The notes beneath the pieces were generated by a model, which was given only the letters and a program-made list of their open reading frames with translations, searched no databases and was not told the origin of the DNA. From Telmatocola sphagniphila (lineage in GTDB: Bacteria; Planctomycetota; Planctomycetia; Gemmatales; Gemmataceae): a stretch of DNA of 32,000 bases. Shown here piece by piece: positions 1 to 32,000 of this stretch (positions are counted from its first letter, which is position 1; each line of letters opens with the position of its first letter). Position numbers and translations under genes: made by a program. The stretch spans positions 3,060,001 through 3,092,000 of the forward strand of contig NZ_CP074694.1 of assembly GCF_018398935.1 (NCBI RefSeq), written 5' to 3'.

Positions 1-1476
1 AAGCGGTTTCTGAAATGGTTCTTAATCACTCTCTTCGTTGTCCTCGCATCAACCGCTTTTGAGATTTTCTACAGCCGACACGTTATTTTCAAGGAATCTC
101 AAGCCGCTTACGATGAGATAACAAAGCACCTCGATGAGACAGATCCGGGCTGGCGCTGGGAGGATCTGCTGGCTGCTAGAAAAGATGTGCCTGATGAAAA
201 GAACTGCTACACGTTACAGAAAGAAATTATGGCGATTTATCCCCGCAAATTCGATGTAGCGAAAGGGTTTGCTCGCGATAATTTTGATTTGGAGAATGGA
301 TTAGTTGATCACCATGCTCCAGAACCTGAGAGATATCGCACTCTTCCCGCTCCGCTACCCTTTGAAGTACTGGACTGGGCAGGTGGTTATCTAGGGAACA
401 GAGAAAAAGCAATTCAGTTGGCTCGGGCTATGGCAGATCGCCCAGAGGGACGACATCCGATTCAATACAATTATGATCTGCTGGAGACTAATATTCAAAC
501 AGTGTCAGACACTCGAGCTATCAATTTTTTTCTGGAATGGGATGTTCGTATTCAAGTTCACAACCGGCGTTTCGAATTGGCCGTTCGAGACATGAAGGCA
601 ATTCACAACCTTGCAAGATCTAATGAACAAGACCCCCTTATAATCTGTATGCTAATTCGATTAGCATTGAATGTGCGACAGGCTCAACTAACACAGGAAA
701 TCCTTGCGGAAGCTACTTCCAAAGACGCCGATTTACGAACTATTCAGAATCTCTTCGAGGAAGATCTGACAGAAAACATTTTTGCTCAGGCTCTCCGATT
801 TGAGCGCGGCTTTATTTGGACTATGCTACGCAGAATTGCTGAGCAGGATGAGTCCGCGAACAATAGGATCAAGAGCCTGCCTCTTGAAGGATTCGCGGGC
901 TTAAACTATCGCCCCTATTCGCTCGGTGATCAGGCTCGGCTACTAGAAGTCTTCGAAAATTGCCTCGACATTAGCAACTTACCCATCGATCTGGTATTTG
1001 ATAATGCGAATAAATACTCTGAATGGTTTGACTCCGTAGTAACAAAAAAAACGGATTACAATAGAATGCGATTCCTACTGACTCGGGTATATGCCCCGAA
1101 CTTCAAAAGATTGGCGTTCGCCTATTTACGCTGGATAGCTCAACTCCGAACCGCAATCATAGGCGTCGCGTGCGAACGATACCGGCTTACCAAAGGTAAA
1201 TGGCCGGAAAATCTGGATGATTTGGTTCCACAATTCCTGTCTGAATCCTTCGAAGATCCTTTTACAGGCCAGCCAATGGTTTACAAAAAAGTGGTTGATG
1301 GAATTATCCTCTACAGTGTGGGCGAGAATCAAATAGATGACGGTGGAGATGTACTGCCCAAAGTGGAGAAAAAACTTTCGGATCCTAGCCCGGAAAACGC
1401 AAATGTTATTAATCCCACCGATATCGGCTTCCGCCTCTGGAATCCGGAACTTCGAGGGAAGGCGCCTTCCAAGTAA
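1..1476 (+). CDS. Hypothetical membrane-anchored protein (5' end outside window) with a pseudopilin (GspG-like) C-terminal motif
   Basis: Frame 1 is open from base 1 ([23 protein letters not shown] = TM helix) and continuous with the 187..1476 ORF, so the GTG at 187 is probably not the true start. The C-terminus '[20 protein letters not shown]...[27 protein letters not shown]' follows the conserved pattern of type II secretion pseudopilin globular domains. Confidence 0.7.
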
Positions 1477-1592
1477 GGGCCAATTCTTCCAAATCAGGAG
1501 CCATTTGCAATCGCCCGACTCCCCTGATAAACTCATCTAAACTTAAACGCGGTTTTTGCTTGCCGCGTTCGCATACTCTCCCGAGGTCCTTC

Positions 1593-2594
1593 ATGAAGCG
1601 CGTTCTTTTATTTCTGCTCTCACTGAGTTTCTTCGAATCTCCCCTGATGGCTCAGAATCTCGACAGTTTCTACAAACTTGGCCCGGACTCCCTCGAAACC
1701 GAAGGCGTGCCCCACGGCAAAATCTCCGGCCCGTTCAAAGTGGAATGCAAAGTCTATCCCGGCACGGCCCACACTTATTGGGTCTACGTCCCCGCCCAGT
1801 ACGATCCAGCCAAACCGGCCAGCCTGATGATTTTCAACGACGGCCAGGCTTTTATGAACGAGAAAGGAGATATCCGGGCTCAAAATGTGATGGATAACCT
1901 TATCCATCGCCGAGAGATTCCGGTAATGATCGGCGTGTTCATCAATCCCGGCAAAAAACCCGAACAACCCGAGGCCAATCCTCGCGAGTGGGGAGACCGC
2001 ACCACCAACCGGCCGACCGAATACAACACGCCGGACGACAAGTATGCCGGAGTCATCTGCGACGAACTCATGCCGGTCCTGAACAAGGAATACAACATTT
2101 CCAAAAATCCCGAACAGCGGGGAATCGGCGGGGCTAGCTCTGGTGCGATTGCCGCCTTCATGGTCGCCTGGGAGAGACCGAACGAATTTCGAAAAGTGCT
2201 GAGCATTGTCGGTAGCTTCGTGAATCTGCGTGGCGGACATGTCTATCCGGAAAGGGTCGCCGAGAGCGAGAAAAAGCCGATTCGGGTTTTCTTCCAGGAT
2301 GGCCGGAATGACAATCGCGGCGAAGGCCGTAACGGAAGCTACGATCAAACTCGTGACTGGTTCTATCAGAACGTTCGTCTAGCCGATGCCATGACCAAAA
2401 AAGGATACGACGTGAACTATACTTGGGGCATTGGCCTGCATGGTACCAAACAAGGCGGAGCCATCCTGCCGGATATGATGCGCTGGCTCTGGCGGGATCA
2501 AAAAGTTTCAATCGACGTGAAGGACAAAGTCGAAAGATCGTTATTTAAGGGCGCGACCAAGTCCGAAGAGGCCCCAAAATCCAAGGATAAATAG
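1593..2594 (+). CDS. Secreted alpha/beta-hydrolase of the 'putative esterase' (enterochelin-esterase-like) family
   Basis: ORF 1560..2594. The in-frame ATG at 1593 yields a signal peptide [21 protein letters not shown]. Nucleophile elbow G-x-S-x-G in '[18 protein letters not shown]'. '[13 protein letters not shown]' and 'LMIFNDGQ' strings are typical of this esterase family. Confidence 0.8.
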
Positions 2595-2633
2595 GGTTTT
2601 CGTGTAGGCATGTGCGTTAGTCATTTGAGGATG

Positions 2634-2658
2634 GGAGGGTGCAATCCCCGCAACCTCC
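2634..2658. terminator. Hairpin between convergent genes (possible factor-independent stop; no U-tract)
   Basis: ggagggtgc (2634-2642) / gcaacctcc (2650-2658): 9-bp stem with one mismatch and a 7-nt loop, lying between the esterase stop (2594) and the stop of the minus-strand ORF (2696). No T-run on either strand. Confidence 0.25.
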
Positions 2659-2695
2659 TGTTCGAAAATGAGAACTTCTGAAAAAACGGATAAAG

Positions 2696-3073
2696 CTACT
2701 TTTCGACGATTTTGATCTGCTTGGCGTCGTCTATTTCGATTCGAGGGACGCCATCCACCTCTTTGACAGTCCCCTTTACCTCGATTTTCTTATCTTTGAA
2801 ATGGTCCGCAGGCTTCTCGATCCCTGCATCCTTAAGGCTGGTCGCACCTTTTTTTGTGATGACTACTGCGAAATTCTTTTCATCTCGAAAGTTCTCTTCC
2901 GCATCCATGTATATTTCACCACGAGCCTCCAGTCGATCCTTGGTGACTTTGACATCCATCTTGAGAGTAATTTCGCTACCCACTTTTTTGCGGGCTTCCA
3001 CGGGGTTAAGGGCGTTGTCCGCCGCGGTAAAAAATGCAAGCGTCATCAGGCACATCGCGATTTTACCGACCAT
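2696..3073 (-). CDS. Small secreted protein of unknown function (possibly OB-fold-like)
   Basis: 125-aa ORF with N-terminal signal-like helix MVGKIAMCLMTLAFFTAADNA. GAGGA Shine-Dalgarno 7 nt upstream of the ATG (revcomp of 3074-3088 = gaggaactgagtATG). The C-terminal 'FKDKKIEVKGTVKEVDGVPRIEIDDAKQIKIV' resembles the terminal strands of small OB-fold domains (inference only). Confidence 0.65.
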   Translation of the reverse strand: MVGKIAMCLMTLAFFTAADNALNPVEARKKVGSEITLKMDVKVTKDRLEARGEIYMDAEENFRDEKNFAVVITKKGATSLKDAGIEKPADHFKDKKIEVKGTVKEVDGVPRIEIDDAKQIKIVEK

Positions 3074-3236
3074 ACTCAGTTCCTCATCGAAGAGCGATAA
3101 GCGGGAATCTCGGGGTCGCCACTCAATTTGTTATATCCGCGTTATGCACGGTGAAACATATCGACCAGGAAATGTCCGGCAATCTCGATGGATTACCTAA
3201 TACGTGGAGTAGCCTTGGCAACTTCTCCTAGAGAAT

Positions 3237-4562
3237 CTATGCCTTTACAATCCGAGCAGGACCGTTCAGCCCTGCCATCGCATTACGAGTATCGAGAATG
3301 AGCCGGGAATGGTTGGCGAGCAACTGCCAGTCTATCAGATCGTGATCGGTCACAATGAGAACGGCATCTTGTCGAGAGACAGTGAATGCAGTCAGTTCCA
3401 CCGAATGCATTTTCTCGAAAGAATACTTCCTCATCCGAGGTAATACGGGAATATGCGGATCATGATATTCCACAATCGCGCCGCGTTCCTGGAGAAGATG
3501 CATCAACTCGAAGCCGGGTGATTCGCGCGGATCGTCGACATTTTTCTTGTAGGCCATGCCAATCAGCAGAATTCGACTGTTGGAAAGTGGTTTCCGCTCG
3601 GCGTTCAGGGCATCGATCAATTTTCCCAGAACGAACAGAGGCATTCGAGTATTGATTTCACCCGCCAGTTCGATGAACCGGGTACTCTGCCCGTGCTGGC
3701 GAGCCAGCCAGGTCAGATAGAACGGATCGATCGGTATGCAATGCCCACCCAGTCCCGGACCGGGAGTGAACGCCTGAAAGCCAAAGGGTTTAGTCCTGGC
3801 GGCGGCAATCACTTCCCAGATGTCGATCCCCATCGAGTCGTACAGAATTTTCAACTCATTCACCAGCGCGATATTGACTGCGCGATAGGTATTCTCCAGG
3901 ATTTTTGTCGCTTCCGCAATCTCGGGCGAAGAAACCGGAATCACTTCGGCCGCCACCCCCCGATAAAGTTCGCAGGCGGCTTGCAGAGACACTGGATCCA
4001 TTCCACCCACTACCTTGGGAAGCTGAGAGATGGAATGCGTCCGACTGCCGGGGTCTTCACGCTCGGGGCTATAGGCCAACAAAAAATCCAGGCCGCACTT
4101 TAAGCCACTTTCCTCGAGGAGCGGCAGAACCACGGTTCGCGTCGTGGTCGGATAAGTTGTACTCTCAAGGACAATTAATTGGCCGCCACGAATTCTTTGA
4201 GCGATCTCGCGACTGGAACGGGTGATGTAACTGAGATCTGGCTCCCGGGCCGGCGTCAGCGGAGTGGGAACGCAAATGATAATTGCATCCTGTTCGCGAA
4301 GCTGGTCGAAATCGTGAGTCGCTGCGAACCGGCTCGCGCGCATTTGCCGAACATCGTCATTTGAAATGGTTTGAATGTAGGATTGTCCGGCCTGTAACGA
4401 TTGAACCTTATTTATGTCCGTATCGAAGCCGACAACAGGAAATCCCGACCGTTGAATGGCTCTTGCGAGAGGTAAACCAACGTAACCTAAGCCGATGATT
4501 CCCACATGGGCTTGTCGGGTGATTAATCGGTCCAGGAGAGTGGAACAGGCCGGATGGATCAT
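3237..4562 (-). CDS. Nucleotide-sugar dehydrogenase (UDP-glucose/GDP-mannose dehydrogenase family; UDP-N-acetyl-hexosamine 6-dehydrogenase-like)
   Basis: 441 aa. N-terminal Rossmann motif 'VGIIGLGYVGLPLA'. Catalytic-cysteine motif 'GLGGHCIPIDPFYL', characteristic of the WbpA/WbpO/TviB/WecC-type branch. C-terminal 'GMAYKKNVDDPRESP' UDP-binding domain motif. Confidence 0.9.
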   Translation of the reverse strand: MIHPACSTLLDRLITRQAHVGIIGLGYVGLPLARAIQRSGFPVVGFDTDINKVQSLQAGQSYIQTISNDDVRQMRASRFAATHDFDQLREQDAIIICVPTPLTPAREPDLSYITRSSREIAQRIRGGQLIVLESTTYPTTTRTVVLPLLEESGLKCGLDFLLAYSPEREDPGSRTHSISQLPKVVGGMDPVSLQAACELYRGVAAEVIPVSSPEIAEATKILENTYRAVNIALVNELKILYDSMGIDIWEVIAAARTKPFGFQAFTPGPGLGGHCIPIDPFYLTWLARQHGQSTRFIELAGEINTRMPLFVLGKLIDALNAERKPLSNSRILLIGMAYKKNVDDPRESPGFELMHLLQERGAIVEYHDPHIPVLPRMRKYSFEKMHSVELTAFTVSRQDAVLIVTDHDLIDWQLLANHSRLILDTRNAMAGLNGPARIVKA

Positions 4563-4694
4563 ATTTGCTGAATTAACCTGGATTTCGTCTTTGGCAATAG
4601 AAATCTCTTTGCATTCCCTAAGGCTTTTTCAGTAAACTAAGGATAAGAATATTATTCCCTTTGCATATTTTAGTGCTCAAATGGAGAGCCGCAC

Positions 4695-7600
4695 ATGGCC
4701 GTGAGCAGCGGTTTCAAACAGCAGTGCCCCAGTTGTGAGGCGTCAGTTCCCATCAAGGACGACTCGCTGGTTGGCAAAAAAATTGATTGTCCTAAATGCA
4801 AGTATCGGTTCGTAGTCGAGCAACCGGCTGCTTCTCCAAGCGACGACGAAGAAGAGAAAACCGAGAAGAAAGCAGCTCCCGTCAAGAATTCCAGCAAGGG
4901 TAAACCCCTCCCCCGTCGCGATGAAGACGAGGAAGAGGGAGGAGAAGCGAAGCCCGCGAAGAAAAAAGCCGGTTCGAACAATATGATGTTGGTCGGCGGC
5001 GGCCTCGGAGGTTTAGCTGTTATTCTGCTTATCGGCGCCTACGCCATGGGAATGTTCGGCGGCGAAGATAAACCGGTTGCGAGCAATAAGACCTCTACGA
5101 GTACACCGCCCCCCAGACCCGCTGTAACGCCCAGTTCGAACCCCTCGAATGAACAGCCTCCGGCTACAGAAACTCCTGCGGCTCCGACCGAACCGCCTGC
5201 GAATTCCACACCGACCGCTCAATCGGATCCCTCCGTTCCGGCTTCTTCAGGCGGCGATCCTACAAATCTGTTACCTAATGAAACTCAATTCGTGTTCCAT
5301 CTGAACATGAACAAGTTTTATGGTAGCCCGATCGGCAATCGGCTTTTTGCTTCCGAGACCAAGACTAAGGACTTCGTCTATCAGAATTTGGGGATCCCGG
5401 CAGACAAGATCAAGGAAGTCGTCGTCGGTGCACACACCATCGAAGGATGGAGCTTTACCGTCGTCCGAAGCTCGACTCCGTTCGATCCGGTGAAGGTCCG
5501 AAATTCTCTCGGTCTCGCTCCCGGTCATTCCTCCGTTCGAAATTACAAGTACAGCCTGATTAAGTACAATCCGCTCATCGAAACGCTGGCGGCCTATGTT
5601 CAGGACATTGTCAACGATAATCTGGGCGACTCCGATCTCAAATTGTTCCATGGGCTTCCCGATCGCAAGATCGCCGCTTTCCTCGTGGACACCTCAACCT
5701 TAGTGGTCGGCGATGAATCGGTTGTCACGAAGTTTCTCAAGGATGATCTGAAACCTTCGACCAAATCGACTTTAAGCACCGGCGCTCTTTCCGATTCCAA
5801 TGCTCCGGCTGGGGATGATTCCGAAGGTTCTGGTCGCGGTGGCAAAGGCGGTGGCGCTCCTCAGGGTCCCGGTAGCGGAGGCCCAACGCCACCTCCAGGA
5901 CCCGGAAGTGGAGGTCCGACCGCACCTCCAGGACCGAAGTCATTTCCTGGTCCAGGAGGCCCGGGCGGACCTGGCGGGCCCGGTGGTAGAGGGGGAAACA
6001 ACGTTCAGAATTACACAAACAATTCCAGCTATTTGACGATTTCTCCCACGCTGAAATTGATGATGAATCGATTGGAAGATTCCCCCACCGGAGTCGTGGC
6101 CAGTTGTGCCTTCTCTCTGCCGGATCTCTCCGGCCTGGGTGGAGCGGCCATGGGCGTGGTGAAGAATCAATTCTTACCAGGCAGTGATTCCGACCTCGTG
6201 AAGAAAAGCACCCCCGTCTTTGGATTCGTTCTGAAGGAGATTGATCAAAAACGGGCGGCTTTAAGCGTATTGCTGGAACAGAATGTCAAAGATGATGTCG
6301 CTCAGAAAATTGCGGCGGCGGGTAATCAATTTCTCAAACCGCTGATCGCCGCTTTGATCGAATCAGAATTCAACATTAAAGTGAAGCAAAATGGCGGCGG
6401 CCGCGGCCCAGGCGGCTTCCCCAACGGTCCCGGTGTGCCGGGTGGCCCGGGCGGCCCCGGAGGTCCGGGCGGTCCTGGCCGACCGGGTCAAGGCGGTCCT
6501 GGAAGTAATGCGCAATCCTATTCAAATCCGGATCAGGGTCAGGGTCCGGACTTAGAGAATCCTCTGCAAGGTAAAGGCTCGCCCCAAGTTCCTGGTCCGG
6601 GCGGCCCTCCCGGTGGTCCGGGTGGCCCTGGAATTCCCGGCGGTCCTCCTCCAGGTCCTGGCGTCCCCAATAGAAACGGTGGTGGACCCAATGGCGGGGA
6701 CAACCAAGACCCGAATGGATCTACCGTGGAGTTTACCAGCAATGGTCGAGTTGTTACCCTGACCGTCGAAATCGACTGGTCGCGAAATATTTTCGATGCC
6801 CGAATCGCAGCTATTCTTGATGGTAAAGTGGATCAGCAGCGGTCGAAAGCCATCCTACTGGCCCAGCGAGCTCACTGGACATCGTTGGCCAAGCCTCTGA
6901 AGGAATTCCAGCGAGTCGGCGAATTTCCATACGGGGCTTTCCCGCGAAAATCCAATCCAGACCGCTTCATGCTGCCTTTCCCGGCCGATCAGCGAGTCAG
7001 CTGGATGTGCGAACTTCTTCCCGCTCTCGGTTATGATGCTCTCTCCCGGGATATTTTCCGGGATCTTCCTTGGAATCACTCCTCGAACCTCAAAGCAGGC
7101 GTTCGCTGGATTCCGGAATTCCTAAGTCCGGCTCAGCCCAGTAACACCTGGCGAGTGGAACTGCCTAGCGTTCGGCATCAGGACCTGGGGGCTACGCACT
7201 TTGTGGGCCTCTCCGGTATCGGCCTCGATGCTGCAGATCTTCCGGATACTCCGGAGAATGCCAAGAAACTGGGAATCTTCGGCTACGATCGCAAGACCAA
7301 ATTCGCGGACATCGTCAATGGTGACGGCGCTGCGAACACGATCTTTGTAATGCAGGTGGCTCCAAATATTCCGCGTCCCTGGATTCGCGGCGGCGGTACG
7401 ACGGTACAGGGAGTTCCTGAAACGAACAGCATGGCTCCCTTCCGAGTCATGCAACCCGATCAACGATTTGGAAACTATGCGATGATGGCTGATGGTTCGG
7501 TCCGCTACATCACTTCCAATATCTCTGATGATGTCTTCAAAGCAATGGTGACCTACAAGGGGGGAGAGAAGCTTGCCGATCTCGATCAGGCTGCCCCCAA

Positions 7601-8594
7601 GGAAGATCCCCAAGGTGTCGAAATCAAAGCCAACGTTCGCAACTTGCGAGCGGGGGAATCGGTTTTGTCCGACTGGCGCGAACATGAAATTAAAGAGGTT
7701 TATCTGAAAGTTCGAACGCCAGGCGGCATTCAAAGTGAAGATATCAAGGATGGTAGAAGTATAGTAATCGAAAGTTTTTACAGCTGTCCCTCGATCAATA
7801 ACCCCATCTTCACCGTTCACATTGCTCCGACCGATTTCATCCTGGCCCTCGACGGTGATAATCAAGCGGATCTGGATCGCTTGATGGGAGCCCTGTCCAA
7901 ACGAGCGATCGCCCCGGAGAAAGTGGAAAAGAAGAAATACGGCAATAAGAACTGCCGCCGCTTCGAATTGCAGATGGCCAAAGGCCGTTATGCAAATTTG
8001 ATGTTTATCTCTGCGGGTAAAGTCGTGATTCTGGAAGTACCGATCGGACAAGTCAAGGATACCGATATCGAGACATTTTTCAGCTCAATCAGAACGGATG
8101 AGCCCAAGTTCGTTCGCGGTTGGCAACCCTTCGAACTTTCGCAGTCGGGTACCAAAGTCACCCTCGAAATGCCGGCTACTCCCGAGCAACTTTCCTCGGC
8201 CGCCAATCCGTTCCAGAAACTGTTCGTTTATCGCGATCGTTTCAACAAGGTAGGGGCTCAGTTCGAAGTCGAAATCGTCAGCGGTACTGAATACCCCGCA
8301 AACGACTACGATGGCAAGAAGGTCGAGAAAGAAATCGAATCGATGAAGCGGCCCGGAGTGGAGATCTATCAGATGGAACCTGTTCTAACGAATGAATTGC
8401 ACGGTTTGCAATTCCGGATGCGGGTTACCACGGTGGATAAGGACAAGAAAGAGAAAGTGGAAAATTCGGTCAACCGGATTTATCTCTTCAACAACACGAA
8501 GGTCCGGGTTCGAATCCGCTTCTCCGATCTGGCAACCGAAGCGGAAATCAAACGCTACATGAACTCTGTGAAGCTCGAACAGCCCAAGAATTAA
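4695..8594 (+). CDS. Giant (1299 aa) zinc-ribbon-anchored membrane protein with Gly/Pro elastomer-like tracts, a DUF1559-like domain and a tandem C-terminal domain pair
   Basis: GGAGAG SD at 4683-4688, 6 nt before the ATG at 4695. CPSC-x17-CPKC zinc ribbon (aa 11-36). One TM helix (aa ~96-121). Pro/Thr/Ser spacer. GPGG tracts. DUF1559-like strings 'THFVGLSGIGLDAA', 'DGAANTIFVMQV', 'MMADGSVRYITSNISDDVFKAMVTYKGGE'. Rho-independent terminator directly downstream. Confidence 0.85.
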   Translation: MAVSSGFKQQCPSCEASVPIKDDSLVGKKIDCPKCKYRFVVEQPAASPSDDEEEKTEKKAAPVKNSSKGKPLPRRDEDEEEGGEAKPAKKKAGSNNMMLVGGGLGGLAVILLIGAYAMGMFGGEDKPVASNKTSTSTPPPRPAVTPSSNPSNEQPPATETPAAPTEPPANSTPTAQSDPSVPASSGGDPTNLLPNETQFVFHLNMNKFYGSPIGNRLFASETKTKDFVYQNLGIPADKIKEVVVGAHTIEGWSFTVVRSSTPFDPVKVRNSLGLAPGHSSVRNYKYSLIKYNPLIETLAAYVQDIVNDNLGDSDLKLFHGLPDRKIAAFLVDTSTLVVGDESVVTKFLKDDLKPSTKSTLSTGALSDSNAPAGDDSEGSGRGGKGGGAPQGPGSGGPTPPPGPGSGGPTAPPGPKSFPGPGGPGGPGGPGGRGGNNVQNYTNNSSYLTISPTLKLMMNRLEDSPTGVVASCAFSLPDLSGLGGAAMGVVKNQFLPGSDSDLVKKSTPVFGFVLKEIDQKRAALSVLLEQNVKDDVAQKIAAAGNQFLKPLIAALIESEFNIKVKQNGGGRGPGGFPNGPGVPGGPGGPGGPGGPGRPGQGGPGSNAQSYSNPDQGQGPDLENPLQGKGSPQVPGPGGPPGGPGGPGIPGGPPPGPGVPNRNGGGPNGGDNQDPNGSTVEFTSNGRVVTLTVEIDWSRNIFDARIAAILDGKVDQQRSKAILLAQRAHWTSLAKPLKEFQRVGEFPYGAFPRKSNPDRFMLPFPADQRVSWMCELLPALGYDALSRDIFRDLPWNHSSNLKAGVRWIPEFLSPAQPSNTWRVELPSVRHQDLGATHFVGLSGIGLDAADLPDTPENAKKLGIFGYDRKTKFADIVNGDGAANTIFVMQVAPNIPRPWIRGGGTTVQGVPETNSMAPFRVMQPDQRFGNYAMMADGSVRYITSNISDDVFKAMVTYKGGEKLADLDQAAPKEDPQGVEIKANVRNLRAGESVLSDWREHEIKEVYLKVRTPGGIQSEDIKDGRSIVIESFYSCPSINNPIFTVHIAPTDFILALDGDNQADLDRLMGALSKRAIAPEKVEKKKYGNKNCRRFELQMAKGRYANLMFISAGKVVILEVPIGQVKDTDIETFFSSIRTDEPKFVRGWQPFELSQSGTKVTLEMPATPEQLSSAANPFQKLFVYRDRFNKVGAQFEVEIVSGTEYPANDYDGKKVEKEIESMKRPGVEIYQMEPVLTNELHGLQFRMRVTTVDKDKKEKVENSVNRIYLFNNTKVRVRIRFSDLATEAEIKRYMNSVKLEQPKN
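5815..6000 (+). repeat. In-frame Gly/Pro low-complexity tract 1 (GPGSGGPT / PGGPGG units)
   Basis: Translation: GSGRGGKGGGAPQGPGSGGPTPPPGPGSGGPTAPPGPKSFPGPGGPGGPGGPGGRGG. Degenerate tandem units at DNA level (ggtcc/ggagg/ccggg words). Confidence 0.8.
6390..6720 (+). repeat. In-frame Gly/Pro low-complexity tract 2
   Basis: Translation: NGGGRGPGGFPNGPGVPGGPGGPGGPGGPGRPGQGGPGS...VPGPGGPPGGPGGPGIPGGPPPGPGVPNRNGGGPNGG. Confidence 0.8.
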
Positions 8595-8615
8595 GTTCTC
8601 AAAGCACCCACATAG

Positions 8616-8645
8616 AGCCACGATGAATAATCGTGGCTTTTTTTA
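8616..8645 (+). terminator. Rho-independent terminator of the 1299-aa gene; hairpin shared with the convergent nadB
   Basis: agccacga (8616-8623) / tcgtggct (8631-8638): 8-bp stem, 7-nt loop, followed by TTTTTTATTT. The nadB stop codon (revcomp of 8643-8645) lies inside the T-tract. Confidence 0.75.
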
Positions 8646-10262
8646 TTTACCGAAGAGGTCCTGAATATCGGGACAGACCAGATGCGTTTTCCAATGATCG
8701 CTGGAAGTTGGAAAATCGCTGCGGAAATGCGTGCCCCGCGATTCCGTGCGCTTCAGCGCGGAATCGATCATTGCCCGGGCAACCGTCAGCAAATTCTGCA
8801 GTTCCCAGCCCTTCTGAGTGTCGAACTGCTTCACCAGAGCATAGCGGCACCAGAAATCGACATCCTGACGGGCTTCGGTCATCCGCTCCTTAGAACGGAC
8901 GATTCCCATCTTTCGAACCATCAAGCTCCGGAGAGAGTTGGTCATATCGTCGATATCCAACCATTGCTTGGCGTAAGGTTCGATTTCGAATTTGAACGCT
9001 GCGACCGAGTTTAGGACTCCTCCTTCGCGTACGGCACGGACAGCCCCGTGAGCGCAGAGAGACCCGTAGACCAAGCCCTCGATCAGACTATTGGAAGCCA
9101 ACCGATTCGCCCCGTGTAAACCGCTGGAAGTGACCTCCCCTGCCGCCCAAAGATTGCGAACGGAGGTCCGTCCAGTCTCGTCGACCACGATACCCCCGAT
9201 CATATAGTGGGCCCCGGGTCGCACGGGAATACGGTCCTTGGTAATATCCAGCCCGAAAGTCTTGCAAACTTTGGCAATTCCGGGGAATCTCTTATGAGTC
9301 ATCGCGGGATCGAGATGAGAAAGATCCAGATAGACGTTGGGATGTTGCGTGCGTTCCATGCATCGAAAAATTGCTTGCGAAACGATATCGCGGGGGGCCA
9401 ATTCCGCCCGAGGATCGTCCTTCAGCATGAATCGTTCGCCGTTCACATCGCGAAGGTAGGCCCCTTCGCCCCGGACGGCTTCGCTGATCAAATGGCGTGC
9501 CGATCCGGCGACATAAAGTACGGTCGGGTGAAACTGCATAAACTCCATGTCTTGGAGTTTCGCCCCCGCACGGTAAGCGGCGGCCATACCATCCCCTGTT
9601 GCCACGGGAGGATTGGTCGTCTCCCGGTAAACCATGCCGCAACCGCCCGAAGCCAGAATCACCTGGCGGGCCCAGATCATCACTTTTCCCATCGGCTCCT
9701 TGTAAACCAGGGCACCGAGACATTCGTTTTCTTTTGTCAGCAAATCGAGCGTAAACGTGCCATCCAGAAGTTCGATATTGGGAGCGGCCTTCGCCCGCTC
9801 GATAAGAGCCCGCATCACCTCCCAACCCGTGGCATCGCCTAAAGCGTGCACGATACGGCGATGGCTGTGTCCCCCCTCCCGGGTGAGGGCGAGTTCCCCA
9901 TTTTCGCGATCGAAAATCGTACCGAATTTGACGAGATCGGCGATTTGTTGCGGAGCTTCGCGAATCACCATCTCGACGATTGCCGGATCGCACAGCCCGG
10001 CGCCCGCGACCAGAGTATCATCAATGTGATTTTCGAACGTATCCTCGGGGGATAGAACGCCGGCAATACCTCCTTGAGCATAGGAGGAATTGCTTTCCCG
10101 AAGTTTGTCCTTGGTGATTAGCAGAACTTGTAAGTCACTGGGAATCTCCAGTGCGGCCCGGATGCCAGCGATGCCCGCTCCGATAATCAGCACATCGGCG
10201 AAGCGATGGTATTCGCGGCGGGTATCAAAAGAGACTAGAAATCTATTGGGAACCATACCCAA
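8643..10262 (-). CDS. nadB: L-aspartate oxidase
   Basis: 539 aa. FAD motif 'DVLIIGAGIAGIRAAL'. 'SSYAQGGIAGV', 'LTREGGHSHRRIVHA' and 'ESRGTHFRSDFP' are near-identical to conserved NadB blocks. Confidence 0.95.
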   Translation of the reverse strand: MGMVPNRFLVSFDTRREYHRFADVLIIGAGIAGIRAALEIPSDLQVLLITKDKLRESNSSYAQGGIAGVLSPEDTFENHIDDTLVAGAGLCDPAIVEMVIREAPQQIADLVKFGTIFDRENGELALTREGGHSHRRIVHALGDATGWEVMRALIERAKAAPNIELLDGTFTLDLLTKENECLGALVYKEPMGKVMIWARQVILASGGCGMVYRETTNPPVATGDGMAAAYRAGAKLQDMEFMQFHPTVLYVAGSARHLISEAVRGEGAYLRDVNGERFMLKDDPRAELAPRDIVSQAIFRCMERTQHPNVYLDLSHLDPAMTHKRFPGIAKVCKTFGLDITKDRIPVRPGAHYMIGGIVVDETGRTSVRNLWAAGEVTSSGLHGANRLASNSLIEGLVYGSLCAHGAVRAVREGGVLNSVAAFKFEIEPYAKQWLDIDDMTNSLRSLMVRKMGIVRSKERMTEARQDVDFWCRYALVKQFDTQKGWELQNLLTVARAMIDSALKRTESRGTHFRSDFPTSSDHWKTHLVCPDIQDLFGK

Positions 10263-10294
10263 TAGTGTAGGGAGTAAACGGTTGCTGAATCGAG

Positions 10295-13200
10295 CTACTT
10301 CGGATCCCCGGAACCGGAAGCCGATCCCGAAGTGGCCCGCTTGTAGGCGTCGTCGAAACCCGGAGGAGCGTTACCGCGGGTTCCGCGCTCAGTTTTGGAG
10401 TCGGAATTTCCTTCGAGCTTGATGGTTTCGCTGCCGCGATTGAGCATACTGGCCCCTTTGGAGCGGGAACCCGATTTCGCTTCCTTCTTTTCCAGCTCCA
10501 CCAGTCGCTGGCGTTCGCGGTTTAAGGCTTCTTCGGCCGATTTCAGGAACTGCTCGTACTGTTCGGGGGTCATTTCGACCTGTTTCAGCATTTCCTTGTT
10601 CGACTTATTTTTGCGGAAATCCTCCAACTGCAGTTCCGCGGCCTTGACCTTATTTTTAAGATCAGCCACCATCGGATCGATCTTATCCTCACCGCCTCCG
10701 GAAGCGGGATTGACTGGGAGTTCGCCCTTCAAATTGCCATCCTTGGGAGCCTTGCCGCCGAGTTTATTGCCTTCCTGATCCTTCTTGGCCAGTTCGCCCT
10801 TGTCCATCTTGGGATCTTTGGAATTTTTGGGATCGGCTTTAGGATCCTGTTTCGGATCCCCCTGGGCAGTATCCTCCTTGCCCTCTTTCCCTTTAGAAGC
10901 GGCATTATCGCCCTCTTTCTTGGCCGCGTCGTTCTTACCTTCCTTGCCTCTGGGTGCTGGCTCTTTGTCCTTGGGTCGATTTTGAGCCAATTCATCGGCC
11001 TTTTTCTTCAGTTCCTGCAGACCCTTCTGAACTTCCGGATCCTGCATCTGTTTGGCGAGATCCTGCATCATCTTCTGCATTTCAGGATCTTTCTTCAGCA
11101 GATCCTGAAGTTCCTTCGCGGCCTGTTCCTGCTGTTTCTGATCCTTGGCCTGTTGAGCCAGATCTTTTAAGTCGTTCTTTCGAGCTTGATCCATGGCGTT
11201 TTTCATCGCCTCTTCCAGGTTCTTCCGCTTTTCCGGATCCTTGGCCTGATCGAGCATATCTTTCATCATCTTGCCGGCCATGTCTCGGGTTTTAGGATCC
11301 TTCATGAGATCGGCGATATTCTGCTTCTGCTGGTCGGAGGATTTCTCGCCAGATTTCTGAGCAGAATCTTTCAGACTGTCCTGCCGAGCTTTATCGGCAG
11401 CATTCCGCAATTCCTGAGCGGCCTCGGGATTTTTCTTCTCCATCTGGTCGGCCAGTTTCTCGGCTTGCTGGCGATTTTTCGGATCTTTCAGCATCTCCTC
11501 GAGATCCTTTTTCGCCTGCTCGGTGGATTGGCCGCCGTCATTCTTTTCCGTGTTTCCAGTGGCGTTTTTCTGCGTCTTATCGCCGTCTTTGGGTGCGTTC
11601 TGGTTCGGATCTTTGTTCTCGGGCTTACTTTGCTTCTTGGTCAGACGGTCGACATCCTTTTCCATTTTCTCCTGGGCTTTGGCGTTATCGCGAGCCTCGT
11701 CCACTTTATTTTTCAAGTCGTTTCGCGTCTGATCGTTCGGGGCATTCTTTTCCCATTCTTTCGCTTTCTTCTCCGCCTCGGCTCTCAGCTTCTCATCGCG
11801 TAACAAGCGTTCGAGCCGGTCCTGCTTGGCTTTGTCGAATTTGGCGTCCTTACTGTTCATTTCTCGGTCGAGCTGATTCATCTCCTGCTGGAGATCAGGC
11901 TGTTCCGAGCCGCCTTCGTTCGATTTACCTCCCGACTGCTTCGTATTCTGTTTACCGGGCTCGTTTTTCGCCTGTTGATTGGCTGCGCGATTTTGCTGAG
12001 CCTGCTCCATTTTCTGAGCCGCTTCCTTCCCGGCCTGAGGATCGTTCTTTTCGAGGTTCTTCTGTTCCTTGGCTGCCTGCTCCTGATCGCGGGGGTTATT
12101 CGATTCGGCGTTTTTAGCAATCTGATCGACGTTTTCCTTCTGGCCTTTCTGAGCCGAATCCTTCATCTGTTTCTGGAAATCTTCCTTCTTCTTCTCATCG
12201 CCCGCGTTCTTGGCCAGATCGTCCTTCATCTTCTCGGCCATCTGGCGCGTTGCCGGATCCTGCATCAGTTTGTCCATCTCCTTTTTGCCCTCGGCCTGCC
12301 GATTGGGATCGTCCGATTGCATCTTGGAGGCGGCTTCTTTGAGATTATTTTCCCGGCCCTTATTCATGGAATTTTCGAGTGCCTGCTGCTGCTGTTGAGC
12401 ACCACCCTCACTCTTCTGATTAGCTTTTTCCTCCGCCAACTTCTGACCATTTTGCCGGGAATCCGGGTTCTGCATCTTCTGATCCAGATCCCGCTGCGCT
12501 TTTTGAGCCTCCTGGGGATCGGGGGATTTCGACTTCTTGGAAAGCTGATCGATATCCTCTTTCTCCTGGGCATTCTTCTTGGTTTGCTCAACATCCTTTT
12601 CAAAGTCTCGCTTCTTCTGGGGATCCTGGATGTCGTTCTTCATCTTGTCCAGTTCGTTCTGCATTTCCTGCTTTTTCTTCGGATCCCGTAACAGACGATC
12701 GACATCCTCTTTCTGCCGGCTATTCATCTTGTAGTCTTTGGAGGCGATTTCCCGGGAAAGTTCGCCCGGTTCGGGCGGAGTGCCTTGCTGGGAATTCTTC
12801 TCATCCGGTTTGCCCGGTGAACCGGGGCCCGATTCCGACTTCGACGGGTTCGACTGATCTTTCTTGGGATCAGCCGATTCCTTGGGCATTGGGGCGGTTT
12901 CGGATTTTTCGTCCGATTTGCGGCCGGGATCATTCTTTGTCCCGTCGGCCTTCGGCTGAGGATTACTTCCCTTGACGGGTTGCGATTTGGGACTTCCTGA
13001 CTCTCCGGGCATTGGGGACTGCTCCGGAGGATTGTTCGATTCCTTGCCCGATGGATCTTTTTTGGCCTGCGTATTCTTGTCGTTCAAAGCTTTCTGAATT
13101 CTGTCGGCCTGGCGCTGGAGTTCTTTATCCTTTTCGGATTCGCCACCGGATTCCGAACCTGGTTTTGTGTCCTTGTCGTCGACCCCTTTATTTTCCTTAT

Positions 13201-15481
13201 TCGGCATGGCCTTTGGGTCGGCTTTGCGGTTCTTTTTCTCAGCGCCGGGCTGATTATTGGAATTCTCCGAACCCGGATCGCGACTTTGCGTTTTCTGATC
13301 GTTCGAATTACCCTGGCCGGGATTCTTCCCAGGTTGATCCTGGGCATTCGGATCCTTCTTGGGCACCTCGGGCTGGCCGTTGGCATTTTTGGGTTCTCCA
13401 GGTTGATTCTCCCCGGGCTGTTTGGGCTCCGGCTGGGCCGGATCGCGCTTTTCTTCCTCGTTCTTCTTGTCCTGCTGCGCGTCGAATTGCTGCTTTTCCT
13501 TGGCGAATTCCTCGCGTTTTTTCTGTTGTTGCTGAACCTTGTCTGCCGCTTTTGCGGGCGCGAGGATCTTGACTTTCTGACGATTGGAATAGCCCCGGTT
13601 AGGCCCCGGCGGTACGTCGCAATTGTCGATGGCTTCGAGCCAGTACTCGATGATCATGCCTTCGGCGATCTGGAATTTGGGATCGAAGCCGCGGAGTTGA
13701 CTCAGTTCCACCTGATCCTTATAGTTCAGGAGAGTGGGGTAGGAATTATCCTTCTCTCGCTTGAATTCCTTCCCATCGCGATAGGGTTTTTCCTTCAACG
13801 CTTCGACGCGCGGCGCGACCACTTCCATTCTCAGATTCATACGGCTGATGCCGTGGTCGTCGGTGGCGATTCCTTCGACTTTCAAGGTGTCGTTCAAAGG
13901 CAACTCGATCATTTCTTCCTTGGGCAAAGTGATCCGAACTTGAGGAAGTTCATCGCGGAGCACGCGAATAACTAGCGGCCGGGGATCGGATTCCCCTTCT
14001 CCCGTGGTGGGAGTAAATCGAATTACGCAGGTTTTATCTTCGTCGAGTTTGGGCAGCTTGAATTTCAGGGCCATCGGTTGATCTGGGATCGGTTCGCCGA
14101 CAACCTCCAGAGTCGCCTTGTTGATCTCATCGGGAATTAGAAGCCGCCCGGATTTCACAGGCCGATTACCATAGGCCGTGATCGTCACTTCGGTGCCTCG
14201 GATAGCTTCGATGTCCGGAGTTTTCTCATTTTCCAGCATCTGCATTTTCCAGCGCAGATATTCGGGATACTGGAACTTCAAATCGAACTTGGTGAAAACC
14301 GGCTTGGCATCCAGAAGCGCGATCCGATATTTCTGCGGGTCGCTGTTTCGATCTCCTTCGGTGGTGGTGAAGAAAATTCGATAGCCGCCGTTCTTTTCCA
14401 TGGGGAATCGGAATAGGAGTGCGTCCGGACGATCGGCCGGAATCTCGGCATCATAAGTTCGCGGCTGCCCTTCGATTTGCAGGTAGCCGCTTTTCACCGT
14501 GCGGTTGGTGCTGGCCAGCAGTGTAACTTCCGTGCCGTAGTAGTTGAAGAGATTCGGGTCGTTGGTCTTTTCATCCGGCTTACCGAGATAAGCGGGCAGC
14601 TTGTAAATCACATCGAATCCGGTCAAAATCGGAATGATTTTGCAGGTGATGTGATGTTTGGGTGTCTCCACGCCAGCGGCGCGAAGCTGGTAATCGAAGC
14701 CTTTACGAACCTGATTCCCTTTGACGGTGATGCCCCAAAGTCGGCGATCATCAACGGAAACGTCCAGGGCGCGATCTTCGAAGTTTTCGGGATCCTCCGG
14801 ATTGTACCAGATGCGAAGTTTGGCAGAGTCCGGATCGGTCGCTTTGGGAATCCGGCCGAGAATACGAACCTCGAAACGTATGTCCTCCCCAGAGAAGACT
14901 GTGGTATCGCCTTCCTTAGGAGTTTCCTGCACAAGATCCGTACGGGTCGGTGGCAGGAAGAAAACAACTGCCGCGCCCAGCGCAAAGAAGCCGGCGAGGC
15001 AGGCCGTCCAGAGGAAGGATTTCGCCTCGCCAATTTTGGTCAGGTCGGCCTGCTTCAGATCTTTGGCGGCTTTAGCACTGAGAGCGACTTTGATGGACGG
15101 GGCAACCTTTTCATCCTCGTGCAAGTCAATCCAGTTCACCACACTATTTTTGTGATCGGCGATGGCCTCTTCAACTTTACGCGCCGCATAGTAGGGATTG
15201 ATGGTGTTGCGACTTTTGCGAAACAGCTGGATGTAGGCATAGATCCCAGATATAAGCAGGAAGCAACTCAAGGCCGCCCAACCAACACCCGGCTTCGTGG
15301 AAACGTAGCGGTCGATGAGTAATGCGACAAAAAGAAATAGGAAGAACGAAGCCAGTACAGTCAGCGAAACCGAGAGGATATCGACCAGACGTATCCTCTT
15401 GCGAACTTCTTCGATCTGTTTGCCAACAAATTCTTCGTATTTAGACGCATTTGCCTTCGGGGCGTCGAGCAGCGTGGCCAT
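10295..15481 (-). CDS. Giant (~1730 aa) 3-TM membrane protein: repeated beta-rich extracytoplasmic modules plus a ~950-aa K/E/Q/D/N/P polyampholyte tail (DUF4175-like architecture, from memory)
   Basis: ORF 10295..15511 begins at a TTG. The ATG at 15481 (MATLLDAPK...) is preferred and sits ~47 nt downstream of a TTCAAA-N16-TATAAT promoter-like site. TM helices: ILSVSLTVLASFFLFLFVALLI, WAALSCFLLISGIYAYIQLF, FLWTACLAGFFALGAAVVFFL. Internal module repeat: GTEVTLLASTNRTVKSGYL / GTEVTITAYGNRPVKSGRL. Confidence 0.85.
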   Translation of the reverse strand: MATLLDAPKANASKYEEFVGKQIEEVRKRIRLVDILSVSLTVLASFFLFLFVALLIDRYVSTKPGVGWAALSCFLLISGIYAYIQLFRKSRNTINPYYAARKVEEAIADHKNSVVNWIDLHEDEKVAPSIKVALSAKAAKDLKQADLTKIGEAKSFLWTACLAGFFALGAAVVFFLPPTRTDLVQETPKEGDTTVFSGEDIRFEVRILGRIPKATDPDSAKLRIWYNPEDPENFEDRALDVSVDDRRLWGITVKGNQVRKGFDYQLRAAGVETPKHHITCKIIPILTGFDVIYKLPAYLGKPDEKTNDPNLFNYYGTEVTLLASTNRTVKSGYLQIEGQPRTYDAEIPADRPDALLFRFPMEKNGGYRIFFTTTEGDRNSDPQKYRIALLDAKPVFTKFDLKFQYPEYLRWKMQMLENEKTPDIEAIRGTEVTITAYGNRPVKSGRLLIPDEINKATLEVVGEPIPDQPMALKFKLPKLDEDKTCVIRFTPTTGEGESDPRPLVIRVLRDELPQVRITLPKEEMIELPLNDTLKVEGIATDDHGISRMNLRMEVVAPRVEALKEKPYRDGKEFKREKDNSYPTLLNYKDQVELSQLRGFDPKFQIAEGMIIEYWLEAIDNCDVPPGPNRGYSNRQKVKILAPAKAADKVQQQQKKREEFAKEKQQFDAQQDKKNEEEKRDPAQPEPKQPGENQPGEPKNANGQPEVPKKDPNAQDQPGKNPGQGNSNDQKTQSRDPGSENSNNQPGAEKKNRKADPKAMPNKENKGVDDKDTKPGSESGGESEKDKELQRQADRIQKALNDKNTQAKKDPSGKESNNPPEQSPMPGESGSPKSQPVKGSNPQPKADGTKNDPGRKSDEKSETAPMPKESADPKKDQSNPSKSESGPGSPGKPDEKNSQQGTPPEPGELSREIASKDYKMNSRQKEDVDRLLRDPKKKQEMQNELDKMKNDIQDPQKKRDFEKDVEQTKKNAQEKEDIDQLSKKSKSPDPQEAQKAQRDLDQKMQNPDSRQNGQKLAEEKANQKSEGGAQQQQQALENSMNKGRENNLKEAASKMQSDDPNRQAEGKKEMDKLMQDPATRQMAEKMKDDLAKNAGDEKKKEDFQKQMKDSAQKGQKENVDQIAKNAESNNPRDQEQAAKEQKNLEKNDPQAGKEAAQKMEQAQQNRAANQQAKNEPGKQNTKQSGGKSNEGGSEQPDLQQEMNQLDREMNSKDAKFDKAKQDRLERLLRDEKLRAEAEKKAKEWEKNAPNDQTRNDLKNKVDEARDNAKAQEKMEKDVDRLTKKQSKPENKDPNQNAPKDGDKTQKNATGNTEKNDGGQSTEQAKKDLEEMLKDPKNRQQAEKLADQMEKKNPEAAQELRNAADKARQDSLKDSAQKSGEKSSDQQKQNIADLMKDPKTRDMAGKMMKDMLDQAKDPEKRKNLEEAMKNAMDQARKNDLKDLAQQAKDQKQQEQAAKELQDLLKKDPEMQKMMQDLAKQMQDPEVQKGLQELKKKADELAQNRPKDKEPAPRGKEGKNDAAKKEGDNAASKGKEGKEDTAQGDPKQDPKADPKNSKDPKMDKGELAKKDQEGNKLGGKAPKDGNLKGELPVNPASGGGEDKIDPMVADLKNKVKAAELQLEDFRKNKSNKEMLKQVEMTPEQYEQFLKSAEEALNRERQRLVELEKKEAKSGSRSKGASMLNRGSETIKLEGNSDSKTERGTRGNAPPGFDDAYKRATSGSASGSGDPK
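10700..13560 (-). repeat. Low-complexity polyampholyte coding region with degenerate super-repeats
   Basis: About 950 codons almost devoid of hydrophobic residues. Seven copies of a [DE]x[LM][LM][KQR]DPxx[RK]Q..K[LM]-like motif (RLLRDPKKKQEMQ, KLMQDPATRQMAEKM, RLLRDEKLRAEAEKK, EMLKDPKNRQQAEKL, DLMKDPKTRDMAGKM, DLLKKDPEMQKMM, KQMQDPEVQKGL). Four copies of (K/E)(E/K)(D/N)(V/I)D(R/Q)(L/I). Confidence 0.85.
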
Positions 15482-15534
15482 GCGATAGTCTCTCTCGATG
15501 AATCCGGCCAATAATCCGGGGATGATACTAATTA

Positions 15535-15562
15535 ATTATAGTTCGGCGTCCCAGGATTTGAA
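15535..15562 (-). promoter_or_regulatory. Sigma70-like promoter candidate for the giant minus-strand gene
   Basis: Minus strand reads TTCAAA (15562-15557), then 16 nt, then TATAAT (15540-15535). It overlaps the perfect palindrome TAATTAATTA (15529-15538) and lies in the 100-bp gap between the psuG stop and the giant gene. Confidence 0.35.
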
Positions 15563-15611
15563 ACGGATCTGTACCTAACTATTTCGACGAGTGAGAATCC
15601 CCCGAAGTTGT

Positions 15612-16601
15612 TTATTTCGGTGGATTTTCCCGGTCATCGCCCTGTAATTTCCCATGCTCGACGGCAATTTCCGCCGCTAAGCGGGCATTTTCCACAATCA
15701 AACCGCGATTCGCCTTCAATGTCCGCCCTTCACTGAGTTCGGCAATCCGCTTCAAAAGAAACGGCGTCAGTGCCGATCCGGCGATGTTGAGTCGTTCGGC
15801 ATCCCTCTCCGCCCGATTCAACCAGGTCAGAAAATCATCCGGCTCAATCGATAAATCCCGTGAAATCGGATTCGTAACGAGAATGCTGTCCTGAGTGAAT
15901 GCCGAGAGCTCGGCGATCTCTCGCGGGGTATCGAGCCTGAACGGTACGGGCAAGCCGCTGGAACTGACGTAAAAGGCCGGGAATTCCTCGGTCCGATAAC
16001 CAATCACGGCGATGCCGAAAGTTTCCAGAAGCTCCAGCGTATTCGGCAAATCGAGAATATTTTTCGCTCCAGAGCAAACTACGGTCGTTCTTATCCGGGT
16101 GAGTTCGAACAAGTCGTTGGAAATGTCAAAACGCGGGGCGGGGGAACGGTGCACGCCGCCAATGCCTCCCGTGGCGAAAAACTGAATGTGGGCTTCTTCG
16201 GCAATCCGGCAGCTGGCTGCCACGGTGGTGGCGGCATCCAGTTTTTTCACTCGCAACCAGGCCAGATCCCTGCTGCTGGCTTTTCGAATCTCTTTAGAAT
16301 TCGCGAAGAACTCGATCTGCTTTGGATTCAAACCGATGACTGGCTCACCTTGAAGCACCCCGATTGTAGCGGGAATCGCCCCGGCCGCCCGGACGGCCGC
16401 CTCCGCGGCCAGGGCAGTTTCCAGATTCGTTGGATAGGGCAAGCCGTGGGAAATCAACGTCGATTCCAGTGCAACAATGGGAAGCCCCTGATCCCGGGCG
16501 GAATTGATTTCCTCGCTACAAAAATTGCGGTAGGGTTTGAATTCCATCGGACTCATACGGACCTCAGCGGTTGATATCTCACTCAAATCGTCTAGCATCA
16601 A
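15612..16601 (-). CDS. psuG: Pseudouridine-5'-phosphate glycosidase
   Basis: 'IVALESTLISHGLPYP', 'FATGGIGGVHR', 'TVVCSGAKNILDLPNTLELLETFGI' and 'ALTPFLLKRIAELSEGRTLKAN' match PsuG/YeiN (indigoidine synthase A-like) blocks. The start is ambiguous: ATG at 16601, or the internal ATG at 16556 (MSPMEF...). Confidence 0.9.
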   Translation of the reverse strand: MMLDDLSEISTAEVRMSPMEFKPYRNFCSEEINSARDQGLPIVALESTLISHGLPYPTNLETALAAEAAVRAAGAIPATIGVLQGEPVIGLNPKQIEFFANSKEIRKASSRDLAWLRVKKLDAATTVAASCRIAEEAHIQFFATGGIGGVHRSPAPRFDISNDLFELTRIRTTVVCSGAKNILDLPNTLELLETFGIAVIGYRTEEFPAFYVSSSGLPVPFRLDTPREIAELSAFTQDSILVTNPISRDLSIEPDDFLTWLNRAERDAERLNIAGSALTPFLLKRIAELSEGRTLKANRGLIVENARLAAEIAVEHGKLQGDDRENPPK

Positions 16602-16636
16602 TTTATCAATTGTTTCAAGCGGGATACGCCTTTACT

Positions 16637-17770
16637 ATGACCGAGTCTGAATCCAAAGCTCTCACATGCGAAAGCCTTCTGCGAGAAATTGCGGCTTCCA
16701 ACCCTCCACCCTGGTATCCTCGCGTCTTCGTGTCTCAGCATTCGGTGGATCGCCAGAAACTCGATGAATTGCTCACTGAACTGCGACTTTCGGGAATCAT
16801 TCAGCTCACGGAATGGCAGAAAGAATTCGGACAGGGTTATCGAATCACCGCTTACGGGAATGAAGTGCTCGGCAATCCCGTGATGATGGAACGGCTGAAA
16901 GGGCCGTTCGAAGCTCAGTCGATCAAGCTGAAAACCACCGAACCGCCGACCAAGAAAGATGCGCTTCAGACTTCCGCGTTTGAAAGAGGCGAGATTGTTC
17001 GCGAAGCGCTTCTCATGCCCAAAAAAGCGATTGTCACCAACATCTTAATCTCCCTGAATTTGCTGATATTCGCTCTCTGTCTAGCCCAATGCTTCCGTTG
17101 GGAAATTTCGCCGGTGAAATTTCTTTTCTCCGGAGATTTCGAGGTTATTCGCCGGATGGGGGGATTAACCGCCATGGAGATAGCCCGGGATCATTGGACG
17201 GGGCTGTTTACCTATGCTTTTCTGCACTTTGGAATTCTACACCTGGGCGTGAATATGTATTCTCTCTATCTGCTCGGCCGGTTTCTCGAGACAGCCTGGG
17301 GTTCAGGGCGGTTTCTAATCATTTACATGCTGTCGATACTGGGGGGCTCCACCGCCAGTCTGATTTTCGAACCGGGAACACCCGCTGTTCCGACTCTACT
17401 GGCCGGTGCCTCGGGTGCCATCTGGGGATTGAGCATTTCCTACATCGTCTGGCTCGTCTGGAACCGCACCTTTATTCCGCCGAATATCTACCGGGAATCG
17501 GTTCAGAATTTTATGATTGCGATGGTATTGAATCTGGGAATAAGTTACCTGCCGCATATCAGTCTCGCCTGCCATCTGGGGGGTGGAGTGATGGGAGGAA
17601 TCGCCGCGACCTTGCTCTATCTGCACTGGCATTACTCTCCTTCCTGGAAATCGTTTGCGTTCGCCATGCTCTCCCTACTGCCCGTGTTCTGCATCTCATT
17701 TATTTTGAATCAGATGAAGAATTCGCCCGATTGGATTGCGATTATGGATGTGGCCAAGCTCTTAAATTAA
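16637..17770 (+). CDS. Rhomboid-family intramembrane serine protease with an N-terminal ~150-aa soluble extension
   Basis: The ATG at 16637 (MTESESK...) is preferred over the TTG at 16571, which would overlap psuG. Rhomboid motifs: 'FLHFGILHLGVNMYSL' (H..H...N), catalytic 'GASGAIWGL' (GxSG) and 'ACHLGGGVMG' (catalytic His). Six or more TM helices. Confidence 0.85.
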   Translation: MTESESKALTCESLLREIAASNPPPWYPRVFVSQHSVDRQKLDELLTELRLSGIIQLTEWQKEFGQGYRITAYGNEVLGNPVMMERLKGPFEAQSIKLKTTEPPTKKDALQTSAFERGEIVREALLMPKKAIVTNILISLNLLIFALCLAQCFRWEISPVKFLFSGDFEVIRRMGGLTAMEIARDHWTGLFTYAFLHFGILHLGVNMYSLYLLGRFLETAWGSGRFLIIYMLSILGGSTASLIFEPGTPAVPTLLAGASGAIWGLSISYIVWLVWNRTFIPPNIYRESVQNFMIAMVLNLGISYLPHISLACHLGGGVMGGIAATLLYLHWHYSPSWKSFAFAMLSLLPVFCISFILNQMKNSPDWIAIMDVAKLLN

Positions 17771-18612
17771 TCGGGATTCGCATTTTTCAAAAGTGGCCCG
17801 GAGCAGGTCCTTAAAGGCATCAATTGCGAGCCCTGCTGCGTCCATTCGATCTGCTGAATAGATAAGGCTTTGCCCGTATTTTCATCAATTTCCAGGAGAA
17901 CGCCATTCATTCTCGGGTCCTCCTCTTCCACGTCGAAATTCGTCGGGATCATGTTCAACGCGTGCTCGACGATCGGTTTCGCCTTCCGTCCCAGAATCCC
18001 GGCGTGTCCGCCAGTCATTCCGACATCGCTGATGTACGCCGTGCCTTCCGGGGTCACCTGGGCATCGGCGGTCACCACATGGGTGTGCGTTCCGACAATT
18101 GCGGAAACCCGGCCGGCAAAGTAGTGTCGGGCCTGGTATTTTTCGCCCGTGGCCTCGGCATGAAAATCGACCAGAATATTGGTGGTTTGCTTGCGGATTT
18201 CCGGAAGCAGTAGATCCAGCGTTCGCAGCGGGCAATCGACCGCCTTCATGAAGAGTCGTCCCAAGAGCGAAACGATCGCCAGGGAATGACCTCGTTCGTT
18301 TTTCAAAACGGCGAAGTTCTTTCCTGGGGCATCACTGGGGAAGTTGGCGGGTTTGACCACCGGTTCGCCAGAAGTGAGAATCGGCAGAATATCCGGACGG
18401 CGAAAAACGTGATCGCCCATCGTCAGACCATCGACACCGGCCCGACGAAGAGCGTGAAAATTGCTGGGATACATTCCGGAACCGGAGGCGACATTCTCGG
18501 CGTTGGCAATCACGAAATCGAGAGACTGCTCCGCTCGGAGCGCCGGGACGGCTTGTTTGATCAACTTGAGTCCCGGCGTACCCACGATGTCGCCGATGAA
18601 AAGGAGTCGCAT
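17767..18612 (-). CDS. ymdB: YmdB-family metallophosphoesterase (2',3'-cyclic-nucleotide 2'-phosphodiesterase, TIGR00282-type)
   Basis: 'MRLLFIGDIVGTPG', 'VIANAENVASGSGM', 'LTMGDHVF', 'ILVDFHAEATGEK' and 'VGTHTHVVTAD' metallophosphatase blocks. It lies 14 nt downstream of rny, the same pairing as rny-ymdB in Bacillus. Confidence 0.9.
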   Translation of the reverse strand: MRLLFIGDIVGTPGLKLIKQAVPALRAEQSLDFVIANAENVASGSGMYPSNFHALRRAGVDGLTMGDHVFRRPDILPILTSGEPVVKPANFPSDAPGKNFAVLKNERGHSLAIVSLLGRLFMKAVDCPLRTLDLLLPEIRKQTTNILVDFHAEATGEKYQARHYFAGRVSAIVGTHTHVVTADAQVTPEGTAYISDVGMTGGHAGILGRKAKPIVEHALNMIPTNFDVEEEDPRMNGVLLEIDENTGKALSIQQIEWTQQGSQLMPLRTCSGPLLKNANPD

Positions 18613-18626
18613 GACCCAATCCGGAG

Positions 18627-20258
18627 TTAGCGGGCAATTTCGATGAAGCGCTGCTCTCGAACGACAGTCACCTTGATTTCGCCCGGGTAGTCGAGCTGCT
18701 CTTCTATCGATTTAGCGATTTCGCGGCAAATCCTCAGACTATCCGCATCGTTGATCTGGTTCGCGTTGGCGACGACCCGCAGTTCCCGACCTGCTTGAAT
18801 GGCAAAGGCCTGTTCAATTCCCGGAAATCCGCAGGCGATGGCTTCCAACTGCTCCAATCGCTTGACATACTTCTCCAGCGTCTCGCGACGTGCCCCCGGA
18901 CGACTGGCGCTGATGGCATCGGCGGCCGCCACAATCACGGTGTAGATGTGATCGACGGTAATATCGTCGTGATGGCCGATAATCGCGTGCAGGACGTCCT
19001 TATTCGTTTCGCCGTACCTTTTGGCCAGTTCGGCGCCGATTTTCGGGTGCCCGCCTTCCATTTCATGATCGGCTGCTTTACCGATATCGTGCAGGAGCGC
19101 GCAACGGCGCGCCAGCTTGGAGTCCAACCCGAGTTCCGCCGCCATCATGCCGGAAAGATGGCACACTTCGAGGCTATGTTGCAGCACATTCTGACTGTAG
19201 CTGGTCCGGAATTTCAAGCGGCCGAGCAAGTGTACCAATTTTTCGTGAACGTGGCCCACGTCGGCATCCACGACGGCTTTTCGGCCGATTTCGTTGATGT
19301 GCTTCTCCATCTCCTGCTGCGTTTCCAGAACGACTTCTTCGATCCGAGTGGGATGAATCCGACCATCCTGAATCAGCTTCGCCAATGCCAGACGAGCCGT
19401 CTCGCGGCGGATATTGTCGAAAGCGCTGACGATGACTACCCCAGGCGTGTCGTCGACGATCACATCGACGCCAGTGACTTTTTCGAAGGTCCGAATATTG
19501 CGACCCTCGCGGCCGATGATTCGCCCCTTCACGTCATCGCTGGGGATATCGACGGTACTGACGGTGGTTTCCGCGGTGTGCTGGGCGGCATAGCGTTGAA
19601 TCGCAGAAGCCAGGATTTCGCGAGACTTCTGGTCGGTAATCGATTTGAGCCCTTCTTCGTGCTTGCGAATTCTCTCGCCAATCTCTCCGGAAAGCTCCTC
19701 TTCGACCCGGGCCATCAGAAGCTTCTCGGCGTCTTCCCGGCTCATACCGGTAATCTGGGAAAGAAGCTTCTTCTGCTCGGTGAGGGTCACTTCCAGATCG
19801 TTCGACTGCTTGTCCAGAACCTCCTGCTTTTCAGCGAGTTTCTTCTGGCTTTTTTCCAGATCCCGTTCTTTTTTCTGAATCTGGGTCTGCCGCTGTTCGA
19901 GGTTGTCTTCTTTTTTCTCCAGTTTGCGTTCGAGATCGCGGAGATCGGTCCGCATCTTCTCGGTTTCGCGATTGAATTCGTCGCGCTTCTGGAAATATTC
20001 GTCTTTGACGCGCAGCTCGGCTTCCTTCCGAATGCGATTGGCATCCTGGTCGGCTCGGCCGCGAATTTCCTGGGCTTCCTCCTCGGCTTTCTGCCGGGCG
20101 ACCAAACCCAGATTTTCCTGTTGGGTGGCGATGCCAGACATCTTCTTTTTGGTGAAGAAATGTCCAACGGTGACGCCGACGATCAGAGCCAACAGACCCG
20201 CCAGTCCAATTGACGGGAAATCAATTTCCGCTGTCAGTCCAATTGACGCGAGAAACAC
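18627..20258 (-). CDS. rny: Ribonuclease Y
   Basis: GTG start at 20258 preceded by a perfect AGGAGG, 6 nt upstream. N-terminal TM helix, long K/E/Q coiled coil, KH domain '[24 protein letters not shown]', HD domain 'LLHDIGKA...GHH'. Confidence 0.95.
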
Positions 20259-20434
20259 AAAGTGCCTCCTAATCCATCACTGGAAGAAGGTACGCTATTA
20301 GACAGGTCGATGTCCTTTTAGAACGACAGGAGAGCGATTTTTGGAGAGTGGTCTTCGCTCGCTTTGGAAACACCCCGATCCATCACTGTGAGAGACTTGG
20401 TAGTTAAGTCGTCTAATGGCATAGAAGGTAATTC

Positions 20435-20529
20435 TTCGATGGAATGAGGGGTTGTTTTTCCCGGAAAAACCTGCCGGTACCGGCACTGTTTCTCCGAAAT
20501 AAGACCGCGCCCTCATTCGTAAATTCGAA
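20435..20529 (-). promoter_or_regulatory. Candidate structured RNA element (long-range stem enclosing two hairpins) in the rny upstream region
   Basis: Outer stem ttcga/tcgaa (20435-39 / 20525-29) plus gaatgaggg/ccctcattc (20442-50 / 20510-18). Inner hairpin gtttttc-ccg-gaaaaac (20454-20470). Perfect 14-bp palindrome tgccggtaccggca (20472-20485). Confidence 0.3.
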
Positions 20530-20750
20530 ATAGACCCGTTCAAAAGACGCAGACAGGCCAGGCATAACACCAGTGTCAGAAGGAGTGTCAGCAAAAGTTC
20601 TAAATACAGCACGACATGCATACGCGCACAGTTAGTCCAATGAATAATATATGGACGGCAGGGGCCATATTTTCGACGAGCAACCTGCGATCCAAATTTG
20701 AAAATCAAATTATTTTGCTATTATGAGATGCGCCGGGGGGGGTGGTCAAC

Positions 20751-20776
20751 GAAAAAAGCGAGGGAAAGCCTCGCTT
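20751..20776 (-). terminator. Rho-independent terminator of the upstream membrane-protein gene
   Basis: On the minus strand: agcgagg-ctttc-cctcgct (7-bp stem, plus coordinates 20757-20775) followed by TTTTTT (20752-20757). It lies ~30 nt after the stop at 20807. Confidence 0.65.
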
Positions 20777-20806
20777 CGTTCATAAATTCCACTTGAGTTG
20801 CGCTTT

Positions 20807-21424
20807 TTAAGACCGCAAGCTGAAATAGAAGGACACCATACCCGTCAGAATGCTTTGCCAGAGCAGCAGATTAATTTCCTGGACAATATGCGGCATGATC
20901 AGGCATTGGATGATGACTTCCGCCGTCATACCGATGGCTGAAACGATCGATAACCAGGCCATGATGGTTTGCAGAAACGGCGACCTGGAACTCGGTAACG
21001 GCCTCAGCAGGATTCCCAGCAAAAAGCCGATCCCCGTCGACAGGAGAAACTGGGGGAAATAGGGAATCTGATCGGAGCTCGGCGTCAATCGCGACCAGAG
21101 TCGATCGCTGTCGAATTGGTACTGATAAACCAGAATTCCGATGGTTCCCCCCAGCAATAGAAAGCGAATTACCCCACGCGGAAGATAAAGCGGATTTCCC
21201 AATCCCTTGGCGTAGGCGATTGTACTCCCATGCGAGATGAAGAAAATCATCACCATCGCCAGTAAAAAGTACAGATTGAGAGGCACGCTCGTCGTAACAT
21301 TCTGAGGTAGACTCAGAAGTACCCAAAGTTGAACGGTAATCAGAATGCTGAGAATGGCGCGCACGCTACCCGGGGGTAAACCCAGCGGCGGTCTCAAGTC
21401 ATCATCGTCCGGTACATCTTTCAT
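20807..21424 (-). CDS. Polytopic membrane protein of unknown function
   Basis: The ATG at 21424 (MKDVPDDDD...) has an AGGAGA SD 6 nt upstream, so it is preferred over the ORF-track start at 21493. Five to six hydrophobic helices (e.g. AILSILITVQLWVLLSL, LYFLLAMVMIFFISHG, FLLLGGTIGILVY, FLLSTGIGFLLGILL, IMAWLSIVSAIGMTAEVII). Confidence 0.7.
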   Translation of the reverse strand: MKDVPDDDDLRPPLGLPPGSVRAILSILITVQLWVLLSLPQNVTTSVPLNLYFLLAMVMIFFISHGSTIAYAKGLGNPLYLPRGVIRFLLLGGTIGILVYQYQFDSDRLWSRLTPSSDQIPYFPQFLLSTGIGFLLGILLRPLPSSRSPFLQTIMAWLSIVSAIGMTAEVIIQCLIMPHIVQEINLLLWQSILTGMVSFYFSLRS

Positions 21425-21523
21425 GGTGTTCTCCTGAAGTGCTATTCGATCAGTTCCGGATCCAAATTTGGGAAATTCTCGCCGGGGTTTCAAACAATTT
21501 TAGGGGATTAACGGCAAAACGCC

Positions 21524-21551
21524 TTGACGATATTAGCACGAGCATTAGAAA
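21524..21551 (+). promoter_or_regulatory. Possible promoter of rplM-rpsI
   Basis: TTGACG (21524-29), then 16 nt, then TAGAAA (21546-51), ~38 nt upstream of the rplM ATG. The -10 is imperfect. Confidence 0.3.
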
Positions 21552-21588
21552 TAATGGTTCTTCGAATTTGAAACGGAGCTGAGCTTTT

Positions 21589-22020
21589 ATGTCTACATAT
21601 ATGGCAAATGAGGCCAACACTACCCAGGCGTGGTTTGTGATTGACGCCACCGACAAAGTAGTCGGTCGTCTTGCCGTCCAGATTGCCACGATTTTGCGTG
21701 GGAAACACAAGCCCACCTATACGCCGCATTGCGACACGGGCGATTTCATCATCGTTCTAAACGTCGATAAGATTAAATTCACCGGCAACAAGTGGGAAAG
21801 CAAGTCCTATCAGACTTACAGCCACTATGCCGGTGGCCTCAAGATCACCAGCGCCAAAGAGATGCTGGCCAAGAAGCCGGATGAGATCCTTTATCAGGCA
21901 GTCAAGCGGATGGTTCCCCGAACCAAGTTAGGCCGCGCTCAGATGTCCAAGCTGAAATTGTACGTGGGCTCGGAGCATCCTCACCAAGCCCAGAAACCCG
22001 TTGAACTCAAGGTTAGCTGA
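21589..22020 (+). CDS. rplM: 50S ribosomal protein L13
   Basis: 'WFVIDATDKVVGRLAVQIATILRGKHKPTYTPHCDTGDFIIVLN' is the canonical L13 N-terminus. 143 aa. Confidence 0.95.
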   Translation: MSTYMANEANTTQAWFVIDATDKVVGRLAVQIATILRGKHKPTYTPHCDTGDFIIVLNVDKIKFTGNKWESKSYQTYSHYAGGLKITSAKEMLAKKPDEILYQAVKRMVPRTKLGRAQMSKLKLYVGSEHPHQAQKPVELKVS

Positions 22021-22068
22021 TCCTTTAAACACACCGGCCCGAACGCCGATCTCAGGGAATTATAACTG

Positions 22069-22506
22069 ATGGCTGCAACGAAAGATTATGTGGGCACTGG
22101 TCGACGGAAGTCCTCGGTTGCCCGTGTTCGCATCAAGGAAGGCAGTGGCAAGATCCAGGTTAACGGCCGACAGCTCGATCACTTCTTTACCGAAGAAAAA
22201 GATCGTAACGCTGTCACCGGCCCCCTGGTTCTCACGGACTTGGCCAACCGCGTGGATGTAACCATCACCGTTAACGGCGGCGGCATCACGGGACAGGCGG
22301 GCGCTGCCTCTCAAGGCGTGGCCCGAGCACTGAAGACCATGTTTGGCCCGGCACCCACTACCGCCGACGAACCGGAAACGGAAAGCAGTGGAATTGCCAA
22401 AAAGCTCCGAGATTCCGGCTACCTCACCCGCGACAGCCGCATGAAAGAACGCAAGAAGTACGGCCGCAAGGGCGCCCGCAAGAGCTTCCAGTTCTCCAAG
22501 CGTTAA
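22069..22506 (+). CDS. rpsI: 30S ribosomal protein S9
   Basis: 'GTGRRKSSVARV', 'GGGITGQAGA' and the C-terminal 'RKKYGRKGARKSFQFSKR' are canonical S9. Conserved rplM-rpsI order. Confidence 0.95.
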   Translation: MAATKDYVGTGRRKSSVARVRIKEGSGKIQVNGRQLDHFFTEEKDRNAVTGPLVLTDLANRVDVTITVNGGGITGQAGAASQGVARALKTMFGPAPTTADEPETESSGIAKKLRDSGYLTRDSRMKERKKYGRKGARKSFQFSKR

Positions 22507-22534
22507 TCTGCTTGCCAGTACAGAACCCTATCGC

Positions 22535-22571
22535 CACGCCGCGTCCTTAAATACGCGGCGTGTTTCTTTTT
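22535..22571 (+). terminator. Rho-independent terminator of rplM-rpsI
   Basis: cacgccgcgt (22535-44) / acgcggcgtg (22553-62): perfect 10-bp GC-rich stem, 8-nt loop, followed by TTTCTTTTT. Confidence 0.85.
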
Positions 22572-22735
22572 GAATTAAGATTAATCAATTACAAATTCGA
22601 AATACTTAATTTTAATCATATAAATTGCTTGAAATATCAACATTTTCGTCCCACATCTTGAATATTAGCAAATTAAATTTACAAGAATAGAAGATAACTA
22701 ATCGCCGTAACGTTTAAAGGATCAGGACTTAGCAA

Positions 22736-23071
22736 ATGGGCAAGAAGATTGAAGCAGGAGAAAAAGGAATGAAGAAGTCAGAAGCATTTCGATTAGCGGT
22801 AGAAGCATTGGGGATTGAAGCCCCCATCGGCGATATCGTTGATCACATGAAAGAAAAGTTCAATGTCGAAATCGACAAGAACATGGCATCGACCTACCGC
22901 TCCAACTTCAAAAAGAAGTTGGGCGTCAGCGGCACGCTGCGTAAACCTGCCGCCAAATCGAGCACGAACTCCAACGATGCTCTCGATTTCATGACCACGA
23001 TTCGCGATTGGGAACGCAAACTCAGCCCCGAAATGATTCAGAAACTGGTCAACGTCATGTATCAGGGCTAA
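22736..23071 (+). CDS. Small basic protein of unknown function (100-111 aa)
   Basis: ORF preceded by a 164-bp AT-rich island. An alternative start, the ATG at 22769 (MKKSEAF...), has a GGAGA SD 7 nt upstream. Lys-rich, with no TM helix or signal peptide; codon pattern is like neighbouring genes. Confidence 0.65.
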   Translation: MGKKIEAGEKGMKKSEAFRLAVEALGIEAPIGDIVDHMKEKFNVEIDKNMASTYRSNFKKKLGVSGTLRKPAAKSSTNSNDALDFMTTIRDWERKLSPEMIQKLVNVMYQG

Positions 23072-23153
23072 TAATCGGTTCGCCTTCGCCCCACCCGCCT
23101 TCTCTCGCCGAAGTCTTCCCGTAGAATCGTCTTTGCCCCTGTAGGAACTTGAG

Positions 23154-24380
23154 ATGATGCGACTTCTAACCCTTTTACTGGGAATAGTATCTATCACTTC
23201 CGGTTGTGGTAAAGACTCGGCGAATACACCCCGAGTTCCCGACTCCTATCCGGTACGGCAGGATTATCTGGTCGTCGCGCCTCCCAAGGCGACGGCTACC
23301 AAAGCCTACGAACCCGGCTATCCTCCTCTGAAGTCGCTCGACTTGCCGGATAGCCAGAAAGATACGGATCAGAAAGCTTTCGCCGCCGAACTTGAGAGCA
23401 AGAACATCGTGAAATGTTCTTCCATCGGGTTGGAAGAAAAGAAAGCCTTCGAAAAAGGACTCACCGCTTTATTCGGAACACCCGCAAGTCCGAAAATTGA
23501 ACCATTAACGACCGATGTCGACAACGCGGCCGGGGATTTGAAACTCTCCCCCAATATGCTCGCCGCGGGTGGCGAACTCTTCCGGAAAAATTGCCTCCAG
23601 TGCCACGGTTTGACGGGTAACGGCAATGGACCAGTCGGTGCTTATCTGTTCCCCATGCCGCGCGATTACCGCCAGGGGCTCTTTAAATTCCTCACCACGG
23701 AACCCAATCCCGAAGGCACCAAACCCAGTCGACATGACCTGTTTAATACGATCTGGCGCGGCCTGCCGGGATCGGGAATGACGAGTTTCTCCGGCCTGCG
23801 ACCGGAAGAAGTGGAAAGCCTGATCAGTCACGTCATCTATCTCGCCATTCGGGGAGAAGTGGAATACCAGACCATGAAAATGACGATCAAATTCGGTCTG
23901 GAAGCGGAAGACATCGAGTCGGAATTGAAGAAACAGACTCAGAAAATTGTTAAAATCTGGCACGATTCGCAAAAGCGCAGAATCGTGCCGGCTCCCAACC
24001 CGTACGTCACTGAAGAGCAGCAACTCGCCGCGGCCGCCGCGGGGGCTAAGCTGTTCCTCGACGGCCAGCAAGGGGCTTGCACCACCTGCCACGTCAATTA
24101 CGGTCGCAATGCACTTTACCAGTATGATGCCTGGGGTACCATGGTAAGGCCTCGTAACCTCACGGTAGCGACTTACCGGGTCAGCACTGCACCGGAAGCC
24201 ATCTACGCCCGCGTCTACGGTGGCATTCAAGGAAGCGGGATGCCCAGTCACGCTCACTTAATGCCCAAGCCGGGAGACAAAGATAATAAAATCTGGCAGT
24301 TGGTCTACTTTGTAAATGCCATCTCAAATCCCGATCTCCGTCAGAGATTGATGGATGAATTCCAGGTCAATCTCGATTGA
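23154..24380 (+). CDS. Diheme c-type cytochrome lipoprotein
   Basis: Signal peptide plus lipobox 'LLLGIVSITSGC'. Two CxxCH haem-binding motifs: CLQCH (23592-23606) and CTTCH (24078-24092), each followed by a distal 'GSGM' Met-ligand region. Confidence 0.85.
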   Translation: MMRLLTLLLGIVSITSGCGKDSANTPRVPDSYPVRQDYLVVAPPKATATKAYEPGYPPLKSLDLPDSQKDTDQKAFAAELESKNIVKCSSIGLEEKKAFEKGLTALFGTPASPKIEPLTTDVDNAAGDLKLSPNMLAAGGELFRKNCLQCHGLTGNGNGPVGAYLFPMPRDYRQGLFKFLTTEPNPEGTKPSRHDLFNTIWRGLPGSGMTSFSGLRPEEVESLISHVIYLAIRGEVEYQTMKMTIKFGLEAEDIESELKKQTQKIVKIWHDSQKRRIVPAPNPYVTEEQQLAAAAAGAKLFLDGQQGACTTCHVNYGRNALYQYDAWGTMVRPRNLTVATYRVSTAPEAIYARVYGGIQGSGMPSHAHLMPKPGDKDNKIWQLVYFVNAISNPDLRQRLMDEFQVNLD

Positions 24381-25484
24381 TCAGGGTAATTCGATTTTTT
24401 GAAATTTGAACTTTACCGGAACTTCAATCCAGGTTCCGGGATACTTATATTCCAGCGACCAACCCAGTAGCGAATTAATCTTTAAACCTTTCTTTTCGTC
24501 CTCTTCAAATCGATAGACAAAACGCCCATCGGCTTCTTCGAATCCTCGCGCCGGGAACCGCTTTCCCTCTGGGGAGATCAAACTCGCGGAGTGATATGCG
24601 AACCGATCTCTTTCAAAGCTTTCAAATTCAGCAAAATTGGTAGCCTTATATCGGGTCGTGATCGTCGCCGACCAAAACCGGCCATCTTTTTTCAGGCCCT
24701 GAAACTCCACGACCGATTCCGCCTGCTCCAGAGTTCTGCTCTTCTGCAGTTCCTGGAATTTTTCCGTTTTGAGTTCCGGACACAGGGTGATATTAACTTT
24801 CCCCTCCAAGGCCGTAATCGAGTGAGAAGTTCGGGGAATCGAGTAAATGGGAAGAACCAGCGTGGCAAAATTGCCCCGGGAGGCCGTCCGCACGCGGTTC
24901 TCCCGCGGCTGATATTTATTTTTGAGATCATCCATAAATTCCGAAATCTGCGGTTGCACATCGCAGCGGCATACAGAAAAGCGCGGCTCCCAGGCCAGTT
25001 GAAACTGGAAGCTGGTCTTCTTCTCTCCGGTCCGGAAATCGCTTTCGGCCCGGACGTCCCGCAGTTCGACCCGGAAAGGCCCATCCACGGACAATTTTGG
25101 GGTTTTCAGCTGATGAGAAGTCAATCGCCAATCCAGCCCATTAACAGGAATTTCTATTACGCTGTTGGTAAGGTGTCCCAGTCGTTCAATGGCATTCCAA
25201 AAAGTCTCTTTGGAGTTCGTTGCAGCCCCGTTTACCGGCATAGGCGTTAAAATTCCACCAATCCTTACTTTTGTCTGCTTTTCAATTGCCTGAGAAATGG
25301 ACTGGGCATCTTCAAAACGGGCTTCGATCTGCGTCGCTTGCAGGCGTGGATCCTCTGCCCGACAGTTTCCGAGCCCCAAACCCATAAAGACCACTAGAGC
25401 TAATTTCCGCACGGTTATCCTTCGTCGGGGGAATTTGCCGGTTTTTTCTTCGCTACGCCGCTGGAGTTTCCTAGCCAATGTCAC
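24381..25484 (-). CDS. Hypothetical secreted protein
   Basis: 367-aa ORF with a GTG start at 25484. Basic N-terminus then a hydrophobic helix (RKLALVVFMGLGLGNCRA). No recognisable catalytic motif. The start codon is uncertain. Confidence 0.6.
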   Translation of the reverse strand: MTLARKLQRRSEEKTGKFPRRRITVRKLALVVFMGLGLGNCRAEDPRLQATQIEARFEDAQSISQAIEKQTKVRIGGILTPMPVNGAATNSKETFWNAIERLGHLTNSVIEIPVNGLDWRLTSHQLKTPKLSVDGPFRVELRDVRAESDFRTGEKKTSFQFQLAWEPRFSVCRCDVQPQISEFMDDLKNKYQPRENRVRTASRGNFATLVLPIYSIPRTSHSITALEGKVNITLCPELKTEKFQELQKSRTLEQAESVVEFQGLKKDGRFWSATITTRYKATNFAEFESFERDRFAYHSASLISPEGKRFPARGFEEADGRFVYRFEEDEKKGLKINSLLGWSLEYKYPGTWIEVPVKFKFQKIELP

Positions 25485-25634
25485 TCCACAACGCTAATTT
25501 AACTAAGTAGGAAACTGGCGTGAACCGGCGTCTTCGAACTGCTTGATGAACCACTCCTTCGATCTCGCAACGCTTTCCAGCTTCCGTATCCTTCAAATAC
25601 ATCTTAATGCATTCAGGTCGGGAGTAATAGTACT

Positions 25635-28337
25635 ATGAGCTCTGGCATTATTGCCGAACGAAACGTGTCGGTCCAGGATAAGCTTGATGTCGACCCGCTC
25701 GAAACCGCAGAGTGGATAGATTCGCTGGAAGCGGTCGTCAAAACGCAAGGTCCGGATCGCGCTCGATTTCTGATTGAAATGCTGATCGCCCGGGCCGACC
25801 GCTCCGGCACGAAATTGACCAGCGGTATCACCACTCCCTACCTCAACACTATTCCCACCGAAGAAGAACCGACCTTCCCGGGGGATCGCGAACTCGAGCG
25901 AAAAATCAAAAGTGCTATCCGCTGGAACGCGATGGCCATGGTCAACCGAGCTTACAATCGCAAAACCGGCGTTGGCGGCCACATTGCCACCTTCGCTTCC
26001 GCGGCCACGCTCTACGAGATCGGCTTCAACCACTTTTTCCGGGGCCGAACCGATTCGCAACTGGGGGACATCGTTTATTTCCAGGGACACGCCAGTCCCG
26101 GGATGTACTCTCGTGCGTTCGTGGAAGGCCGCTTGTCCGACAAGCAATTGGATAACTTCCGTCAGGAACTGCAACCGGGCGGCGGTCTGAGCAGCTACCC
26201 TCACCCCTGGCTGATGCCCGATTTCTGGCAGTACCCGACCGTGAGCATGGGATTAGGCCCCATCATGTCGATTTATCAGGCCCGATACGCCCGCTATCTG
26301 GTGGATCGCAGCCTTTGCAAATCCTCCGATGTAAAAATCTGGGCGTTCCTGGGTGACGGTGAGTGCGATGAACCCGAAACCCTCGGCAACATCTCGTTGG
26401 CCGGCCGGGAGAAACTCGATAACCTCATCTGGGTCATTAACTGCAATCTGCAACGACTCGATGGACCGGTTCGCGGCAATGGCAAGATCATCCAGGAACT
26501 GGAAGGCATCTTCCGCGGTGCCGGCTGGAACGTGATTAAAGTGATCTGGGGCTCCGGTTGGGATCCGATTCTCAAGAAAGATAAGACCGGTGCTTTGGCT
26601 CGCCGCATGGCGGAAGTGGTGGATGGGGAATACCAGTCCTACATCGTAAAAGGCGGGGCTTTCATCCGCGAACACTTCTTCAATTCTCCCGAATTGAAGC
26701 GGCTTGTCGAACACCTGACCGATGATCAACTGGAAGATCTTCCCCGTGGCGGACACGATCCTGTTAAAGTCTACGCCGCGTATAAAAAAGCTTACGATCA
26801 TCGGGGCCAGCCTTCGGTTATTCTGGTCAAGACGGTCAAAGGTTATGAGATCCCCGGTGATGGTGGCGAAGGGAAAAATACCACGCATCAGAAGAAAGAT
26901 CTCAGCGTCTCCCAGATGAAGACCATGCGGGATCGATTCTCGATTCCGATTTCGGACGACAAGATTAGCGATTGCCCCTACTACATTCCGCCCGCCGATA
27001 GTCCCGAAATCAAATATCTTCACGAACAACGCCGCAAACTTGGCGGTTATCAGCCCTCCCGCAACAACAAGTTCACACCCATTACCCCACCGAAAGCCGA
27101 ATCCTTTGAATCGAGCCACCAGGCCACCGGCCAGGGCAAAGGCCGTTCGACGACATTGGGTTGGGTAGTGTTGATGGACAAGCTGATGAAAGACCCCAAC
27201 GTCGGCAAATTGATCGTGCCGATCGTGCCCGACGAAGGCCAGACTTTCGGTCTGCCAGGTCTTTACAACACCTTCGGGATCTACAGTCGGGTTGGCCAAC
27301 TCTACGAACCGGTCGATGCGGGTTCGCTGACGATGTATCGCGAAACCAAAACCGGCCAGTTCTTCCAGGAAGGGATCAACGAAGCGGGCAGTATGGCCAA
27401 CTTCATCGCCGCAGGCACGGCCTACAGCACCTATGGCGTCAACACCATCCCGTTCTACGTTTATTATTCAATGTTCGGCTTCCAGCGCGTCGGCGACCTG
27501 ATCTGGGCCGCCGCCGATAGCCGTTGCCGGGGCTTCCTCATGGGGGGCACTGCGGGACGCACCACGCTTAACGGCGAAGGTCTTCAGCACGAAGACGGTC
27601 ACAGCCTGATCGTGGCCATGACCGTTCCCAATTGCCGGGCATACGATCCCGCCTGGGCTTACGAAACGGCCGTTATTATTGAAGACGGTATCAACCGAAT
27701 GTTCGTCAAGGGAGAAGATATCTTCTACTACCTGACGATCTATAACGAAAGCTACGATATGCCAGCGATGCCCCCGGGCGTTCGCGAAGGCATCCTCAAG
27801 GGCTTGTACCCATTCAAACGGGAAGCGGTTTCCGGCGCCAAGGCGGAGGTACAGTTGCTCGGCAGCGGCGTGATTCTCAACGGCGTACTGAAAGCGCAGC
27901 AGATTCTGGCCGAGAAATACCATATCTCCAGCACCGTCTACAGCGCAACGAGTTATCAGGAACTGCGACGGGATGCCATCGAAACCGAACGCTGGAACCG
28001 GTTGCACCCGACCCAAAGCAAGAAAAAATCCTACGTCGAACAGGTTCTGGGCTCCACGAAGGGCCCCATTATCGCCTCCTCGGATTACATGCGAATGCTG
28101 CCCGAGCAGATTGCCCCCTATTTGAATAATCGGATGCTGGCCCTGGGAACGGATGGCTTTGGCCGTAGCGAATCCCGCAAGGCACTGCGTCGATTCTTCG
28201 AAGTAGATGCCGAGTCGGTAGTGATATCCGCCATGTATGCGTTGGCCGAGCGTGGCGAAATCGACCGAACTCTCGTCGCTCAGGCGATCAAGGACCTGAA
28301 TTTCGACACTGAACGGCCGCATCCCTGGACCGTTTAA
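25635..28337 (+). CDS. aceE: Pyruvate dehydrogenase E1 component (homodimeric type)
   Basis: 900 aa. 'GGHIATFASAATLYEIGFNHFFRG', 'GDGECDEPE' (ThDP-binding GDG motif) and 'LGTDGFGRSE' are typical of AceE. Confidence 0.95.
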   Translation: MSSGIIAERNVSVQDKLDVDPLETAEWIDSLEAVVKTQGPDRARFLIEMLIARADRSGTKLTSGITTPYLNTIPTEEEPTFPGDRELERKIKSAIRWNAMAMVNRAYNRKTGVGGHIATFASAATLYEIGFNHFFRGRTDSQLGDIVYFQGHASPGMYSRAFVEGRLSDKQLDNFRQELQPGGGLSSYPHPWLMPDFWQYPTVSMGLGPIMSIYQARYARYLVDRSLCKSSDVKIWAFLGDGECDEPETLGNISLAGREKLDNLIWVINCNLQRLDGPVRGNGKIIQELEGIFRGAGWNVIKVIWGSGWDPILKKDKTGALARRMAEVVDGEYQSYIVKGGAFIREHFFNSPELKRLVEHLTDDQLEDLPRGGHDPVKVYAAYKKAYDHRGQPSVILVKTVKGYEIPGDGGEGKNTTHQKKDLSVSQMKTMRDRFSIPISDDKISDCPYYIPPADSPEIKYLHEQRRKLGGYQPSRNNKFTPITPPKAESFESSHQATGQGKGRSTTLGWVVLMDKLMKDPNVGKLIVPIVPDEGQTFGLPGLYNTFGIYSRVGQLYEPVDAGSLTMYRETKTGQFFQEGINEAGSMANFIAAGTAYSTYGVNTIPFYVYYSMFGFQRVGDLIWAAADSRCRGFLMGGTAGRTTLNGEGLQHEDGHSLIVAMTVPNCRAYDPAWAYETAVIIEDGINRMFVKGEDIFYYLTIYNESYDMPAMPPGVREGILKGLYPFKREAVSGAKAEVQLLGSGVILNGVLKAQQILAEKYHISSTVYSATSYQELRRDAIETERWNRLHPTQSKKKSYVEQVLGSTKGPIIASSDYMRMLPEQIAPYLNNRMLALGTDGFGRSESRKALRRFFEVDAESVVISAMYALAERGEIDRTLVAQAIKDLNFDTERPHPWTV

Positions 28338-28350
28338 TCGATCGACCTTT

Positions 28351-28412
28351 AGACCCGGGCAGCGTGGAGAGCAATCAGGAATTGTCCTCTTCGCTGCCCG
28401 GGTCTGTTTTCG
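28351..28412 (+). terminator. Strong intra-operon hairpin (attenuator, partial terminator or processing site) between aceE and aceF
   Basis: agacccgggcagcg (28351-64) / cgctgcccgggtct (28392-405): perfect 14-bp stem with a 27-nt partly self-pairing loop, followed by GTTTTCG. Confidence 0.5.
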
Positions 28413-28500
28413 CAATGCTAGACGCGCTATAGATTAACTACCACTCTTACAACAAAACCACGAAGCCGATAAGGCTCGTTTCCCGGCCAGAGGTTGGTTC

Positions 28501-30132
28501 ATGGATTTTCGACTTCCGGAACTTGGCGAAGGTATTGCTTCCGCAACCATCACCAGTATCAGCGTCAAAGCGGGCGATTTGGTAACTCCCGGCCAGACTT
28601 TGCTGGAAGTAGAAACCGATAAAGCCTCCATGCCCATCCCGGCACCGATCGAGGGCAAAATCGATAGCATCCTGGTCAAAAAAGGCGATCAGGTCAAAGT
28701 CGGTTCTGTGATATTGAATCTCAGCGGAGGTACAGCGGCGGCCTCCAACCCGGCCCCGGCCCCCGCAGCACCGACACCGACAGCGGAAACTAAACCTTCG
28801 CCAACTCCAGTCCCGGCCCCGGCAGCCAGCACAGTAGCGAGCAGCCGCGTCGAATTGAAATTGCCGATTCTCGGTGAGGGTATCGAAGGTGGTACGATCA
28901 CCACCGTCTCCGTGAAAGTCGGAGATACCGTCGAAAAAGATCAGGTTCTTTTCGAAATCGAGACCGATAAAGCTTCGATGCCGATTCCCAGCACCACTGC
29001 GGGGAAAGTCGAAGAAATCAAGGTAGCCCGGGGACAGCAAGCCAAGATCGGTTCGGTCCTGGCCGTGATCTCCGGTTCGGCCCCTGCAGGTAGTGCTGCC
29101 TCCACTCCGGCCAACGGTACTCCCGCTGCCCCGGCGAAATCGGCATCCCCACCGGTCGCTCCCGCTCAAATAATTGAAGCACCGGCCCCGGTCAATCGCG
29201 TCAAGTCGGCACTGGTTCCTGCCGGCCCGGCAACGCGTCGGCTGGCCCGTGAACTCGGTATCGACCTTTCCGATGTCCCTGGAAGCGCTCGTGGCGGTCG
29301 CGTCACGTTGGATGATATTAAAGCGTATACGCGAAAACGAATTCAAGGCGTGCCGTCTACAAGTGTTCCGGCCGCGGGTGCGGGGACTATTATTCCTCCC
29401 CTGCCCGACTTTTCAAAATACGGCCCCGTGGAAAAGAAGCCCTTTACCACCCTGCGAAAAGCTATTGCCCGCAATCTGACTCTCTCCTGGAATGTCGCCC
29501 CTCAGGTTACCCAACACGATCTAGCGGATATTACCGAACTCGAAGCCGGCCGCAAACGCTTCGTGGAATCGACTCCCAAGGGCTCTGCTAAAGTAACGAT
29601 GACCACCCTGGTCGTCAAAGCTTGCGTGGCCGCTCTGAAGGCCTTCCCGCACTTTAATTCCAGCTACGATCCGCACGCGGGCGATAATGGCGAGATGGTT
29701 GTCAAGAAGTACTACCACATCGGCATTGCCGTCGATACGCCGCGCGGCCTGGTAGTACCCGTCATTCGCGATGCCGACAAGAAGACGATGCTGGATCTGG
29801 CCCGAGAAATTCAGGATCTGGCCGAGAAGGCCCGCGATGGCAAGTTGTCGCCCGACGAAATGCGGGGCGGTACCTTCACTATCACGAATCTGGGGGGTAT
29901 TGGTGGCACCTATTTCAGCCCGATTTTGAACTACCCGGAAGTGGCCATTCTCGGTCTTTCACGCAGCACCCTGCAACCTGTTGTCCGCGAAGGCAAGATC
30001 GAACCTCGCCTGATGCTGCCATTGAGTTTGACTTACGATCACCGGGTCATCGATGGCGCCGACGGAGCTCGCTTCACCAGTCGCATTGCCTCCATGCTGG
30101 CCGATCCCTCGCGTCTGATGTTCGAAAGTTAA
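28501..30132 (+). CDS. aceF: Dihydrolipoamide acetyltransferase E2 with two lipoyl domains
   Basis: Two lipoyl domains with 'E(V/I)ETDKASMPIP' (lipoyl-Lys codon of domain 1 at 28621-23). Ala/Pro linkers. E3-binding domain 'AGPATRRLARELGIDLSDVPGSARGGRVTLDDI'. Catalytic 'LSLTYDHRVIDGADGARF'. Confidence 0.95.
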   Translation: MDFRLPELGEGIASATITSISVKAGDLVTPGQTLLEVETDKASMPIPAPIEGKIDSILVKKGDQVKVGSVILNLSGGTAAASNPAPAPAAPTPTAETKPSPTPVPAPAASTVASSRVELKLPILGEGIEGGTITTVSVKVGDTVEKDQVLFEIETDKASMPIPSTTAGKVEEIKVARGQQAKIGSVLAVISGSAPAGSAASTPANGTPAAPAKSASPPVAPAQIIEAPAPVNRVKSALVPAGPATRRLARELGIDLSDVPGSARGGRVTLDDIKAYTRKRIQGVPSTSVPAAGAGTIIPPLPDFSKYGPVEKKPFTTLRKAIARNLTLSWNVAPQVTQHDLADITELEAGRKRFVESTPKGSAKVTMTTLVVKACVAALKAFPHFNSSYDPHAGDNGEMVVKKYYHIGIAVDTPRGLVVPVIRDADKKTMLDLAREIQDLAEKARDGKLSPDEMRGGTFTITNLGGIGGTYFSPILNYPEVAILGLSRSTLQPVVREGKIEPRLMLPLSLTYDHRVIDGADGARFTSRIASMLADPSRLMFES

Positions 30133-30154
30133 CTCGAGATAGAGCGGGTGGGGT

Positions 30155-30502
30155 ATGATCGATTCCGAGGATGAACTCTATCCTCTCGATGATGATCGGC
30201 CATCGAGAAATGCTGAGGAGACTCCTCTTCCCGTTAAACCTTTGGATCCTCGCCCGAGTCTGATCAATCCGGAACCGTTCGTTTCGTACGATCCGCCAAG
30301 CTACAAGATCAAAGGGGATCGACCGAAAAAATCGCTGATCACGGTCTCCGCCGGAGCCTGGACTTCCTTCGCGATGATTCTGGCGGGCCTGGGAATAGCC
30401 TATGCGGGGAAGGTCAATCCGGGTGTTACGATCGTCGGCATCGGGCTTTGTTTTGCAGGCGTTGTGAAGCTGCTATTGAATATTAAGGGTTACGAAGAAT
30501 AA
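30155..30502 (+). CDS. Small 2-TM membrane protein encoded inside the PDH operon
   Basis: 115-aa ORF filling the aceF-lpdA gap (22 nt and 15 nt spacers). Pro/Asp-rich N-terminal half, then two hydrophobic helices (AWTSFAMILAGLGIAYAG, VTIVGIGLCFAGVVKLLL). Confidence 0.6.
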   Translation: MIDSEDELYPLDDDRPSRNAEETPLPVKPLDPRPSLINPEPFVSYDPPSYKIKGDRPKKSLITVSAGAWTSFAMILAGLGIAYAGKVNPGVTIVGIGLCFAGVVKLLLNIKGYEE

Positions 30503-30517
30503 ATCACGAGTCCATCC

Positions 30518-31945
<1,428 letters not shown>

Positions 31946-31960
31946 GGTTACGAAAAGCAG

Positions 31961-31989
31961 AATCCGTAAGAGGCTTTCGCTTACGGATT
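31961..31989. terminator. Hairpin downstream of lpdA (possible operon terminator)
   Basis: aatccgtaag (31961-70) / cttacggatt (31980-89): perfect 10-bp stem, 9-nt loop. There is no clear U-tract on the plus strand, and the window ends 11 nt later. Confidence 0.45.
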
Positions 31990-32000
31990 AAAGAAATATT

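Follow-up and report, generated by a model that had tools for sequence, protein, structure and literature searches.

A DUF1559 head without a prepilin leader in a zinc-ribbon, single-pass membrane protein of the Gemmatales

Canonical DUF1559 proteins (PF07596, SBP_bac_10) are of the prepilin type, and ~90 such heads with prepilin leaders are found in a Gemmataceae genome. A preliminary description of the 32,000-nt stretch of Telmatocola DNA analysed here (the window) took it that DUF1559 normally follows directly on a prepilin helix. This is borne out by 91 T. immobilis proteins that carry both domains; however, three SBP_bac_10 proteins have a Sec signal peptide, and the arrangement holds as a strong but not absolute rule. 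Filament-subunit-related domains on an unprocessed membrane anchor occur in archaeal FlaF and FlaG (ArlF and ArlG), which serve a type IV filament machine as static components that bind the envelope. These are encoded in the archaellum operon and are unrelated in sequence and fold to the Telmatocola protein, for which they may provide a precedent as an anchored head.

ZitP, the zinc-finger regulator of pili in Caulobacter crescentus, controls Cpa pilus biogenesis, to which it connects the cytoplasmic organiser PopZ. Its cytoplasmic N-terminal zinc ribbon, one transmembrane (TM) helix and periplasmic domain form the same layout as in the Telmatocola protein, but the likeness is of layout only: no DUF3426 was detected in the latter, a match at the level of sequence is lacking and pilus genes are absent nearby. 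The zinc ribbon of GltJ, a cytoplasmic protein-binding switch that binds MglB and an internal linker, is structurally similar to that of the pilus regulator ZitP (PMC11135422). GltJ (AgmX, Myxococcus xanthus) is likewise bitopic with a Pro-rich periplasmic spacer, whereas the Telmatocola protein has neither a GYF nor a TonB-C domain, and the NCBIfam GltJ model reaches 26 bits against 450, over the TM helix and Pro-rich region only. The only solved likeness of aa 191-563 is TP0453 of Treponema pallidum, a 287-aa lipoprotein with a periplasmic alpha/beta/alpha domain and amphipathic helices, whereas the Telmatocola domain is TM-tethered and split by a ~90-aa Gly/Pro loop.

Domain order and family distribution

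The CPSC-x17-CPKC motif, acidic/Lys tract, single TM helix and Pro/Thr/Ser spacer reported in the preliminary description are all present (Table 1). The four Cys (C11, C14, C32 and C35) are invariant in 60/60 aligned relatives, K29, P33, K34 and F39 are also invariant, and conservation across the family is highest in the zinc ribbon. AF2 models it with four short strands (pLDDT ~95). The MJ0042 (TIGR02098) and LysW models score below threshold (15.1 vs cut-off 20.9, and 18.3 vs cut-off 27), and the best PDB sequence match is GltJ/AgmX 7zok (E 0.0025, four Cys aligned). The linker varies from 15 to 74 aa across the family and ends in KKK directly before the TM helix, which has a family mean Kyte-Doolittle (KD) value of +2.29 and is modelled by AF2 as a helix at aa 100-121; the tether beyond it varies from 39 to 98 aa. 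A Tuwongella homologue is on record with one TM and as 'CytoplasmicMembrane'. The N-terminus is predicted to be cytoplasmic and the C-terminus periplasmic because a Lys cluster precedes the TM helix, the N-terminal zinc site is of the Cys4 type and some relatives (the P0093 and L042 proteins) have cytochrome c tails, which support a periplasmic C-terminus.

Table 1. Features of the leaderless DUF1559 gene and its product, in window coordinates
Feature	Residues (aa)	Position (nt)	Strand	Basis or remark
Sigma-70-like promoter match TTTTCA-18-TATTAT		4626..4655	+	consensus match only, 9/12 positions
Shine-Dalgarno-like GGAG		4683..4686	+	8 nt 5' of ATG, read from sequence
Four-Cys zinc ribbon, predicted cytoplasmic	1-45	4695..4829	+	invariant Cys, AF2
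Disordered acidic/Lys-rich cytoplasmic linker	46-95	4830..4979	+	sequence, AF2, family comparison
Single Gly-rich TM helix	96-121	4980..5057	+	hydropathy, AF2
Pro/Thr/Ser-rich disordered periplasmic tether	122-190	5058..5264	+	sequence, AF2
D1, first half of TP0453-like alpha/beta/alpha domain	191-352	5265..5750	+	AF2, Foldseek
GP1, Gly/Pro-rich disordered loop	353-445	5751..6029	+	inserted inside TP0453-like domain
D2, second half of TP0453-like domain	446-563	6030..6383	+	AF2, Foldseek
GP2, second Gly/Pro-rich disordered loop	564-675	6384..6719	+	sequence, AF2
Beta-hairpin (676-694) and long polar helix (697-722, 727-741)	676-741	6720..6917	+	AF2
Leaderless DUF1559 head	742-975	6918..7619	+	PF07596, hhalign, pLDDT above 90
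First C-terminal accessory unit, beta-rich	990-1135	7662..8099	+	low to moderate model confidence
Second C-terminal accessory unit, PsbP/Mog1/DcrB-like fold	1140-1299	8112..8591	+	AF2, Foldseek
Intrinsic-terminator-like hairpin, 11-bp stem, then T run		8614..8640	+	

The order of zinc ribbon, charged linker, TM helix, Pro/Thr/Ser tether, split TP0453-like domain, GP2, hairpin, polar helix and head is fixed. Zinc ribbon and one TM helix were found in 115 of the 120 best homologues, the other 5 being N-terminally truncated gene calls. A D1 profile recovered 532 representative proteins, always with D1 behind the zinc ribbon and TM helix, and the head was also present in 86/86 new full-length representatives recovered via D1 alone. 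In total, 206/206 full-length relatives combine zinc ribbon (or a truncated gene call), TM helix, D1 and leaderless head. At 50% identity the family falls into ~390-530 clusters. Its confirmed loci in species-representative genomes number 167, and those with a name all belong to the Gemmatales. The 80 of these that are listed come from 79 assemblies, compared with ~91 canonical paralogues in T. immobilis.

The architecture is therefore real and widespread in the order Gemmatales, not unique. That it might prove common and already annotated holds for the first part, but deposited names are generic only ('DUF1559 domain-containing protein' or 'DUF1559 family PulG-like putative transporter'). As the family was not found to have been characterised functionally, the earlier statement that it cannot be placed in a characterised system stands. 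A comparison of 81 loci also showed, as a finding new here, that none of the neighbouring genes is conserved, with the best neighbour cluster in 15/81, and no T2SS, T4P or prepilin-peptidase gene lies within the window; nothing genomic ties the protein to a pilus machine.

The DUF1559 head

The strings that had been quoted as DUF1559 hallmarks lie at aa 769-783, 834-847, 873-888 and 930-958, and the domain assignment is upheld by PF07596, which matches the whole protein with 46.4 bits (E 6.8e-12; gathering score 23.3) and aa 676-975 alone with 51.7 bits (E 1.6e-13). When the family profile was compared with three canonical prepilin-DUF1559 proteins using hhalign (probability 98.9%, E 1.3e-17), aa 724-962 aligned with residues 43-318 of the 319 in the canonical protein. 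Homology extends over the whole globular head, and its assignment as a genuine DUF1559 head over aa ~724-962 is supported. The motifs SW..LLP.L, THF.G and (T)SNT are common to canonical and Telmatocola heads, as is the DGSVRF strand at the C-terminus; motifs of the Telmatocola head are QRVSW, ATHFVG, NTI and DGSVRY. However, the canonical head has two conserved Cys positions (C-x-NNLKQ and CPS) that are both substituted here, Gln923 stands where H-X9-DG has its His (TIGR04294 14 vs cut-off 19), and a family-specific insert, RPW-x-GGG-x-T-V-x-G-V-P-E, is present. R767, W793, T834, W896, G900 and G901 are invariant within the family. No solved pilin resembling the head was found by Foldseek.

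The reported absence of a prepilin leader was confirmed. All 1299 aa are free of a prepilin-like G-F-T-L-I-E motif, there is no N_methyl match with Pfam or NCBIfam, and the hydrophobic alpha1-N helix is missing too. The place of pilin alpha1 is occupied by a helix without the hydrophobic N-terminal half (mean KD of aa 697-722, -0.29 vs +2.83 for canonical alpha1-N) that is polar throughout the family. Unlike canonical proteins, the head has ~720 residues before it and accessory domains after it. Without a class-III signal peptide and hydrophobic alpha1-N, the protein would not be cleaved by prepilin peptidase or enter a filament core, and a head behind a zinc ribbon, a TM helix and ~550 more residues cannot be a processed, polymerising pilin.

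The other periplasmic units

Two globular segments separated by Gly/Pro tracts had been described ahead of the head. Ordered regions flanked by Gly/Pro are indeed found (D1 and D2), but AlphaFold and Foldseek model them as the two halves of a single TP0453-like alpha/beta/alpha domain with a Gly/Pro loop between them, a feature new here. The only PDB fold match of aa 191-563 is TP0453 (probability 1.0, TM 0.48-0.53, E 3e-3), and no sequence similarity to TP0453 was found over this region. The alignment runs over 348-386 columns with a target of 250 aa, a span in keeping with D1, loop and D2 together (373 aa). D1 begins with the family motif TNLLPN (pLDDT 82-96), and D2 carries YLTIxPxLKxM (pLDDT mostly 76-94, but 55-59 around aa ~481-500). 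GP1 and GP2 range from 43 to 161 aa and from 39 to 191 aa across the family, in which the Gly/Pro-rich tracts are 48-56% G+P. A 33-bp tandem repeat (5868-5935) is located within GP1, and 9-bp repeats (6438-6487) within GP2.

AF2 docks the pre-head hairpin onto D1 and D2, and the hairpin pLDDT rises from 54-66 to 77-93 once D1 and D2 join the model. The pTM is 0.66 despite 303/975 disordered residues. Judging by pTM and pLDDT only, the ordered parts in the periplasm probably make up a single body.

The two C-terminal units share no sequence similarity. In the first, pLDDT stays under 50 as far as aa 1054 and is 61-76 beyond it. For the second (pLDDT 63-92, model 1), Foldseek returned PsbP 1v2b (E 6.8e-6, target-normalised TM-score 0.62), as well as TplEi, DcrB, LpqN, Mog1 and EagT6, and these matches vanish once the tail is omitted from the model. 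The C-terminal extension, also new here, is predicted to be PsbP/Mog1-like in the Telmatocola subfamily. Across subfamilies the C-terminal module is absent, TIGR03067, PsbP-like, cytochrome c or a mini-DUF1559.

Possible roles and the transcription unit

The Tuwongella protein VTR96690.1 (GMBLW1_33240) is very probably a member of this family. In the excerpt of a proteomics table that covers it, GMBLW1_33240 is an abundant membrane protein, present in all three fractions with a peak of 3-5e9 in the Triton fraction and ~10% of that signal in the Tris-soluble fraction; three N_methyl proteins in the same excerpt reach 0.5-1.3e9.

A scaffold-like or signalling-like use of the head, as suggested in the preliminary description, would be a reasonable reading of the sequence. 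More specifically, and with a probability of roughly 40%, the protein may be a non-polymerising N-in/C-out envelope adaptor, i.e. a fixed periplasmic docking or organising subunit. It would present a permanently anchored copy of a pilin-type head that, together with the TP0453-like domain, could bind whatever other DUF1559 heads bind, be this one another or a common envelope ligand. Through its zinc ribbon, which hardly varies, this subunit would be linked to a conserved cytoplasmic partner, a use for which the zinc ribbons of ZitP and GltJ are characterised precedents. Against this proposal, the high abundance would be more in line with a structural than with a regulatory role, the zinc-ribbon models do not reach their cut-offs, the window has no T2SS, T4P or prepilin-peptidase gene, no neighbour is conserved and Foldseek finds no solved pilin like the head.

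A role unrelated to pili, as a structural tether of the envelope or in lipid handling from an anchor in the cytoplasmic membrane, is unlikely. Here, the TP0453-like and PsbP/LpqN/DcrB-like modules would bind outer-membrane lipid or a hydrophobic envelope cargo, and the Gly/Pro loops would be entropic spacers in the enlarged, invaginated periplasm of Gemmatales. TP0453 as the sole fold match of aa 191-563, the LpqN, DcrB and Eag chaperone matches of the tail, loops that are ever-present yet 39 to 191 aa long, the restriction to Gemmatales and, in the proteomics excerpt, the abundance of the Tuwongella protein in all fractions are consistent with it. However, the match to TP0453 is a weak one (E 3e-3, TM ~0.5) that sequence comparison does not support, and this reading accounts neither for the retention, in 206/206 members, of an entire DUF1559 head that has invariant motifs of its own nor for the top conservation of the cytoplasmic zinc ribbon.

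Similarly improbable is a transmembrane sensor of the anti-sigma or one-component style, in which the zinc ribbon would sequester or release a cytoplasmic regulator in response to a periplasmic ligand. The layout of zinc ribbon, TM helix and periplasmic sensor resembles that of bitopic regulators, the ribbon is nearly invariant and exchangeable C-terminal modules are reminiscent of sensor diversification. However, no sigma factor or regulator gene adjoins the locus or is conserved elsewhere, the cytoplasmic domain is a beta ribbon without the HxxxCxxC anti-sigma motif, and the abundance recorded in the excerpt is high for a regulator.

It is very unlikely that the protein is a cryptic pilin precursor, cut within or after GP2 to free a head that joins a fibre or is secreted. 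A protease can reach long disordered loops, and the Tris-soluble share of the Tuwongella protein in the excerpt would agree with release, but the prepilin motif is absent from the entire protein, the pre-head hairpin is placed on D1 and D2, and, since the helix before the head is polar family-wide, a filament-core helix is lacking.

An artefact, be it a pseudogene or an ORF that is fused or mis-assembled, has nothing in its favour, although long low-complexity tracts could in principle hide frameshifts, and is effectively refuted by the unbroken ORF, the identical domain order in >200 homologues, the upstream gene order kept in the closest relatives and the detection of the Tuwongella homologue as protein. 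The coding sequence (4695..8594, forward strand) runs without interruption from an ATG start through 1299 aa and a stop codon, and its N-terminus matches homologues residue for residue. The promoter-like match lies ~40 nt 5' of the start codon in a 132-nt divergent intergenic region shared with a UDP-glucose dehydrogenase-family gene, and the terminator-like hairpin lies 20 nt past the stop codon, between the gene and a convergent nadB-like gene. The leaderless DUF1559 gene is a single-gene unit encoding a one-pass membrane protein.

Head without a prepilin leader

The focal gene encodes a 1299-aa protein with an N-terminal zinc ribbon, one transmembrane (TM) helix, two globular segments, D1 (aa 191-352) and D2 (aa 446-563), each followed by a Gly/Pro-rich loop, a DUF1559 head and a C-terminal tail. 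The ORF proposed in the preliminary description, with its ATG start, was reproduced exactly from the sequence, and the DUF1559 strings reported there were all located, between aa 769 and 958. The whole protein scored 46.4 bits with the DUF1559 model (PF07596, SBP_bac_10), which has a gathering score of 23.3, and aa 676-975 alone scored 51.7 bits; the assignment, as a sequence-based one, is well above chance. The HMM itself aligns over profile positions 31-172 of 268 only, and a single-sequence phmmer comparison with three canonical prepilin-DUF1559 proteins, recovered from fetched Gemmataceae loci, aligned the C-terminal DGSVRF region and nothing else, so a profile-profile comparison was needed. 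When the family profile was aligned to the same three proteins using hhalign (probability 98.9%, E 1.3e-17, 227 aligned columns), aa 724-962 corresponded to canonical residues 43-318 of 319, indicating that the whole globular head is kept.

The canonical residues lacking an aligned counterpart are the first ∼42, which make up the leader, the hydrophobic alpha1-N helix and the LLLPAVQ..REAA stretch. The claim that the protein has no prepilin leader was borne out, as Pfam and NCBIfam gave no N_methyl match and no motif resembling G-F-T-L-I-E occurs anywhere in the protein. In the AlphaFold model a helix (aa 697-722) lies directly upstream of the head, but its mean Kyte-Doolittle hydropathy in 60 relatives is -0.29, versus +2.83 for canonical alpha1-N. 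The head thus has none of the features that prepilin-peptidase processing and filament-core packing require, and the focal protein lacks the hallmarks of a type IV pilin or pseudopilin.

The head also differs from canonical heads in detail. Both of their conserved Cys positions are replaced, and the His of the canonical H-X9-DG motif is Gln923 in the focal protein and Gly in the family consensus, though the DGSVR part is kept. For the H-X9-DG model TIGR04294 the score was 14 bits (cut-off 19), with the alignment restricted to the motif's second half. RPW-x-GGG-x-T is an invariant head motif of the family's own. No pilin was found among the 38 PDB matches returned by Foldseek for the aa 1-975 model, which includes the head. 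When the PDB was searched by sequence, neither the head nor the profiles of D1 and of the whole family matched anything beyond low-complexity noise.

Membrane anchor, periplasmic body and tail

The CPSC-x17-CPKC motif described earlier is present (Cys11, 14, 32 and 35), and all four Cys are invariant across the aligned relatives. AF2 modelled the ribbon as four short strands (pLDDT ∼95), giving an N-terminal CxxC-x(n)-CxxC arrangement with two beta-hairpins. Zinc-ribbon HMMs remained under their curated cut-offs (TIGR02098, 15.1 vs 20.9; PF13717, 12.3 vs 30.3; PF13719, 9.8 vs 29.3). The top PDB sequence match of the ribbon, obtained with the family profile, is the zinc ribbon of GltJ [PDB 7zok] (E 0.0025). 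In GltJ this ribbon acts as a switch that binds proteins in the cytoplasm, and its structure is similar to that of the zinc ribbon in the bitopic pilus regulator ZitP (PMC11135422). The likeness to MJ0042/GltJ/ZitP-type ribbons, as that of other parts of the protein to TP0453 and PsbP-like domains, is one of pattern or fold only and does not reach family thresholds.

The acidic/Lys tract, the single hydrophobic helix (aa 96-121) and the Pro/Thr/Ser spacer noted previously are likewise all present in the sequence. An N-in/C-out topology is supported by three observations, namely the Lys cluster before the TM helix, the Cys4 zinc site and the cytochrome c tails of some relatives.

Three other identities were considered for the protein and rejected. 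An anti-sigma factor (ZAS) would have an HxxxCxxC helical domain and an ECF sigma gene beside it, whereas the motif here is CxxC-x17-CxxC in a beta ribbon, and there is no sigma gene nearby. A TonB-like protein would end in a TonB domain and carry a conserved polar residue in its TM helix, but there is no TonB_C match, and the TM helix, rich in Gly, contains no His; the GltJ model reached 26 bits against a cut-off of 450 and covered the TM helix and Pro-rich tract only. FliL, a name given by JGI to two homologues, reflects a match confined to the TM region.

A model of aa 1-975, built from a 60-sequence alignment, had a mean pLDDT of 72.6 and a pTM of 0.66. D1 (aa ∼190-360) has pLDDT 82-96 except in a loop near aa 300-320, D2 (aa ∼445-565) 76-94 except for a dip to 55-59 at aa ∼481-500, and the head >90, while aa 47-177, 364-436 and 569-671 are disordered. 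The only target above noise in a Foldseek search of the PDB was the Treponema pallidum lipoprotein TP0453 [PDB 3k8g-3k8j], a weak match (E 2.9e-3, probability 1.0, target-normalised TM-score (TMt) 0.48-0.53, rmsd 7-10 Å). The alignment to this target of 250 residues takes up 348-386 columns, which fits D1, loop and D2 together (aa 191-563, 373 residues) and suggests that the two segments are halves of one domain. The two globular segments proposed earlier are therefore ordered and Gly/Pro-flanked as described, but the models favour reading them as a single TP0453-like alpha/beta/alpha domain with an inserted Gly/Pro loop. Neither D1 nor D2 has a sequence match in Pfam, NCBIfam or the PDB, and, while TP0453 is a lipoprotein, the focal domain is anchored by a TM helix rather than a lipobox.

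The confidence of a hairpin at aa 676-694 is 54-66 in a model without D1 and D2 and 77-93 with them, and the pTM of 0.66 is a high value given that 31% of the chain is disordered. From these two features of the models we infer that the TP0453-like domain, hairpin and head form one periplasmic body, in which the Gly/Pro tracts would be loops and not beads-on-a-string linkers. Both loops occur in every relative, with lengths of 39-191 aa, and DNA tandem repeats within them (see the table) may drive this wide variation.

The model of aa 676-1299 (mean pLDDT 77.1) matched PsbP [PDB 1v2b] (E 6.8e-6, TMt 0.62) and 7wff_f (TMt 0.70) in Foldseek, as well as TplEi, DcrB, LpqN, Mog1, Tsi3 and Eag chaperones (EagT6). 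As the model without the tail gave no PsbP-like matches, these belong to aa 976-1299, and the tail is predicted to have a PsbP/Mog1/DcrB/DUF1795-like fold. The second tail unit (aa ∼1140-1299) is confidently modelled, the first less so. BLASTP found no similarity between the two units, and aa 976-1299 had no significant match in Pfam or NCBIfam. The C-terminus of the family is modular, and the tail is absent in 117 of 205 members. Other C-termini carry one TIGR03067 domain, one to possibly three PsbP-like units, cytochrome c or a miniature second DUF1559. Cytochrome c additions are seen as a CAMCH motif in one family locus (L042, ORF from 2050) and as PF13442 in one relative (P0093), and the miniature DUF1559-like unit, with the sequence NYLKQIGLAYHNY...TSNT...MADGSVR, in another locus (L079, ORF from 4223).

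Family distribution and proposed role

A protein search recovered 314 relatives, the best 37% identical. The best 120 of these are 844-1473 aa long and all contain PF07596; 115 have the same zinc ribbon and single TM helix, and the remaining five are gene calls from an internal Met within the ribbon. A D1-only profile searched against 1.84 billion representative proteins gave 532 matches at E<=1e-3, of which 392 reached E<=1e-10 and 127 E<=1e-30; D1 consistently lay around residues 150-230. Each of the 86 new representatives with 700 aa or more found through D1 has the leaderless head, as do the 120 earlier relatives, and its occurrence in every D1-bearing relative examined indicates that the architecture is fixed.

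When one genome was scanned for each species, 167 loci were confirmed. The named genera among them (Zavarzinella, Limnoglobus, Fimbriiglobus, Gemmata, Urbifossiella and Tuwongella) all belong to Gemmatales, and the 80 loci listed come from 79 assemblies. Weak matches to the zinc ribbon alone all resolved to family members on short or frameshifted contigs, and other architectures were rejected as their source. Several metagenome bins labelled 'uncultured Alcaligenaceae' (L024, L026, L060 and L067) also carry the otherwise Gemmatales-only family; mislabelling or contamination of the bins is the probable cause. The survey showed a fixed domain order and no conserved neighbours. The arrangement is common and already deposited, under generic names ('DUF1559 domain-containing protein', 'DUF1559 family PulG-like putative transporter'). 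No functional study of the family was found in the literature. The focal gene adds a new member to this unstudied family of the Gemmatales, a variant architecture within DUF1559.

The homologue in Tuwongella immobilis, P0030, shares its mass (108,428 Da) and neighbourhood with VTR96690.1 (GMBLW1_33240). A published subcellular proteome assigns this protein one TM helix and PF07596 as its sole domain, without a signal peptide, and reports it in all three fractions, most strongly in that of Triton X-100 (Triton X-100, 3.2-4.9e9; SDS, 1.7-2.4e9; Tris-soluble, 0.26-0.57e9). The Tuwongella protein is therefore made and abundant, and the architecture class has already been seen in print, without analysis there. 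In T. immobilis, N_methyl and SBP_bac_10 occur together in 91 proteins, and three SBP_bac_10 proteins have an ordinary Sec signal peptide (PMC8567305), so leaderless DUF1559 forms exist beyond the focal family. Planctopirus limnophila has 68 DUF1559 proteins, two of them essential.

By analogy, the family may act as a ZitP/GltJ-like adaptor, a tentative reading to which we give a probability of about 40%. A copy of the DUF1559 head would stay membrane-anchored for good, non-polymerising and joined to a putative lipid- or membrane-interacting (TP0453-like) domain, with one TM helix coupling this periplasmic module to the nearly invariant cytoplasmic zinc ribbon. The module would dock to whatever DUF1559 heads recognise, and the ribbon would link docking to a conserved cytoplasmic partner. 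This reading is favoured by the top PDB match of the ribbon to GltJ, the switch role of GltJ and the likeness to the ZitP ribbon; its weak point is that the gene shows no linkage to machinery for pili or secretion.

An envelope tether or lipid handler independent of pili is an unlikely role that would draw on the TP0453-like domain. Equally doubtful is a transmembrane sensor, for which the neighbourhood offers no conserved partner gene. Less likely still, the family could be an order-specific inner-membrane hub of a planctomycetal fibre, crateriform-structure or macromolecule-uptake apparatus. The static pilin-head paralogue would then nucleate, anchor or gate fibres of the ∼90 DUF1559 pseudopilins, the putative TP0453-like lipid-binding domain would touch the outer membrane and the zinc ribbon would position the complex from the cytoplasm. 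A cryptically cleaved pilin precursor is improbable, given the missing processing and packing features, and an artefact hardly credible for a family of this breadth with a member detected in a proteome.

The family would be a further instance in which a pilin-type head serves outside filaments, and it carries the zinc ribbon-TM-periplasmic module layout of ZitP and GltJ into another phylum. DUF1559 is among the largest paralogue families of Planctomycetota, and the focal family, conserved across the order and abundantly expressed in T. immobilis, is a possible experimental handle on its head. Among the loci listed, almost every assembly contributes one locus only, and a single knockout sidesteps the redundancy of ∼90 paralogues. 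Having no leader, the head should be non-polymerising, so that soluble protein could be made for solving its structure and screening ligands. The family thus offers a tractable entry to the DUF1559 question, and possibly also to planctomycetal fibre and uptake machinery.

Genetic context

Positions of the focal gene, its flanking features and further ORFs in the window
Feature	Position	Strand	Description
ORF	187-1476	+	no Pfam match
ORF	2696-3073	-	125 aa; no Pfam match
UDP-glucose/GDP-mannose dehydrogenase-family gene			upstream of focal gene, divergent
Promoter-like match	4626-4655		upstream of focal gene; sequence match
Shine-Dalgarno-like GGAG	8 nt before ATG of focal gene	+	from sequence
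Focal gene	4695-8594	+	1299 aa
Tandem repeat	5868-5935		Gly/Pro loop; 33 bp x 2.1 copies
Tandem repeat	6438-6487		Gly/Pro loop; 9 bp x 5.6 copies
Strong terminator-like hairpin	8614-8640		11-bp stem and T run; between focal and nadB-like genes
nadB-like gene	8643-10262	-	downstream of focal gene, convergent
ORF	10295-15511	-	1738 aa; no Pfam match
ORF	20807-21493	-	228 aa; no Pfam match
ORF	24381-25484	-	no Pfam match

The hairpin may serve as terminator for both the focal gene and the convergent nadB-like gene. The window otherwise contains housekeeping genes, among them those for RNase Y, YmdB, a rhomboid protein, ribosomal proteins L13 and S9, and pyruvate dehydrogenase E1, E2 and E3; genes for an assembly ATPase, platform protein, secretin or prepilin peptidase are absent among its main ORFs, and Rfam and tRNA scans of it were empty. 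When all ORFs of 81 family loci were clustered, no conserved partner gene emerged, the top neighbour occurring in at most 15 of the 81. The upstream dehydrogenase-family gene and a 126-aa ORF are kept beside the gene in the two closest relatives only. The neighbourhood of the Tuwongella homologue differs from the focal one, and a T2SSF gene lies ∼5 kb from the family gene in Tuwongella only. With no shared neighbour, and with promoter-like and terminator-like sites on either side, the gene seems to stand alone and gives no operon clue to function.

Among the ORFs without a Pfam match, that of 125 aa appears to be kept as the same-position, dehydrogenase-adjacent 126-aa ORF in the loci of the two closest relatives, and that of 228 aa looks like a multi-pass membrane protein. 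The product of the 1738-aa ORF has hydrophobic N-terminal segments, a beta-rich middle and a C-terminal ∼1000 aa extremely rich in Lys, Glu, Gln and Asp, and the region encoding it shows a strong negative AT skew, to -0.52.

Follow-up and report, generated by a model that had tools for sequence, protein, structure and literature searches.

The window, a 32,000-nucleotide stretch of Telmatocola sphagniphila DNA, encodes a giant membrane protein that may act as a length-adjustable tether, anchored in the inner membrane and spanning the envelope, with a logic like that of TolA and TonB. This reading is tentative and is given a probability of roughly 0.4. The family to which the protein belongs conserves the anchor, its loop, and the C-terminal domain but varies in the middle, a pattern that would be expected of a tether. 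The "spacer or ruler" suggested in the earlier note is still the best functional idea.

The whole gene occupies positions 10295-15481 of the minus strand, the strand of every feature described here, and is made up of 1,728 codons and a stop codon (10295-10297). Its limits were taken from the open reading frame list, the translation, and the "MAT" starts of orthologues. The open reading frame reaches 15511 with a TTG start and 15481 with an ATG start, the latter giving the protein of 1,728 aa. The ATG at 15481 is the likely start because all orthologues begin with MAT and a sigma70-like site lies upstream. This promoter candidate (15535-15562; TTCAAA-16-TATAAT, 10/12 matches, ~55 nt upstream of the ATG) comes from a consensus scan in which the count of sigma70-like sites in the region was not above that of shuffles.

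The N-terminal part of the protein contains three hydrophobic helices by Kyte-Doolittle hydropathy (~aa 30-58, 66-88, and 154-177), and AF2 models all of them as helices. TM1 and TM2 form a hairpin (15218-15394; AF2 helices 12-59 and 66-94), and TM3 is encoded at 14951-15022 (AF2 helix 154-175). Between the hairpin and TM3 is a helical loop, aa 89-153 (15023-15217), that is predicted to be cytoplasmic and is more strongly conserved than any other part. It carries the family-invariant motifs INPYYAA and KNSVVNW.DL, and its invariant columns are N95, P96, A99, A100, E104, K111, N112, S113, and V115. Lysine and arginine are distributed unevenly, with 6 in the N-terminus, 11 in the loop, and 1 in the short loop between TM1 and TM2 (aa 59-65). 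This bias places the N-terminus inside and everything past TM3 outside. The predicted topology thus makes the tail most likely extracytoplasmic. For this giant membrane protein, the earlier note had proposed three TM helices and, by the positive-inside rule, an external tail; hydropathy and AF2 support the former, and the K/R counts support the latter.

Past TM3 are four Ig-like beta-sandwich domains (13562-14941) at aa 181-281, 286-390, 396-508, and 514-640, defined by AF2, Foldseek, and alignment. These had been described before as "beta-rich modules". They are modeled with a mean pLDDT of 84.7, mostly 84-95. The third domain (aa 396-508) is an extra copy that the family alignment places in the Zavarzinella-like subclade only, and an invariant EYWLEAxDN motif closes the stalk. 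In Foldseek searches, the N-terminal model matches generic tandem Ig ectodomains only, and the stalk resembles receptor and extracellular ectodomains.

The tail comprises aa 646-1728 (1,083 aa, 3.25 kb). It is 77% K/E/Q/D/N/P/A/G and 41% charged, with a net charge of +9. The polyampholyte composition first reported for it stands, but its length had been put at ~950 aa. The tail is modular and is composed of a linker, short DP-capped helices, a second linker, and a C-terminal domain. Linker 1 (aa 646-904; 12770-13546) is rich in P/K/Q/E/S/G/N, 5% hydrophobic, and of net charge 0. On this composition, it is probably disordered. It has 259 residues; the earlier note gave ~280 aa for a P/G/N/Q-rich start. 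At the same position, relatives have unrelated low-complexity sequence, e.g., Met/Gly-rich. Linker 2 (aa 1502-1601; 10679-10978) is K/G/D/P-rich and predicted to be disordered from its composition and an AF2 pLDDT of 30-45. It is one of two segments with a pLDDT below 50, the other being aa ~1285-1316.

Between the two linkers is the helical repeat region (aa 905-1501; 10979-12769), in which profile matches, Smith-Waterman alignment, and AF2 define six DP-capped units. These are R1 (aa 912-1056), R2 (1057-1209), R3 (1210-1316), R4 (1317-1378), R5 (1379-1447), and R6 (1448-1501). The motif at their core is real, but the seven copies of "[DE]x[LM][LM][KQR]DPxx[RK]Q..K[LM]" counted before are reached by looser matching only. 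Strict patterns give three to five: [LM][LM][KQR]DP occurs 4 times (5 with D[PE] permitted), and [DE].[LM][LM][KQR]DP..[RK]Q occurs 3 times. The second motif, (K/E)(E/K)(D/N)(V/I)D(R/Q)(L/I), is present in exactly the 4 copies claimed. When the tail was shuffled 5,000 times with its composition kept, motif counts never came up to these levels (means 0-0.03), and the DP dipeptide is observed 25 times against 7.1 expected. The recurrence is, as had been argued, beyond random low complexity.

Searched with a profile of the copies, the tail yields six units of ~38-42 aa. Five are at ~aa 920-961, 1062-1103, 1215-1257, 1320-1359, and 1382-1423. The weakest unit, the sixth, is placed at 1451-1489 or 1435-1471, depending on the profile. 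Segment-versus-segment Smith-Waterman scores are at z = 6-10 over shuffles for most pairs. A larger unit of ~100 aa is found three times, at aa 902-1000 (E = 1e-15), 1044-1141 (E = 6e-7), and 1196-1297 (E = 9e-32), and was triplicated in the lineage of the window protein. The degenerate super-repeat of ~100-130 aa proposed earlier therefore describes the first three units, but not the last three (R4-R6), which are 62-71 aa long. A DNA-level tandem-repeat search of the gene returned nothing relevant, and the only DNA-level signal is a degenerate 42-nt family of 8 copies with 62-76% identity. The duplications are thus old.

AF2 models aa 1186-1501 (R3-R6) as helices of 12-33 aa broken at DP or NP turns, with a pLDDT of 80-90. 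The tail model has a pTM of 0.34 and was built from an alignment of 5 sequences, with R1-R2 (aa 905-1185) outside the modeled segment. Across the whole helical region, the longest run free of P and G is 52 aa, with 42% E+K+R, and E-to-K i+4 pairs are mildly enriched (0.069 versus 0.046). A single alpha-helix (SAH) is ruled out by the short AF2 helices and by P/G-free runs of at most 52 aa, and the "single helix or bristle" of the earlier note does not hold for a tail that AF2 breaks up in this way. Apolipoprotein-like membrane-binding amphipathic helices were set aside on the hydrophobic content of 14%. This content is well below that of typical solenoids, so stable packing is doubtful, and the region may be either a folded rod or a floppy chain.

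The repeat consensus "AKEDLEELAKDGDPKKREAAKKKLEEMAKNAKDPQARK" resembles paired short amphipathic helices with Asp-Pro caps, as in helix-turn-helix solenoids. Against PDB sequences, the profile of the helical region finds DHR14 fusions (5h7c, E = 2.7e-11) and 5cwh. Foldseek with the tail model gives weak matches only, to designed repeats (the best), spectrin, and 14-3-3, and none is decisive. The likeness to designed repeat proteins is one of idealized helix sequence, not of ancestry. Pfam HEAT and ARM profiles detect no such repeat in the window protein, nor in five relatives rich in repeats; one faint HEAT_2 match, in P0009, is below the cutoff (E = 0.027).

The tail ends in a conserved C-terminal domain of ~127 aa (aa 1602-1728; 10298-10678) that matches the family profile with E = 1e-27. 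It contains helices at 1603-1627 and 1639-1669 (AF2 pLDDT 75-84), a loop, and a terminal PPGF..AY+.(F)T motif, whose near-invariant F is A in the window protein (alignment A5). The domain was absent from the earlier note. The profile matches 172 of the 210 relatives that are at least 1,000 aa long. Searched against PDB sequences and Pfam, it gives nothing significant and no known peptidoglycan- or outer-membrane-binding family. The presence of this domain at the tip of the tail favors a specific distal function over the cation sink or hydrogel suggested before. Since the domain is mostly two helices and a loop, an oligomerization element is equally possible.

The full architecture is found in 164 reference genomes. 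The best 80 relatives are almost all from the Gemmataceae/Gemmatales and include Zavarzinella formosa, Limnoglobus roseus, and Gemmata algarum; nearly all Gemmataceae genomes recovered carry the gene. In alignments A1, A2, and A5 of this Gemmatales family, the window protein carries INPYYAA, KNSVVNW.DL, EYWLEAxDN, and the C-terminal domain. In length, the middle region spans 357-1,340 aa, with a median of 573 and 956 aa in the window protein. Conservation there is of composition rather than of sequence, and the region stays charge-neutral across the family, with means of 0.187 for K+R and 0.191 for D+E. Relatives carry between 0 and 16 repeat copies, and longer proteins tend to have more (Spearman 0.55). 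Every full-length relative has the tail, with composition, motif, and C-terminal domain conserved. Neither the shuffles nor the relatives thus refute the observation in the earlier note. A word-indexed search with the TM and loop module recovered Gemmataceae fragments only and no bridge to other phyla, and the same type of search with the tail alone gave one match; low complexity swamps its candidates. No paper describing the family was found in a literature search. Two of its modules, the ~38-aa DP-capped helical repeat and the ~125-aa C-terminal domain, are new to curated libraries.

In the tether reading, the Ig stalk and the polyampholyte and helical middle would place the C-terminal domain tens of nanometers from the cytoplasmic membrane. 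There, the domain would bind a distal partner, i.e., peptidoglycan, the outer membrane, or an outer-membrane protein, and the conserved cytoplasmic loop would couple the anchor to an inner partner. Reach would be tuned in evolution by gain or loss of repeat units and linker. The balanced charge would keep the spacer soluble and prevent it from sticking to charged envelope polymers. An anchor, a long spacer, and a C-terminal binding domain would amount to the logic of TolA and TonB built from unrelated parts.

TolA is anchored in the inner membrane, crosses the periplasm with a long, charged K/A/E/D-rich helical region, and meets partners in the outer envelope through a small C-terminal domain. 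The window protein shares this design of anchor, long charged helical region, and small end domain. However, it has three TM helices where TolA has one, and its four Ig-like domains and its disordered linkers have no counterpart in TolA. Pfam and NCBIfam give no match to the TolA family, and the C-terminal profile matches no TolA domain in PDB or Pfam. Linkage to tolQ/tolR or exbB/exbD is not conserved across 56 loci, with a divergent MotA_ExbB gene in one relative. TonB joins an inner-membrane anchor to a C-terminal domain through a spacer rich in proline and charged residues, and its periplasmic reach depends on length. The window protein has the same three parts, but its spacer is ten times longer than that of TonB and is largely helical repeat rather than Pro-Glu/Pro-Lys, and no TonB_C domain is matched.

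Members of the Gemmataceae have an enlarged periplasm and a deeply invaginated cytoplasmic membrane (PMC5394234). A tether may be particularly relevant in this family given the enlarged periplasm, and the protein may bear on how Gemmata-type planctomycetes build and hold that periplasm and their folded cytoplasmic membrane. A more specific and unlikely proposal is a ruler or tether peculiar to the Gemmatales that connects the cytoplasmic membrane with outer envelope layers across the wide, invaginated periplasm. Here, repeat number and linker length (357-1,340 aa) would set the local distance between membrane and wall or follow it, the C-terminal domain would serve as a new envelope-binding module, and the DP-capped helices, lined with Met and Leu, would form a new natural class of weakly packed helical repeat that can extend under load.

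The tail could instead act as an entropic bristle, hydrogel, or ion buffer. This would be a charge-balanced periplasmic brush that has no specific distal partner and serves in spacing, macromolecule exclusion, or cation buffering, a reading near to that of the earlier note. The charged content, near-zero net charge, two segments predicted to be disordered, and low hydrophobicity all suit a brush, as does the conservation of composition rather than sequence in the linkers. A pure brush, however, needs neither the C-terminal domain kept in most long relatives nor the conserved motif of the repeats and their defined short helices, and a chain without net charge makes a poor cation sink. The brush is thus an unlikely reading. 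If the protein were only a space-filling brush, it would be a conserved but ordinary low-complexity envelope protein.

It is also conceivable, at quite low odds, that the protein is a transmembrane sensor or transducer. The outside Ig domains and repeats would sense a ligand or the state of the envelope, and the cytoplasmic loop would relay the signal inward. The high conservation of that loop, with its two invariant motifs, and the receptor-like appearance of the stalk are in its favor. On the other hand, Pfam and NCBIfam recognize no output domain, no regulatory neighbor is conserved, a loop of 65 aa is small for an output module, and a middle that differs so much in length (357-1,340 aa) would be unusual for a sensor.

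FimV/HubP-type landmark proteins and EzrA have charged helical repeats on the cytoplasmic side of an N-terminal TM anchor. A cytoplasmic scaffold of the opposite topology, with the charged repeat tail organizing proteins as FimV/HubP tails or EzrA repeats do, is improbable here: such repeats do occur on the cytoplasmic side elsewhere and the topology of the window protein is a prediction, but the K/R distribution argues for an N-terminus inside and a tail outside, the four Ig-like sandwiches that follow TM3 directly suit an extracytoplasmic site, and the tail is neutral where FimV/HubP tails are acidic.

A relationship to DUF4175-type proteins had been suggested from the overall layout. Such proteins combine two or three TM helices at the N-terminus with beta-rich domains and a long stretch of low complexity that is predicted to be outside the membrane. 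The window protein is similar in its three TM helices, an N-terminus placed inside by K/R, and its 1,083-aa low-complexity tail. It differs from DUF4175/TIGR02302 in a conserved N-terminal module found in the Gemmataceae only. The suggestion holds for the architecture and for a remote match in the Ig region, but the match to Pfam DUF4175 (PF13779), at 11.0 bits (E = 0.11), is below the gathering score of 27.3. This match covers model positions 193-327 of 825, and matches across the family reach at most positions 193-361. The Ig stalk is the sole region that touches Pfam DUF4175 and Big_7. The model does not match the TM/loop module, helical repeats, or C-terminal domain of the family. A Pfam scan of the window protein gives sub-threshold matches only, and an NCBIfam scan gives no family at E <= 1, hence no TIGR02302. 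A tblastn search against plasmids for a bona fide DUF4175 protein gave no match. Among relatives, orthologue P0003, which shares 48% identity with the window protein, exceeds the gathering score with 33.8 bits, and 3 of the 13 family members aligned in A1 match at E <= 0.01 (best 3.1e-8). Another member carries the NCBI name "DUF4175 family protein". Envelope or cell division phenotypes have been reported for distant DUF4175/TIGR02302 proteins (PMC7481262, PMC9275681), and PMC6842974 cites a reference for such a phenotype.

Among 56 loci, no upstream partner gene is conserved, and Ser/Thr kinase, VWA-like, and MotA/ExbB-like neighbors are sporadic. No conserved neighbor suggests an envelope machine; the sole conserved neighbor is nadB, which encodes L-aspartate oxidase (8643-10262). 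It is located 32 bp downstream of the giant gene on the same strand. The adjacency to core metabolism noted before is thereby narrowed to nadB directly downstream, with synteny conserved across the family. In 26 of 50 complete related loci, nadB is at most 500 bp downstream on the same strand, and it follows frameshifted copies in ~7 more. No convincing terminator was found between the two genes, and they are probably co-transcribed.

Within an uncharacterised, widely conserved family of Gemmatales envelope proteins, the gene is a lineage-expanded new variant. It is not categorically new. What the earlier note described holds in the main, and its reading holds in part. It is contained in one long minus-strand ORF, which in the window's ORF list spans 10295-15511 from a TTG or 10295-15481 from an ATG. 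The 1,728-residue ATG version is the likely product, since all relatives begin with 'MAT...' and a consensus scan places a sigma70-like site (TTCAAA-16-TATAAT) at 15562-15535 on the minus strand. The tail codons are purine-rich, and long opposite-strand ORFs across 11-14 kb follow from this. Several of 170-240 residues lie within 11186-13975 on the plus strand, e.g., 11186-11803, 11975-12691, and 13286-13975. These were rejected as genes, being Leu/Phe/Ser-rich mirror images of K/E/Q/D codons. The same codon bias explains why the AT skew is near -0.5 across 11-13 kb.

The protein begins with three transmembrane (TM) segments, placed by hydropathy at about residues 30-58, 66-88, and 154-177. 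The first 650 residues, aligned with 11 relatives (alignment A2), were modeled with AlphaFold2 (mean pLDDT 84.7). The model is made up of three long hydrophobic helices, a helical TM2-TM3 loop, and a stalk of four Ig-like beta-sandwich domains (residues 181-281, 286-390, 396-508, and 514-640). Foldseek matches in the PDB are generic Ig-like ectodomain strings only, e.g., LILRB, KIT, and neurofascin. In family alignments, the TM2-TM3 loop (residues 89-153) has the best-conserved residues anywhere in the protein, INPYYAA and KNSVVNW.DL, and an invariant EYWLEAxDN closes the stalk. Lysine and arginine cluster in the N-terminus (6) and this loop (11), with 1 in the short loop of residues 59-65. 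This distribution predicts that the N-terminus is inside and that everything after TM3 is outside the cytoplasmic membrane.

The tail (residues 646-1728) is a long polyampholyte, as the earlier note had described. Over 1,083 residues, it is 77% K/E/Q/D/N/P/A/G and 41% charged, with a net charge of +9, and is built of four modules. Linker 1 (residues 646-904) is P/K/Q/E/S/G/N-rich and 5% hydrophobic. The helical repeat region (residues 905-1501) contains six repeat units and is followed by linker 2 (residues 1502-1601), which is K/G/D/P-rich and has an AlphaFold2 pLDDT of 30-45. The C-terminal domain (residues 1602-1728), absent from the earlier description, has helices at residues 1603-1627 and 1639-1669 (pLDDT 75-84), then a loop, and carries the motif PPGF..AY+..T at its end. 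Among 210 relatives with 1,000 or more residues, 172 match its profile. In the window protein, the near-invariant Phe of PPGF..AY+.FT is replaced by Ala ('KRAT'; window 10298-10350, residues ~1709-1728). This terminus is Ser/Gly-rich, and the usual ending in relatives is a basic '...EKK'.

The strict motif [LM][LM][KQR]DP occurs four times in the tail, or five if D[PE] is allowed, the longer repeat pattern three times, and a KEDVDRL-type motif four times. None of 5,000 composition-matched tail shuffles reached these counts, which distinguishes the repeat from random low complexity. The DP dipeptide is observed 25 times against 7 expected. A profile from five repeat copies picks up a sixth, and an iterated family profile finds six units (R1-R6) with the consensus AKEDLEELAKDGDPKKREAAKKKLEEMAKNAKDPQARK. 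Smith-Waterman comparisons among the six segments score z = 6-10 above shuffles for most pairs. The first three units are surrounded by super-units of ~100 residues (residues 902-1000, E = 1e-15; 1044-1141, E = 6e-7; 1196-1297, E = 9e-32). Relatives have one strong copy, so the window lineage triplicated the super-unit. Seven copies had been claimed for the longer pattern, an overcount; the degenerate repeat and super-repeat proposed with it stand on the shuffles, pairwise scores, and super-unit profile. The duplications are old, because the DNA keeps only a degenerate 42-nt family (62-76% identity) and Tandem Repeats Finder found no tandem repeat for the tail.

Residues 1186-1728 were modeled with AlphaFold2 from an alignment with four relatives (A3). 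The model covers R3-R6 and begins after residues 905-1185 (R1 and R2). Each modeled unit has two short helices (12-17 residues) and one longer helix (19-33 residues) with pLDDT 80-90, parted at DP or NP. The overall pTM is 0.34, so the mutual arrangement of the helices is not reliable. The charged single alpha-helix once suggested for the tail was rejected on these short, interrupted helices, a longest P/G-free run in the helical region of 52 residues with an E+K+R content of just 42%, and an only mild enrichment of E-to-K i+4 pairs. Among PDB sequences, the helical-region profile matches helical repeat proteins designed de novo (5h7c, E = 2.7e-11; 5cwh), and such proteins rank first, weakly, in a Foldseek search with the tail model. 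We read this likeness as a common idealized helix-turn-helix sequence and not as ancestry. Pfam HEAT/ARM models have no match in the window protein or the repeat-rich relatives scanned, and a faint HEAT_2 match is seen in one relative. Together with a hydrophobic content of 14%, the lack of a HEAT/ARM match suggests that the region may be less a rigid solenoid than a helical chain with weak packing. Residues 905-1501 contain 28 Met in 597 residues, and Met is enriched on the hydrophobic side of the repeat helices. Periplasmic segments rich in Met can bind Cu(I) or serve as flexible binding surfaces.

With the N-terminal 663 residues as query, a word-indexed search found 20 relatives, the best 46-48% identical; those with a source name are all labelled Gemmataceae. 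Searching 1.84 billion cluster representatives with a full profile gave 14,748 proteins at E <= 1e-3, of which 2,178 reach E <= 1e-30; in the top 150, the median length is 1,202 residues and the maximum 2,110. A one-genome-per-species scan found 164 relatives, and the best 80 of the 164 are almost all Gemmataceae/Gemmatales. These 80 include proteins of Zavarzinella formosa DSM 19928 (1,706 residues), Limnoglobus roseus (~1,840 residues), and Gemmata algarum (1,561 residues). The highest identity to the window protein among the relatives found is 48%. The N-terminal TM-plus-loop module is found in Gemmataceae only, at the sensitivity of the search used. Typical Gemmataceae-family copies also occur on MAG contigs with non-planctomycete labels (L058, L062, L076, and L080, labelled Alcaligenaceae; L079, labelled Bacteroidales), likely by mis-binning or mislabelling.

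The window protein belongs to a Zavarzinella-like subclade whose members have many repeat units and an additional Ig domain that duplicates the one before it. From the Ig stalk to the C-terminal domain, family members have 357-1,340 residues (median 573); the window protein has 956, ranking 9th of 142. This middle region is not conserved in sequence, but it is in charge balance (mean K+R 0.187, D+E 0.191). Relatives have 0 to 16 repeat copies, and the copy number correlates with protein length (Spearman 0.55). Some relatives have Met/Gly-rich or tandem 'GNMGDPMNPMQQP' linkers; in P0021 and P0121 (linker at about residues 700-900) and in P0109 (about residues 690-770), Met/Gly tracts ('GMQGMQGMP') or about five tandem 'QQPGNMGDPMNPM' units take the place of the P/G/N/Q linker. 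The closest relative, P0001, looks short (1,161 residues) because its gene is split by a frameshift. The downstream 454-residue piece is full of 'MMQDPK' repeats and ends in the family's C-terminal domain, so the tail is retained in this close relative. At this locus (L001 6001-10792, on a contig shared with L006), nadB is split as well (146 + 389 residues), which looks like an indel error of long-read metagenome assembly. Such splits make database protein lengths for the family unreliable.

The layout had been likened to DUF4175 proteins. A common layout and a remote similarity hold; membership was not demonstrated, since the window protein reaches 11 bits where the Pfam gathering score is 27.3, the matches are confined to the Ig region, and an NCBIfam search of the protein gave no match. 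A single orthologue clears that score with 33.8 bits, and of the 13 aligned family members (A1), 3 have a match at E <= 0.01, all within model positions ~193-361 of 825. The Gemmatales family is thus a remote relative. The scarce literature on DUF4175/TIGR02302 proteins points to an envelope or division role. Examples are AdvA of Acinetobacter (PMC7481262), a Rhodobacter gene of the CenR regulon (PMC9275681), and an Azorhizobium protein with an exopolysaccharide and infection phenotype, as cited in PMC6842974. TolA and TonB have the layout proposed here, an anchor, a long spacer, and a C-terminal binding domain, but the window protein matched neither of them in sequence, domain, or neighbourhood.

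From the architecture, predicted topology, and conservation pattern, we infer a tether or spacer that would carry a distal binding module away from the membrane (probability about 0.4). The anchor with its loop and the distal domain are conserved, and the middle is variable in length and sequence yet charge-neutral. Gemmataceae cells have an enlarged periplasm and a heavily invaginated cytoplasmic membrane (PMC5394234), which would give a tether an obvious site of action. A brush would share the charge-neutral middle and have no partner for the conserved distal domain; it is unlikely. Somewhat less likely is a sensor using the conserved loop. A cytoplasmic scaffold would reverse the topology predicted from Lys/Arg and is improbable. 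As a tether or spacer, the window protein makes a clear and testable candidate for spacing the envelope of Gemmataceae/Gemmatales bacteria.

Directly downstream on the same strand, after a 32-bp gap, is nadB (L-aspartate oxidase; 8643-10262, minus strand). Of 50 complete related loci, 26 also carry nadB on the same strand no more than 500 bp downstream, and about seven more have it behind frameshifted copies. Loci with nadB directly downstream include L013, L024-L026, L031, L033, and L035, spread over Gemmataceae. The reported adjacency to core metabolism is therefore real and conserved; a functional link between the two genes was not seen. No conserved upstream neighbour was found among related loci. 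Sporadic divergent upstream neighbours in the subclade (on the minus strand at L002 7176-7709, L008 6715-7908, and L001 4986-5822) include a MotA/ExbB-like gene in one relative (177 residues) and a VWA-like gene in six loci, with a DxSxS motif in the L008 example. Neither type is present beside the window gene. Otherwise the window carries housekeeping genes (psuG-like, rhomboid, ymdB-like, rny, rplM-rpsI, and pyruvate dehydrogenase genes), and tRNA and Rfam searches gave no matches. A second giant low-complexity protein of 1,299 residues is encoded at 4695-8594 on the plus strand. It combines a zinc-ribbon-like CxxC...CxxC motif at the N-terminus with a hydrophobic segment and two long Gly/Pro tracts (GPGGPGGPGG...), ahead of a C-terminal globular part. 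A 42%-identical stretch occurs in one related locus, L019.
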